Shown here piece by piece: positions 1 to 64,000 of a DNA stretch of 64,000 nucleotides (the first letter of the stretch is position 1; every line of letters begins with the position of its first letter). The notes below the pieces were generated by a model. It was not told the DNA's origin. It did not search any database and saw only the letters and a list, made by a program, of their open reading frames with translations. Source of the DNA: Heptranchias perlo (taxonomy: Eukaryota); the NCBI RefSeq assembly GCF_035084215.1, contig NC_090352.1:5642001-5706000 (forward strand), read 5' to 3'. A program made the translations under genes and the position numbers.

Positions 1-392
1 CTAGGAAGTCAATTCCCCAATATACCTGGCTGATAAATGGAACTCCCAGCCACTGGCCTGCTCTTGTCAAATCGGCCCTTAAATTGAATCTAACATTCAT
101 CTCCTCAGGTAAAATGTAACTCTGACGAGGGAAAACTAGAACTCCCTCGTGAGTTCTCTCGAGGTGTGAAGCACCACAGCCCAAGAAAGTTCCTTCGTTC
201 TCTAAAACACATATGCAAGACGTCTTACAATGTATCGCTGTTATGGCACCATCTAGTAATCTTCAGAGGCCATAAAATCCTTGGGAATCAGCCAAATCCA
301 TCAGACTTTGGGCACATAATGAACTTTCAACTTATCATCAGTGTCTGGAACAAATAGCCAATTGCTTGTAATTACGGAGTAGTTAAAACATT

Positions 393-1158
393 GGGCCACA
401 AATTACTCACCCGAGGACGCTGTGTTGGAATGGCGTCCTCTCCGACCGCCAGCGAATCGATGGAGTAAGTTCGCGAATGTGCATATGCGCAGTGAGACCC
501 GGAAACTGCGAACTTGCTCCCATTGGTTCGCTGGCGGTTTAACAGTTCCGAATTAAAGGGCCACCTACGCTACAATCAAACACAATTAGGAAACATTCGT
601 AAACTTACCCATCTGCCCAGATGGAACGAAGATACTCACGACTCCAAAACCAAGCTGGAAAATACCAGCCCTACGCTACGTTTTGAAAGCACGGTGACCG
701 TCAATGACTGCGAAACAACAAAAAATTAAACTTTAAAAATGTGGAACATCAAATTACTTTTATTTTATAATTCAATATATTAAATATTTTTTGATCATTA
801 AAAAAACATTTTAAAATTAAAAATGTAATTTTTTTAAACTTCTGTAAGTTTCAGTAAATTAAATCATTTCCTTGGCTTTTTATAATAATGTATGTTAAAT
901 TTTTATTTATACTAACGTCGAGTCATTAAATGAACGAGTTTTACTTGCCTGCTTGTGGGCGGGGCTTCCATTCTGACAGCCATTTTCCGTGTGCTTCAGC
1001 CCACGATGTTGAGAGGCTGAGCTGATCTCGCGATTTCTTTTCCTGCGTTTCAATTCAAGCGATTCTACGCCATGGATACGAAGTAAGTTTAATCCTTTCA
1101 TTTTATTCGTAGGGGCTGCTGTGGACTTTACCACACTGAAGTGAGCATTTTCCAGCCC
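393..1158. mobile_element. Non-autonomous PIF/Harbinger-type element (MITE)
   Basis: Termini GGGCCACAAAT...ATTTTCCAGCCC form imperfect TIRs; 3-bp TSD ATT at 390-392 and 1159-1161; CpG-rich arms around an AT-rich core. Confidence 0.7.
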
Positions 1159-1269
1159 ATTAATGCGTTTAAAGGTGGGCGAGGAAAATATTTTGGCTAA
1201 AGTGGGCAGGAGGGTTGATTTTGGAGTTAAAACTGGCCTCTGGCCTCAGACATAATACTGACTGCAACT

Positions 1270-1605
1270 ATGTATACACAACCAGTCAAAGACAAAGCAC
1301 GCACACTCATACACACACACCCATCCATCCACATATACAAACACACAGCACACACACATATACACAGACCTACCCACTACATATACAAACACATAACACG
1401 TACACATATCCACACACACAAATACTAACACATAATATACATGCAGACCCACCCACACACAAATACAAACACATAGTGCACACATATGCACACACATATA
1501 CAAACACATAGCGTGCACACACACATATACACACACATACACGCACATACACACATACAAACACATAGCGCACACATACACACACCATGCACATACCATG
1601 TGCAC
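1270..1605. repeat. Degenerate (CA)n/(CATA)n microsatellite
   Basis: Long CACACA/CATATA run; explains the spurious HT/CV-rich ORFs at 1215-1641. Confidence 0.95.
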
Positions 1606-2149
1606 AGTCATCACTGGTCTTATAGCTGAATTTGTCTCCACGTTTTGCTATGTTACAAAGAAAGAAGCTGTTATTTTTGCTGGAAGGTTAGGCTAATGGG
1701 TTGGCAGATTAGTTTTGAAGGCTTTCAGCAGGCAGGTTCACAGGTTCAAATCTAAGGAGGGATTATTTTGTAATTGTTGCCACTGAGTTCACAAACGAGG
1801 TAAAATTGGTTTTCTTTCTTTCGCACTTGAATGAGAGTTGGAACAAAAATGTCACTTTGTTTTTTTATCAGGCAAATGTAGAGGTCGAAATTCAGATATC
1901 AACTTCTGAAAAATAATTTACAGTAAATGAGAAATTCCAGAGCGCCAGATAACATATTGCATTTCCAGGTTTTATACTGGGTAACTAAATACACCAGAAT
2001 CACTGTTTGAAATCTCCAATGACACGACCTTAACCAGTACTAAAAATTCCACAGCAAGCAGTGCAAACAGTAAAGGAACTGATTTCCTGAAACATTTCAG
2101 AGACTTGTTTGTGTATTTTTGGTGTATTTTCTGGTATGGTCTGCATCCC

Positions 2150-2925
2150 CTCCTCAAAAAACCCACCCTTTACCCCTCTGTCCTTACCACCCCATCTCCC
2201 TTACCTCTCAAGTCCTTGAACCTGTTGTCACCTCCTTAATCCTTTCCTACAACTCTCTGTTTGAATCTCTCGAATCAGGTTTCCACTCCTACCACAGCAC
2301 TGAAACGGCCGTAACCAATTCTGCGTGATGGTGACTCTGGGTACATTATCCTTCCCCATCCTCCTCAACCTCTCCGCAGCCTTTGCCATGGTCAACCACA
2401 CCGTCCTCCTCCAAGGCCTCTCCTTTATTGTCCAGATCAGTGGGACTACCCATGCTTGGTTCCACTCTCCGACTGTAGCCGGAGCATCTCTAGCAATGAT
2501 TTCTCTTTCTACCCCCGCATCGTTATCTCCAAAATCGTACAAGAATCTATCCTTGGCCCCCTCCTTTTCCTCATTCGTATGTAAGCTGAAACCCAGCTCT
2601 ACCATATCTTTTGACCCTTCTTTTGCCTCTGCCCTGTCAGATTGCTTATCCGACATCCAGTCTTGGTTGAACTGCAATTTCCTCCAGCTAAATATCAGGA
2701 AGACCGAAGCCATTGACTTCAGCACCCGCCATAAATTCCATAACCTTGCCACCGTTTCTACCCACTTCCCTAGCTACAGTCTCAAATTGACCCAGACTAT
2801 TCACAACCTTATCCGACCCTGAGTTGAGTTTCCGATCCCATATCCTCTCAATCACGATATCTGCTGACTTTCCCCTCCATACCGTCATCTGCCTCTGCCC
2901 TGCCTCAGCCCAACATCCAATCCTT
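2150..2925 (+). mobile_element. Old L2 LINE RT fragment
   Basis: Translated pieces ILLNLSAAFAMVNHTVLL and LSDCLSDIQSWLNCNFLQLNIRKTEAI are typical of L2 ORF2; frameshifted. Confidence 0.85.
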
Positions 2926-3398
2926 TGCCATGGTCCAGAACATGCATCAGGAAATCACATTGACGTTGGTGTATGTTCTGGCATGGTTTGACATATCTGT
3001 TGGTGTATTGTCTTTGGTTTGGTCTCTTTTATGCTCTTTGACTGATTCTGCATTAGAAAACCTGCTAATTTACATCCTTACAAGTGCCAAATATAGAAAC
3101 CGTGGAGCATGCTCAATGCAGACAACCATTCACAAAAGACGATTTGACTGCATCTGCTGTCCTCACCAGCTTAATGACTGTGAAGTGGTCTAAATTCTGA
3201 CAGAAATGCTATTAAGTGAAGGGCCTTTTCCTCTCCATCTCTTTCAAGTCTGATTTGATAACAAAGACAAAGTTCATTTCATAAGTGGTGGGAGCCAATT
3301 ACTGCCTTGGTTCACCATTGGATAACAGAAACAATTAAGGCACACAAAATGCCTGATGCAGTAGAATTAAAAGAAAATCTCATGTTAGTCTTTTTCAG

Positions 3399-3616
3399 CG
3401 TTTCAACAAACACTGACCTTCAGAGCTTAGTGTACACACACACACAAGGAAACTTCAGGAGTGCCGTGACTCTCAATTCTTCTCCCGAGGTGGATTTCTG
3501 CAAGATCGACTCAAGGGACGAATCGCTCTCGGTGGACTGTGACTCAGAGTCTATACCCCAGAACCTGACAAATTTGGCAGAAACAATAGACGCTGGTGGA
3601 CTGATCTTCAGTCTTG
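3399..3616 (+). CDS. Candidate internal coding exon, possibly LamG/TSPN-like (VSTNTDLQSLVYTHTQGNFRSAVTLNSSPEVDFCKIDSRDESLSVDCDSESIPQNLTNLAETIDAGGLIFSL)
   Basis: Acceptor TTTTTCAG at 3391-3398 and donor GTGAGT at 3617; open frame; non-repetitive and CpG-retaining; LSVDC...IDAGGLIFSLG resembles the 'LxVDC...IDxxGxxxxG' segment of TSPN domains (inference). Confidence 0.35.
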
Positions 3617-3799
3617 GTGAGTCGCTGATTTGTTAACTCTCCGTGGAAGAGTTGGAGTCAAAGATGTCATCGGATGAGACTTGTTTACACTTGTTTACCT
3701 ACACAACAACGGTGACTGCACTTCAAAGTATTTAATTGGATGTGAGCTACTTCGAGAACTTCCAAGAACTTGATAAGGCATTATATAAGCACAAATTAG

Positions 3800-4140
3800 G
3801 AACATAGGAATTGCTGGATGAAAAAGACCAAGGTCCATTTAGTTAACCTTCTAGTAACCTGGTTGTCGCATGATACAGGAATTGTTACTAAACATAGCAA
3901 TCAATCTCTATCAATTAGTCTACAACAGATCCAGACATGACACAAGGAAATCTCCCAGTGGTGGAGAGCTTTGGGAACCATAGGTCCAAAGTCATCTGTT
4001 CCTCCCAAGCCTGCTACACTTACCACATCATGTCTCAAATTACTTATAGACTGTATCCCAAAATGTTCTTTCTTTCCTGATGATTCATCCATCTCCAGTA
4101 GTAATTCAGTGCTATTCATAGCTCCTTCTTAAATAGAAGG
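3800..4140 (-). mobile_element. 3' end of a CR1-like LINE family with long 3'UTR
   Basis: Same sequence (ATAGGAATTGCTGGATG...GGAGAGCTTTGGGAACCATAGG) recurs at about 25890-27460 and 60460-60690; the 27-kb copy continues into CR1-like antisense ORF2 sequence. Confidence 0.6.
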
Positions 4141-5730
4141 GCTCAAGATGCCTCTGTTTGCCTGAGAGAAACTAGTCTTTTGACAGCCTCTTGCACACCA
4201 GCCAATATTTGATAAGGCTCTTAGGTTTGGGAAAATGGACCTGAGACCAAACAAGATCATCAGGGGAGTGAGGGGAACCTGTGGCGGAGAATGGACAGGA
4301 TCAAAGCCGACAGTGTTCTATTTATTACCTGTGGTGTCACCGCTGCTCCCTCCCATGCCCCCGCCACCCAGGTGGCTGGGAAAACCATCTCCTGAGGTGG
4401 TTCTTGATGCTTTCAGAGGCAGTACTGCCGCCTCATTTAACTTTACAGCATTGCTGCCAAAATTGCCCAATTTTGTCAGGTCAGTGGCAACACTAATGTC
4501 CTCTCACTTTGTCGGGCAACTTCATGATCCCCCCTCCCCAGTCATCAGACCTCATCAACCAGTGGCCCCTCCTCCTTTTGAGATTTGTGGTGAATAAGCA
4601 ACATTATATCAATTAAAATTATATCAATTAAAATTTCATATCTCATTTAGTTTTTTTTGTTATATTAGCGAAGCTGTCGACGTATCAAAAGAGTACATCA
4701 TTTTTACCAAATATTCCACCATCTCCATGCCCATGGATTTTAATAATTTGTTGACTCTTTAGAATCATTTTCTAATGAGTTGGCAGAACAAACACTGACA
4801 TTGAATCATGTCATAGAAATACTAGGGTCAGTATTCCAGTCCTGATTGAGTGAAGCCAGGTTCAGAACAGTGCGTGTTCACTGCTCATCGAAGAAGACAT
4901 ACTCCAACCCGAGAGTTTGGTCACTTTACACAATGTATGTGAGTTCCTGGCATAGCTTTAACCTGCAGTCGGGAACTTACCAAAGGGAATGTTGGGAATG
5001 TATTTTGGTAATAATATAGACAAAGGCTGCAGTCCTGTGTCTATGCGCCAAGAATGAGTTCGAAACACAGAGTCAAACATTTGGAGGTTTATTCAGGGTT
5101 AAGTGTATAGGCGTATTCATGGCCAACACCAAGATTACAACAGATGTTGCCACAGAAGAACGCATGTTACAGACAGTTGAGCTCAACTTTCTCTCTCTCT
5201 TCCTCCTCCCAATATCTCCCAACCTCATATTACAAAGGTTTCACTTTTAAGCTCAGCTCAAAGGCCATTACATCACCTCCTCCATGACCTCCACTCTTGG
5301 TTTTACATTAGGTATTATTAGCTCAACACACCTCAAAAAGGCTCCACAGCACAATCTCAGCGCAGAACACAAACTACCTTATCTATTTACTTGTACAGAA
5401 AAGAATACATTTATTGATGTATCCATGAGAAGATTAGAACTCTCCAAGGCTATACTATATGATGAAAGTTACAGCCTTACAGATATTACCTGTCAGCTAC
5501 ATTTGCAGGTTTTTAATTCCATTATTATTTTTAATAATGGATTATTTTCTTACAAAATGTATTCTTTTATCTCTCAAACTTGATCTCCAACAGAAAGGGA
5601 GGGTGCAGGGGCGGAAAATCACGTGAGACTGCAGACATTAAAGAGCTGCTGCGAAATTTAAAGGGACGTAGCTACTTAAAAGGTAAGTGGCTGCATTTAG
5701 GGGGAAAACAAATCAGCCTTTGTAAACAAC

Positions 5731-5906
5731 GGGGTAGATTTTGACTTTGTGCGATAGTGTAAAGTGGATGATAGCGAGTTGGCAGCTCATGTTATATCTC
5801 TCCTGATTCCTTTCACTTCAATAAGTGAAAATTGGGAGAGATGTAGAAAGGCTGCCGACTCACTCTCACCCGTTTTACACTATCTCACAATGTCAAGATC
5901 TACCCC
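5731..5906. mobile_element. Palindromic Harbinger-type MITE
   Basis: GGGGTAGATTTTGAC...GTCAAGATCTACCCC; whole-length fold-back; TSD AAC at 5728-5730 and 5907-5909. Confidence 0.85.
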
Positions 5907-6519
5907 AACGTATGTGTAAAATGCCTATTTCAATATTTCCAGGGTCTGTTTGGGGAAGATGAAAGCGCTTGCCAAAATCGATTTGCGGTCACAAAATAGA
6001 GTCTGTCGATGGATGACGGAGCAGAGCAACGCCCTTCCTCCATTTGGTGACCAGTAAACTGGATGATGCTGCATGAGATGAGTGCAAGGACGATTGACGC
6101 CCTGCTTGGCGCTCCGTGGCATTCCCTCCAGAAGATGGCAGTGCCTCGTGTGCGACAGGAGGTGGCAGTCCAGGCTCAAGGTAGAGCAGCCCGCCAGTGA
6201 GCCAAAAACAAGACACCACCATGCAGCATCTCACATCCCTCTCATCAAGTATTGACATCCTTCTCATAGAGGCTGTTTGAGGAGGTAGCACCAGGTGAAT
6301 CACAGTGCACGGCTGAGGGGGACCAAGAGGTGGTGTCAGAGGAGCAGCAGGAGCCTGCTGCCCAGGTGGCTAACATGGCCACCATCAATCACCCCTGTAC
6401 TTTCTCAAATGCAGCAGTGCAGTGAAATTGGGCAGACCCGCCATGCTCCTATTAAAAAGTAAAAGAAAGAGCTTGCATTTTACTGCTCACCCATGACCAG
6501 CCCTTGCATAAAAGGAAAA

Positions 6520-6750
6520 AAAAGAAAGCCTTGCATTTATATAGCCCCTTTCATGACCCAAAGCGCTTTACAGCAAATGAAGTACTTTTTAAAGTGTTGT
6601 CACTGTTGTAATGTAGGAAACGTGGCAGCCAATTTGAGCATAGCAAGATCCCACAAACAGCAATGAAATAAACGGCTAGATGATCTGTTTTAGGTGTTGG
6701 CTGAGGGATAAATATTGGCCAGGACACCGGGAGAACTCCCCTGCTCTTCT
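6520..6750 (-). mobile_element. Deu-domain tRNA-SINE, 3' part
   Basis: Reverse complement of the SINE body and tail seen full length at 43405-43850. Confidence 0.8.
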
Positions 6751-7789
6751 TCCCTGCCTTTGGTCATTGGCTGATAGTTGCATAAAGGACTGCAGATATG
6801 GTGGGTACCATAGTGGTAGCTGCAGCCACAATGAAACTTTAATGAAAACAACAGAGAGTTAAGCATTGCGACAAAAACAAAACATTCAAAGCCCGCTCAT
6901 CTTTAAGAGCTCCATTGCATGTGAAGTGTTCATTGCACCCGTTCAAAACGGGTTTTGAAGGAAAGAGCACAATATGGCACCCATTATTCATTTAAATATT
7001 TTTGCACAAATTAGTGGGGCAATGGGAAGTAGGGATAAAGTTTCTGATGTACCAGGAGCAGACGCATGGAATTTCTGGCACCAAATGTGTGCAACCAAAA
7101 CAAGCAAGCGGACCAGAAAATCGCGTGTCGAAGGAGGTGGGCGCAAATCATGCCTATGGCCTGCCCGCCCAGTTTTCCGATCCCTCTGCGCCACCTTAGG
7201 AGCTATTCGGAAAACCCACCTCCACCCCACAGCCTGACAATGGAACGGTCAGCTGATGTCAATCTGCGTAGCTGTCAGACCGATGCCAGTTGGTGCCAGG
7301 CCCACCGTGTTCCAGCTCGTCTCTGATGGGGCCTGGATCAAGCTGTCAGAAATCATGTCAGGTTACAAGGCCTGCCTGGGCGCATGTAAACTGCAGGGGT
7401 ATATTAGAGCTGCTTTTGTAAATCGAATGTTTGAGCATGAGAGAGAGAGAGAAAGGTCAGAGATATTAGCAGTGTATTTAGATTAACCTATGTCTTGGAG
7501 GCAGAGCTGTTAATGAGGGGTGGGCACTTGTACCTCCAGAGGTAGAGAGGCCCACCTTACTAGGTATGTTTCCAAGGGGCCCACTGGAGGCAGACATAAC
7601 TGAATGGTCTTGGTGGCCTTGATGTCTTTGGTCACCTTTGTTTGCTGTCCTTGATGGGCTGAGCAATCAGCCTCCTGGCCTTACTGGCCTGTATGGGCCT
7701 CTCCAAAGCACTGGGAAAGATCACATGGGAACACCCAAAAGTACAGGATCAGAAAACATTCCAGTCCAAAAACAAATAAAGAAAAGAAA

Positions 7790-8050
7790 GACTTGAATTT
7801 ATATAGCGCCTTTCACATCCTCAGGATGCCTCAACGCGCTTCACAGCCAATGAAGTACTTTTGAAGCGATCACTGTTGAAATGTAGGAAATGCAACAGCC
7901 AATCCGCACACAGCAAGATCCCACAAACAGCAATGAGATAAATGGCCAGATAATCTGTTTTTAGTGAATGTTGATTGAGAGACCAAATATTGGCCAGGAA
8001 ACCAGGGAGATCACCCCTGCTCCACTTCGAATGGTACCATGGGATCTTTT
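7790..8050 (-). mobile_element. Deu-domain tRNA-SINE, 3' part
   Basis: Tail ...TTTATATAGCGCCTTTCAC and body matching other copies in the window. Confidence 0.8.
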
Positions 8051-8570
8051 GCATGCAAGTTGTTGTTTGTATGGACTTTTGAACAGCTGCACAGGTGTAA
8101 TTGTGTACACACGCAGTCAGTTTAGTGTTGGCACCGGTTCTGCGCATTTAGCTTGCAGTGTAAATAGGATAAATTCAGAGCAGATTCCACTGGAGTTGGT
8201 TTTCATGGGTTAGCAGGGTAATAAATCACTTAACTATAAATGGGTCACATCTGAGTTTAAATCAAATCAAGCAAAACCAGAAAAATCAGTAAAGCTTTTA
8301 TCTTGGTGACTCCAGGAGCAGACAAATGATCTATTTATTGTCCAGTTTTTTTTGCAATGACAGACACTTCAGCGATGTTTTGGTTAGACCTTCTGTTGTG
8401 TTTGATTATGGGGGGACCTGTGGCTCCTTTATATTACAGCCCAGCCTTCAGTAGCAGTACCTGAATCATCATCCAGCAACTATGGAGGAAGCAGTGGTAC
8501 CAGTAGTGAGTATGGGTGCTTTTGTAGTTAGCTTTTGTTCCTGGCCATGGGCCAGACTGAATACTCAAAG

Positions 8571-8825
8571 GAACATAGGAACAAGAGTAGGCCATTCAGC
8601 CCCTCTAGCCTCCTGCTCCGCCATTCAATAAGATCACGGCTGATCTGCAGCTCAAGTCTATTCACCCACCTTAGCTCCATATCCCTTGATACCCTTACCC
8701 AAAAAAAAACTATCGCTCTCAGTCCTGAAAGCTCCAATTGTCCCAGCACCCACTGCCTTTTGGTGTAGAGAATTCCAGATTTCTACTATCCTTTGTGTGA
8801 AAACGTACTTTCTGATTTCTCTCTT
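8571..8825 (-). mobile_element. CR1 3' fragment
   Basis: EIRKYVFTQRIVEIWNSL (CR1 ORF2 C-terminus) plus 3'UTR hairpin and tail. Confidence 0.85.
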
Positions 8826-10063
8826 ACTGCTCATTGGCCTGTATAAACCTTCCCCATCCTCAAGTACGTCCAGCGACAGACACAAAGGAACAAATTCAGG
8901 AATTTTACAGAAACACTCTGACTTGAAATGGTTCCATAATATGCAGGGGCCATCAAGGGCTGCAAAATTTCGAGAGGTTTCTGAAGCGTGCTGTGATTAT
9001 CACAAAGTGCAGGTACTGAATGATGGATAATTCGGTGCAAAAGCTTCGAGCTGCCACTTCTTGATTTGCTGCGTTACTATATTTATAAAAAAACGTTAAC
9101 ATGCTGAGGCGGTCTCTTGGGTGGGATACAGTTAAGTTAGTTATAGGTCGGAACACAGCCGAGAACTTTAACACTAGCCGATCGGCTGTTTTGTACTTGA
9201 TGAAGCATTGATTGTGCTGGCGTATTAAACGCATTTAACAAAGGTCTCCAGTTGGTTTTTAATTGAAATTAAATCATTCTTCTGACAGAAGTTGGAACTT
9301 TATTAAAAGACGCACTCATTTAAAGATTCAGCTAAATGCTTCTTTCACTTTGCCAGATATTCTCCCAAACTGCACGTTGTTAGATGGGCAGAAGTTTCTT
9401 ATATTTTTGGAGAACTTTCCACTCAGTGTGAAAGTTAAAAGATGTGACTTATTCCAGGAAACGTGTTCTCAGAAGGATTAGTTGCAAAAGCAGGAAATCT
9501 GTAAATCCCTGAAGGCTTACTGCAGGGTTACACAACCTGGTGGAGGATTGAGTCGTAAACACCAGGAAGGTTTCAGATTTGATTCCTGATCTCTGCTGAG
9601 CTCTCGGATGCACTATCAGGCAGGGAGTTATAATTGAATCATAGATTGATAACAGCATAGGAGGACGCCATTCGGCCCATCGAGCCCATGCCAGCTCTTT
9701 GTAAGACCAATCCATTTAGTCCCATTCCCCCGCTCCTTCCCCGTAGCCCTAAAAACTTATCGAGAAAAAAATGCAGTAAAGGTGTCAGTGTCAGCCTAGA
9801 TTATGTGCAAAAGTACCTGTAGTGGGACTTGATACCCACAACCTCCTGACTCAGAGGTGAGAGTGCTACCACTAAGCCACAGTTGACACGTGATAGCAGG
9901 GCCCTAGACTAAGTAGGGGAAAGATCATTTAGGGTTCCTCTTCCTCATCCAGTGACCCTGTTGGAAAGTGAATGTGTCAACGTCAGGTGAGGACAGACCC
10001 AAGCTTGGCTATAATTCCGCCATGGACCAATAGGTCATAACCCTCACTGTCTCGGCATGCATT

Positions 10064-10663
10064 GGTCTAGAAATTAGTCTGGGCCCGTTTTATCAGTTTT
10101 CGAGAGGCCCGGTGATTGATGTAAATTAGTCCTCGGGCCACATCAACGTACTCGGGTGAGCTGCTGGACTGTTCGAGCCTCCAAAGGTTGGAAAGATCAA
10201 TGTCAGACAACCTACCTCACTGGCTTCAGGCCCCAGGTAAGTCTCAGGAGGGGGATTGGAGTGGGCTATAGAGGGGAGGGGCGCAATTGTGACACCTGTG
10301 GATTTGGGGGAGCACTCCTGCTCCTTCTAGCTCCACAGGATGGGCTTAGTAATAAAAAAGCAATTTTTCAACTTACCTGGAGTTGGTGGCCGCAGGGGCC
10401 ACTGAAGAATCCTGAGTGGAGCAAGCCCAATGCCGACCCTGCTCATCGGCAGCTAATTTCCCGATGGGGATCTTCAATGGGCGTTAGGTCCCTAATTTAC
10501 ATATTCATGGTGCTTAAAGCCTGTCTTCCTGGGACATCCTAAAAAGGCCCCCGTAAATTCAGCAGTGGAAGCAATGCCTGCCCAGATTGGGCGCAGGACG
10601 TCCCACTGCTAAACCTATAAGCTTTGTGCCTGTTTTATGCCTGAAAATACCAATTTCTACCGC
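10064..10663. mobile_element. Non-autonomous Harbinger-type element
   Basis: Ends GGTCTAGAAATT...AATTTCTACCGC; TSD ATT at 10061-10063 and 10664-10666. Confidence 0.7.
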
Positions 10664-10850
10664 ATTGAGCCTCGAGTTGGGACATGTGGGTGAGCTATCA
10701 AAATGCAGCAAGGTCTGAATAATCACACCCTTACACGAATCATCATCTTTCACACAGAAGAGGAAAAATTGGAGTGGAAATCTAAAAAACATTTCATTGG
10801 GTTCATTTCATGGTTTTATACACTTACCCAATGGGACTCCATTCTTCATT

Positions 10851-13581
10851 ATAGAATCATAGAATCATAGAAGTTACAACATGGAAACAGGCCTTCGGCC
10901 CAACATGTCCATGTCGCCCAGTTTATACCACTAAGCTAGTCCCAATTGCCTGCACTTGGCCCATATCCCTCTATACCCATCTTACCCATGTAACTGTCCA
11001 AATGCTTTTTAAAAGACAAAATTGTACCCGCCTCTACTACTGCCTCTGGCAGCTCGTTCCAGACACTCACCACCCTTTGAGTGAAAAAATTGCCCCTCTG
11101 GACCCTTTTGTATCTCTCCCCTCTCACCTTAAATCTGTGCCCCCTCGTTATAGACTCCCCTACCTTTGGGAAAAGATTTTGACTATCGACCTTATCTATG
11201 CCCCTCATTATTTTATAGACTTCTATAAGATCACCCCTTAACCTCCTACTCTCCAGGGAAAAAAGTCCCAGTCTGTCTAACCTCTCCCTGTAAGTCAAAC
11301 CATCAAGTCCCGGTAGCATCCTAGTAAATCTTTTCTGCACTCTTTCTAGTTTAATAATATCCTTTCTATAATAGGGTGACCAGAACTGTACACAGTACTC
11401 CAAGTGTGGCCTCACCAATGCCCTGTACAACTTCAACAAGACATCCCAACTCCTGCATTCAATGTTCTGACCATTGAAACCAAGCATGCTGAATGCCTTC
11501 TTCACCACCCTATCCACCTGTGACTCCACTTTCAAGGAGCTATGAATCTGTACTCCCAGATCTCTTTGTTCTATAACTCTCCCCAACGCCCTACCATTAA
11601 CGGAGTAGGTCCTGGCCCGATTCGATCTACCAAAATGCATCACCTCACATTTATCTAAATTAAACTCCATCTGCCATTCATCGGCCCACTGGCCCAATTG
11701 ATCAAGATCCCGTTGCAATCCTAGATAACCTTCTTCACTGTCCACAATGCCACCAATCTTGGTGTCATCTGCAAACTTACTAACCATGCCTCCTAAATTC
11801 TCATCCAAATCATTAATATAAATAACAAATAACAGCGGACCCAGCACCGATCCCTGAGGCACACCGCTGGACACAGGCATCCAGTTTGAAAAACAACCCT
11901 CTACAACCACCCTCTGTTTTCTGTCGTCAAGCCAATTTTGTATCCAATTGGCTACCTCACCTTGGATCCCATGAGATTTAACCTTATGTAACAACCTACC
12001 ATGCGGTACCTTGTCAAATGCTTTGCTGAAGTCCATGTAGACCACGTCTACTGCACAGCCCTCATCTATCTTCATGGTTACCCCTTCAAAAAACTTAATC
12101 AAATTCGTGAGACATGATTTTCCTCTCACAAAACCATGCTGACTGTTCCTAATTAGTCCCTGCCTCTCCAAATGCCTGTAGATCCTGTCCCTCAGAATAC
12201 CCTCTAACAACTTACCCACTACAGATGTCAGGCTCACTGGTCTGTAGTTCCCAGGCTTTTCCCTGCCGCCCTTCTTAAACAAAGGCACAACATTTGCTAC
12301 CCTCCAATCTTCAGGCACCTCACCTGTAGCGGTGGATGATTCAAATATCTCTGCTAGGGGACCCGCAATTTCCTCCCTAACCTCCCATAACGTCCTGGGA
12401 TACATTTCATCAGGTCCCGGAGATTTATCTACCTTGATGCGCGTTAAGACTTCCAGCACCTCCCTCTCTGTAATATGTACACTCCTCAAGACATCACTAT
12501 TTATTTCCCCAAGTTCCCTAACATCCATGCCTTTCTCAACCGTAAATACCGATGTGAAATATTCATTCAGGATCTCACCCATCTCTTGTGGTTCCGCACA
12601 TAGATGACCTTGTTGATCCTTAAGAGGCCCTACTCTCTCCCTAGTTACCCTTTTGCCCTTTATGTATTTGTAGAAGCTCTTTGGATTCACCTTTGCCTGA
12701 TCTGCCAAAGCAATCTCATATCCCCTTTTTGCCCTCCTGATTTCTCTCTTAACTCTACTCCGGCAATCTCTATACTCTTCAAGGGATCCACTTGATCCCA
12801 GCTGCCTATGCATGTCATATGCCTCCTTCTTCTTTTTGACTAGTGCCTCAATCTCCCGAGTCATCCAAGGTTCCCTACTTCTACCAGCCTTGCCCTTCAC
12901 TTTATAAGGAATGTGCTTACCCTGAACCCTGGTTAACACACTTTTGAAAGCCTCCCACTTACCAGACGTCCCTTTGCCTGCCAACAGACTCTCCCAATCA
13001 ACTTCTGAAAGTTCCTGTCTAATACCATCAAAATTGGCCTTTCCCCAATTTAGAATTTTAACTTTTGGGCCAGACCTATCCTTCTCCATAGCTATCTTAA
13101 AACTAATGGAATTATGATCACTGGTCCCAAAGTGATCCCTCACTAACACTTCTGTCACCTGCCCTTCCTTATTTCCCAAGAGGAGGTCAAGTTTTGCCCC
13201 CTCTCTAGTCGGGCCATCCACATACTGAATGAGAAATTCCTCCTGAATACACTCAACAAATTTCTCTCCATCCAAGCCCCTAATGCTATGGCTGTCCCAG
13301 TCAATGTTGGGAAAGTTAAAGTCCCCTACTATTACCACCCTATTTTTCTTGCAGCTGTCTGTAATCTCCTTACATATTTGCTCCTCAATTTCCCGTTGAC
13401 TATTTGGGGGTCTGTAGTACAATCCTATCAAAGTGATCTCTCCCTTCTTATTTTTCAGTTCTACCCATATAGACTCAGTGGGCGAACCCTCGGATATATC
13501 CCCTCTCACTACTGCCGTGATGTTCTCCCTAATCAAGAACGCAACTCCCCCTCCTCTCTTACCTCCTGCTCTATCTTTCCT
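10851..13581 (-). mobile_element. Young 5'-truncated CR1 LINE
   Basis: Uninterrupted ORF2, short 3'UTR and (CTATGATT)n tail, seen as ATAGAATCATAGAATCATAG at 10851; truncated within the endonuclease. Confidence 0.97.
10936..13536 (-). CDS. CR1 ORF2 (partial APE endonuclease + reverse transcriptase), N-terminally truncated, 866 aa open
   Basis: APE motifs YYRPP, GDFN and SDHN; RT motifs [28 protein letters not shown] and FADD; C-terminal FFTQRVV.WN.LP. Confidence 0.95.
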   Translation of the reverse strand: MIRENITAVVRGDISEGSPTESIWVELKNKKGEITLIGLYYRPPNSQREIEEQICKEITDSCKKNRVVIVGDFNFPNIDWDSHSIRGLDGEKFVECIQEEFLIQYVDGPTREGAKLDLLLGNKEGQVTEVLVRDHFGTSDHNSISFKIAMEKDRSGPKVKILNWGKANFDGIRQELSEVDWESLLAGKGTSGKWEAFKSVLTRVQGKHIPYKVKGKAGRSREPWMTREIEALVKKKKEAYDMHRQLGSSGSLEEYRDCRSRVKREIRRAKRGYEIALADQAKVNPKSFYKYIKGKRVTRERVGPLKDQQGHLCAEPQEMGEILNEYFTSVFTVEKGMDVRELGEINSDVLRSVHITEREVLEVLTRIKVDKSPGPDEMYPRTLWEVREEIAGPLAEIFESSTATGEVPEDWRVANVVPLFKKGGREKPGNYRPVSLTSVVGKLLEGILRDRIYRHLERQGLIRNSQHGFVRGKSCLTNLIKFFEGVTMKIDEGCAVDVVYMDFSKAFDKVPHGRLLHKVKSHGIQGEVANWIQNWLDDRKQRVVVEGCFSNWMPVSSGVPQGSVLGPLLFVIYINDLDENLGGMVSKFADDTKIGGIVDSEEGYLGLQRDLDQLGQWADEWQMEFNLDKCEVMHFGRSNRARTYSVNGRALGRVIEQRDLGVQIHSSLKVESQVDRVVKKAFSMLGFNGQNIECRSWDVLLKLYRALVRPHLEYCVQFWSPYYRKDIIKLERVQKRFTRMLPGLDGLTYRERLDRLGLFSLESRRLRGDLIEVYKIMRGIDKVDSQNLFPKVGESITRGHRFKVRGERYKRVQRGNFFTQRVVSVWNELPEAVVEAGTILSFKKHLDSYMGKMGIEGYGPSAGNWD

Positions 13582-13591
13582 TGCACATCAG

Positions 13592-13645
13592 AGAATGAAG
13601 AGGGACAGCTTCCTTTTCAGTGCTCAATTTTTCGAGAAGTGGCCG
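13592..13645 (+). CDS. Candidate 54-nt symmetric exon (ENEEGQLPFQCSIFREVAG in phase 1)
   Basis: Acceptor CATCAG at 13586-13591 and donor GTAAG at 13646; phase-1 frame is open and compatible with the 3616 donor; phase-0 frame is also open. Confidence 0.3.
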
Positions 13646-13679
13646 GTAAGACAAAGGTAATCATGTGCTGGAAGTGTGC

Positions 13680-14640
13680 GGTTGGCTCAGTTAGTTGTAC
13701 TCTCACCTGTAAATCAAACTGATACATGGTTCTAGCCCCACCATTGATTTGAGCACATAATCTAGACAGATACTTCAGTGCAGTACATAATGCCTTTCAT
13801 GTACTGAGGACATGCCAATGCAGTGATGTAGGCAAATGTTGCAGCTAATTTAGACCCAACAGGTTCCCACAAACGGCAATGAGATTTATGTGCAGTTAAT
13901 TTGTTTCAGGTGTTGGTTGAGGGATAAATATTGGTCAGGCCACCGGGGAGAACTCCCCTGCACTTTTTCGAATTATGTTGTAGGATCTTTTATATTCACC
14001 TGAGAGGGCGGATGGGGCCTCAATTTAACATCTCATTCGAAAGACGGCACCTCCGACAGTGCAGCACTCCCTCAACACTGCACTGGAGTGTCAGCCTGGA
14101 TTATAGGCTTGTCTCAGGAGTGGGGCTTGAACCTAGAACCTTCTGCCTTGGAGGTGAATGTGCTACCACTGAACCTAGGCTGACACTAAAAGATTCCACA
14201 ATATTATTTAAAGAAAAGCAGGGAGTTCTCTTCTCCTGGTGTCCTGGCCAACATTTATCTCTCAACCAACGCTACCAAGAGCCAATTATCTGGTTATTCA
14301 TTCAGTTGTTGTTTGCGAAACCTTGCTGTGTGCAAGCTGGATGCTGCATTTGCCTATTTAATAACAGCGACTGCAGTCCAAAAGGCATCAACTGGTTGTA
14401 AAGTGCTTTGGGATGTCCTGGGGATGCCACAAGGCGTTATATAAATTAATGCTTTGTTTAAATAATTTTTGAACCTTGTAATTAAAAATAGTCTGTGGGG
14501 CCTTGCTGTGTGCAAATTGGCTGCCGCGTTTCCTACATTCCAACAGTGACTACACTTCAAATGCACATAATTCACTGTGAAGCACTTTGGGACGTCCTGA
14601 GGTCGTGAAAGGCGTTATATAAATGCAAGTTATTTCTTTC
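13680..14640. mobile_element. Cluster of Deu-domain SINE copies in both orientations
   Basis: tRNA-like head (+) at about 13680-13790; near full copy (-) at about 13830-14188; body/tail copies (+) at about 14190-14445 and 14495-14635. Confidence 0.8.
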
Positions 14641-14816
14641 TTTTCAGTCCTTTCTATTCAAAGTACTTCGAAGAAATATCTAGAACCAGTTTTTTTTTGT
14701 TGTGAACATTTTTAAAAATTGCGTATTGAGCTGTTTTAGGATTATCGAGGGTTAACTGAGCAGTGCTTAAGATTTTTGAGAGTCGCTAAGGATGCTCGTT
14801 AGCCCCTCTCCCCATT

Positions 14817-16937
14817 GAATCATAGAATCATAGAAAGGTTACAGCACGGAAGGAGGCAATTCAGCCCATCGAGTCCACGCCGGGTCTATGCACCAGCAAT
14901 CCAGCTAGTCCCATTCTCCCGGCCTATCCCAGTAGCCCTGCAAATTTTTTTGTTTCAAGTACTTATCCAGTTCCCTTTTGAAGACCATGATTGAATCTGC
15001 CTCCACCACCCCCTCAGGCAGTGCATTCCAGATCCTAACCACTCGCTGTGTAAAAAAGTTTTTCCTCATATCACCTTTGGTTCTTTTGCCAATCACCTTA
15101 AATCTATGTCCTCTGGTTCTTGATCCTTCCGCCAATGGGAACAGTTTCTCTCTATCTACTCTGTCTAGATCCTTCATGATTTTGAATACCTCTATCAAAT
15201 CTCGTCTCAACTTCTCTGTTTCAAGGAGAACAACCCCAGCTTCTCCAGTCTAACCACGTAATTTAAATCCCTCATCCCTGAAATCATTCTAGTAAATCTC
15301 CTCTGCACCCTCTCCAAGGTCTTCACATCATTCCTAAAGTTGGGTGCCCAGAGCTGGACACAATACTCCAGTTGTATATATATGACTTATGTTCATGTTA
15401 TGTTCATCATGACTTCCTTGCTTTTGTACTCTATGCCTCTATTTATAAAGCCCAGGACCCCATATGCTTTTTTAACCGCTTTCTCAACCTGTCCTGCTAC
15501 CTTCAACGATTTGTGCACGTATACCCCCAGATCTCTGTTTCTCTACTCCTTTTAGAACTGTGCCCTCTAGTTTATATTGCCTCGCCTCATTTTTCCTACC
15601 GAAATGCATTACCTCGCATTTTTTCGCCACGTGTCCTTCATCTGTCAAGTGTCCGCCCATTTCCACCCGCGTGTCTGTTGAAGTCTATCACTATCCTCCT
15701 CACTGTTCACTACCCTTCCAAGTTTTGTGTCATCTGCAAATTTGGAAATTGTGCCCTATACTGCCAAGTCCAAGTCATTAATATATATCAAGAAAAGCAT
15801 TGGTCCCAGCACCGACCCCTGAGGAACACCACTGCACATCTCCCTCAAGTCCGAAAAACAACCGTTCACCACTACTCTGTTTCCTATCATTTAGCCAATT
15901 CTGTATCCATGTTGCTACTGGCCCCTTTATTCCATGGGCCGCAATCTTAATAGCAAGCCAACCATGTGGCACTTTATCAAATGCTTCTTGAAAATCCATA
16001 CACTCCACATCAACTGCATTGCTCTCATCTACCCTCTCTGTTACCTCATCAAAAAACTTTATCAAGTTGGTTAAACATGATTTGCCTTCAACAAATCCGT
16101 GCTGGGTTACCCTAATCAATCCACACTCGTCCAAGCCACTGTTAATTCTGTTCCGGATTATTGTTTCCAAAGGTTTCCCCACCACCGAGGTTAAACTGAC
16201 TGGCCTATAATTGCTGGGTTTATCCTTACACCCTGTTTTGAACAAGGGTGTAACATTTGCAATTCTCCAGTCCTCTGGCACCACCCCATACCAAAGGATG
16301 TTTGGAAGATTATGGGCAGTACCTCTGCAATTTCCACCCTTACTTCCCTCAGCAACCTAGTATGCATCCCATCCGGACCGGATGACTTATCTACTTTAAT
16401 ACAGCCAGCCTTTCTAGTACCTCTTCTTTCTCAATTTTTAGCCCATCCAGTATCTTAACTATATCTTTCTTTACCAAGACTCTGGCAGCATGTTCTTCCT
16501 TGGTAAAGACCAATGCAAAGTACTCATTTAGTACCTCAGCCATGCCCACTGCCTCCATGAGTAGATCTCCTTATGGCCCCTAATCGGCCCCACCCCTCCT
16601 CTTACTACCCCTTTACTGTTAACATGTCTGTAGAAGACTTTTGGATTCCCTTTTATGTTGTCCGCTAGTCTATTCTCATACTCTCTCTTTGCCCCTCTTA
16701 TTTCTTTTTTCACTTCCCCTCTGAACTTTCTATATTCAGCCTGGTTCTCACTTGTGTCATCAACTTGACACCTGTCATATGTCCCTTTTTTCCGCTTCAT
16801 CTTACTCACTATCTCTTTTGTCATCCAGGGAGCTCTGGCTTTAGTTGTTCTGCCTTTCTCCCTCGTGGGAATGTGCCTTGACTGTACCCGAACCATCTCC
16901 TCCTTAAAGGCCGCCCATTGTTCAATTACAGTTTTGA
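14817..16937 (-). mobile_element. Degenerate 5'-truncated CR1 LINE
   Basis: Frameshifted ORF2 pieces at 16528-16896, 15778-16284 and 14905-15210, homologous to 10936-13536; GAATCATA tail at 14817. Confidence 0.95.
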
Positions 16938-17109
16938 CATGTTAATGTTTTCTGGATCGTTGATAGAGTGAGTGCTACAACAGCCATTCAATGGAGCAGC
17001 AAAATCAATAATAATGAATAGAATATGTTAATTGAACCTAACAACCTGAAATAGCTCAGAGCAGCTGTTTGCTCAGCAGCCTTGCTCAATAATACAGCCT
17101 TTTCGATAC

Positions 17110-17340
17110 AGGAAGCCAAGATTCATTGGCCAGGCGTTGGAAATACTGGAAACCATAAGGGAGAGCAGAGGAGCAGGAATTAAGGGATGGATGGCTACCT
17201 CCCCACCCCCTCCCCCACCCTCACTCTCCCCCACACCTTCCCCAGAAGCGTCTGGGCAGCAGACCTATCAGGAAATAGCAGAAATTGTCAACTTCCCCTT
17301 GGAAAAGGAGATATCAGATCTGAAGGAGTCTAAGGTGAGC
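17110..17340 (+). mobile_element. Old relic of a Harbinger Myb/SANT-like ORF exon 1
   Basis: KPRFIGQALEILETIRESR parallels APRFNDASLQVLLDGVRRR at 63529; ends SDLKESK|GTGAG like DLTRVVK|GTGAG at 33558. Confidence 0.5.
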
Positions 17341-18111
17341 CAATAGCATTATATTTGGCATGCACCTGACACAGGTAGGAATGCAAGGAAGTCATCCCTG
17401 ATCAACTTATATAATGTTTCTGATGAACCAACCAGTGAGGTTAACCAGTGCAGCATTGGTGTGAGGGAATCAGGTCAGTGAGTGCTTAGCACGAATGGGG
17501 ATGCTTCTACATGAGATGGTCACAACTAGGAAGTACACGCTCCACCCTGAGTGCCCAGCCACAGCTCCTAAAGGGGTTTCACTTGAGGAATGTTCAAAAG
17601 TCAATTTATAACAGACGGTGCGGTCTCGAAGCATGACATTGACTATTACATGTCGTTGAAATATCTCAATATTATTGTTCTGCATCCAGGGCAAGGTGGC
17701 ATTTAATCTGCAAGTGCAAACCCATATAAGGTGGTGGACCTAAGCAATTCAAGCCCCTCACCCCATTTTAGGAGACTAATCGTGACATTGTTGGGTTGGA
17801 GAGCATTGAGGAACTGAAGGATCTTCAGGTCTGAGGCTTTGCCCCAAACTCATGGCTAGTTCTACAATGTTCGTATCATGTAGGGGTAATTTCGCCAATT
17901 TTCCAATGAGGAAGCATAGTTTGGACAATTGGATCTACAGCTTCAAGCATAACTCTCCGTTAGGACTATGGGATCAATGAATTAAAAAAAGAAATTGCAT
18001 TTATCGAGTGTTTTTTCACATACTCAGGACCTTCCAAAGCATTTCACAGCCAATGGATTACATTTGAAGTGTATCACTTCAGTACCAGTCCATCACCGGC
18101 ATCTCCACATC

Positions 18112-20820
18112 ATGACTACCATCGACACCAGAAACTGCCGGCTCACAGTGGAAAGGATATCCAAGAAGATCGCGCATTTAGACACAGACATCAAGTTTTT
18201 ACAGAGCTGCAAGAAAGCAGACAAGATCCCGAAAGGACTCCAGATCACGAACCCACTCAGGTCCACATAGAACTCGGATTACGCTGAGAGACTCTGCCGC
18301 CGTACCTCTCGCACACTCCGCAACCATCTCATACACCAACTCTACAGCAGACGCCACAACCTCGAAACCAAGATAGAGTCCATACTCTCAACCTGTACTC
18401 AGGACACAGCAGACCAGCTACGTTATACCGCCAAACAGACGAGGCAACGGAACTACGCTGCCAACATGAAAACCAAGAGCAGAAAGCTTGAGAAACTCGG
18501 CATCACCACTAGCATCGACCAAGCTTCCCCTGGTACCACGGTTGCAACCACAGGGAAGTCTATTGTCAATTTGTCCGACCACACCCTTCAACCAGACGAA
18601 ATCGAAGTTCTCAGCCGAGGGCTCAATTTCTGCTCCACTACCAAAATGGACCCCACTAGTCTTGCGGCGGACGCAGAGGAATTCCTCAGGAGAATGAGGC
18701 TCCGGGAATTCTACCACAAACCCCAAGATTTCAGCAGCGAACCCAATGAGACAATCGACGATCCGGAACAGCAGACAGAGGGATCCGCGGTACAGCAACC
18801 GAAGAGGAAAGAGTCAAACTGGACTCCTCCGGAGGGTCGCTGCCCTCAGCTGGACATGTATGCTCAAGCTGTCAGGAAATGCGTCAATGCCAGATTCATC
18901 AGCCGCACTCAGAAGACAGTCCAGAATGTCACCCGAGCACAACGCAACGCCATCAACGCTCTCAAGACCACCCGCAACATCGTCATCAAACCAGCGGACA
19001 AAGGAAGAGCCATAGTCATACAGAACAGAACGGACTATTGCAAAGGAGCATACCGACAACTGGACAACCAGGAACACTACAGACAGTTACCCGCAGATCC
19101 GACCAAAGAACACACCCACCAGCTCAACAAACTGATCAAGACCTTCGATCCAGACCTTCAAAGCATCCTACGCACTCTCATCCCACGTACTCCCCGCGTG
19201 GGAGACTTCTACTGCCTCCCAAAGATACACAAAGCCAACACACCCGGACGTCCTATCGTATCAGGCAATGGAACCCTGTGTGAGAACCTCTCTGGATACA
19301 TCGAGGGCATCCTGAAACCCATCGTACAGGGAACCCCCAGCTTCTGTCGCGACACTACAGACTTCCTACAAAAACTCAGTACCCACGGACCAGTTGAACC
19401 AGGAACACTTCTCACCACGATGGACGTCTCGGCACTATACACCAGTATCCCCCACGATGACGGCATCGCTACGACAGCATCAATACTCAACACCAACAAC
19501 AGCCAATCTCCGGACGCCATCCTACAACTCATCCGCTTCATCCTGGATCACAATGTCTTCACCTTCGATAACCAGTTCTTTACCCAAACACACGGAACAG
19601 CCATGGGGACCAAATTCGCACCCCAATATGCCAACATTTTCATGCATAAGTTCGAGCAGGACTTCTTCACTGCACAAGACCTCCAACCAACACTATACAC
19701 CAGATACATCGACGACATTTTCTTTCTATGGACCCACGGCAAGGAATCACTAAAGAGACTACACGATAACATCAACAAGTTCCATCCCACCATCAAGCTC
19801 ACCATGGACTACTCCTCAGAATCAGTTTCTTTCTTGGACACACGAATCTCCATCAAAGACGGGCACCTCAGCACCTCACTCTACCGCAAGCCCACGGACA
19901 ACCTCACGATGCTCCACTTTTCCAGCTTCCACCCTAACCACGTCAAAGAGGCCATCCCCTATGGACAGGCCCTGCGAATACACAGGGTCTGCTCAGACGA
20001 GGAGGAACGCGATGGACACCTACAGACGCTGAAAGACGCCCTAGTAAGAACGGGATATGACGCTCGACTCATCGATCGACAGTTCCGACGGGCCACAGCA
20101 AAAAATCGCATAGACCTCCTCAGGAGACTAACACGGGACGCAACCAACAGAGTACCCTTTGTCGTCCAGTACTTCCCCGGAGCGGAGAAACTACGCCATG
20201 TTCTCCGCAGCCTTCAACATGTCATCAATGAGGACAAACACCTCGCTATGGCCATCCCCACACCTCCACTACTCGCCTTTAAACAGCCACCCAACCTCAA
20301 ACAGACCATCGTTCGCAGCAAATTACCTAGCTTTCAAGAGAACAGCGTCCACGACACCACACAACCCTGCCACGGTAACCTCTGCAAGACATGCCAGATC
20401 ATCGACACAGATACCACCATCACACGAGAGGACACCACCCACCAGGTGCATGGTTCATACTCCTGTGACTCGGCCAACGTTGTCTACCTCATACGTTGCA
20501 GGAAAGGATGCCCCAGAGCATGGTACATTGGCGAGACCATGCAGACGCTGCGACAACGGATGAACGGACACCGCGCAACAATCGCCAAACAGGAGGGTTC
20601 CCTCCCAGTCGGGGAACACTTCAGCAGTCATGGACATTCATCCACCGACCTTCAGGTAAGCGTACTCCAAGGCGGCCTTCGAGACACACGACAACGCAAA
20701 ATCGTCGAGCAGAAATTGATAGCCAAGTTCCGCACCCATGAGGACGGCCTCAACCGGGATCTTGGGTTCATGTCACACTACACGTTACCCCACCAGCGAA
20801 CAAATGTTATCTGTTTTTAA
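18112..20820 (+). pseudogene. PLE polyprotein (RT + Cys-rich linker + GIY-YIG endonuclease) with one in-frame TAG at 18268-18270; 784 aa remain open from 18466
   Basis: IKPADKG, YCLPKIHK, MDVSALYTSI, GTAMG, RYIDDIF, LYRKPT; C-x4-C-x2-C linker (CHGNLCKTC); VVYLIRC...YIGET...R..GH; the upstream ORF from ATG 18112 is in the same frame as 18466. Confidence 0.93.
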
Positions 20821-20952
20821 TATAATGGGTCAGTTGCTGTCTTTTCTATGTTTCTACCTCTCTATCTCTGTTTTTTTTTGTTTGTTGTTTTTTTTTGGTG
20901 ATTTGTATATTCTGTGAGACCTGGCAGGTAACACCTGTCTGTCTGCACACTG

Positions 20953-21048
20953 ATTGCCTTGGCAACGGGCAGTTGAAAAAACTGTCTGTAATCACCAAGC
21001 ATTGTTCTGTGAATTATAAATGCGATTTCATTTCGAGGATTTCATTTT
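20953..21048 (+). promoter_or_regulatory. Putative PLE pLTR promoter: X-box-like ATTGCCTTGGCAAC (20953-20966), TATAAA (21015-21020), Inr-like TTCATTTT (21041-21048)
   Basis: TATA-to-A21044 spacing is 29 nt; the related fragment at 54150 starts at the position equivalent to A21044. Confidence 0.55.
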
Positions 21049-21055
21049 CACATCG

Positions 21056-21094
21056 TTCACCTGACGAAGGAGGAAGCCTCCGAAAGCTTGTGAA
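21056..21094 (+). ncRNA. Minimal type I hammerhead ribozyme in the PLE pLTR
   Basis: TTCAC-CTGACGA-A-GGAGG aag CCTCC-GAAA-GC-TT-GTGAA: stem I, core, stem II and palindromic AAGCTT stem III. Confidence 0.85.
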
Positions 21095-22454
21095 TTTAAA
21101 ATAAAATTGCTGGACTATAACTTGGTGTTGTAAAATTGTTTACAATTTGAAGTGTAGTCATTGTTGATTTGTAGACAAATGTGGCAACTAATTTGCACAC
21201 AGCAAGGTCCCACAAATTGCAAATGAACAAATAATCAGATAATTTGTTTTTGGTGGTGCGTGAGAGGAGAATGTTGGTCAGGGCACTGAGATAACTCACT
21301 GCTCTTCTTTGGATCAGGCTAAGAGATTTTTATGTCACTTGTGAGAAGAGACAGGACCTTGGTTTAACATCTCATCCGAAAAATGGCACCTCTGGCAGTG
21401 CAGCACTCCCTCAGTACTGTACTGAAGTGTCAGCTTAGATTATGTGCCCAACTCCCTGGAATGGGGCTTCAACCCATGTAAATTCAGTGAATTTACAGTG
21501 TATTGTCATCTCACTGAGTGAGTACCACATGGGCAAACACTTAACTTGTGTAACATCACTGAGAGTGTCATGCGTTGAAAGCAGTGTTTGTAGTTGGTTA
21601 ATTCAAGCAGCGTTTTTGACATCTTGTTCTCTGTGCAATAGAAGAACATTGAAGTCACAGCCAGTGTTCCTGGCAGACCAGCACTTTACATTAGGGATGG
21701 GCAATAAATGCTGGCCTTGCCAGCGACGCCCACACCCCATGAATGAATTTTTAAAATCACAAACACCACCCCTACTAAACACAGTTACATATACCCTGGA
21801 AGGTAGTGAGATTGACAAGGAAGCACATGGTGAGAAACTGTACATAGGTCAAGAGGATCGAGTGGTGCTGGCTCCCCAAGCCTAGTCATCTGTTGGCCCA
21901 TGATGCAGTAAGTTTCTTGCCTCTGCCGCAACGCACAGGACCTGGTTACAAACTGAGTTTGTTGTCCAGGCAGGGTCATCAACATAAGTCACTGGAGTTG
22001 GTGCAACACACGCTGCAAGCTCTAGGGAGGAGTATGGATGAGTCCACTGCTTGACGCCTTGGCGGTGTTGGATGACTGCACTGGAGTCTGCTATGGAGCG
22101 TGTGGTGTCTGCAACGGCGCTCTTAGTGGCACAGAGAGAACATCGCTCAAGAGTGCTGTGGAGTCCCAGGGCTCTAAACTTAAATATGCTCTCTTGACAG
22201 CTTCAATGTGTCCAGAGATTGGATACAAGCAAACCCGAAGCAGGGATCCACAAACTGCATAGCTTCCCTGCGCTCTACTTTCAGTCAGACCAGTGGGCAT
22301 GTTGAGAGAGGCCCCAGCAATCAGACCACTGCAACACCTCCAGCCCACCAAGCACTCTTGCACAAGTGACATTAAAGGTGTCACAAAGCAGTCAGTGCCA
22401 GCCAGCCACAACAGCACCGGGCATGACTGGCGCAGATAGTTCTCATTGCACTGC

Positions 22455-22805
22455 ATGCCACAAGGAGGATCTATCCTTGGCCCCTGCCTCTTCCTCATCT
22501 GCCTGCTGCCCTTGGGATCAGACATGGGGTCAGCTTCCACATGTATGCTGACGACAACCAGCTCTACCTCTCTTTTGACCCCTCCATTGCCTCTGTGTCC
22601 TCAGACTTCTTGTTCAACATCCAGTCTTGGATGAACTGCAATTTCCTCCAGCTAAACACAGGGAAGATCGAAGCCATTGCCTTTGGCCCCTTGCCACCGA
22701 TTCCACCCTCTCCTTGGCCACTGTCTCAAGCTGATCCTGACTGTTTGTGACCTCAGCATGGTATTCAACCCTGTGCTGAGCTTCCATCCCCCTATTCTCT
22801 CAATC
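22455..22805 (+). mobile_element. L2 LINE RT fragment
   Basis: PQGGSILGP, YADDNQLYLS and IQSWMNCNFLQLNTGKIE. Confidence 0.85.
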
Positions 22806-23124
22806 TATAGAGCTAACTCCACAATCCCACACACCCAGCAGGAACTGTGGTCACAGAGAGCACGAGTCAAAGAATCAGGACCACCTTGTTGCAGCCTTAT
22901 CTCTGATCCATGCTCCCTTCCAGCATGGCTTCCCTGCTGGGTACCCTTAATTTATCAAGTAGAACATTGTGGAGCAATAAACAAGTTAAAAAGAATGAGG
23001 CTGTCACAATCAGTGCTTTAGATAGAAACCTCCCATCTCTCATAATACGTCTTACCTTCTAGAGCATTGAATCTAGATACAAAGTTACACTGAACTTCTC
23101 AAAATTCATAGAAGTGCAATGATG

Positions 23125-23515
23125 ATTGTGGGTTCAAGCCCCACGCTAGAGACCTGAGCACGTAATCTAGGCTGACATTTCACTGCAGTACTGACGGAGT
23201 GCTGCACTGTCAGAGGCGTTGTCTTCCAGATGAAATGTTAAACTAAGGCCCCGTCTACCCTCTCAGAAGTGCTATCTGAAGAAGAGCAGGGGAGTTCTCA
23301 CAATCACCTGCCCAATATTTATCCCTCAGCCAATGTCACTAAAGTAGATTATCTGATCATTATCATATTGCTGTTTGTGGGTCCTTGCTGTGCACAATTT
23401 GGCTGACCATGTTTCTACAATGACTACATTTCAAAAGTGCTTCATTGGTTGTAAAGTGCTTTGGAACATCCTGAGGCTGTGAAAGGTGCTATATAAATGC
23501 AAGTTCTTTCTTCCT
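23125..23515 (+). mobile_element. Deu-domain tRNA-SINE, near full length
   Basis: B-box GGTTCAAGCCC, Deu core GTCTTCCAGATGAAATGTTAAAC, tail GTGAAAGGTGCTATATAAATGCAAG. Confidence 0.85.
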
Positions 23516-24474
23516 TTCTTTCATTCAGGCAGGGAGGTGGTCACTGCTAACAAGGCTGGGATGGGGGATGGGGTTGGGGGTGAGGAGCAGTTTGCAGCTA
23601 GGTTGGGTGGGAAAAGTCAAGTGGTGCAAACCCTTTTAAGCTCAGGAGAGTTCTACTGCTCAAAAAATTGGTGAAACTCTCAGAAAAGTCAGAGAGCCCA
23701 AGTTTGCTCTGCTGTTAATCAAATTACATTGAGCAATATGTTTAATACAGGAGGACTTGAGTGAAATGCTCCTGGTGCAGGCGGGGCCCAATCCTTGGGC
23801 TGATTCCTTCCCAACCAAGGCTGAATCTGTGGGGAAGCCAAACCGCCATATAGCACGTGTAGATCTGAGCTACTCTGGCAGAGGGCGTGACCTCAGAAGA
23901 GCATAGGATGTTTAAATCGCAGTGAGTGTTATTGAGAAACACTGAGAATTGGACTGAAATTTGCATCAGAAATCAACACAGAGCTCGGTTTAGTTTAAAG
24001 TGCACTGGGAAGGAGTCACGTGCGATATGGGAGTAAGTTGGATGGTGTCCCTGTGGAAATCCTATGAGAGTAAACCATTTGACTCCACAACCATACACGG
24101 TTCACCTCACAGGCCCTGAACAGGTATTTGATGTTGTGTCACTATTTGCTGCAAAGTAAGGCACACAAAGGAAGAGAGATAATAACATGGGGTCAGCCTC
24201 CCCCAAGTCTCACAGCTGCAGTTCAGTCTTTTGTGATACAGGAATTGATTAAACGTGTTAATCAGAGGATTGGTGCAAAAGAAGATATGAGAGAAAGAAC
24301 AGCAGAGTCAGAAGGGAGACAAGATCAGCTTTAGTTAACACTCAAAGAAATTGTGACACTTAAAAAAGAGAAGACAAATAGGATGACCTAGAAAATGATT
24401 CAAGAAGTAGCAATCTGCTTAGTGGGTCACTGGAAGGAGTTGAGTGAATCAATACTTTAGTTACCTGCAAGGTA

Positions 24475-25000
24475 ATGTTCTCATCCCTGAGTCAGAAGGT
24501 TGTGGGTTCATGGCCCCACTCCAGGGCTTGAGCCCATGATCTAAATACGTTTCCTACATTACAACAGTGACTACACTTCCAAAAAAAAGTACTTTGTTGG
24601 CTTTAAAGCGCTTTGGGAAGTCCTGAGGCTGTGAAAGGCGCTATAGAAATGCAAGGTCATTCATAAATGAACACGTCAGTGCAGTACCGAGGGAGCACTG
24701 CATTGATGGAGGTCCTGTCTTTCAGGTGAGGTAATTAAACCAAGGCCCCATCTGTCTGCTCAGGTGAGCATTAAAGATTCCAGCGAAGAAGGGCAGCGTC
24801 CATGGATAATACTCCTGCTTGAACCGGCACTGCCATGATTAGTCATCTCATTTACCGTTAGTGAAACTTTGTTGTGTTTAATTGGCTGCTGCTTTGCCTA
24901 CACAATAACAGTGAGTGCACTTCAAAATTAATTCACTGGTTATGAAGCACTTTGGGGGGTCCCGAGGACCTGATAAGGTGCGATTAGAAATGTCAGTTCT
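24475..25000 (+). mobile_element. Deu-domain SINE with an extra tail segment between head and body
   Basis: Head at 24475-24545, tail piece at about 24549-24658, body and tail at 24672-25000. Confidence 0.7.
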
Positions 25001-25969
25001 TTATTGCAGTACAGTTGAGCCCAGAAATTCCTGGGGGGAGAGGGGGAATAGATTTGTGGCAGAGTTTAACTTCTACTCAGCCCCACAGATCTACCCCTGT
25101 CCCCACCCGAAATCTTAGGTCTTGGGCACTGGCGTATTGCAGGCAGGCACCGTGAAGTGTGCAGCTGGACATCAGCGAGGAGGGGTGGAGGGTTTCACTG
25201 CAGGGCCATGCCGCAGTATAAGTAGTTGAGTGTTCTTGGGGCTTCGATAAGGTTACCACACTCCGGTTTCTGCTAGATCCATGCTAACTGGTATGTCTGC
25301 TTCATGCCGCCATACATTGGGGATGTTGGGGGGTGGGGGGTGGTGGGAATGAGCGGAACTGGCAGGAATTTCGGTGGACGATGTCATCTTGCCAGTCCCG
25401 CCTCTCTTGGTGCCATATGCACGTCTCGGAGCAGACGCGGGACGTGCCCGCATCCGGCAGAAATTTCAACGTAGAGAAAAGAGTGCGTAGTGCCTAGCAC
25501 AACAGGGCCCCAGCAGAAATTCCACCCCTGACCAACCAGATTATATATATTTGGTGTCCCCTTAAAAAAGTAGGAATTTCAGGCCTTGGAGGTCCAAGTT
25601 GTGGACTGTCCGCCGTGGCCAGAAGCCACTGGAGGCGACAAGGCTGTGTCGCTGGATATAAAGCCACTTCAAGTGAGGGATTTCAGTGGTGACCCTGAAG
25701 AAACTAAAATTTGGTACACACGGGTGTTGCGTAACAGCGACTAGGGAGAGAAGAGCTGACTTCAGAATAGAAGTGGATTTAGGAGATCCTTCTGCCAAGC
25801 ATCCTAACCAGGTGCCAACTTATCTTTGGTGGCACAAGAGTCTAGACAATGTCAGCATGTTCAGGAGAGGAGGGTTGTAGATTGAAAAAATAGGAATTGC
25901 TAGATGATAAAAGACCAAGGTCCATCTAATTCGCCTTCTACCATCCTGGTAGTAGCATGAGCTGACTGG

Positions 25970-27152
25970 TAGAGCTGAATTCCAGAGGTGAGGTGAGAGT
26001 GACTGCCCTTGACATCAAGGCAGCATTTGACCGAGTGTGGCAACAAGGAGCCCTAGCAAAATTGAAGTCAATGGGAATCAGGGGGAAAACTCTCCAGTGG
26101 CTGGAGTCATACCTAGCACAAAGGAAGATGGTTGTGGTTGTTGGAGGCCAATCATCTCAGCCCCAGGACATTACTGCAGGAGTTCCTCAGGGCAGTGTCC
26201 TAGGCCCAACCATCTTCAGCTGCTTCATCAATGACCTTCCCTCCATCATAAGGTCAGAAATGGGGATGTTTGCTGACGATTACACAGTGTCTGGTTTCAT
26301 TCGCAACCCCTCAGATAAAGAAGCAGTCCGAGCCCGCATGCAGCAAGACCTGGACAACATCTAGGCTTGGGCTAATAAGTAGCAAGTAATATTCACGCCA
26401 GACAAGTGCCAGGCAATGACCATCTCCAACAACAGAGAATCTAACCACCTCCCCTTGACATTCAACGGCATTACCTTTGCCGAATCCCCCACCATCAACA
26501 TCCTGGGGGTCACCATTGACCAGAAACTTAACTGGACCAGCCATATAAATACTGTGGCTACAAGAGCAGGTCAGAGGCTGGGTATTCTGCGGCGAGTGAC
26601 TCACCTCCTGACTCCCCAAAGCCTTTCCACCATCTACAAGGCACAAGTCAGGAGTGTGATGGAATACTCTCCACTTGCCTGGATAAGTGCAGCTCCAAGA
26701 ACATTCAAGAAGCTCGACACCATCCAGGACAAAGCAGCCCACTTGATTGGCACCCCATCCACCACCCTAAACATTCACTCCCTCCACCACCGACACACAG
26801 TGGCTGCAGCGTGTACCATCCACAGGATGCACTGCAGCAATTCGCCAAGGCTTCTTCGACAGCATCTCCAAAACCCACGACCTCTACCACCTAGAAGGAC
26901 AAGGGCAGCAGGCACATGGGAACAATAAATCACACACCATCCCGACTTGGAAATATATCGCCATTCCTTCATCGTCGCTGGGTCAAAATCCTGGAACCCC
27001 CGACTAATAGCACTGTGGGAGAACCTTCACCACACGGACTGCAGCGGTTTAAGAAGGCGGCTCACCACCACCTTCACAAGGGCAATTAGAGATGGGCAAT
27101 AAATGCTGGCCTTGCCAGTGAGGCCCACATCCCATGAACGAATCAAAAAAAA
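25970..27152 (+). mobile_element. 5'-truncated non-LTR retrotransposon (CR1/Jockey-group RT, distinct from canonical CR1; family B), nested in the 3'UTR of a CR1-like element
   Basis: [36 protein letters not shown]; stop codons; tail GGGCAATAAATGCTGGCC...CCCATGAACGAATC(A)n; host sequence GCATGA|TACAATG is split with ATGA duplicated. Confidence 0.9.
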
Positions 27153-28272
27153 TGATACAATGATAATGGAGTTGTTGACTAATCATAGCAATCAATCTCT
27201 ATCAATGAGTCTACAACAGACCCAGACATGAGGTGAGGAAAACCCCAGTGGTGGAGAGCTTTGGGAACCATAGGTCCAAAGTCCCCTGTTCCTCCCGAGC
27301 CTGTTGCACTTACCACATCATGTCCCAAATTACTCATGGACAGTATCCCAAAATGTTATTTCCTGAAAGAAATTGATCTAATTTGCATTTGAATGAACCA
27401 ATACTAACTGCTCCCACTGTCTCCTTGGGGAGTCTGTTCCATAGATTGACCACTCACTCACTGAAATATTGAGGGGAGGGCGCCGGTGAGTCCAAAAACA
27501 GCTGAAGAACCCGACAAGGCTGGGGATGCAGAGGTCCTGCCAATCTTAACAGCCTCATTTGCATCTTGTAGCTCCGCCTCCCACCTGGCAGCTGGCCAAA
27601 TGGACAACCTGGCCAGCGGGTGGGAGGGAACACCAGCGGCAGAAGAACGCAGCCGGGGACCCTTGGGGGTGGTCCTCGGCAATTGGGAGTGGTGGAGGTT
27701 GGCGATCGGGAAGGAGGGAGGCCTGCGATCGGGTGGGTTATGGGGGTCGAAGGAGGTTGGAGATCAGGGCTGGGGGAGGACGAAGGCTTCCTTGAGGGGC
27801 CTGGGGGGAGCACTCCTGCTCCTCCTGGTGCACAAGGAGTGCAGAAAGAGCCACTTACCTTGGGGAGCCGGAAGTTCCCGCCTCCATTTCATTGTCGAGT
27901 TTCCCGATCCCTGAGAAACCCATGCTGCAAGAGTTCATTTCAAATTGGGCTCCCAATTGCACAGTCGGAGCCCGATTTAAATATGTTAATAATTTTTAAT
28001 CCTGTATCTCCATGGTGAGACACTCGGACGCCCCGATATCCGTCGTCGTAAAAATGGCGGCGGTCGCGTGCGCAGCGTGTTGGGGTCGTGTTTCGCGAAT
28101 TTCACTTTTTAACCCCTCCCCCGTCCCTTTCCCGCCCATTGTGGGGGGGGGGGGTGTTAATACCAAGGCCATTGTTTCCGCAAATTAGTTTTGAATTTAC
28201 GTCCTTTCAAGCGCAGGCCGTGTCCTCTGGTTCTACTGCTCTGGACAAGGTGAAGCAGCTCATCGTGGTCTG
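27153..28272 (-). mobile_element. CR1-like 3' region interrupted by a GC-rich Harbinger-type MITE (about 27471-28170)
   Basis: Continuation of the 25890 repeat; GC-rich insert ends AATACCAAGGCC-ATT and shares GGAGCACTCCTGCTCCT with 10064-10663. Confidence 0.6.
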
Positions 28273-28979
28273 AGCAAGAGCAACTCATAAAATAACTAAA
28301 TATCCAGAAGGTCTTTCACACTTTGGAAATTTGGACACTGAGCAGGGATTGGGTGAAAAAGTTAGAAGAATTGATAAAAGGCAAAGTCAACGAGACAGAA
28401 TTTGGGTGGAGACTAATGAAGCAAGGCAGAGAGGTTTAGGAAGGGAGTTCCAGAGAGCAGGATCATGATGGCTGGAGGCTCAGTCGAGCAGAGGGTGTGA
28501 GTTGGGTTGTAGGGTTCGAGCAGGGAGGGTGGAATGAAGCCTTGTAGATCGGGATGAGGATTTTGAATTCAATGCATTGAGGGATGGGAAGCCAGTGGAA
28601 TTGGTAATGGATGATGGTGATAGATGCCTGGGATTTCATGTAGGCTAGGATGCAGACAACTCAGTTCACGATGTGGAAAATCGTGACAGGCACACGACAG
28701 AATTCCCAATATGTGCTGTAGGCAGCCTAAGCTCCACACAAGTAATCCACTTTCTGGAAATTCATCATGGTCTGCAAGAAACGGCATCTATTTAGGGATT
28801 AGTAAGGGGCTGAGGATGGAACCAGAGGTGATGGTGTGGGTAGGGAGGAGAAGTCATTGCAGGCGATATGCTGGGTTTGTAGGTAGGGATGGAACCATGA
28901 GAGGGCCTTTGCCACAGAGATGAAGTGGTAAAATTACATTGTATAAACAATAAAGTGTACCATACCTGTATTTGTCTCT

Positions 28980-29310
28980 CTTCAGTGCAGCACAAAGGGC
29001 GTGTCGGAGGTCTTTTGGATGAAATGTTAAACCAAGGCCCTGTCAGGTGGCTACAAAATACCCTATGGCATTATTGCAGGAGAGTTTCCTGGTGTCCTGG
29101 CCAACATTTATCCCTCAATCAACATCATTAAAAAACAAATTATCTGGTCTTTTACCTCATTTACCTCATTGTGGGACCTTGCCGTGGGCAAGTTGGCTGC
29201 CCCGTTGCCCTACATTACAACAGTGACTACACTTCAAAACTATTTAGTTGGCTGTCAGGTGCTTTGGGATGTCCTGAGGATGTAAAAGACGCTATATAAA
29301 TGAGAGTTTT
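28980..29310 (+). mobile_element. Deu-domain SINE body and tail
   Basis: GTCTTTTGGATGAAATGTTAAACCAAGG...GGTGTCCTGGCCAAC...tail. Confidence 0.8.
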
Positions 29311-30114
29311 CTTTCTCTTAGTATTGCTCGCTCTCTCTCAATTACACATATTTCCAAAGGGACATACCTCTCCCTGTTTATCAGCCCAGTTATATTTTGA
29401 ATGTGTCCAAATCGAATGCCAATGAGTTTGACTGCAGGCTAATTTGTACGGCTGCCAGGAATTTCAATGCACCACAGCACAGACTCAAAGTAGAGGCTGA
29501 TGAATTGAAATAAAGACACTGCTCTCAGTTGAAACCCATTGGCCAGAGCAGACAGGTTTCACCTTACCTCCATACCAGGAGATTAAAGGGAATGCAAGTG
29601 GGCCAGTCAGCCTGACCAGTAACCATGGCAGCGTTGCAGCATGGGATGTTTTTGAGTTAAAAAAAATACCAATCGGATGGAAAATCTTTGAGAGCTGATG
29701 GAGAGTTTACCCTGCAGTAATTCAATCAAATGGTTGATGATTTAATAAACTGAGAGCATCAGCAGAATTCTGAGATAGAATTACTGCATTAACTCGCTGC
29801 CTTGCATTAATCATTCCTCGTGTTATAGCGTTTCAAGAGTTCTTTTTTGTTTTTCTTGTTTTAAACTTTTATTTAGGTGACACCTTGAGCATGACAGAGG
29901 ACATGTGATCAAGGCGAAAGGTTATTAAGGATGAGAGCAGTCTAGGACCTGAAGGTGTAAGGGATTGCATGGCTGGTGTCACAGTGGTGATGAGACTGTC
30001 ATTCTTCGAGCACTGGTTCAAAGGGCTGACCCCAATGCTAGACTGCGAGGTCAGCTCACTTACATAATATTGCACAGCTCCCGGAGCACAGCACATTGCA
30101 CTAAGAGCACACTG

Positions 30115-30452
30115 GAACATGGAACCAAAGGACCAGGAGAAGGCCATTCAGCCCCTCGAGCCTGCTCAGCCATTCAATTAGATCATGGCTGATCGACACC
30201 TCAACTCCATTTTCCCATCTTTGCTCCATTTTCCTTGATACCGTCACCCAACAAAAATCTACCGTTCCCAGTCTTGAAAGTTTCAATTGACCCAACATCC
30301 ATCGCCTCCTGGAAGAGATAGTTCCAGATTTCTACCACCCTTTGGGTTAAAAAGTGCTTCCTGATTTCAGTCCTAAACAGCCTAGCTCTAATTTTAACAT
30401 TATGCCCCCTTGTTCTGGATTCCCCCACCAAAGGAAATTGTTCCTCTGTATC
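30115..30452 (-). mobile_element. CR1 3' fragment
   Basis: ESRTRGH...FLTQRVVEIWN ORF2 C-terminus plus 3'UTR. Confidence 0.85.
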
Positions 30453-32921
30453 TGGGGTCAGGAGGGCGAGTTACCCAGCACCAGCAGCTGTTAAAGAGCT
30501 GCTGGTTGCCCTTAAAGATGTCCTGGTACTGAGTGGGAGAAATAGCAGGGGAAAGTCGATGAAACAGATGAATAACTTCATTCCAAGATGCAGCTTTGGA
30601 AGTCCTGCTGCTGGAAGTCCTGCAGAGAAAGTGTGGACTTATTTGGAGTTGAGGAACATCTTCTAGGGAAGAGCAGTGTCAGAGCAGACTAAATGGAGGT
30701 GGCAGGAAGAGTCAATCCTGTCTCTCCTCTGTACTGATCCAGGGACGTGCTGAGGGAAAAAAATTGCTGGTCTCCGAAACTGTGGAAGGCTAAGTTTGTT
30801 CACACATAAATGTATAACCTCGCTTTGCACTATATCTTAACAGCACTTCATTGTAAGAGGGAGAACACACAGAACTCTTGACAACCATTCATCTATTTTC
30901 TAATTGCACTGGCATACCCATGTCTCACCAGGGCATTGCTGCTATGCCAGTGTGTTTGCCCTGTGGCCCATTAAATGTGGCAAGCAACAAATAGCAAGCA
31001 CACTACCAGCATGAGGTGCTGTTGGGCTGGGCACTTGAGTGACACACATATTCCCTCAGATTCCTCCCTTTTCTATCTCATTGCAGGAAAAGGCTGCACG
31101 TAACAGATGAGAGCGCATACAGACTGGAGGATGTTCACGCTATCAAAGTCCCTTGACGTCTTATGAGGAGAAAGCAGTGGAGATGCTTGACCTGAAGGCA
31201 CCAGGGGATCAGGGGAAGGAGAAATCTGAGGCCTTCCATGTGCTCATGGCTTGTATCAACCTTCTCCATACATACTCATTCACTCCCACATACAAAGGCA
31301 TATACTGCAGCACTGCAGCTCCACACACAGTGCAGAAACCAGGCAGCTGGGCAGTTAAAATGCCCCATATGATTTACCCCCTATGATCCTGAGGGTCCCT
31401 ATCTTAACCTAATCTTTTTAAAGGGCGAGCAGGACACCCGTTAGAAGGCAGTAGGGTCCTGCTTTAAATTTGCAGATCGAGTGTGCAAACCCTTGTGGTT
31501 TTCCCACCAGGTAAGACCGGACGGGAAGAGGAGTCTGGGCCACAAGAGGCTCAGAAAGGTAAGTTTATCTTAATTTTGTTTTTGTTTCCTTGTGGCCCAG
31601 GAGGGAATCAGGTTGAGGCAAACACGACGCAAGTTTTCAGCAAAGCCATTGCAGTCCAGCGAACTGCTCCCACCCAATAATCTTTGAACATCCTGAGGAG
31701 ATGCTCAGCAGGAAGGAATGGCAGGAGCCAGCACCGATCACGGAGCTATCTCTGAGGATGATGCCACATCCAGCCACCCCAAGTCCTGGTACCTGGTGTG
31801 TCATGTAGTGTACAGGCACAGGTACAGGTAGCCAGTGCATCAGTACCCATGGGAGCCTGAAGCTGCAGAGTCATCTACTGACTCAGCACAGGGAGGTACT
31901 GGAGCACCACTATCCCCTGAGGCAGACATTGACATCCAGGAGCCAAAGGCTTCACTTCCTCCACCCATTGAGCAAACACATAGATGGAACACACAGTTAG
32001 GAATTAGAACACACATGCCATACACACTCACCAAGGAGAAACACAGGGCAAGATATACTGAACATCACACACACACGCACACACACACACACACACCCCA
32101 AATCCCCAAACCCTTCTCAAAATATTTTGTTGCATCTTTGATCTTTACTGGTCTCCCTATTTTAGTATCATCAGCCAATTTTTGATTTTGGAATCCAAGA
32201 CATTACTATATATTACAGACAATAGGGCTGTAGACAAGTGCCCCTGTGGGACTTCACTCAATTCCATCCCCCAGTCTGACATTACACCTGTCATAAATAC
32301 AATCTACTTCCCAGCTTTGTTTAACCAGTTTCTTATCCGGGTCCATGTTCTACCCTGGATTTCTGTGGCTTTTAGTTTTTGAAGACTTTATCCAAACAAC
32401 AATATAGTAAGGAGTTTCATGATGTAATTTATCTGTCATGCCTTCAAAGAATCAATGATGTTTGTCAGACGGAATCTTCCCTAGCTCATCCCATGCTGTC
32501 TGAATCCTATTAAATTATTACAATAGAGTTGCATCTTCAACCTATCCTTTAGAATAGATTCCATTATCGATGTTAAGTTAGTGGGCTGGTAGCTGCCTGG
32601 GACTAATTTGTCACTTGTATGTATTATGTCAGCTTAGCTCTGAGACTAGTACTCTTGACTCTCAGTCAGAAAGTCATTGGTTCACAGGTCCACTCTGGGA
32701 CTTGAGCACCTAATCTAGACCGACACTTCCATGTTGTAGTCAGAGGGAGCGGTGGAATTTCATCTGCGCCCCTCAGGATTCTTCAGCGGACGCTAGCCAT
32801 CATAACCTTTAGGTTACTAGTCCATAACCACCTGGGTACCATGCCTTTTCCTTGTATTGCTCATATCCTTTGTTTCACTTATTCCCATTTTTATTGCTGC
32901 AGTTATCCATTTGAAGACAAT

Positions 32922-33069
32922 GTGGGTAATTTCCAACTTCACCCTTGGGCGGTCGCCTGGATTGCCCTCCCGTTGTAGAACCCGTCGGATTTTTATCCCA
33001 TTCCAATCAATGCTACGAAAATCAGGCGGATTTTACAACCGGCAGGCGATGTGGTCGAAAATTACCCCC
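32922..33069. mobile_element. Short Harbinger-type MITE
   Basis: GTGGGTAATTT...AAATTACCCCC; TSD AAT at 32919-32921 and 33070-33072; internal inverted repeat. Confidence 0.75.
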
Positions 33070-33312
33070 AATTTATTTAGCTTACATGATTTCCTTACAT
33101 AGTCAACATTATAGTTTTAAAGATGTTGGGGGAAAACATTGGATAAGGGTCCGTTTCGGCGCGATGTGCTCGTACCCCGCGCCCAATGGACCCTACGCAG
33201 GCAGCACGTGAACTTCGCGTGCACAGCGCACGTCATCAGCAGACTGAACCTCTTAAAGGTGCAGAGGCACATTTCAAATGGCAGGTACACAGCTTACTTG
33301 GAGAAGGGAAAG

Positions 33313-35230
33313 ATGGCCACGAGGATAGCAGGACCGGCACGAGAGAGGGCTCCATGCTTCTCCGATGGTGCTCTGGAGGCCCTGGTGGCGGGGATGGACA
33401 AAAGGAGGGCCAACATGTACCCGCAGGGTGGCTCGAGTCCCTCCAGACTGCAGCTCCGCAGGCACTGGCATGCTGTGGAAGTAAACGCCAGGAGCATGGC
33501 ACCACGCATGTGGGTGCAGTGCTGAAAAAAGTTCAGTGATTTGACACGAGTGGTCAAGGTGAGTGAATGCAAGTGTCAAGTGGCACATCCAACGAACTGC
33601 ACCACTGCTCCAGGCATCACACTCCCCGTCACCCACCCACCCACCAACAAACACTCATCCATACGCAATGCTGCAGTCGGCATGCTGCATCTCACCCGCA
33701 CATAGTACCACACTTTCAGGCCACACAGCCACCACTCACAGGTCACACAAACTGGCAGCTATTGGACCATGACTGGCACATCACCCACTCACCTTGCAGG
33801 ACACTCACTGACACACTGTCCTCTGTCTTGCAGGAGAAGGTGGCGTACAACACCCAGCAGCAGGAGGGACCTGAGGGTGGACGGGCACGTTTACACGTCC
33901 TCACCCCCTGAGAGGAGATGGGGCTCCGGATCATTGCGTGGGCCGTCGCTGCAGCCGTCACAACGTGCCACGCTGGAGGTCCCGGTGAAGGGGGGGGGGT
34001 CTCTGCATATCTAATGCTCCTTCTCCTTTTCCACATCTCCCCCCGCCCATATTCTTTTCTGACTCACGTGCTGCACATGCTGTCAGCACACACCTCTTAC
34101 TTGCTCCTCTCCCCACTCCACAACTCAACCTGTTTCCCTTTGTCATTGCAGATACCCAAGAACATGTGACAGCACTCTCTGAGGAGGAGGAGGAGGAGGA
34201 GGACACTGAAGCCACCCTGTCACTCGATCTGACATTTGCTTCCACTAGCTCAGAGACTGACACTGCGCGTCCTTTAGAGGTTAGGTTAGAGTAGGGATCT
34301 GCACGTGGTGAGACACCGAGCACAAGTGCGCAGGAGCCGGGGCAGAGGGAACGGATACCACAGGTGCCAGCTCGCTGGAGGACGAGGTTGCTCACTAGTT
34401 CTGCTGCAGAGGAGTCAGATGAGGACTTCGATGGGCCAGGCTACAGAAGACTGCTGATGGGCGTACACAACCAAATACTTGGGGCACTGGAAAACCTGCC
34501 AGAAAGCCTGCGCATAATGAGAAGGGGCATGGAGGAGTCCAGCTCCAACTTGGCGCAGGGCTTTGTGCAGAGCTTGGAGCCCATTCCTTCCAACATGGAA
34601 CTGGTGGTCACCTCCATCAGCGCACCTGTGGAACCCACCATGATGCATCATCTGATGACCAATGTCACAGCTTCCATTGCAGCACAAACATCTGCCATCC
34701 AAGGTGTGACTGCTGCATTTGCAGCCCAGACTGCTGCACTTGGAGCTCAGACTGCTGCCTTGGAAGCTCAGACTGCTGCTATCGTGGGTCTGGGGACCAC
34801 TGTAGAACGGGGCTTCCAGGACGTCACAACACTCCAGCAATCCGTTCTCCAGCTGATCACCAGGATTGCTGAGGCACCGCCCCGGGAGAGTGGCAGTGAC
34901 GCCATGGCAGTCAGACCTGCTGTCCTTTCTCAGGACGACAGCATTCCTGCTCCCACCCCTGCCAATCTGCCAGTGCTCCTGTTGTTGCCTCTCAGCCAGC
35001 CAGGCCAGTCTGCTGCAGCCAATGCTGTGATGGTGCAGTCTGAAGCCGGGCCCTCCCGGCCCAGAGCTGCTTGAAGTTGTCCTCCAAGGCCATCTGCACG
35101 CTGCTCCATTGAAGGCCAGCAGCCTCCCACCACCCATGCTCCAGCCACTGGGGAAGCACCTCGTAGGAGCACTAGGCTAGGTAAAGGCACACGAACAAAA
35201 GGCACTAAGAGAATGAACAGGGGTGAATAG
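33313..35230 (+). pseudogene. Harbinger Myb/SANT-like DNA-binding protein, 3 exons (about 33313-33558, 33834-33990, 34152-35230), with stops
   Basis: RAPCFSDGALEALV...W..V.VNA..R.WVQC*KKFSDL; donor AAG|GTGAGT at 33558; acceptors TTGCAG at 33833 and 34151; acidic tract and AQTAA heptad-like repeats. Confidence 0.8.
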
Positions 35231-35306
35231 TTCTGTTATGTGTGCATAATTTAATTTATTCATCGATAAATGAGACATTGATTTTGCATTTGGTGGTGGT
35301 TTTTAT

Positions 35307-36164
35307 TTATGCAATGAGCTGAGAGGGACACCAATGTGTAATCAGATAGAGGGCAATTTGATTGTCTTGTGGGAGAGGAAAGGTGGGGAATGTAGGACTG
35401 TTGGTGAGTTGGGGGATAGCCCTTGTTGCCCAGTAGCCAGCCTTTGACTTGCTGAGTCGGGTGAAAGATAGCTGACACGTTGGCCGCATGACAAAGGCGT
35501 TGTGACTATTCCCAGGGTAGCGGGCATCGACCTCCATGATGCGATGTGTGTGGTCACACACCAGCTGCACGTTGAGGGAATGGAAGCCCTCTCGATTGAC
35601 AAAGAAAGCCGAGTTGATGTGCAGGGCATGCAGGGCAATGGCATCCTTCACCATGGGGAAGCCAGCAATGTGGGCGAACCCCCGTGCTCGCTCGTTCTGC
35701 TTGTCTCTGTTGAGATGGAAGGTGATGAACCTGTTCCTCACGTGATACAGAGTGTCCGTGACCTCCCTTAAGCAGCAGTGCATTGCATACTGCGAGATGT
35801 TGCACATGTCACCTGCGGAGGCCTGAAATGCTCCTGAGCCATAGAAATTCAGCGCCACGTTGACCTTCACAGCCACAGGCAGTGCTGCCCTCGCCCTGCT
35901 CTGGGGCTGCAGTTGTGGCCGCACCAGTTGACAGATCTCGGTCACGGCTTCCTTGGTGAACCTCAGGCATTGGATGCAATCCTCCTCGGTCATGTTGAGG
36001 TAAGAGAATTGGTCCTGGAAGGCCCTCATTGAGTACGGCCTCCTGCTCAGTGCCCTGCGCCTCCTCGTCCTCCGTCTCCTTGCAGCTTGACCTGCTGTGC
36101 GTGGCCTCTCTGCATGCTCCCAGTCATGCTCAATGCCCAGTGGGAGCCCTAGCAGACCGCCCAT
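35307..36164 (-). pseudogene. Harbinger (HARBI1-like) DDE transposase, inactivated and C-terminally truncated
   Basis: LRFTKE, LPVAVKVNVALNFYGSGAFQ, GFHSLNVQLVCD, YPGNSHNA, and frameshifted GWLLGNKGYP. Confidence 0.92.
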
Positions 36165-38184
36165 GGTTGGCAGGAATGTTGTTCAACCAGGGTTGTAACT
36201 TTCCGACCAAACCACCCTCAAAAGTAGTGTAGGAACTCTCAGTAAGAATAGGGAGCTTCAAAAAACACTTCCTACTCCTCCAGCAGCCAGAAGAAATAAT
36301 CCAACAACTAACCTGCAACACCTGCATGGCCCCTTTAAATAGCGCTGGCTGGGGGGGGTCCTTCAGGCACTGTAGACATGTTCAGATGGTTGGGGTTAAG
36401 ACTGTGCGTTGAGTTGAGCGTTAAAGCCCAAAATGGTTTCTATCACTTTAAATCAGCGTTGCACACTGATTGCACGCATTTTCTCCCTACTTTACATGCA
36501 TCCAATGTTCGGTATTTGCGCATGTGCTAACTCCTATACCAAGATGGCGTCCGGCGCACGTCACGCTAGAAACGTGCGTGCGCATCCAAGACGCCATCTT
36601 GGATGTCAGGGAGGCCGTGTAGCGCCAAAACAATTGGTGCTACACAGCCCAATTTAGCGCCTGTTGCGTTTTTCCTCGATTTTGGATTACATAACTTCCC
36701 TTATGGTCTTCTATAATACAGAGCACACTGCCTTACAAAACACTTTTCAATCTGTTTCCTTCAACGTGTTTAAGTCTGCCTTTGGGCACTGCTTCTTCCA
36801 TGTGTCATTAATTCCCATGTTAACTGTCACCACCTGCTCCCCTCGTGCTCTCAACACTTGCCCAAACACACTTACTTCAATATCTGTAACCTGAGGTCCC
36901 AGGAGACAAATCACTTTACTTTAACTGTGCACAAATCACATTGAATCTCTCATTACTAAAGCCTCCCTTCTCCACAGCACAGCCCCTTCCCTTGCTCCAC
37001 TAACCTGCTCAGACTTTTCCTGTTATCCGGTACCTGAAGCCTATTTCACACTCTTACTTCCTGGATTTCTCGTCTGCTCTTCTGACGTTTCTTACCATCT
37101 TTTCTGACTGTAACCCAATCCCTGCCTCCTCGGAGCCTCTTTCTCCATTATAAAAAGATAGGTGAAACAATCCAACTATCAGTTTCAAGTATCAGAGGTG
37201 ATAATGATTGTTATTTTTAGGATTCTAAAGAGACTAAAAGAAAGAAAGAATTGCATTTATATGGCATCTTTCATAACCTCAGAACATCCCAAACATAGTA
37301 TTTTGCCTTTGGGATCCATTTTATGTTTGGAACATTATAGAAAATAAAGGAACTGGACTGTGTTCGTCCCCAACATCCCCAACATGCTCTTTACGGTCCT
37401 CCTCATAATTATCTCTCCCGTTGAGTCTGATTTCAGTCATGTATCAGCAGTCTACCATCCATACTCACCAATCTCTGTGAGCACACAAACCTCATTATCT
37501 CATTCAGCAACTTGTCTAACCAGCAATGTTCACAATCAACGTGCCTGATTAGTTTTGAATTTACTCCCCTTCAAGCGCAGGCCGTGTCTACTGGTTCTAT
37601 TGTTTTGGACAAAGTGAAGTTGCTTGCCATGGTCTACCTTATCTAGTCTTCTACATTACAACAGTGACTACACTTCAAAAGTGTTTCATTGGCTGTGAAG
37701 CGCTTTGGGATGTCCTGAAGTCATGAAAGACGTGATAGAAATGCAAGTCCTTCCTTCTTTTAGTCCCTTTAAATCCTAAAAGCAGCCATCATTATCACCT
37801 CTGATACTTGAAACTGATAGTTGGACTGTTTGACCCACCTATTTACTTCATTGAGAAACCTGGACAAAGGACCATGGCTCATAACTCTGGACCCCGCCAA
37901 AGCTGAACACTGTAGGAGCAAAAATGAGACAAATGAAGAAGTAGTAATTAGATGAACCAAGCTTGGGGGTGAAAGGGCTGTAGATTGTACGAGGAAATGA
38001 GAGGTAAGGAGTTCCACAGTTTTGAAATTTTGGGAAACAAATGAGTGACAGTGGGAGAGAGTGTATTCACTCCTGAAGGTTCAGGGAGGAGGGAGAGTTT
38101 GCAGGATGGTGTGTTTGTGAAAGTATTCAGCCCTGTCACAAAAAAATATTCTCCAGTTTTAAACGGGTGGGATCTACTTTATAT

Positions 38185-38424
38185 AAAATAAAAATGCTGG
38201 TAAACACTCATCAGGTCAGGCAACATTTCTGGAGAGAGAAACAAAGTTAAAGTTAAAGGTCGATGGCCTTCCAAAAGAAAAATTAAAGTTTTGTTCTGAT
38301 GAAAGGTTATCGACCTGAAACGTTAACTCTGTTTCTCTCTCCATAGATGCTGCCTGACCTGCTGAGTGCTCCTGGCATTATCTGTTTTTATTTCAGATTT
38401 TCAACATCCATAGTGGTTTGCTTT
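38185..38424. mobile_element. Fold-back (inverted pLTR) PLE-derived repeat
   Basis: 38185-38270 is an imperfect reverse complement of 38300-38390; flanked by degenerate direct repeats TGGGATCTACTTTATAT / TGGGATCCATTTTATGT. Confidence 0.7.
38293..38327 (+). ncRNA. Minimal hammerhead ribozyme motif (second PLE family)
   Basis: GTT-CTGATGA-A-AGGT tatcg ACCT-GAAA-CG-TT-AAC; palindromic AACGTT stem III. Confidence 0.75.
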
Positions 38425-38714
38425 TGGGATCCATTTTATGTTTGGAACATTATAAAAAATAAAGGAACTGGACAGTGTTAGTCCCCAAACTACCAGCAGT
38501 ATTGTCCTGTGCTCCCTTCGAGCGCTGCTCGAAGGGACAATACTGTAGTGCCAGTGCACACTACTTGTGGGCGTGGTCCTCAGTGAAAGTTCCCCTTAGT
38601 AGGCGCAGAGGATGCAGTTAGGCTGTGTCATTCACAGCTGTCCACAGCACCAGGAACCACAAGAGCTTCACATGTGCCTGACTGATGCACCGTTCAGGAT
38701 ATGGGACTGCATTA

Positions 38715-39633
38715 GGAAAATTGCCCAGGTATGTCCTGTCCACAAAAAGCAGGACAAATCCAATTACTGCCCTATCATTCTACTCTCAATCATCAGCAAA
38801 ATGATGGACGGTGTCGTCGACAGTGCTATCAAGCGGCACTTACTCACCAATAACCTGCTCACCGATGCTCAGTTTGGGTTCCGCCAGGACCACTCGGCTC
38901 CAGACCTCATTACAGCCTTGGTCCAAACATGGACAAAAGAGCTGAATTCCAGAGGTGAGGTGAGAGTGACTGCCCTTGACATCAAGGCAGCATTTGACCG
39001 AGTGTGGCACCAAGGAGCCCTAGTAAAATTGAAGTCAATGGGAATCAGGGGGAAAGCTCTCCAGTAGCTGGAGTCATAACTAGCACAAAGGAAGATGGTA
39101 GTGGTTGTTGGAGGCCAATCATCTCAGCCCCAGGACATTGCTGCAGGAGTTCCTCAGGGCAGTGTCCTAGGCCCAACCATCTTCAGCTGCTTCATCAATG
39201 ACCTTCCCTCCATCATAAGGTCAGAAATGGGGATGTTCGCTGATGATTGCACAGTGTTCAGTTCCATTCACAACCCCTCAGATAATGAAGCAGTCCGTGC
39301 CCGCATGCAGCAAGACCTGGACAACATCCAGGCTTGGGCTGATAAGTGGCAAGTAACATTCGCGCCAGATAAGTGCCAGGCAATGACCATCTCCAAAAAG
39401 AGAGAGTCTAACCACCTCTCCTTGACATTCAACGGCATTACCATCGCCGAATCCCCCACCATCAACATCCTGGGGGTCACCATTGACCAGAAATTTAACT
39501 GGACCAGCCATATAAATACTGTGGCTACAAGAGCAGGTCAGAGGCTGGGTATTCTGCGGCAAGTGACTCACCTCCTGACTCCCCAAAGCCTTTCCGCCAT
39601 CTACAAGGCACAAGTCAGGAGCGTGATGGAATA
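38715..39633 (+). mobile_element. Internal RT fragment of family B non-LTR element
   Basis: PVHKK, QFGFR, LDIKAAFDRVWH, FADD; highly similar to 25970-26665; lacks the 3' tail. Confidence 0.9.
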
Positions 39634-41811
39634 GCCTTAATGGGTTGGGTAGGAACGTTCTAGTTGCTCCTTTCCCCCTCCCCACCCACCCCCCCCCCCC
39701 AACAGTGGGAATAGCTGCTGGTGCTTCTAATTGCTATTGGAGGCAGCGCTACCGCGGCCAGTGTTGGCAAAGGGCGTCTCCGTGTGGTGCACGCCACCTC
39801 TGGGTGACACCAGTGCCACCTCGTCAACATTGCCATTTTGCCGCCAAGCTCAATCCTATTATCAGTGGCAAACTGGCTTGTTTACTGATACCCTACACCC
39901 CACCCAAAATTCTAATTCTTTCACAACATCTGCTCACATGTGCATGTACTCCATCAGCCAGGATGGTGGGATGGACCCATTTTGGTTACACTTCTGCCAA
40001 TTAACCTTTTTGAGAGCTGAAATCCGCTTTGAACGTCGAAGAGTTACAGGACTGAATTTGCCCTCACTGACTGTTCAGGAGGTGAAAATTCTGGCTGCAG
40101 TCACATACAGTTTGTTTCCTCTTGTCGTACCAAACTGTCAGCTTGGGTTTCACCTCAGGCACAGGATCGATTGTCAGTTCTGCTGGTTAGTAATAAATAC
40201 AGTAAGTCTTTTATATTTCCTGTTTTTCTTTAACTTTACTTTTTTTGTTGTTGTGAGTTTTGTGCTCATCAGGAGGAATGACATCAGTGCCGGGGAATGG
40301 ATCACATTTTCCATTTTGAACATCCAGTCTCAGCACCAAACACTCCCAAATCGAGCGCAGCTAAATTCAGAGTAAGTCTCCTTCTACTCTGCCCCGACAA
40401 TGGCCCAAATCTTGCTGGAAAAATAACGTCATGTGAACAATGCACACCGTTATTAATGCGCAAATCAGCCAGCAAATTCAGGGGATTAAGAGATATGTCG
40501 TGAGTTGTGAATTGCCATAAATCGCTGGACGATTTACGCCGCTCCGCCATTTGCCTCACAGAAACAGCAGCTCGCCCTCAACCTCCCCGTTATTTTTAAA
40601 GAACTTGCTGAATTTGCACATTAAACTTGCCGCAGAAAGTTACAGCCCGTACTTAACAGCGTAAGTACCTTTTTAATGATGTGATAATTGTTAATGCGGT
40701 GCCAGTCAATTGCTCCAGCCCAGAAAGGGAACAATTTAAACTGTTCAATCTCATTCCTGATCGTAGAATGGGTTAAAGACAAAGATGTTATCATGAGCTT
40801 GATTTTGACACAGTGAGGATACAGGGAGGAGGGAGGCATTTCACGATCCCATGAAATGTGACACCAACTTAGCAAACCAGAGCTGATTTTTTTTCCTCTC
40901 CAAGTTAATGTTATTTTGGAAAGCGCTTTCGAATTATTGAAAAAGGAAATCACTTGGGGACACTGCAGCTTTAACATGGAAAGAGCTGAATTAATGAGGA
41001 GTAGTAACAGGAGGGCTCTCAGCTTGCTGAATGCTGTTTTTACACTGATAGCAGTATGCAATTTGGGTTATGATAGCATGTTGTTACGCTTCAGGAAGAA
41101 ACAGTGGTTTTGAAAGGATGGGAGCAACTTGTCTCTCTATTTATAATGCAAAGCAACAGAGTAAATGTAGCTGAATTGGTGAGTCATTTTCTCTTTGTGA
41201 AAGGAGTCAAATTGTCCTCCCACCAAATGTGTCACAGTCTCAGATGATAGGTTATACATGAGTGGAGAGGACTATGGAGTAAAGGAAGTCTAGTTCAAAC
41301 AGATGCTCACTACAGTGTATTGTGATGGATCCAAACAATCATTGCTTTCAATAAATTGATATGCTATGACCTTATTCAGTTCCTTTCTTGTGTAGGCTTA
41401 ACTAAAGCAACATTCTATCACCGTTTTGCAATGTGACAGAGCCAAGAGATTGAATGTAGCGTGAATTAGGCGATACATACAAGTGACGATATTTATCACG
41501 AGGATAACTCCAACACAACACCCACAGAAAAGAAAGCAACACCCCCTTCACATCAGCCCAAGGGCGGAAAAAAAAGAGAAACAAAATAAGGATAATGCCT
41601 GTGAAGTTATCAGAAACCCCCCACCTGTGTCTCAAGTGAAGCTTCCACTCTCGGGGCTTGGGTGTTCCTGGGGAGCCTGTTAATGACTCGTTTACATTTA
41701 GTCAACCATATTTTTGATTGGTTAACTTAAAAAATAAGTGCTCATTTCAGCCAATCATGCTTTACCCATGTGACACACGCCAAATGTAATGTCCTTGACA
41801 CCTTTGAGGTA

Positions 41812-42765
41812 GGACTTAAATATAGGGGGCATGATTAAGAAATTTGCGGATGACACAAAGATAGGCCGTGTGGTTGATAGTGAGGAGGAAAGCTGTAGAC
41901 TACAGGAAGATATCAATGAGCTGGTCAGGTGGGCAGAAAAGTGGCAAATGGAGTTCAATCCGGAGAAGTGTGAGGTAATGCATTTAGGGAGAGCAAACAA
42001 GGCAAGGGAATACACAATAAATGGGAGGATACTGAGAGGTGCAGAGGAAGTGAGGGACCTTGGAGTGCATGTCCACAGATCCCTGAAGGTAGCAGGACAG
42101 GTAGATAAGGTGGTTAAGAAGGCATATGGAATGCTTTCCTTTATTAGCCGAGGCATAGAATATAAAAGCAGGGATGTTATGCTGGAACTGTATAAAACAC
42201 TAGTTAGGCCACAGCTGGAGTACTGAGTAAAGTTCTGGTCACCACATTACAGGAGGGATGTAATTGCACTAGAGAGAGTACAGAGGAGGTTTACGAGGAT
42301 GTTGCCAGACTGGAGAATTTTAGCTATGATGACAGATTGGATAGGCTGGGGTTGTTTTCCTTGAAACAGAGGAGGCTGAGGGGTGATTTGATTGCGGTGT
42401 ACAAAATTATGAGGGGCCTAGGTGGAGTGGATAGGAAGGACCTATTTTCCGTAGTGGAGGGGTCAATAACCAGGGGGCATAGATTTAAAATAATTGGTAG
42501 AAGGATTAGAGCGGAAATGTGGAAAGAAATTTTCACCCAGAGGGTGGGGGTCTGGAACTTACTGCCTGAGGGTGGTAGAGGCAGAAACCCTCAGCTCATT
42601 TAAAAAACACCTGGATGTGCACCTGAAGAGCCGTGACCTGCAGGGCTATGGACCAAATGCGGGAAAGTGGGATTAGGCTGGGTGGCTCGTTTCTCAGCCG
42701 CATGGACACGATGGGCCGAAGGGCCTCCTTCTGGGCCATAAATTTTCTATGAGTCTATGATTCTA
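41812..42765 (+). mobile_element. 5'-truncated CR1 LINE
   Basis: KFADDTKIG...LVRPQLEY...FTQRV; tail TTCTATGAGTCTATGATTCTA. Confidence 0.93.
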
Positions 42766-43404
42766 ACACAGTAGATAGACATTGATAAATGTCTTCTGAT
42801 CCTACCATCCTGGCCTATTTGAAGGAATATTATTGTATAATTTGAAATAATATCCTGATATGTGCCTTCTCATTCATGGCAATCCAATTTTAAATTGTTT
42901 CACATACCCACTAAATCCTTCGTTGCACATTGTGATTACTAAGCAGCTCCCAGTGGGGCACTGAGGTCTAACTGATGTGAATCACTTATTTTTTGGAATT
43001 TGCCATCAAGGTGTTAAAGCCTATTGGACTTTGAGGCTTTGTGCTATAATTTTCAGTACCTGTGGTGTAAATGTCCAGTGAATTCATCATAGATTTTAAC
43101 ATTGTGCATTGAATGATGTAACAACCTAACAGTGACATTCAGAATATAATCTAAATTGAAAACATTATAAAGATTCTGAGTAGGAGCAATTTGTCTAGAC
43201 CTTTTATCATCTGAAGATGTTGAAGATAGCTGCATATTTCTGATGGGTCATTTGAACGCTGAATTGTAATTCATTTCAAATAGTTGAGAGAAATGGCTAG
43301 TTGAATGTTCTAGTATAGATTTTGTGTGGAAGGAAGTTTTGACTTGTATATTCATTGTCTGAATTTCTCAGGTATGTTGGGGTGAATATTTGTTTCTTAA
43401 TATT

Positions 43405-43850
43405 GGTTCAGTTGTTAACTCTCTCACCTCTGAGTCAAAAGGTCATGGATTCAGACCTCTCTTCACAACATGAGCACAACTCGGCTGACACTTCAGTGCA
43501 GTTCTGAGGGAGCGCTGCACTGTCGGAGGTGCCGTCTTACAGATGAGATGCTAAGCCGAGACCCCACCTGCCTGTTCAGGTTGATATAAAAGATCACATG
43601 GGCACTACTCGAAGAAAAGCAGAGAATTCTCCTGATGTCCTAGCCAACATTCATCCCTTGATCAACACCAACATAGATCAGCTGATCATTCATTCACTGC
43701 TTGTGGGACCTTGCTGTGCATAACTTGGCTGCCACATTTGCCTACATAACAACAGTGACTACACTTCAAAAGTAATTAATTGGTTGTCAGTTTCTTCTGG
43801 GTGTCCTGAGGACATGAGAAGTGCCATATGACTGCAACTACTTGCTTTCT
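43405..43850 (+). mobile_element. Full-length Deu-domain tRNA-SINE (SacSINE1/AmnSINE-related)
   Basis: tRNA-like head (GGTTCAGTTG...GGATTCAGAC), Deu core GTCTTACAGATGAGATGCTAAGCCGAG...TGTCCTAGCCAAC, L2-like tail. Confidence 0.8.
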
Positions 43851-44649
43851 TACTACAGTTTTGAGGAGAAAATGAATTGGTATTGAGCAGGATACAGACA
43901 ACTGATGAGGATGGAGTAGCAACAAAGGATCAGGGGACATTGCGCCTTATGCTTAAAATAATATCACACGCACAGATTTGAGGCAGTGACTGAGAAAAAG
44001 AGATAAAAGGGAAGGTTTCACGAGTATGCGATCCCGTGCGAAGCTTTCTTTGCCAAGAATGGACTTTGGGAATTCAGGTATGGAAGTCAAAGAACCTGTA
44101 GGATTTGGTGTCATTTTCATGGTTGGAAAATCTGGCAGAGCCTCCTTGGGTTTAAACTTCCAGTATTGGCATCCTATACACGAAGTTCTGCGCTCAGAGT
44201 GTGAATTGGTAAAATCGAGATGGACAGTCTTACTCCACCATGACGTTGTGTTCTAATGCTCTAATGCCCGAAACCAACCCTCAGCCCCTTACTGTCTCCG
44301 CTTTTAATACTGGAAGTGATTGCTACAGTCTTGAAAGGGTTAAATAAATCTGGTAAACTCTTGATTAAACTGTTTTTGTTTAACTTGCTCTATCCTTCAG
44401 AGAATTCTGCATCAATTTGGGGTTCTATTCATTGCTTCGAGATGGAAAGAGCAGTGTGATTTGAAATATATGCTTGTAGTATCAAGGGTACATTTTTTCA
44501 TACATGTATAATTTTATTCCAGTAAAAGCTCTCAAAACACTAAAAGAATAGAATAATTCAGAATACGTATAGTAAGCTATTGATTTATCCCCCCTCTTTA
44601 TTTTATTCATTTGCAGCACAGAACAGACCCAGTCCAAGTTCTTGAGGTG

Positions 44650-45042
44650 AAATAATGGCAGAATAAGCATGAGGTCAAATCCCTCCATGGCCTTACCTCC
44701 TTATTCTGTAACCTCCTTCAGCTCTACAACCCTCTGAGAACACTGCCATCCTCCAATTTTAGCCTCTTGTCCATCCCCCACCCTTGACAGCTGTGCCTTC
44801 AGCCGTCTAGGCCCTAAGCTCTGGAATTCCCTCCCCAAACCTCTCTCTCTCTCTCTCTCCGCCTCTCTCTCCTTCTTTAAGATGCTGCTTAAAACCTACC
44901 TATTTGATCAAACATTTGGTCACCTGTCCTAATGTCTCCTTCTTTGGCTCGGTGTCAATTTTTGTCTGATGACGCTCCTGTGAAGCGCCTTGGGACGTTT
45001 TACTACATTAAAGGCGCTATATAAATGCAAGTTGTTGTTGTT
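44650..45042 (+). mobile_element. L2 LINE 3' end
   Basis: AFSRLGPKLWNSLP...FKMLLKTYLF; tail GTGAAGCGCCTTGGGAC...GGCGCTATATAAATGCAAG(TTG)n. Confidence 0.88.
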
Positions 45043-45129
45043 GGGATGAACCCAGGTAATGTCAGAATTTCTGCTTTATGCATAACTTTGAATTTGTAGA
45101 CGTTCTTTAAGACGTGGAGAACTGAACAT

Positions 45130-45405
45130 TCATTTCTCCTCCAATCCCTATGCTCCCCTCCCCATCTCTACTGAAATGCTGACCATGCTGGGCTATGGTT
45201 ACACGGAAAGTCCCTCAAACTAATGGCCATTCTTCATGTGTGGGCTTAGACAGCAGGCTATTCTCCATGGGGGGATCACAGACAAGCCCGATCCTGTCTA
45301 CATCCAATGTGCGCACAAATTTCCAGCAGGAGTCAATGGACAGTAATCAGGAGCAGGGACTCTGGCTGATTTTTCCCTTCCCAGTTGCCAGTAGTGCAGT
45401 TGACT
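45130..45405 (-). mobile_element. Unclassified old SINE-like repeat
   Basis: Reverse complement matches segments at about 9950-10055 and 47030-47140 (CACACATGAAGAATGG...CCCAGCA). Confidence 0.55.
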
Positions 45406-45589
45406 AGCTCTGTTCCTTATATCTATACCTATTACCATCTGTTTAAAGTGGGAGTCCTGCCTTTTAAAAAAAAGTCACCAAGAGTTAGGATTCTTTTAAA
45501 TATTTTTTTAATCTAATTCTGTTGATATTTTTCTTCCAACACTTATCACTTTTGAATATAAAAATGTATAGAATGAGCAGAAGCTGCTT

Positions 45590-46155
45590 AACCTGTCAAC
45601 CACTCTCCAAAGTCTCTCCACCACTTACAAGGCACAATCAGGAGTGTGATGGAATACTCTCCACTTGCCTAGATGGTGCACTGCAATAACACTCAAGATG
45701 CTCGATACCATCTAGGACAAAGGGGTGCACTTGATCTGCACCCCATCCACCAGCTTAAGCATCCATTCCCTCCACCACCGGCTGCAGTGTGTACTATCTA
45801 CAGGATGCACTGCAGCAACTCGCCAAGGTTTCTTTGACAGTACCCCCCAAACCCACAAACTCTACCACCTAGAAGGAGAAGGGCGGCAGGTGCATGGGCA
45901 CACCATCACCTCCAAGTTCCCCTCCAAGTGACACATCATCACAACATGGAAGTATATCGCTGTTCCTTCATTGTTGCTGGGTCAAAATCTTGAAACTCGC
46001 TACCTACCAACATTGTGGGAGAATTTTCACCACACGGACTGCAGCGGTTCAAGAAGAAGGCCCACCACCACCTTCTCAAGGGCAACTAGGGATGGGCAAT
46101 AAATGATGGCCATGCCAACGACGCCCACATCCCGAGAATGAATGATAAAAAAAAA
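45590..46155 (+). mobile_element. Family B non-LTR 3' fragment
   Basis: Homologous to 26600-27152, including the GGGCAATAAATG...CCCACATCCC(A)n tail. Confidence 0.88.
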
Positions 46156-46244
46156 GAACCACAGAAGACACTTTACGGTGTACCTTATTGTGTATTTTAC
46201 CTCCCTCTAATCTCCTGAGGAACATTCATCTATGGTATTCTGTG

Positions 46245-46570
46245 TAGCGGTTTTGAAACAATTGAGTGGCTTTTTAGGTCACTTCAGAGGGCAGTTAAGT
46301 GTCAACCACATTGGTGTGGGACTGGAGTTACATGTAGGCCCAGACCGGGTAAGGACGGCAGGTTTCCTTCCCTAAAGGACATTAGTGAACCAGTTGGGTT
46401 TTTAACAACAATCTGACAGCTTCATGGTCACGTTTACTGATACCAGCTTTGTATTTGCAGATTTTTAAAACTGAATTCAAATTCTCACGGTGGGATTTCA
46501 ACTCTTGCTCCTATTAGTCCAGGCCTCTAGATAAATAGTTCAGCATCATAAGTACTACAGTGCCGCACCC
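46245..46570 (-). mobile_element. tRNA-derived SINE of a separate family
   Basis: Minus strand: A-box-like GCACTGTAG and B-box GAGTTGAAATCCC, followed by a body GGTTCACTAATGTCCTTTAGGGAAGGAAACCTGCC recognisable from fish SINEs. Confidence 0.6.
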
Positions 46571-47546
46571 CTCTACTTGCTGCCCACAGAGACAGAGGTT
46601 TGGATAATCCTGACTTAGACAATATTGCTTAATGCAGCGCAGCAGCTAATTGTCAGAAAAGGAAAGGATTTGTTTGTGTAAGGTGCATTTGGGGGAGAGT
46701 GACTACAGTAGTCAGTAAACTGATTCTTTCCTGGTTTTCCGAAGCTGTTTTCTCTGGGATACAGAATTAATATTCGTGAATCCATTTCTCAGCAAGGCTG
46801 TAAACAGAACGTTTCTTGTAATTCATTGAACAGAACTGCCTGATTCTCCGGACAGCTTATTTCTGTCTTGACACTTTAAAGGATGGATGGTTTTATTGAT
46901 TGCAAGCTCACTGTCTCTGTTAAATCAAGGCAGAGAAATTAGAAAACAATCGAGGGATTTTTTTAAAAAATAAGAAAAAAAAAGAGACACAAGGAAATAA
47001 AGATGTGAAGGATAACCTGCTGGCTCTCGCTGCCAAGGCTCACACATGAAGAATGGGCAGTCAGGAGATGTCAGGGTATGCCAGTGCCTGTGGAACTGTA
47101 TCCCAGCAAGAGGCAGAACCTTCAGGGAGGAAGAGTAGGAAACCAGGAGAAGCAAAAAAATTGGTTATGGCTGAAGATTGAAGAGAAGGCAAAAACATCT
47201 ATGAAACCTTTCACAAATTGCAGACCTGAGCTAAATCTGTTTTTCTTTCTGTTTTTTTTATCCTTCTGGTTCTTTCCTGACTTGGCCCACTTTGTCCCAC
47301 ATGGGACCATATTTTCTTCTCGGCCAAGCATGAAGTGAATTAGGCGAGCATCTTGGAGACTCCCAACACGCCAGTTGGTGCTGAGCAGCCTGCGAAGCAA
47401 GAAAGCTGGCAAGGTAAGAAAAGGGATGAGAAAAGACTATTTGGCCAATCAAAGCTCATTTCTCTGGTACTGTTAAAGGTGATTTCACAACACAGCCGTA
47501 GCGTTGGTGCAAAGTGGTTTGATTTCACGCTGATGTTGTTGCCATA

Positions 47547-47730
47547 GGGATAGATGTTGGTCTTCAGCACCTGGGCAGTAATCTGCCAGAGCGGATCACC
47601 CGACCTTTATAGAACCTGCCTGATTTTTATAGCATTTAAATCAATGGAATGAAGATCAGGCGGGTTCTATAAAAGTCGGCCAATCTGCCTCGCCAGAAAA
47701 CCCCCCACGCGGTGAAGACCAAAATAGCCC
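47547..47730. mobile_element. Palindromic MITE related to 32922-33069
   Basis: GGGATAGATGTTGGTCTTCA...TGAAGACCAAAATAGCCC; internal TATAGAACCTGCCTGAT/ATCAGGCGGGTTCTATA. Confidence 0.75.
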
Positions 47731-48984
47731 TATCCAGAGTCTGGACCTGGCCTGATACCAGAATGAAACACAGTGAGAGTCAATGGAGAAGGGAACCTCA
47801 CTTCACTTCCTTTCAGAGCCAATTTGGGTCTCAGCACCCAATGTAGACTATACATGCTGAGCATAGGTCCAAAGCCTAAACTGATTCACACCAGGTGAAA
47901 GTATCTGAGTTAGTGTGTGAGTGTGAAGAAGCAAATGACACAGGGGATCGAGGCAGAGGAACTCAGGGCAGTAGATCTCTGCAGAAATTCATGAGTGGAC
48001 TGAAGTCCGACTTCATCTCCTTCATTCTCCTCTTGATCATCATCCTCCTCGTCTTTCTCATCATCAAAGTTCACAAGGAGGTCGTTGTGTCTCTGTTAGT
48101 TCTGTCACTGTTCTTTCTCCTCCTCATCATCATCATCTTCCTTCTCTTTGCCCCTTGTTGCTGTGGTGGATCTGCAGGGTAAAAACTAGGTGAGCATTGC
48201 CTCTTTGGGATTAAGGGGACACAGAAGGGGGTGGAACCTCTTAGGGACGCCAGGGTGACAGTGTCCGTGTTCAGTCACTAAACTGGTGCCAGCGATATGT
48301 CATTGATCTCGCCATCTGCCACAGCGAGAGCAGATTGCCTCCCCTTGAGCTCCTTGGGCCTTCTCCTCACAGGCTGTGAGTTCTTTAAGGTTGGAGGTGA
48401 CTCCTGCAGTGGCCAACCTCTCGTGGGCATTGTCAACCAATTTCTCCTGTGACAAGGTTGAGTAAATTATGGAAAGGCCAGCAGTTAAAGAGTGTGTGGC
48501 ATGTGGTGTAGGAGAGCAGAGACTGGGGGTAAGAGCCTGTTAGAGTGGGGGCAGTGGGTTTAGGGTTGTGCACGTAAATAATTGCTGCAAAGGGAACTGG
48601 GTAGTCGTAGTGCCAAATGCTGAGTTACAGCCCCCCTTAACCAGAGAGCACGGTGAAGGGTTAGTTTCTAAGTGTTGCCTTCAGAGGATGAAGAGTATGC
48701 TGGCGCCCAGGGTGGGCATTGAAGAAAAGGAGGAGTTGCCCAGGTGTTTTCTTGTATGCCCTGGTGAAGTCACTGAACTTCTTTTGGCACTGCTCTGTCC
48801 TGGGGTGCGAGAATTGGCGCTCAGTGACAGTGCCACCTTCCTCCAGATGGCATGAGTGACATTCTTGGCTGGCTTCCCCGGAGTCTGTGTCTCCTTACTT
48901 GAATTTCCTCGTGTAAATTACTCTACAGATCACTGGTAGGCGCAAGAGTTATTTACATGTGGGTTTCCTGGGCCAGTTCATTTG

Positions 48985-49385
48985 CAGTGGGTTACTGACC
49001 TTTCACCTTTTGGGACCTGGGTTCAAATCCTGCACAGACTGACGGGATGAAAGCCTTCTTTTTCTTTCAGTGTCCCGTGTACAATGATTTGGGGCAGCAT
49101 CAATCTAGATCCTAGTGGGCTTGGGCCTACCACCAAAATCTGTCTCTAATTTGGCACTAATGGACAATATAATTAAGAGGCCATATAGCGACAGGTCTGG
49201 AAATTAGAAAAGAACGTCACACTAGTACAGTATCTTCTGAGGTTGAGCTTGTTGGGGCATGGTAGAGGGAGCTTTATGCTGCATCAGCTGACCTGGGAAT
49301 GCTTGATGCTGACACTAAGTACATGAACTGGGAAGAGCTCCATTCCCCAGCACTGACATCCCTTACAATGACGAGCACAAAAACG
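48985..49385 (+). mobile_element. LF-SINE-like ancient tRNA SINE
   Basis: CCTTTCACCT...GGTTCAAATCC head, then TCCTAGTGG, ATTTGGCACTAATGG, GGTTGAG...GGGGCA and GACGAGCAC blocks in LF-SINE order (from recalled consensus). Confidence 0.6.
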
Positions 49386-50159
49386 TAAAGAATGAGGGAT
49401 TAAGTTTGAGATCAAATTCAGTCCGCTTTGGGATGACAGACCCATGACAGGCCCATTTTTATCTCCCTACTGCCCTGTTTTTTTTTGGTGAGGCATTACC
49501 AGGACGAAAATCACAAAAAGAACATTGACTCACTGTTGGAGGCCAAACCATTGGGATTTTCGGGCAGGCCTCGATTTAGGTGGCTAGCCCGAACCCAGCG
49601 GAGGCCGAATTTATATATTAAAATGAGGGCCCTACGATGTTATTAGGAAAATACCAAATGCCTTAAAGTGTCAATTGGCACTGGCACTGCTGTTTCCTCA
49701 ACCCACCCACAAACCATGGGCGGTAAAGATTGGGAGGCAGCCATTTGCAATGCTACTTAAAGGGATCATAAGGTGGAATCGGGTAAATTTGGAAGGAGGT
49801 CTGGCAATAAATCTTTCTGCATTATTTTTGGGACTTTAAAGCCTTAATACAGACTTCCTTAAATTCAACTCCTTGCTGCTTGGTGAGGTCCACGTTTCTC
49901 TGTCACTTTGATCTGTTTCTCCGTTGACTTTCCCCCGCCACGCCCAATCTTTTCGCCCCTCCCCTTAAAGGTGCTGCTGCAGGCCGACTTCAACCTATAA
50001 GCAGCACAATTAGCGCTGGCAGCTCGACTCCTTATTTAAATGAGGCCCAATCACGAAAATCAATTGGGCCTCCCGCTAATGTCACAAGGATGTCGGAGTG
50101 AACATTCCACCCCTCGCTCATCTGTTGTACGATGGAAACTAAAATTGACCCTACTGCCC

Positions 50160-50405
50160 CGTTCTCTCTCAGAGGGTTGTGAATCTTTGGAATTCTCTAC
50201 CCCAGAGGGCCGTGGATCCTCAGTCGTTGAGTATATTCAAGGCTGAGATAGATAGATTTCTGGACTCTAGGGGAATCAAGGGATATGGGGATCGGGCAGG
50301 AAAGTGGAGTTGAGGTCGAAGATCAGCCATGATCTTATTGAATAGCGGAGCAAGCTCGAGGGGCCGTATGGCCTATCCCTGCTCCTATTTCTTATGTTCT
50401 TCTAT
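50160..50405 (+). mobile_element. CR1 3' fragment
   Basis: SQRVVNLWNSLP...IKGYG plus 3'UTR hairpin and TTCTTATG tail. Confidence 0.85.
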
Positions 50406-52002
50406 TCTTTTGGTGTGGATGGGACAGTAAAAGGATGAAAATCACAAAAAGAATGATGACTTACTGCTGGAGGCCCAGCCGTTGGGATTTCCAGGTGGGC
50501 CTCAATTTAAGTGGTTAACATTCCTTCCCAAAACTGGTGGAGGCCTAATTTACATATTAAAATGAGGGCTCTATGATGTTATTAGGAAAATGTCAAAGAC
50601 CAGTTTCGTGTCAATCAGAAACTGGATGGCTTTTAATGGTGTCAACAGAAGCAGATTAATGTGTTAAGATAAGGTCACCCGGATAAGGTCAAACTGAGGC
50701 TGGCAGTTCTCTTTCTGCTTAAGTGGCAATTGAGGGTTTTTAAAAGGAAAAAAAAACTTTCTAGTGCTATAAAACAGATGTGCATTAATTACAGAGTGAA
50801 ATATGTAAATCATTACTTCATTGGGCTTCAGATACACACATATAAACCATTCGTAGCACAGATGCCATAGTTATAACACTGTTTGCACAAAGCTTTGAAG
50901 ATGAAAATTTGCGATTGGCATGTTTACTGGGAACAGATGGCTTTATAGGGCTGCTAATTCTAGAGGAAATTACCCTTTTATTTTAAGTAAAGAATGACTG
51001 CATAGATGTACTTCTGGCACATGACTGTGCATCAAATAATCATTCATGAAAAGGAATCTTTTATTAGAGAAAAATAAGTATTGACTTGTTAAACATGAGC
51101 TGTCAAGATCACATCAGCCTCCTCCTTCAGCTGTGAATGTGCGAGTGAGTGAAATCCAAGTTAATCACAACAAATGCCACAGCAAACTGTCACTTTACAA
51201 TACATCCTTAGCGTAGATGTGGTTCAGCTTGGCTGCAGCATAGATGAGGCAGGAGACCTTGATCAAATCCGAACCTCGACCGCAGTCAAAGTAACCAGAC
51301 TTTTTGGGCACTGTGAGACCACAGGATGGTTTCTATGAACTTTATGACTGACCGTAGATTGTGTCTGGAAGGACTGGGCAGAACTGAGCCAGTTGAAACT
51401 CTGTTCTGATCAATGACGTTCTTAGTATCTTTGTTCGTTTACTTCTGGCTCTGTCTTGTGTGCAGGCTCTCTCTCTCTCTCGCTCTGTCTTTCTTTCTTT
51501 ATCTCTGTTTGTATCTACCTGCCTCTTGGGTGTTCTAGGCGTGACTAAATGTAAGAGCTAATAGGGTAGAAACTCCAGAATGGGAACGAATCGGACAGCG
51601 AGAGTGTATAGCGGGGCATCCACCCAACATATTGTGCTTGGCCGTTCCCATGTAAACATTCTCATTACATATCCTGTGCAAGTTCATGCTCACACAGTGT
51701 GTTGCCTCTGGAATCCTCCGCATGGAAGTGGGATTTCCTGCATTGCTGCATCTATTTAAAGGGCTGCAGCAGACATTTAAAGGTAAGTGCTCATTGGAAG
51801 GAAAAGAAAACTGCAATACAGCAAACAAATTATTTGGGGAAGTGATAGAACACCAAGAATGTTTTTTAGAACAGAAGAGATTACAGGTGATCTGATAGAG
51901 GTATTTAAAATTATGAAGGCTTTGAGGTGAATCTCTGAGGATGCACAGCAACTGATAGCCATGACTCCTGAGCTGTCGTTTGCTACAATACTGTGAAAGC
52001 TA

Positions 52003-52180
52003 TAGCCCCGATTTTAATATAACCCACCTGACGGGAACAGGGCAGATTCGGGTCAGACATGGATTTTACAACCCGATCCATTGACTTCAATGGAGCGTAA
52101 AAATGGGTGAGGTGTAAAACAGGCTTCTGACCCAAACTCACCCTGTTCCCGTTGAGCAGGTTAGGTTAAGATCGGGACTA
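52003..52180. mobile_element. Palindromic MITE with central CCATTGACTTCAATGG
   Basis: TAGCCCCGATTTTAA...TTAAGATCGGGACTA; GGGAACAGGG/CCCTGTTCCC; superfamily unresolved. Confidence 0.8.
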
Positions 52181-53699
52181 TTTTCTTCATTACAAGTGCA
52201 AGTGGCAACTTCATCGGAATCTGCAGCAGATCCCCAGCTAAGAAGCAGCCAGGGACCAGTTGGCGCCTTCACCTCCATGAAAGTCACAGAATGCAGATCT
52301 GGTGGCATTAGGGGATAGAATTGAGTGCAGTGTGACTAGCGGCTGTGTCGGGGCTTTCAGGATTTGATATCTGCCATTAGACCAGCCATCCCGCCATTCA
52401 GTGGAGCAGCAAATCCAAGGCCCAGTGGAATGGCAACAGTTGGAGTCCACCTACCCGGTGCTGGGGTCTCTCAGGACAGCAGCACACTCCAGACCTGCAG
52501 CCTTCCCCCTCAGAGCGCCAGGCCAGTGGAAGATGGGAGGCGACACTGGGCTACCCAGGAACACCTTCCAGGGATGCAGCCAGGAGCCTGGCTGCTATGA
52601 GATGAGGGTCACCACAGTCCCATAAGCCCTTTGTGGAGCATGAGCGGCCAATCACCTCCAATGGTCCAGGCCCTCAGGTGACACCTAGAAGAAACACAGA
52701 GAACAGGTTTAAAAAAGGCAGATGTAGACACCCAAGGGAAGCACGGTGTTAGGAAAGAGTAGGTTGATTGTGTCTACTTTGGAATTCACTGTAATAATGT
52801 AGAAAATGCACTAACCTGGTACTTTGCTCTTGGAGGTTAGAGTCATACAGGAAAGGGGGCATTTATTTAGCGCTGACTTATTGACTTAGGTGATGATTAT
52901 TGGATAAAGAGGGCTGATGTGTTGTTATGTTTTAGGATGGGAAGTGGATTGAGGAAATGACCCTTTATTGGAAAGAAGGAGGTTTGGTGGTGTCAAAGGT
53001 AGATTGTGTTCCACAGAAGTGGTGAGATGTGCTGTTTTGCCCTTTTGCAGTAAACGCTGCCTGATGGTCCTTCTCTCCACCCTGTGGTGCTGCTCCTCCT
53101 TCATGATCATGGCTTACAAGTGTATACCATGCCTGCTCCTGAGAAGTTCTCACAGCGGATGGAGTTGGAGGGGGTGGGGATGGTGTTCGGGGCTCAAAAT
53201 CTACTGGTGGTCTGACCCTGGGAGAAGCAGTGAGAGGTAAGTCCAGGTGCATGTAGAACGAATGGCAAAACAAAAAGTCGCTGTCAGAAGCATTTCCCAG
53301 GTGTAGAAGGCGGCATTCAGAACCTCCACCACACTCTTGTGCGTCAGAAGCTCTCCCATCCACCTGTGTCAGCTGATCTTGTTTGTGTTATCCACAGTGC
53401 ACCAGGAAGCTGAGTGGCTGCATCACTGGCACCTCATTTAGACATAGGTCAGAGGGCACTCAGTGGATGGATCGTGGGAAAGCTCAGAAAGCGCAAGGGG
53501 AATCGAGAGATTGATGATGGGAATCAGGCGGAATCGGATTCTCCTCCCTGTAAAAAATCCCTGCTGCTTTTATTCAGCGCCAATGTGCTCAAAACGTCAA
53601 GGAAATTCACCTCCAATATCTAACTATTAGTAATATGGTTTCTATGTCAAGAGAAATGAATGATAAAGGTCTGGTGAAAGATGTTGATGGAGAGCTATA

Positions 53700-53985
53700 C
53701 ATAGTTACATAGAATTTACAGAACAGAAACAGGCCATTCAGCCCAACTGGACCATGTGGTGTTTATGCTCCACACGAGCCTCCTCCCACTCCATTTACTT
53801 CATCTCACCTATCAACATATCCTTCTATTCCTCTCTCTCATGTGTTTATCTAGCTTCCCCTTAGATGCAACAATGTTATTTGCCTCAACCACTCCATGTG
53901 GTAGCGAGTTCCACATTCTAACAACTCTCTGGGTAAAGAGGTTTCTCCTGAATTCCTTATTGGATTTATTATTGACTCTCTTATA
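53700..53985 (-). mobile_element. CR1 3' fragment
   Basis: FRRNLFTQRVVRMWNSLP plus 3'UTR. Confidence 0.85.
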
Positions 53986-54012
53986 GGAGAAAGACAACTA
54001 ACCCCGTGTGGT

Positions 54013-54150
54013 CATGATGTGGAGATGCCGGTGATGGACTGGGGTTGACAATTGTAAACAATTTTACAACACCAAGTTATAGTCCAGCAATTTTATTTTT
54101 AATCCCACAAGCTTTCGGGGACTTCCCCCTTCCTCAGGCGGTGTGGAAAT
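54013..54150 (-). mobile_element. 138-bp PLE leader insertion (hammerhead + pLTR tail + sequence up to the ORF ATG)
   Basis: Matches 21044-21146 and then 18085-18116; TSD CCGTGTGGT at 54004-54012 and 54151-54159. Confidence 0.88.
54105..54141 (-). ncRNA. Minimal hammerhead ribozyme (variant of 21056-21094)
   Basis: CCGC-CTGAGGA-A-GGGGG aag TCCCC-GAAA-GC-TT-GTGG. Confidence 0.8.
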
Positions 54151-54414
54151 CCGTGTGGTAGCAGTACAGTTTATGAATTAGCGTTCCCGGTAAGGAACCT
54201 TGCCTGATGGGAGGACAATTGATGCAGAAGTCAATGTGCTCAATTTGGAGATCCGTTAATCAGGCCTGCTAATCTCCTCATCCGATTATCCATTGTGGAA
54301 TCCTGTTGTGTGAGGGCCTGTGCCAGGGGCATTGACAGGTAATATTTACTGGATGCATTAAGCATGGTGTACCAGACTTTGAGACCCATGAAGGTGGCAT
54401 AAAGAAAAGAAGAA

Positions 54415-54850
54415 AGAACTTGCATTTATATAGGGCCTTTCATGATCTTGGGAAATCCCAAAGGACTTTGCAGTCAATGAAGAACTTTTGACGTGTAGTC
54501 ACTGCTGTAATGTAGGGAATGCGGTAGCCAATTTGCAAACAGCAAGGTCCTACAAACAACAATTGATAATGACCAGGTGATCTGTTGTAGTGATATTGGT
54601 TGAGGAATACATGTTGGCCAGGACACCAGGGAGAACTCCCTTGCTTTTATTCGAATAGTGTTGCGGGATCTTTTACGTCCATCTGATAGGACAAAAGGGG
54701 CCTCATCTGAAGGACAACACCTCCGACTGTGCAGCACTCAATCAGTACTGCACTGGAGTGTCAGCCTAGATTTTGTGCTCCAGTCTCTGGAGTGGGACTC
54801 GAACCCATGACCTTCTGACTCAAGAGTTGAGAGTGAGCCACGGCTGACAC
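54415..54850 (-). mobile_element. Full-length Deu-domain SINE
   Basis: Reverse complement of the 43405-43850 family; B-box GGTTCGAGTCCC. Confidence 0.85.
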
Positions 54851-55509
54851 CTTCTCTAGTATGAACCTACTCATTCCTTATCTGAATGTAAGAAACACTT
54901 CCTGTATTCTTTTCGTGGAACTGGGTGACTTCCTGTCAGAGAATAGCCAGCAACAGTGTTAAGCCTCTCGAAACAAATCTGCTTGTAAATATTATGCACA
55001 TGTATGGTAATGTTGGTACAATCCTACTTAAGACTTGCAGAACAGCCTCAGGGACTTAGGTCTATTTTATGTCCTTTAAGCACTCTCTTCATTTTGGGGG
55101 AGGAGAGGTTTCTGAATAATCAGTTTATTTACTGAATTAACTGCTGGCAACTGAACAGCATCCTGATCCCTACAGGGAAATTATGCGGGAATAAAAATAT
55201 GCGCAAGCAGTTCCTGGATTTACATGATTTATGGGGCCGATGGAAACTATGAGAATGGTTGACAAAATTAACTGGGAAAAATATGTAAAACTGAGGACTC
55301 TCTCTGGGACTCTTGAGAATCAAGCTGTTTATTGGAGGGTCCAGGAGTCCAGAGATTCATAGAGTTCCATCCTGCTGACATTGTTCAGATTCTGAGTCCA
55401 AGTAAGTGGTGAGAAAGCAAAAAATAATGTATAAATACTAATAATCATACTAGGTGTTAGTCAGAATTTCAGTAATGCAGTATGGATGTCATTACTAAAA
55501 TATGTAAAT

Positions 55510-57362
55510 AATCACAGAAAATTACCGCACAGAAACAGGCCATTTAGCCCATTAAATTTGTGCCAGTATATTTCTGCATGAGCCTCCTAGTCTATTCCAC
55601 TCGCCTGCTTACTCACACCCTTTAATATTTCCCTTTTGCAAGGAACTACCTAATTCCCTTTTAAAAGTGCTTATGGACTTTGAATTACGGCAGAGAATAC
55701 CACATACCAACTAACCTCTGGGTAAAAAATGTTTTTTAATCCTTTCTGTTTGTGATCATCTTAAATCTATGCCCTGTCGTTGCTCTTTCTGACCAATTCA
55801 AACTGTTATTGTTTACCCCTATCAGAACCCTTCACAACCCTGAAGATCACCCGTCAACATTTTCCGCTCCAGTGTAAAAAGATCTAACTTTTCAAGTCCC
55901 TCTTCATAACTGTGCCCCTCACCCCTGGTAACATCCTAGTGAATTTACATTCCCGTTGCTTTTATATCCATCCTACAATGGGTTTCCTAATCAGTGCACA
56001 ATACTCCAAGTGTGGCATAACTAAGATCTCTTAAAACAACAACAACTTGCATTTATGTAGTGCCTTTAACATAGTAAAATGTCCCAAGGCATTTCACAGG
56101 AGCATTATCAAACAAAATTTGGCACCGAGCCACATAAGGACATATTAGGACAGGTGACCAAAAGAGGTAGGTTTTAAGGAGCGTCTTAAAGGAGGTGAGA
56201 GAGGTAGAGAGGCAGAGAGGTTTAGGGAAGGAATTCCAGAGCTTAGGGCCTTGGCAGCTGTAACCTCCTTGCTTTTGTATCCTATGCCTCGAGAAACAAA
56301 GCAAAAGATGCAGTTTCTTTTTTATGGCCTTGACTACGTCTGTTGCCACCTCTTACACCAGTCACTGTGGAGCACCATTCACCATGTCTTTCCCTCCCCA
56401 GAAACTTTCCTTTAGCCCTACACTGTGCTTTCTGCTCTCTAGTCATCTCTCTATTTAGGTGGTGACAATCCTTTGAATTCCACGTGCCATTTTCTTTGTC
56501 ATAAGTCACTTACATGATACTCCTTTAAATACATTTTTGAAAATCCGTGTAAACTGCATTCACTCCACTTCCTTCATTTATCCTCCCCAAGAATTGTGTA
56601 TGGTTGGCCAAGCACAACCTGCCCTTTATTAATCTGTGTTGTCTGGTCCTGAATAACTTATGTTTCACCGAGTACTTAGTGATTCCATCCTGTATTTTAA
56701 GATTCCAGTAGGTTACTAACAGCTGAAATAAGACTAATTGGCCTATAATTTCCTGGCTTGTCGCCAATAAGATTTTGCACCATGGTCTCCGGTCTGGATC
56801 TAAAACTACATAGAGGTCTAAAATCACATCGCTGTTGAGGCCCAGTCCGGCATAGAATCACATAGTTTTAGTACATAGAAAGAGGCCATTCTACCCATTG
56901 CACCTGTGCTGGCTCTCTGAAAGAGATTTCCACTTAGTCCCATTCCCCTCCCCTTTCCCCATAACATTTAGAGTTTTTCTTTTTCAAATATTTGAAGCTA
57001 TTATATATTCAGCTTTTACCATTGTTTTTGGTGGGACATTCAATGTCTTAACAACTCTCTGCAGAAAAGAAGTTTCTCTTAACCCACCTGTTCATTATTC
57101 TGGCAATGACCTTAAATTTATGCCCTCTAGTTACTGACACACCAACCATTGGAAATAGTTTTTCCCAATTTTCCCAGATCAAATCCCCGATTAATTTTGA
57201 ACACCTCTATCGTATCTTCCTTGTTCTGATGAAAAGAGCCTCAGTTTATCTCATCTTTCCTCGTAACTAAAGCCGCCCATCAGTGGTCAATTCTTAGTGA
57301 ATCTGCTTTCTGTACGTGGCCTTGCCATCCTTCCTAAAATAAGATGTCCCAAAACTGGACAC
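55510..57362 (-). mobile_element. Old CR1 fragments with a nested L2 3' end (about 56035-56260, -)
   Basis: Degenerate RQH.LIKGR.CL, VYTDFQK; L2 GPKLWNSFP...FKTLLKTYLF with (TTG)n tail. Confidence 0.75.
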
Positions 57363-57365
57363 AAT

Positions 57366-58128
57366 GGGCTCAATTTTAAAGGGTGGCGGGATGGCAGCGG
57401 GGTGGGGAGGGTGATGAAGGTGCACATGGCAAACCCGAATAAAGAAAACTTACCTTTTCCGACGCGATTGATGGTGATTAAAGTTGTTTCCGGGTTTCGT
57501 GCCCAGCAGCCAGCCTGATTGCCAGGCTGACTGCCGCCAGGAGCTGCAACACCAAGGTGGGGGGGAGAGAAAGAGAGAGAGAGAGACGTCAACCAGCGCT
57601 GGAACAGAGAGTAGAGGGCACTGAAGATCGGGGTGGGGTGGGGGGGGGGAAGATTGGGGGTGGAGAGAGGGAGATCGGGGGGGGGGCGAGAGGGGGAATC
57701 GGGGTGAGGTGAGGTGGAGATTGGGGGGGGAGGGGGAGACATCAGGGGCTGAGAGGAACACGGAGAGGGAGGCATCGGGGGCTGAGAGGGACATCAGAGA
57801 GGGAGACATTGGACATCGGAGCAGGAGGTTGCAGGTGACATCGGTGGAAAGGTAGGTTTATTTTAATTTTTAACTTTGTGCAATGGTTTTTTATTCAATT
57901 TATTTCTTTTATTTTTTGCCTGATCACCAGCCGTGAATCGGAAGCCATGGGAAAGCTGCCCATGCTGGTGGGACTTCTGCATCCAGGAAGCGCGCAGATG
58001 GGTGCGTCTGTGGGAAACCCGGAAGTCGGTGAGTTGGGGCCGGCTTCCTCACCCGCTCGGGAATTTCCCGATTTTCGCAGCCCCCCCCACCCCCAACGCA
58101 CCCGCCATTTTATTTGAAAATCGGGGCC
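57366..58128. mobile_element. GC-rich non-autonomous Harbinger-type element
   Basis: GGGCTCAATTTT...AAAATCGGGGCC; TSD AAT at 57363-57365 and 58129-58131. Confidence 0.8.
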
Positions 58129-58316
58129 AATGGGTACGAAAAGGTTCCTCCCCTCCCACCCCCCAACCGATGTACGCCAGATACAGGTCTGTTAGGAATG
58201 CAGTGGAAGGGCCAGGAATTGAGCCAGCACACAGAAATTCTGGGTTTCAGTCCCCGCTCGAAGTTTCTGGGAGAGGGGCCTGTTTGGGGCAGAACCTCCA
58301 AACATGACCCTTGATT

Positions 58317-60160
58317 TAGAATCATAGAATCATAGAACATTTACGGCACAGAAGGAGGCCATTCTGTCCATCGTGTCCGTGCCGGCTGAAAATGAGCCTC
58401 CCAGCCTAATCCCACTTTCCAGCACTTGGTCCATAGCCCTGTAGGTTACAGCACTTCTGGTGCACATCCAGGTGCTTTTTAAATGAGCTGAGGGTTTCTG
58501 CCTCTACCACCCTTTCAGGCAGTGAGTTCCAGACCCCCACCACCTTCTGGGTGAAAAAATTCCTCCTCAGCTCCCCTCTAATCCTTCTACCAATTATTTT
58601 AAATCTATGCCTCCTGGTTATTGACCTCTCTGCTAAGGGAAATAGATCCTTCCTATCCACTCTATCTAGGCCCCTCATAATTTTGTATTCCTCAATTAAA
58701 TCACCTCTCAGCCTCCTCTGTTCCAAAGAAAACAACCCCAGACTATCCAATCGTTCCTCATAGCTAAAATTCTCCAGTCCTTGCAACATCCTCGTAAATC
58801 TCCTCTATACCCTCTCTAGCACAATTACATCCTTCCTGTAATGTGGTGACCAGAACTGTATACAGTACTCAAGCTGTGGCCTAACTAGTGTTTTATACAG
58901 TTCTAGCATAACCTCCCTGCTCCTATATTCTATGCCTTGGCTAATAAAGGAAAGTATTCCATATGCCTTCTTAACCACCTTATCTATCTGTCCTGCTACC
59001 TTCAGGGATCTGTGGACATGTACTCCAAGGTCCCTCACTTCCTCTACACCTTTCAGTATCCTCCCATTTATTGTGTACTCCCTTGCCTTGTTTGCCCTCC
59101 CCAAATGCATTACCTCACACTTCTCCGGATTGAATTCCATTTGCCACTTTTCTGCCCACCTGACCAGTCCATTGATATCTTCCTGCAGTCTACAGTTTTC
59201 CTCCTCACTATCAACCACATGGCCAATTTTTGTATCATCTGCAAACTTCTTAATCATGCCCCCTACATTTAAGTCCAAATCATTAATATATACCTCAAAA
59301 AGCAAGCGGCCTAGAATTGAGCCTTGCACTGGAAACAACCTCCCAGTCACAAAAACACCTGTTGACCGTTACCCTTTGCTTCCTGCCACTGAGCCAATTT
59401 TGGATCCGATTTGCCACTTTCCCATGGGCTTGTACTTTTTTGACCAGTCTGCCATGTGGGACCTTGTCAAAAGCCTTGCTAAAATCCATGTAGACTACAT
59501 CAAAAGAGCTACTCTCACTGACCCTCCTTGTTACCGCCTCAAAAAATTCAATCAAGTTAGTCAGACACAACCTTCCCTTAACAAATCCATGCTGACTGTC
59601 CTTGATTACTCCATGCCTTTCTAAGTGACGGTTTATCCTGTCCCTCAGAATTGATTCCAATAATTTGCCCACCACCGAGGTTAGACTGACTGGCCTGTAA
59701 TTACTCGGCCTATCCCTCGCTCCCTTTTTAAACAACGGTACAACATTAGCAGTTCTCCAATCTCCCGGCTCCACACCTGTATCCAGTGAGGATTAGAAAA
59801 TGATGGTCAGAGCCTTGGATATTTCCTCCCTTGCTTCTTTTAATAGACTGGGATACATTTCATCCGGGCCTGGTGATTTATCTACTTTCAAAGATGCTAA
59901 TCCCCTTAATACTTCCTCTCTCACTATATTTATTCCATCCAATATTTCACATTCCTCCTTCTTAACTACAATGTCTGCATCGCCCCTCTCTTTTGTGAAG
60001 TCAGATGCAAAGTATTCATTAAGAACCTTACCAACATCTTCCGCCTCCACACATAGGTTACCTTTTTGGTCTCTAATAGGCCCTACTCTTTCCCTAGTTA
60101 TCCTCTTGTTTTTACTTGCCAATATTTTTTCATGCCCTCTCTTTGCTTTCATATTTTCCG
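58317..60160 (-). mobile_element. 5'-truncated CR1 LINE, same subfamily as 41812-42765
   Basis: Frameshifted ORF2 pieces at 59793-60160, 59295-59774, 58805-59350 and 58406-58789; GAATCATA tail. Confidence 0.95.
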
Positions 60161-62363
60161 AATGATTTAAAAGGGGAGGGGTGACCAGTGGAATGGAATT
60201 CCCTTCTTGAAATTTCCTCACCCTTGGCCTAGGTTACGCTGAGCTGCTGGAACACCAGGCTCAATGAGGTGTACAGGCAGGTGTAACATCCACCTAGAGG
60301 ACTAGGCCTGGACCCCAAAGAAAATTCCTGCACTGTCAGGGAATTGAACCTTTAGGAAAAAAGCCCTGCTGTATTGGTGACCCCGGCAGGGCCACAAATG
60401 GCTGGTTTTCACTGCATTATCCATCTCCTTTCATCTAGTGGGCACCTGAGACATAGCAGCATAGGAATTGCTGGATGAAAAAAGCCCAAGGTCCATCTAG
60501 TTTGCCTTCTACCATCCTGGTAGTCACATAATATAATGATAATGGATTTGTTGACTAATCATGGCAATCAATCTCTATCAATTCGTCTACAACAGACCCG
60601 GACATGAGGTGAGGAAAAGCCCCAGTGGTGGAGAACTTTGGGAACCATAGGTCAAAAGTCACCTGTTCCTCCCAAGCACGCTGCACCCATAGAGGGCGGA
60701 TAATGAAGGAACCTCCTCCTGACCCCAGATATTTTGGCAAGGTCATGGGCTTGGGTTCCTGTAGATTTTTGGCTCCAACATTCTAACTGCAGCCTAACCA
60801 ATGACTTGCATTGGTTTGGCATCAGCTCTTTGCTTTTGTCCTCTGTACCCCTATTTATAAAACCCAGGGATCCCATTTTAACAGCTTTATCATCTTGCCC
60901 TCCCACTGTTAAAGATTTGTGCATCTGATCTCCTTAATCTCTCTGCTCCTCTATTCCCTTTAAAGCTTTACTATTTAAATCATAATTCCTCTCCTTATTC
61001 TTCCTCCCAAAATATATAACCTCACATTCCTCCACCATTAAATTTTATTTGACATCTAGCTGCCCAATCTACTCATGTGCCTGTGTCTTCCTGAAGTCAC
61101 ATCAGTTAACCACCCTCCATATTTTTGTGCCTTCTACAAATGTTGACACTGTGCCCCATAACCCGCGTCATTTATTGAGAACAGAGAATGCCAAAACTGG
61201 ACCCCAAGGGGGGTGTAGCTCTTTGTAAATCCCTCTAATGTCAAAAACATCCATAAACCACTACTCCCTGTTTTTAGTCCTTTAACCATCTGTCTATCCA
61301 TGCCTCCACACTCCCTTTAATAGTGTGCTTTAATTCCCCTAGGCCTTATCAAACACCTTTTGTAAATCAATATACACACACTCCAACTTGCCTTTTACAA
61401 ATCCATGTTGGCTGTCCTTAGTTAACCCTTGCCTTTCTAGGTTATCAATTTTCTCCTGTATTATGGCCTCTAGTAGGTTGCCTACTGCCGATGTTAAGCT
61501 GACCGGTGTATAGTTACCTGGTTTATTCCTTTCTCCCCTTTTGAACAGAGGTGTTACACTGGCATCCCTCCAGTCCTCTGGCACAACTTCCATATCAAAG
61601 GATGCTTGCAAGATTGTGGTCGGAGCCTCTGCTATTTCCTGGGATGTACACCGCCAGGACCTTTTCCACTTTGAGTTCCACAATTTTTTCCGGTACTACT
61701 TCCTTATCTACATTTATCCTATTTAATTGCTTCAGCTCCTCCTTTTAATTCCCCCTATCACATTTTTCTGTGGAAACTAAAGCAAAGTACTCAGTTAGTG
61801 GGCTCCATTTTCGCACCCCCGAGTGGATGCGTTCGTGGCGGGGGGGCTGCGAAAATCAGGGATTCCCGGGGCGGGTCCGGAGCCTGACTCCAACCCGCCC
61901 ACTTCCGGGTTCCCCAGTGACGCGCTGACATGCGCGCGCAGCCCCCGCATGTGGGACTCCCGCCGGCAATTAAAGCCGACGGGGTGCTACTTAAAGTAAT
62001 TATTTAGGTATTTCAGGTCGTTTAGAGACCTGATTGACCTGATATTTTAGGAGGGCTGGGATTTTGCAAACAACTGGGACTATTTCCCGTACTGGGGGAA
62101 ACACTCCCAGTTGAAATGGACGTGTTGCAGCCACCAGCCTGTGGCATCTGCAAAGGTCCATTTGACAGGTGTGGGGGGAAGACCCTCACTCATTGCAGGA
62201 GGCCACTCTGTCACTTTGGACAAAGTTTGGCCTCCACCACCCTCCCACTAACAATAAAATTCACAAACTTGCACACTTACCCCGGTGTCCAGACACATTT
62301 ACCTACCTTGCGGACCCCCTCAAATGTACATCTTCCGGATGGGGGAACGCCGTAGCTGCAGCC

Positions 62364-62756
62364 ATGACCTCCTCGGAGGACGAACAGCATCACCAGCCTC
62401 GCTGGCCACGCTGTCCACCTCTGACACGTGGAGCTCCACAACACAGTGCTGTGACACATCCACCTGCACAGCAGGAGGGAGGGCAACCACAGAGAGAGAT
62501 GCATCGCAGAAGGCACTACCCTCGCCACAGGGTCTACAGACAGTGCACACGGAGGCTCAGAGTCACTCGACATGTAGTCGTGGACATCTGCAGCCTCCCG
62601 AGCACCATCTTCTTACCTGTCACTGTCAAAGTCACCACTGCCCTCAACAACTTCTCCTCCGCATCCTTCCAGGGTGCCACCGGGGACATCGCCGACGTCT
62701 CTCAGTCGTCTGCACAAAAGATCCCTGCAAATACACCTACACCCACTCTGCAGTGA
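62364..62756 (+). pseudogene. Harbinger transposase N-terminal (HTH) fragment, no DDE domain
   Basis: RHYPRHRVYR, RRLRVTR, LPVTVKVTTALNNFSSASFQGATGD aligns to 35307-36164. Confidence 0.8.
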
Positions 62757-63283
62757 AACAATGGGTGGCATCAGTTGTGGGTCTTCATTGTGATCCTCAG
62801 GAAAGGACATTATTGCACAAGCCAGAAGATTCGCAAAGACGTGGCATTAGTGATGCCAATATAATATGTAATGTGAGTTGATCCGAAATTAAATATAAGT
62901 AAAAACCATGACAAACCCTCAAACACCCTTGTGCATCCCCTTCGTGCTCACGACATGTTTGCCTTACGCTGCCTACTGCACATATGTGATGCATGCCCTG
63001 TGGCTGCAGCACAGGTAGTGGCAGGTTGAGTGAGGCTAGCCGTGAAAGAGATGCACGAGAGGGTGAGTATGAGATAGAGCCATGAGATTGTATGAGGATT
63101 GGGTTGAGTGGTAGTGGCGGGATGAGTACTGGCGAGGTGAGTAAGTGCAGGTAAGATGAGGATGAGCTTTGAGTGGGTGTGAGGGGTGATGTGACAGAGT
63201 AGTGTTGGCAGTGCAGAAGGAGATGTGGGGTGGGGGCGGTGATGTGGCAGACGGAGTGTAGGGGAATGAGTAAGTGTACTCAC

Positions 63284-63529
63284 TTCGGCTGACCTACTGA
63301 GGTCATTGAAGCGCCTCCTGCACTGTATGCAGGTGCGCGATATGTTGGTGGTGCAGGTGACCTCCTCTGCCATCTCGAGCCAGGCCTTCTTGGTGGCAGA
63401 GGCAGGCCGCTTCCTCCCGCCCGCCGGGGGGAAGATCTCTGTCCTCCCCCTCCTCCTCACCCCATCCAATAATACCTGGAGTGAGGCATCATTAAACCTG
63501 GGAGCAGCCTTCCCCCTGGGCTGCTCCAT
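63284..63529 (-). CDS. Harbinger Myb/SANT-like protein exon 1 (intact reading frame)
   Basis: MEQPRGKAAPRFNDASLQVLL...AWLEMAEEV...RTCIQCRRRFNDL; donor GAA|GTGAGT at 63283; TATTTAAAGGG upstream at 63577-63587. Confidence 0.8.
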
Positions 63530-64000
63530 GCTGTAATTTTTCCTATTTTCTGCAGCATCAGTCAGTGGAGGACTGCCCCTTTAAATAGAGCTCCTCCAGC
63601 TGACAGCCCATGCTGTGCATGCGCAGTCCGCCCGCTGCGCAGCTTTCCAGCGCGAAACCCGGAAGCACAGGTAAGTGGCTGCAATTAAGCTGCGATTGTG
63701 TGCGGAGCAGACTGATTTCACTGGGCGCGTTACCCACACGCCCACTCGACCCCGCGCTGCAAACCCGCCGCCCTCCTAATATTGGGCCCAGTATCTCCGC
63801 CATTACTCTTGCATTAACTTTTTAAAAAACTTTTTACCCGTTTATAAAATCCTATACTATTTCTATTTATGTTGTCGATCAGTCTTCCATCATAACACCT
63901 TACCAATCTCCTCTTTTGCTTCCCCTCTATATTTTTTATATTCAGCTTTATTTTCTTTTGTATTGTAGTCCTCGATTTGTCACATGCCTCCTTTTTTAAG

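Follow-up and report, generated by a model that had tools for sequence, protein, structure and literature searches.

A solo insertion of the 5′ leader of a Penelope-like element (PLE) lies on the minus strand of the window, by which we mean the entire 64,000-nucleotide stretch of Heptranchias perlo DNA that was analyzed (Table 1). We number the insert in element positions q1–q138, read on the minus strand from 54150 to 54013. Alignment and the identical 9-bp repeats at the two ends bear out an earlier note on this DNA, which had described a 138-bp, hammerhead-carrying insertion in this orientation flanked by a target-site duplication (TSD). By our own arithmetic, a 9-bp repeat would abut the two ends by chance with a probability of about 4^-9 per offset, and the flanking DNA is single-copy in the genome (3.25 Gb). 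Positions q1–101 align with window positions 21044–21147 (87.6% identity, E 5e-32), and q109–138 align with 18085–18114, the bases up to the ATG of a large element in the same window. The junction between pLTR and ORF that the insert was said to reconstruct is real, and it is also found at L002, L003, and L061. Two points of the earlier description need amendment. The leader does extend to the ATG of a PLE, but its source is not the large copy in the window: because the insert is identical at 136 of 138 positions to each of two loci elsewhere in the genome, L061 and L062 (2 differences to each), it represents the leader of a sister subfamily (B) rather than that of the window copy (A). Likewise, the ATG does belong to the insert, but the AC that follows is part of the target duplication, since the parents read ATG-GC.

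Table 1. Features of the solo leader insertion and of the large PLE copy in the window
Feature	Position	Strand	Basis or comment
Solo insertion of PLE 5′ leader (predicted start site to ATG), subfamily B	54013-54150	-	138 bp
TSD copy, ATG (3′) side of insert	54004-54012	.	9 bp, identical to 54151-54159
TSD copy, 5′ side of insert	54151-54159	.	9 bp, identical to 54004-54012
First 3′-end cluster of the family (q96-104; pLTR end)	54047-54055	-	51 of 100 arms; putative first reverse-transcription start site
PLE tail, ~35 nt to ATG; second 3′-end cluster (q131-139)	54013-54046	-	42 of 100 arms; putative second start site
Minimal type I hammerhead motif of insert (q10-46)	54105-54141	-	Manual core scan, variant table, folds
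Near unit-length PLE copy, sister subfamily A	18085-21147	+	No upstream promoter; ends at first 3′ cluster
PLE ORF: reverse transcriptase, CX4CXXC linker, GIY-YIG-type nuclease	18112-20820	+	TAG at codon 53; RVT_1 E 1.8e-10
pLTR TATA box	21015-21020	+	29 nt upstream of 21044
Initiator-like motif, predicted +1 at 21044	21042-21048	+	Sequence; subfamily A 5′ ends cluster there
Minimal hammerhead of large copy, 6-bp stem I	21055-21095	+	Core scan, variant table, fold
TSD of large copy, left	18062-18073	.	12 bp; then 11 extra bases, 18074-18084
TSD of large copy, right	21145-21156	.	12 bp; 3-base overlap with element end

At both L061 and L062, an unbroken ORF lies between two pLTRs. The predicted protein of L061 is 891 residues long, its frame being open from the ATG, and carries YIDD at residue 532, a CX4CXXC linker at residue 753, and a VVY...YIG nuclease motif at residue 790. 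The ORF of the parent family matches Pfam RVT_1 (E 1.9e-10); GIY-YIG was not matched in the Pfam search of this ORF, and the nuclease is assigned by its motif only. The family thus has the hallmarks of EN+ PLEs, namely a reverse transcriptase followed by a GIY-YIG-type nuclease (by motif) within a single ORF, partial-tandem pLTR-ORF-pLTR copies (L061, L062) together with inverted copies, and a 30–40-bp tail on one end. A CX2-5CXXC motif between reverse transcriptase and nuclease is a criterion for the Neptune/Nematis type (PMC8557442), and the parent linker, judged from the predicted protein, fits that type. The large copy in the window is 94.6% identical to L061 across 3,065 columns. It spans almost exactly one unit (start at q109, end at q101), which agrees with a tandem read-through RNA as its template. 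At L177 (G000:C1:4460972-4467159) and L161, full-length units are arrayed in tandem with a period of ~3,081–3,086 bp, and these loci are candidate origins of such RNA. Eleven additional bases separate the left duplication from the large copy, and the first eight of these approximate the reverse complement of the duplication.

The hammerhead motif in the insert consists of a 4-bp stem I, a CUGAGGA core, an extra A, a 5-bp stem II with one G-U pair, and GAAA, and a palindromic GC replaces stem III. The core covers q14–42, and cleavage is predicted to occur after q42. An Rfam scan of the window matched no hammerhead family. The core boxes, stems I and II, the helix III palindrome, and compensatory variation among 168 arms (individual leader copies) identify the motif as a PLE minimal hammerhead. 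In these arms, stem I has 4–6 bp paired and most classes keep five pairs in stem II, while the commonest B class (60 arms) has four pairs and a mismatch at the top. The hammerhead fold lies 4.1 kcal/mol above the best fold in the insert, 2.3 in the parent, and 0.9 in the large copy of the window, and the penalty in the insert results from a private change in stem II. Hammerheads of metazoan PLEs likewise have no real helix III, palindromic 15.2–16.2 positions, an extra base before stem II, and a G-C pair at the base of stem II, and they also occur as thousands of dispersed single motifs plus close opposite-strand pairs (PMC4209133). Nothing essential differs between the motif described here and the form given in the available part of that account.

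The ends of leader copies were mapped in two samples, both drawn from the start of one chromosome. For subfamily B, an exact 24-mer from q33–56 has 3,684 matches in the genome, the first 100 of which (contig 1, 0–72 Mb) were mapped on L061; two of these arms (C1:61548192 and 61548553) have common flanks and are counted separately. The second sample is based on a 26-mer common to all subfamilies, with 65,442 exact matches. Its first 100 matches (0–4.9 Mb) were reduced to 87 arms when 13 flank duplicates were dropped, and their subfamily labels are approximate. Among the 100 B arms, 43 begin at q0–5, 24 at q6–33, and 33 further upstream. The most frequent starts are q2 (15 arms), q3 (11), and q1 (9), and the mode lies one base inside the predicted +1. 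The per-base loss rate is 0.120 at q0–5, 0.009 at q6–33, and at most 0.006 upstream, which places q0–5 at 13 to 150 times the neighboring intervals; the upstream rates include apparent ends at −138 to −146 that are alignment breaks at a T-rich tract and leave the spike unaffected. In the second sample, 23 of 87 arms begin at TATA+28..32. Genome-wide, subfamily A matches with a foreign upstream dinucleotide number 1,650 at initiator+1 versus 36 at a control position five bases upstream. When 20 stretches were checked, all 23 initiator+1 matches in them lacked promoter-side sequence and were true ends, many of them with extra T runs, which we attribute to untemplated A's or to slippage at the end of the cDNA.

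These counts bear on the simplest explanation, that the insert is an ordinary random 5′ truncation that happened to stop at its present 5′ end. Such truncation would account for the 33 longer B arms, whose ends are scattered down to about −1,900, and for the upstream continuation of 27 of the 29 best BLAST-type genome matches, a list that favors complete copies and was left out of the end statistics. For the class of short copies, however, the excess of ends at q0–5 and at initiator+1 refutes it. The single insert could still have arisen in this way, although we regard random truncation as scarcely credible overall. The expectation in the earlier note that the ends would be non-random was therefore borne out: 5′ ends are concentrated at the equivalent of position 21044, and 3′ ends fall at two fixed sites, as described below.

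The distance from the spike to the ribozyme core is −17 to −14 in subfamily A (10 of 37 arms), −13 to −11 in B (q1–3), and −10 to −8 in C (6 of 32 arms), whereas the overall 5′ boundary stays at about TATA+27..32 across subfamilies. Because the TATA spacing is nearly fixed among subfamilies whose core distances differ, the boundary follows the TATA box, and we infer that it corresponds to the transcription start. The initiator consensus is YYANWYY. The TATA-like box of subfamily B is degenerate and the initiator of subfamily C is weak. The base preceding 69 true q1 starts with a non-C base was tallied by hand for a cap-derived G and was A in 35, G in 22, and T in 12, a distribution with no clear sign of an added G. 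The pLTR is present in assembled contigs of sequencing runs, whose RNA status is a guess and which cannot show start, strand, or level.

A different view of this boundary is that RNA structure, or RNA trimming where the hammerhead helix begins, sets the 5′ end of copies that are still made from the autonomous element. In each subfamily, the predicted start does coincide with the 5′ margin of stem I (or of an outer extension of that stem), and the spikes in A, B, and C all match this margin. However, the distance from spike to TATA box is nearly fixed (27–32 nt) despite differing intervening sequence. Furthermore, a reverse transcriptase reaches the 3′ side of a helix first, and few ends are found on that side (4 of 87 arms at core+27..31). 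The leader folds are also no more stable than those of shuffled sequences (z −0.6 to −1.6, not significant). We therefore consider a structure-determined end unlikely, and transcription initiation is the preferred explanation for the boundary.

Ribozyme cleavage does not set the ends of the copies. None of the 87 arms begins at core+29 or +30. Genome-wide, 111 matches begin at the predicted cut site versus 44,963 that read through it, the former count coming from a filter that lets roughly one in two such ends through and the latter being the read-through total. The idea that self-cleavage makes template ends, raised in the available part of PMC4209133, finds no backing in the insertion ends of this family, which lie away from the cut site. 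On our best reading, the hammerhead rides along as a passenger near the 5′ end of the RNA.

The 3′ ends are concentrated at two sites ~35 nt apart, with 51 of the 100 B arms ending at q96–104, 42 at q131–139, and 7 elsewhere. This spacing matches the known 30–40-bp tail, a feature defined in PMC8557442 and PMC11167929, and the insert itself ends at the second site, with the tail. The stretch q57–138 (window 54013–54094) is almost invariant among subfamilies with differing promoters and ribozyme stems. It is predicted to fold into an extended stem-loop whose inner hairpin bears the first 3′ cluster (z not significant). The stretch is a candidate protein-binding site.

The 100 B arms represent 66 insertions, and 34 of these are head-to-head pairs, all but one of which (33 of 34) lie within a single 12–14-bp duplication. 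Exactly one arm carries the tail in 33 of the 34 pairs, and none has two tails (p 2e-9). The second sample follows the same rule in 21 of 22 pairs, the exception adjoining a tandem unit, for a combined count of 54 of 56. The two arms of a pair have the same haplotype in 31 of 34 cases, compared with 30% between insertions. In 18 of 33 pairs it is the tail-less arm that extends further 5′, in 10 it is the tail arm, and in 5 the two are equal; among long pairs, the tail-less arm is longer by 96–834 nt in 6 of 9. Long head-to-head pairs of the L012/L022 type (e.g., L022:638-1636, G000:C1:53071709-53074874) have junction gaps of −16 to 13 bases that lie far from the start site, and thus the paired anatomy is not restricted to short copies. 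Separately, independent insertions at G000:C1:8733215 and C1:57021190, and also at C1:9402377, 22508235, and 44111734, have an identical 12-bp duplication sequence because they hit the same position of another abundant repeat. This repeated landing position is a hint of target preference.

Self-priming or fold-back, perhaps with an antisense template, might instead produce the inverted pairs and leave solo copies as their remnants, and an antisense self-priming model has been proposed for rotifer PLEs (PMC3846280). The near-uniform haplotype within pairs and the palindromic nature of some junctions are in keeping with such a process. However, if a single cDNA folded back, its tail arm would have to extend 5′ no less than the partner arm does, and the opposite is seen in the 18 pairs noted above. 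Because the tail-less arm can be longer by hundreds of bases, each arm holds sequence absent from the other, and therefore simple fold-back of one cDNA cannot yield the pair. An antisense RNA would in turn need a terminus precisely at the sense initiator, and this in several subfamilies, and extra A/T runs are found on both arms at some junctions (L196, L199, L204). Given these observations, we judge self-priming or fold-back to be highly improbable, and favor separate copying of the two arms from RNA.

The earlier note had raised the possibility that the insert belongs to a discrete ribozyme-only family rather than being a random truncation. The non-random ends sustain the second half of this proposal, but shared haplotypes, the lack of an end at the cut site, and the near absence of dimers run counter to the first. 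In favor of a retrozyme-like, non-autonomous mini-element, transcribed from short copies and mobilized in trans, are the sharp ends, the target duplication, and the abundance of similar copies. Three of the 66 sampled insertions are solo copies with the same anatomy as the insert, from start to tail, and with duplications of 9–12 bp (a count that excludes C1:56906792, whose inverted partner lacks the exact pattern, as do the partners of other nominally solo arms). In addition, two head-to-tail dimers exist, one haplotype is confined to short arms (4 short, 0 long), and non-LTR retrozymes reportedly derive from PLE pLTRs (bioRxiv 10.64898/2026.07.22.740005).

Several findings nevertheless speak against a separate lineage. 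Short and long arms alike carry each of the five most frequent haplotypes (15/14, 6/4, 5/4, 6/3, and 6/1, respectively), as scored at low resolution on 43 short and 28 long arms at 5 variable columns, and the short-only haplotype reflects a single change at a CpG. Accordingly, this comparison revealed no SINE-like family with diagnostic changes absent from its partner. Short copies of this kind have formed in three or more subfamilies whose leaders differ. The private stem II variant of the insert has one other match in the genome, which lies in a long copy, leaving it without short relatives, and the short unit lacks the TATA box as well as the ORF. Tail-to-start junctions, searched genome-wide with patterns for subfamilies A and B, number three, comprising two true dimers and one spurious case, and no arrays of the A/B short unit were found genome-wide. 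Together with the scarcity of cut-site starts, these results mean that the mini-element reading is already largely refuted, and we consider it very unlikely. The insert probably belongs to a by-product class of the autonomous PLE, and the short copy is probably dead on arrival. The two dimers (L207:1390-1660 and L209:1390-1625) each contain two hammerheads ~140 nt apart, with a downstream unit that starts exactly at the predicted +1, and they are possibly template jumps that represent a minimal seed form of retrozymes.

Comparison with animal non-LTR retrozymes leads to a similar distinction. Like the insert, these are short and non-coding, carry a type I hammerhead, are related to PLE pLTRs, and have duplications of >4 bp (PMC7229834; bioRxiv 10.64898/2026.07.22.740005). 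In the available text of the same sources, retrozymes form tandem repeats of 150–450 bp, with a hammerhead in each unit, that are processed by the ribozyme to linear and circular monomers. In contrast, the leader copies described here are solo (as is the insert, at 138 bp) or inverted; they contain an intact ribozyme, and their ends lie off the cut site rather than being set by cleavage.

We propose that the insert is a solo leader copy that was made by an internal start of reverse transcription near the ATG and by run-off at the RNA 5′ end, i.e., at the predicted start, and we consider this origin probable. A transcript starting in the pLTR would carry two internal start sites, ~100 and ~136 nt from its own 5′ end. 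Because these sites are so near the 5′ end, the cDNA would run off after one leader length. The nuclease would nick both target strands, 12–14 nt apart, and each nick would prime one cDNA, one per internal site, with probably a single RNA, or else RNAs of one source locus, as template. Both cDNAs would run off the RNA 5′ end, often gaining extra A's, and joining of their ends head to head would create the one-tailed inverted pair. If a single cDNA survived, a solo copy with a somewhat shorter duplication would result, as in the insert. Long and partial-tandem copies would derive from read-through RNA of tandem units, which do exist (contig 1 near 4.46 Mb).

Support for parts of this scheme comes from in vitro work on the PLE protein of the green anole, which cleaves both target strands, extends them, and initiates reverse transcription at two internal sites delimiting the tail (PMC11167929). 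The anole start sites lie 111–118 nt inside the ORF and, in the available part of that report, showed no difference between strands. For this reason, the pairing of one site of each kind is something we infer for the present family. The 24 of 100 B arms that start in q6–33 would also require end trimming or template switching during joining.

A more specific form of the proposal draws on LTR elements, whose minus-strand strong-stop DNA is a short cDNA made by internal priming near the RNA 5′ end and run-off. By analogy, the leader copies may be programmed, strong-stop-like cDNAs: a protein dimer would prime both nicked strands at sites 35 nt apart on one RNA, run off at the capped 5′ end, and join the products into the class-defining one-tailed pair, while rare jumps from the 5′ end to another tail site would give tandem dimers and retrozyme seeds. 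Internal priming and run-off would be common to both systems, but the product here would be primed by target DNA and would stay in the genome, with neither a tRNA primer nor an integrase involved. We offer this version tentatively, as a possibility that we would not yet favor.

Much of the architecture of this family is already published. EN+ PLEs have been described with a pLTR that bears TATA and initiator-like motifs, heavy 5′ truncation, solo pLTRs, an adjacent inverted copy, a 30–40-bp tail often at one end only, and 8–10-bp duplications (PMC8557442, PMC3846280), and the insertions examined here share the same pLTR, truncation, inverted-copy, tail, and duplication architecture. What is added to it here are subfamilies with differing leader lengths, the cut-site count, and the two dimers. 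The available parts of these accounts treat truncation and tails qualitatively and favor nuclease resolution or antisense self-priming, whereas the present family exhibits a 5′ spike at the predicted start, one tail in nearly every pair, and arms that are not mutual copies. How inverted one-tailed PLE insertions form is an open question according to PMC8557442. Our literature search on PLE strong-stop products, promoters or starts, twin priming, and sharks, which covered the main texts of part of the literature, found no report of a 5′-end spike at the start site and no one-tail rule expressed as a count.

The closest functional parallel is Poseidon_Ac (PAc) of the green anole, which, like the family here, has two internal reverse-transcription start sites bounding the tail (PMC11167929). 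Hammerhead cleavage was unnecessary for PAc insertion in vitro, and no reads ending at the cut site are described in the available part of the report. PAc belongs to the Poseidon clade, and its ribozyme overlaps the ATG, with start sites inside the ORF as given above (PMC11167929). In contrast, the family examined here has a Neptune/Nematis-type linker, a ribozyme ~100 nt upstream of the ATG, and its second site at the ATG.

Although the single insertion at 54013–54150 is in itself ordinary, a family with 65,442 exact matches to one 26-mer constitutes a large natural record of PLE copying. As we read it, this record indicates that copies are templated mainly by the leader of the element itself, that RNA is the source of both arms, and that the ends are not determined by ribozyme cleavage. 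The same reading would explain why some genomes are full of thousands of solo or paired minimal hammerheads. It also serves as a warning to annotators that such copies are not to be labeled as separate SINEs, MITEs, or retrozymes.

The window contains other repeats as well. LINE-like fragments with long ORFs are located at 10936–13536, 15372–16284, 41812–42766, and 58316–59774, and the segments at 41812–42766 and 58316–59276 form an inverted pair that is 93% identical. A direct repeat of at least 300 bp with 98% identity is present at 25971–26270 and 38938–39237, with its two copies 13 kb apart.
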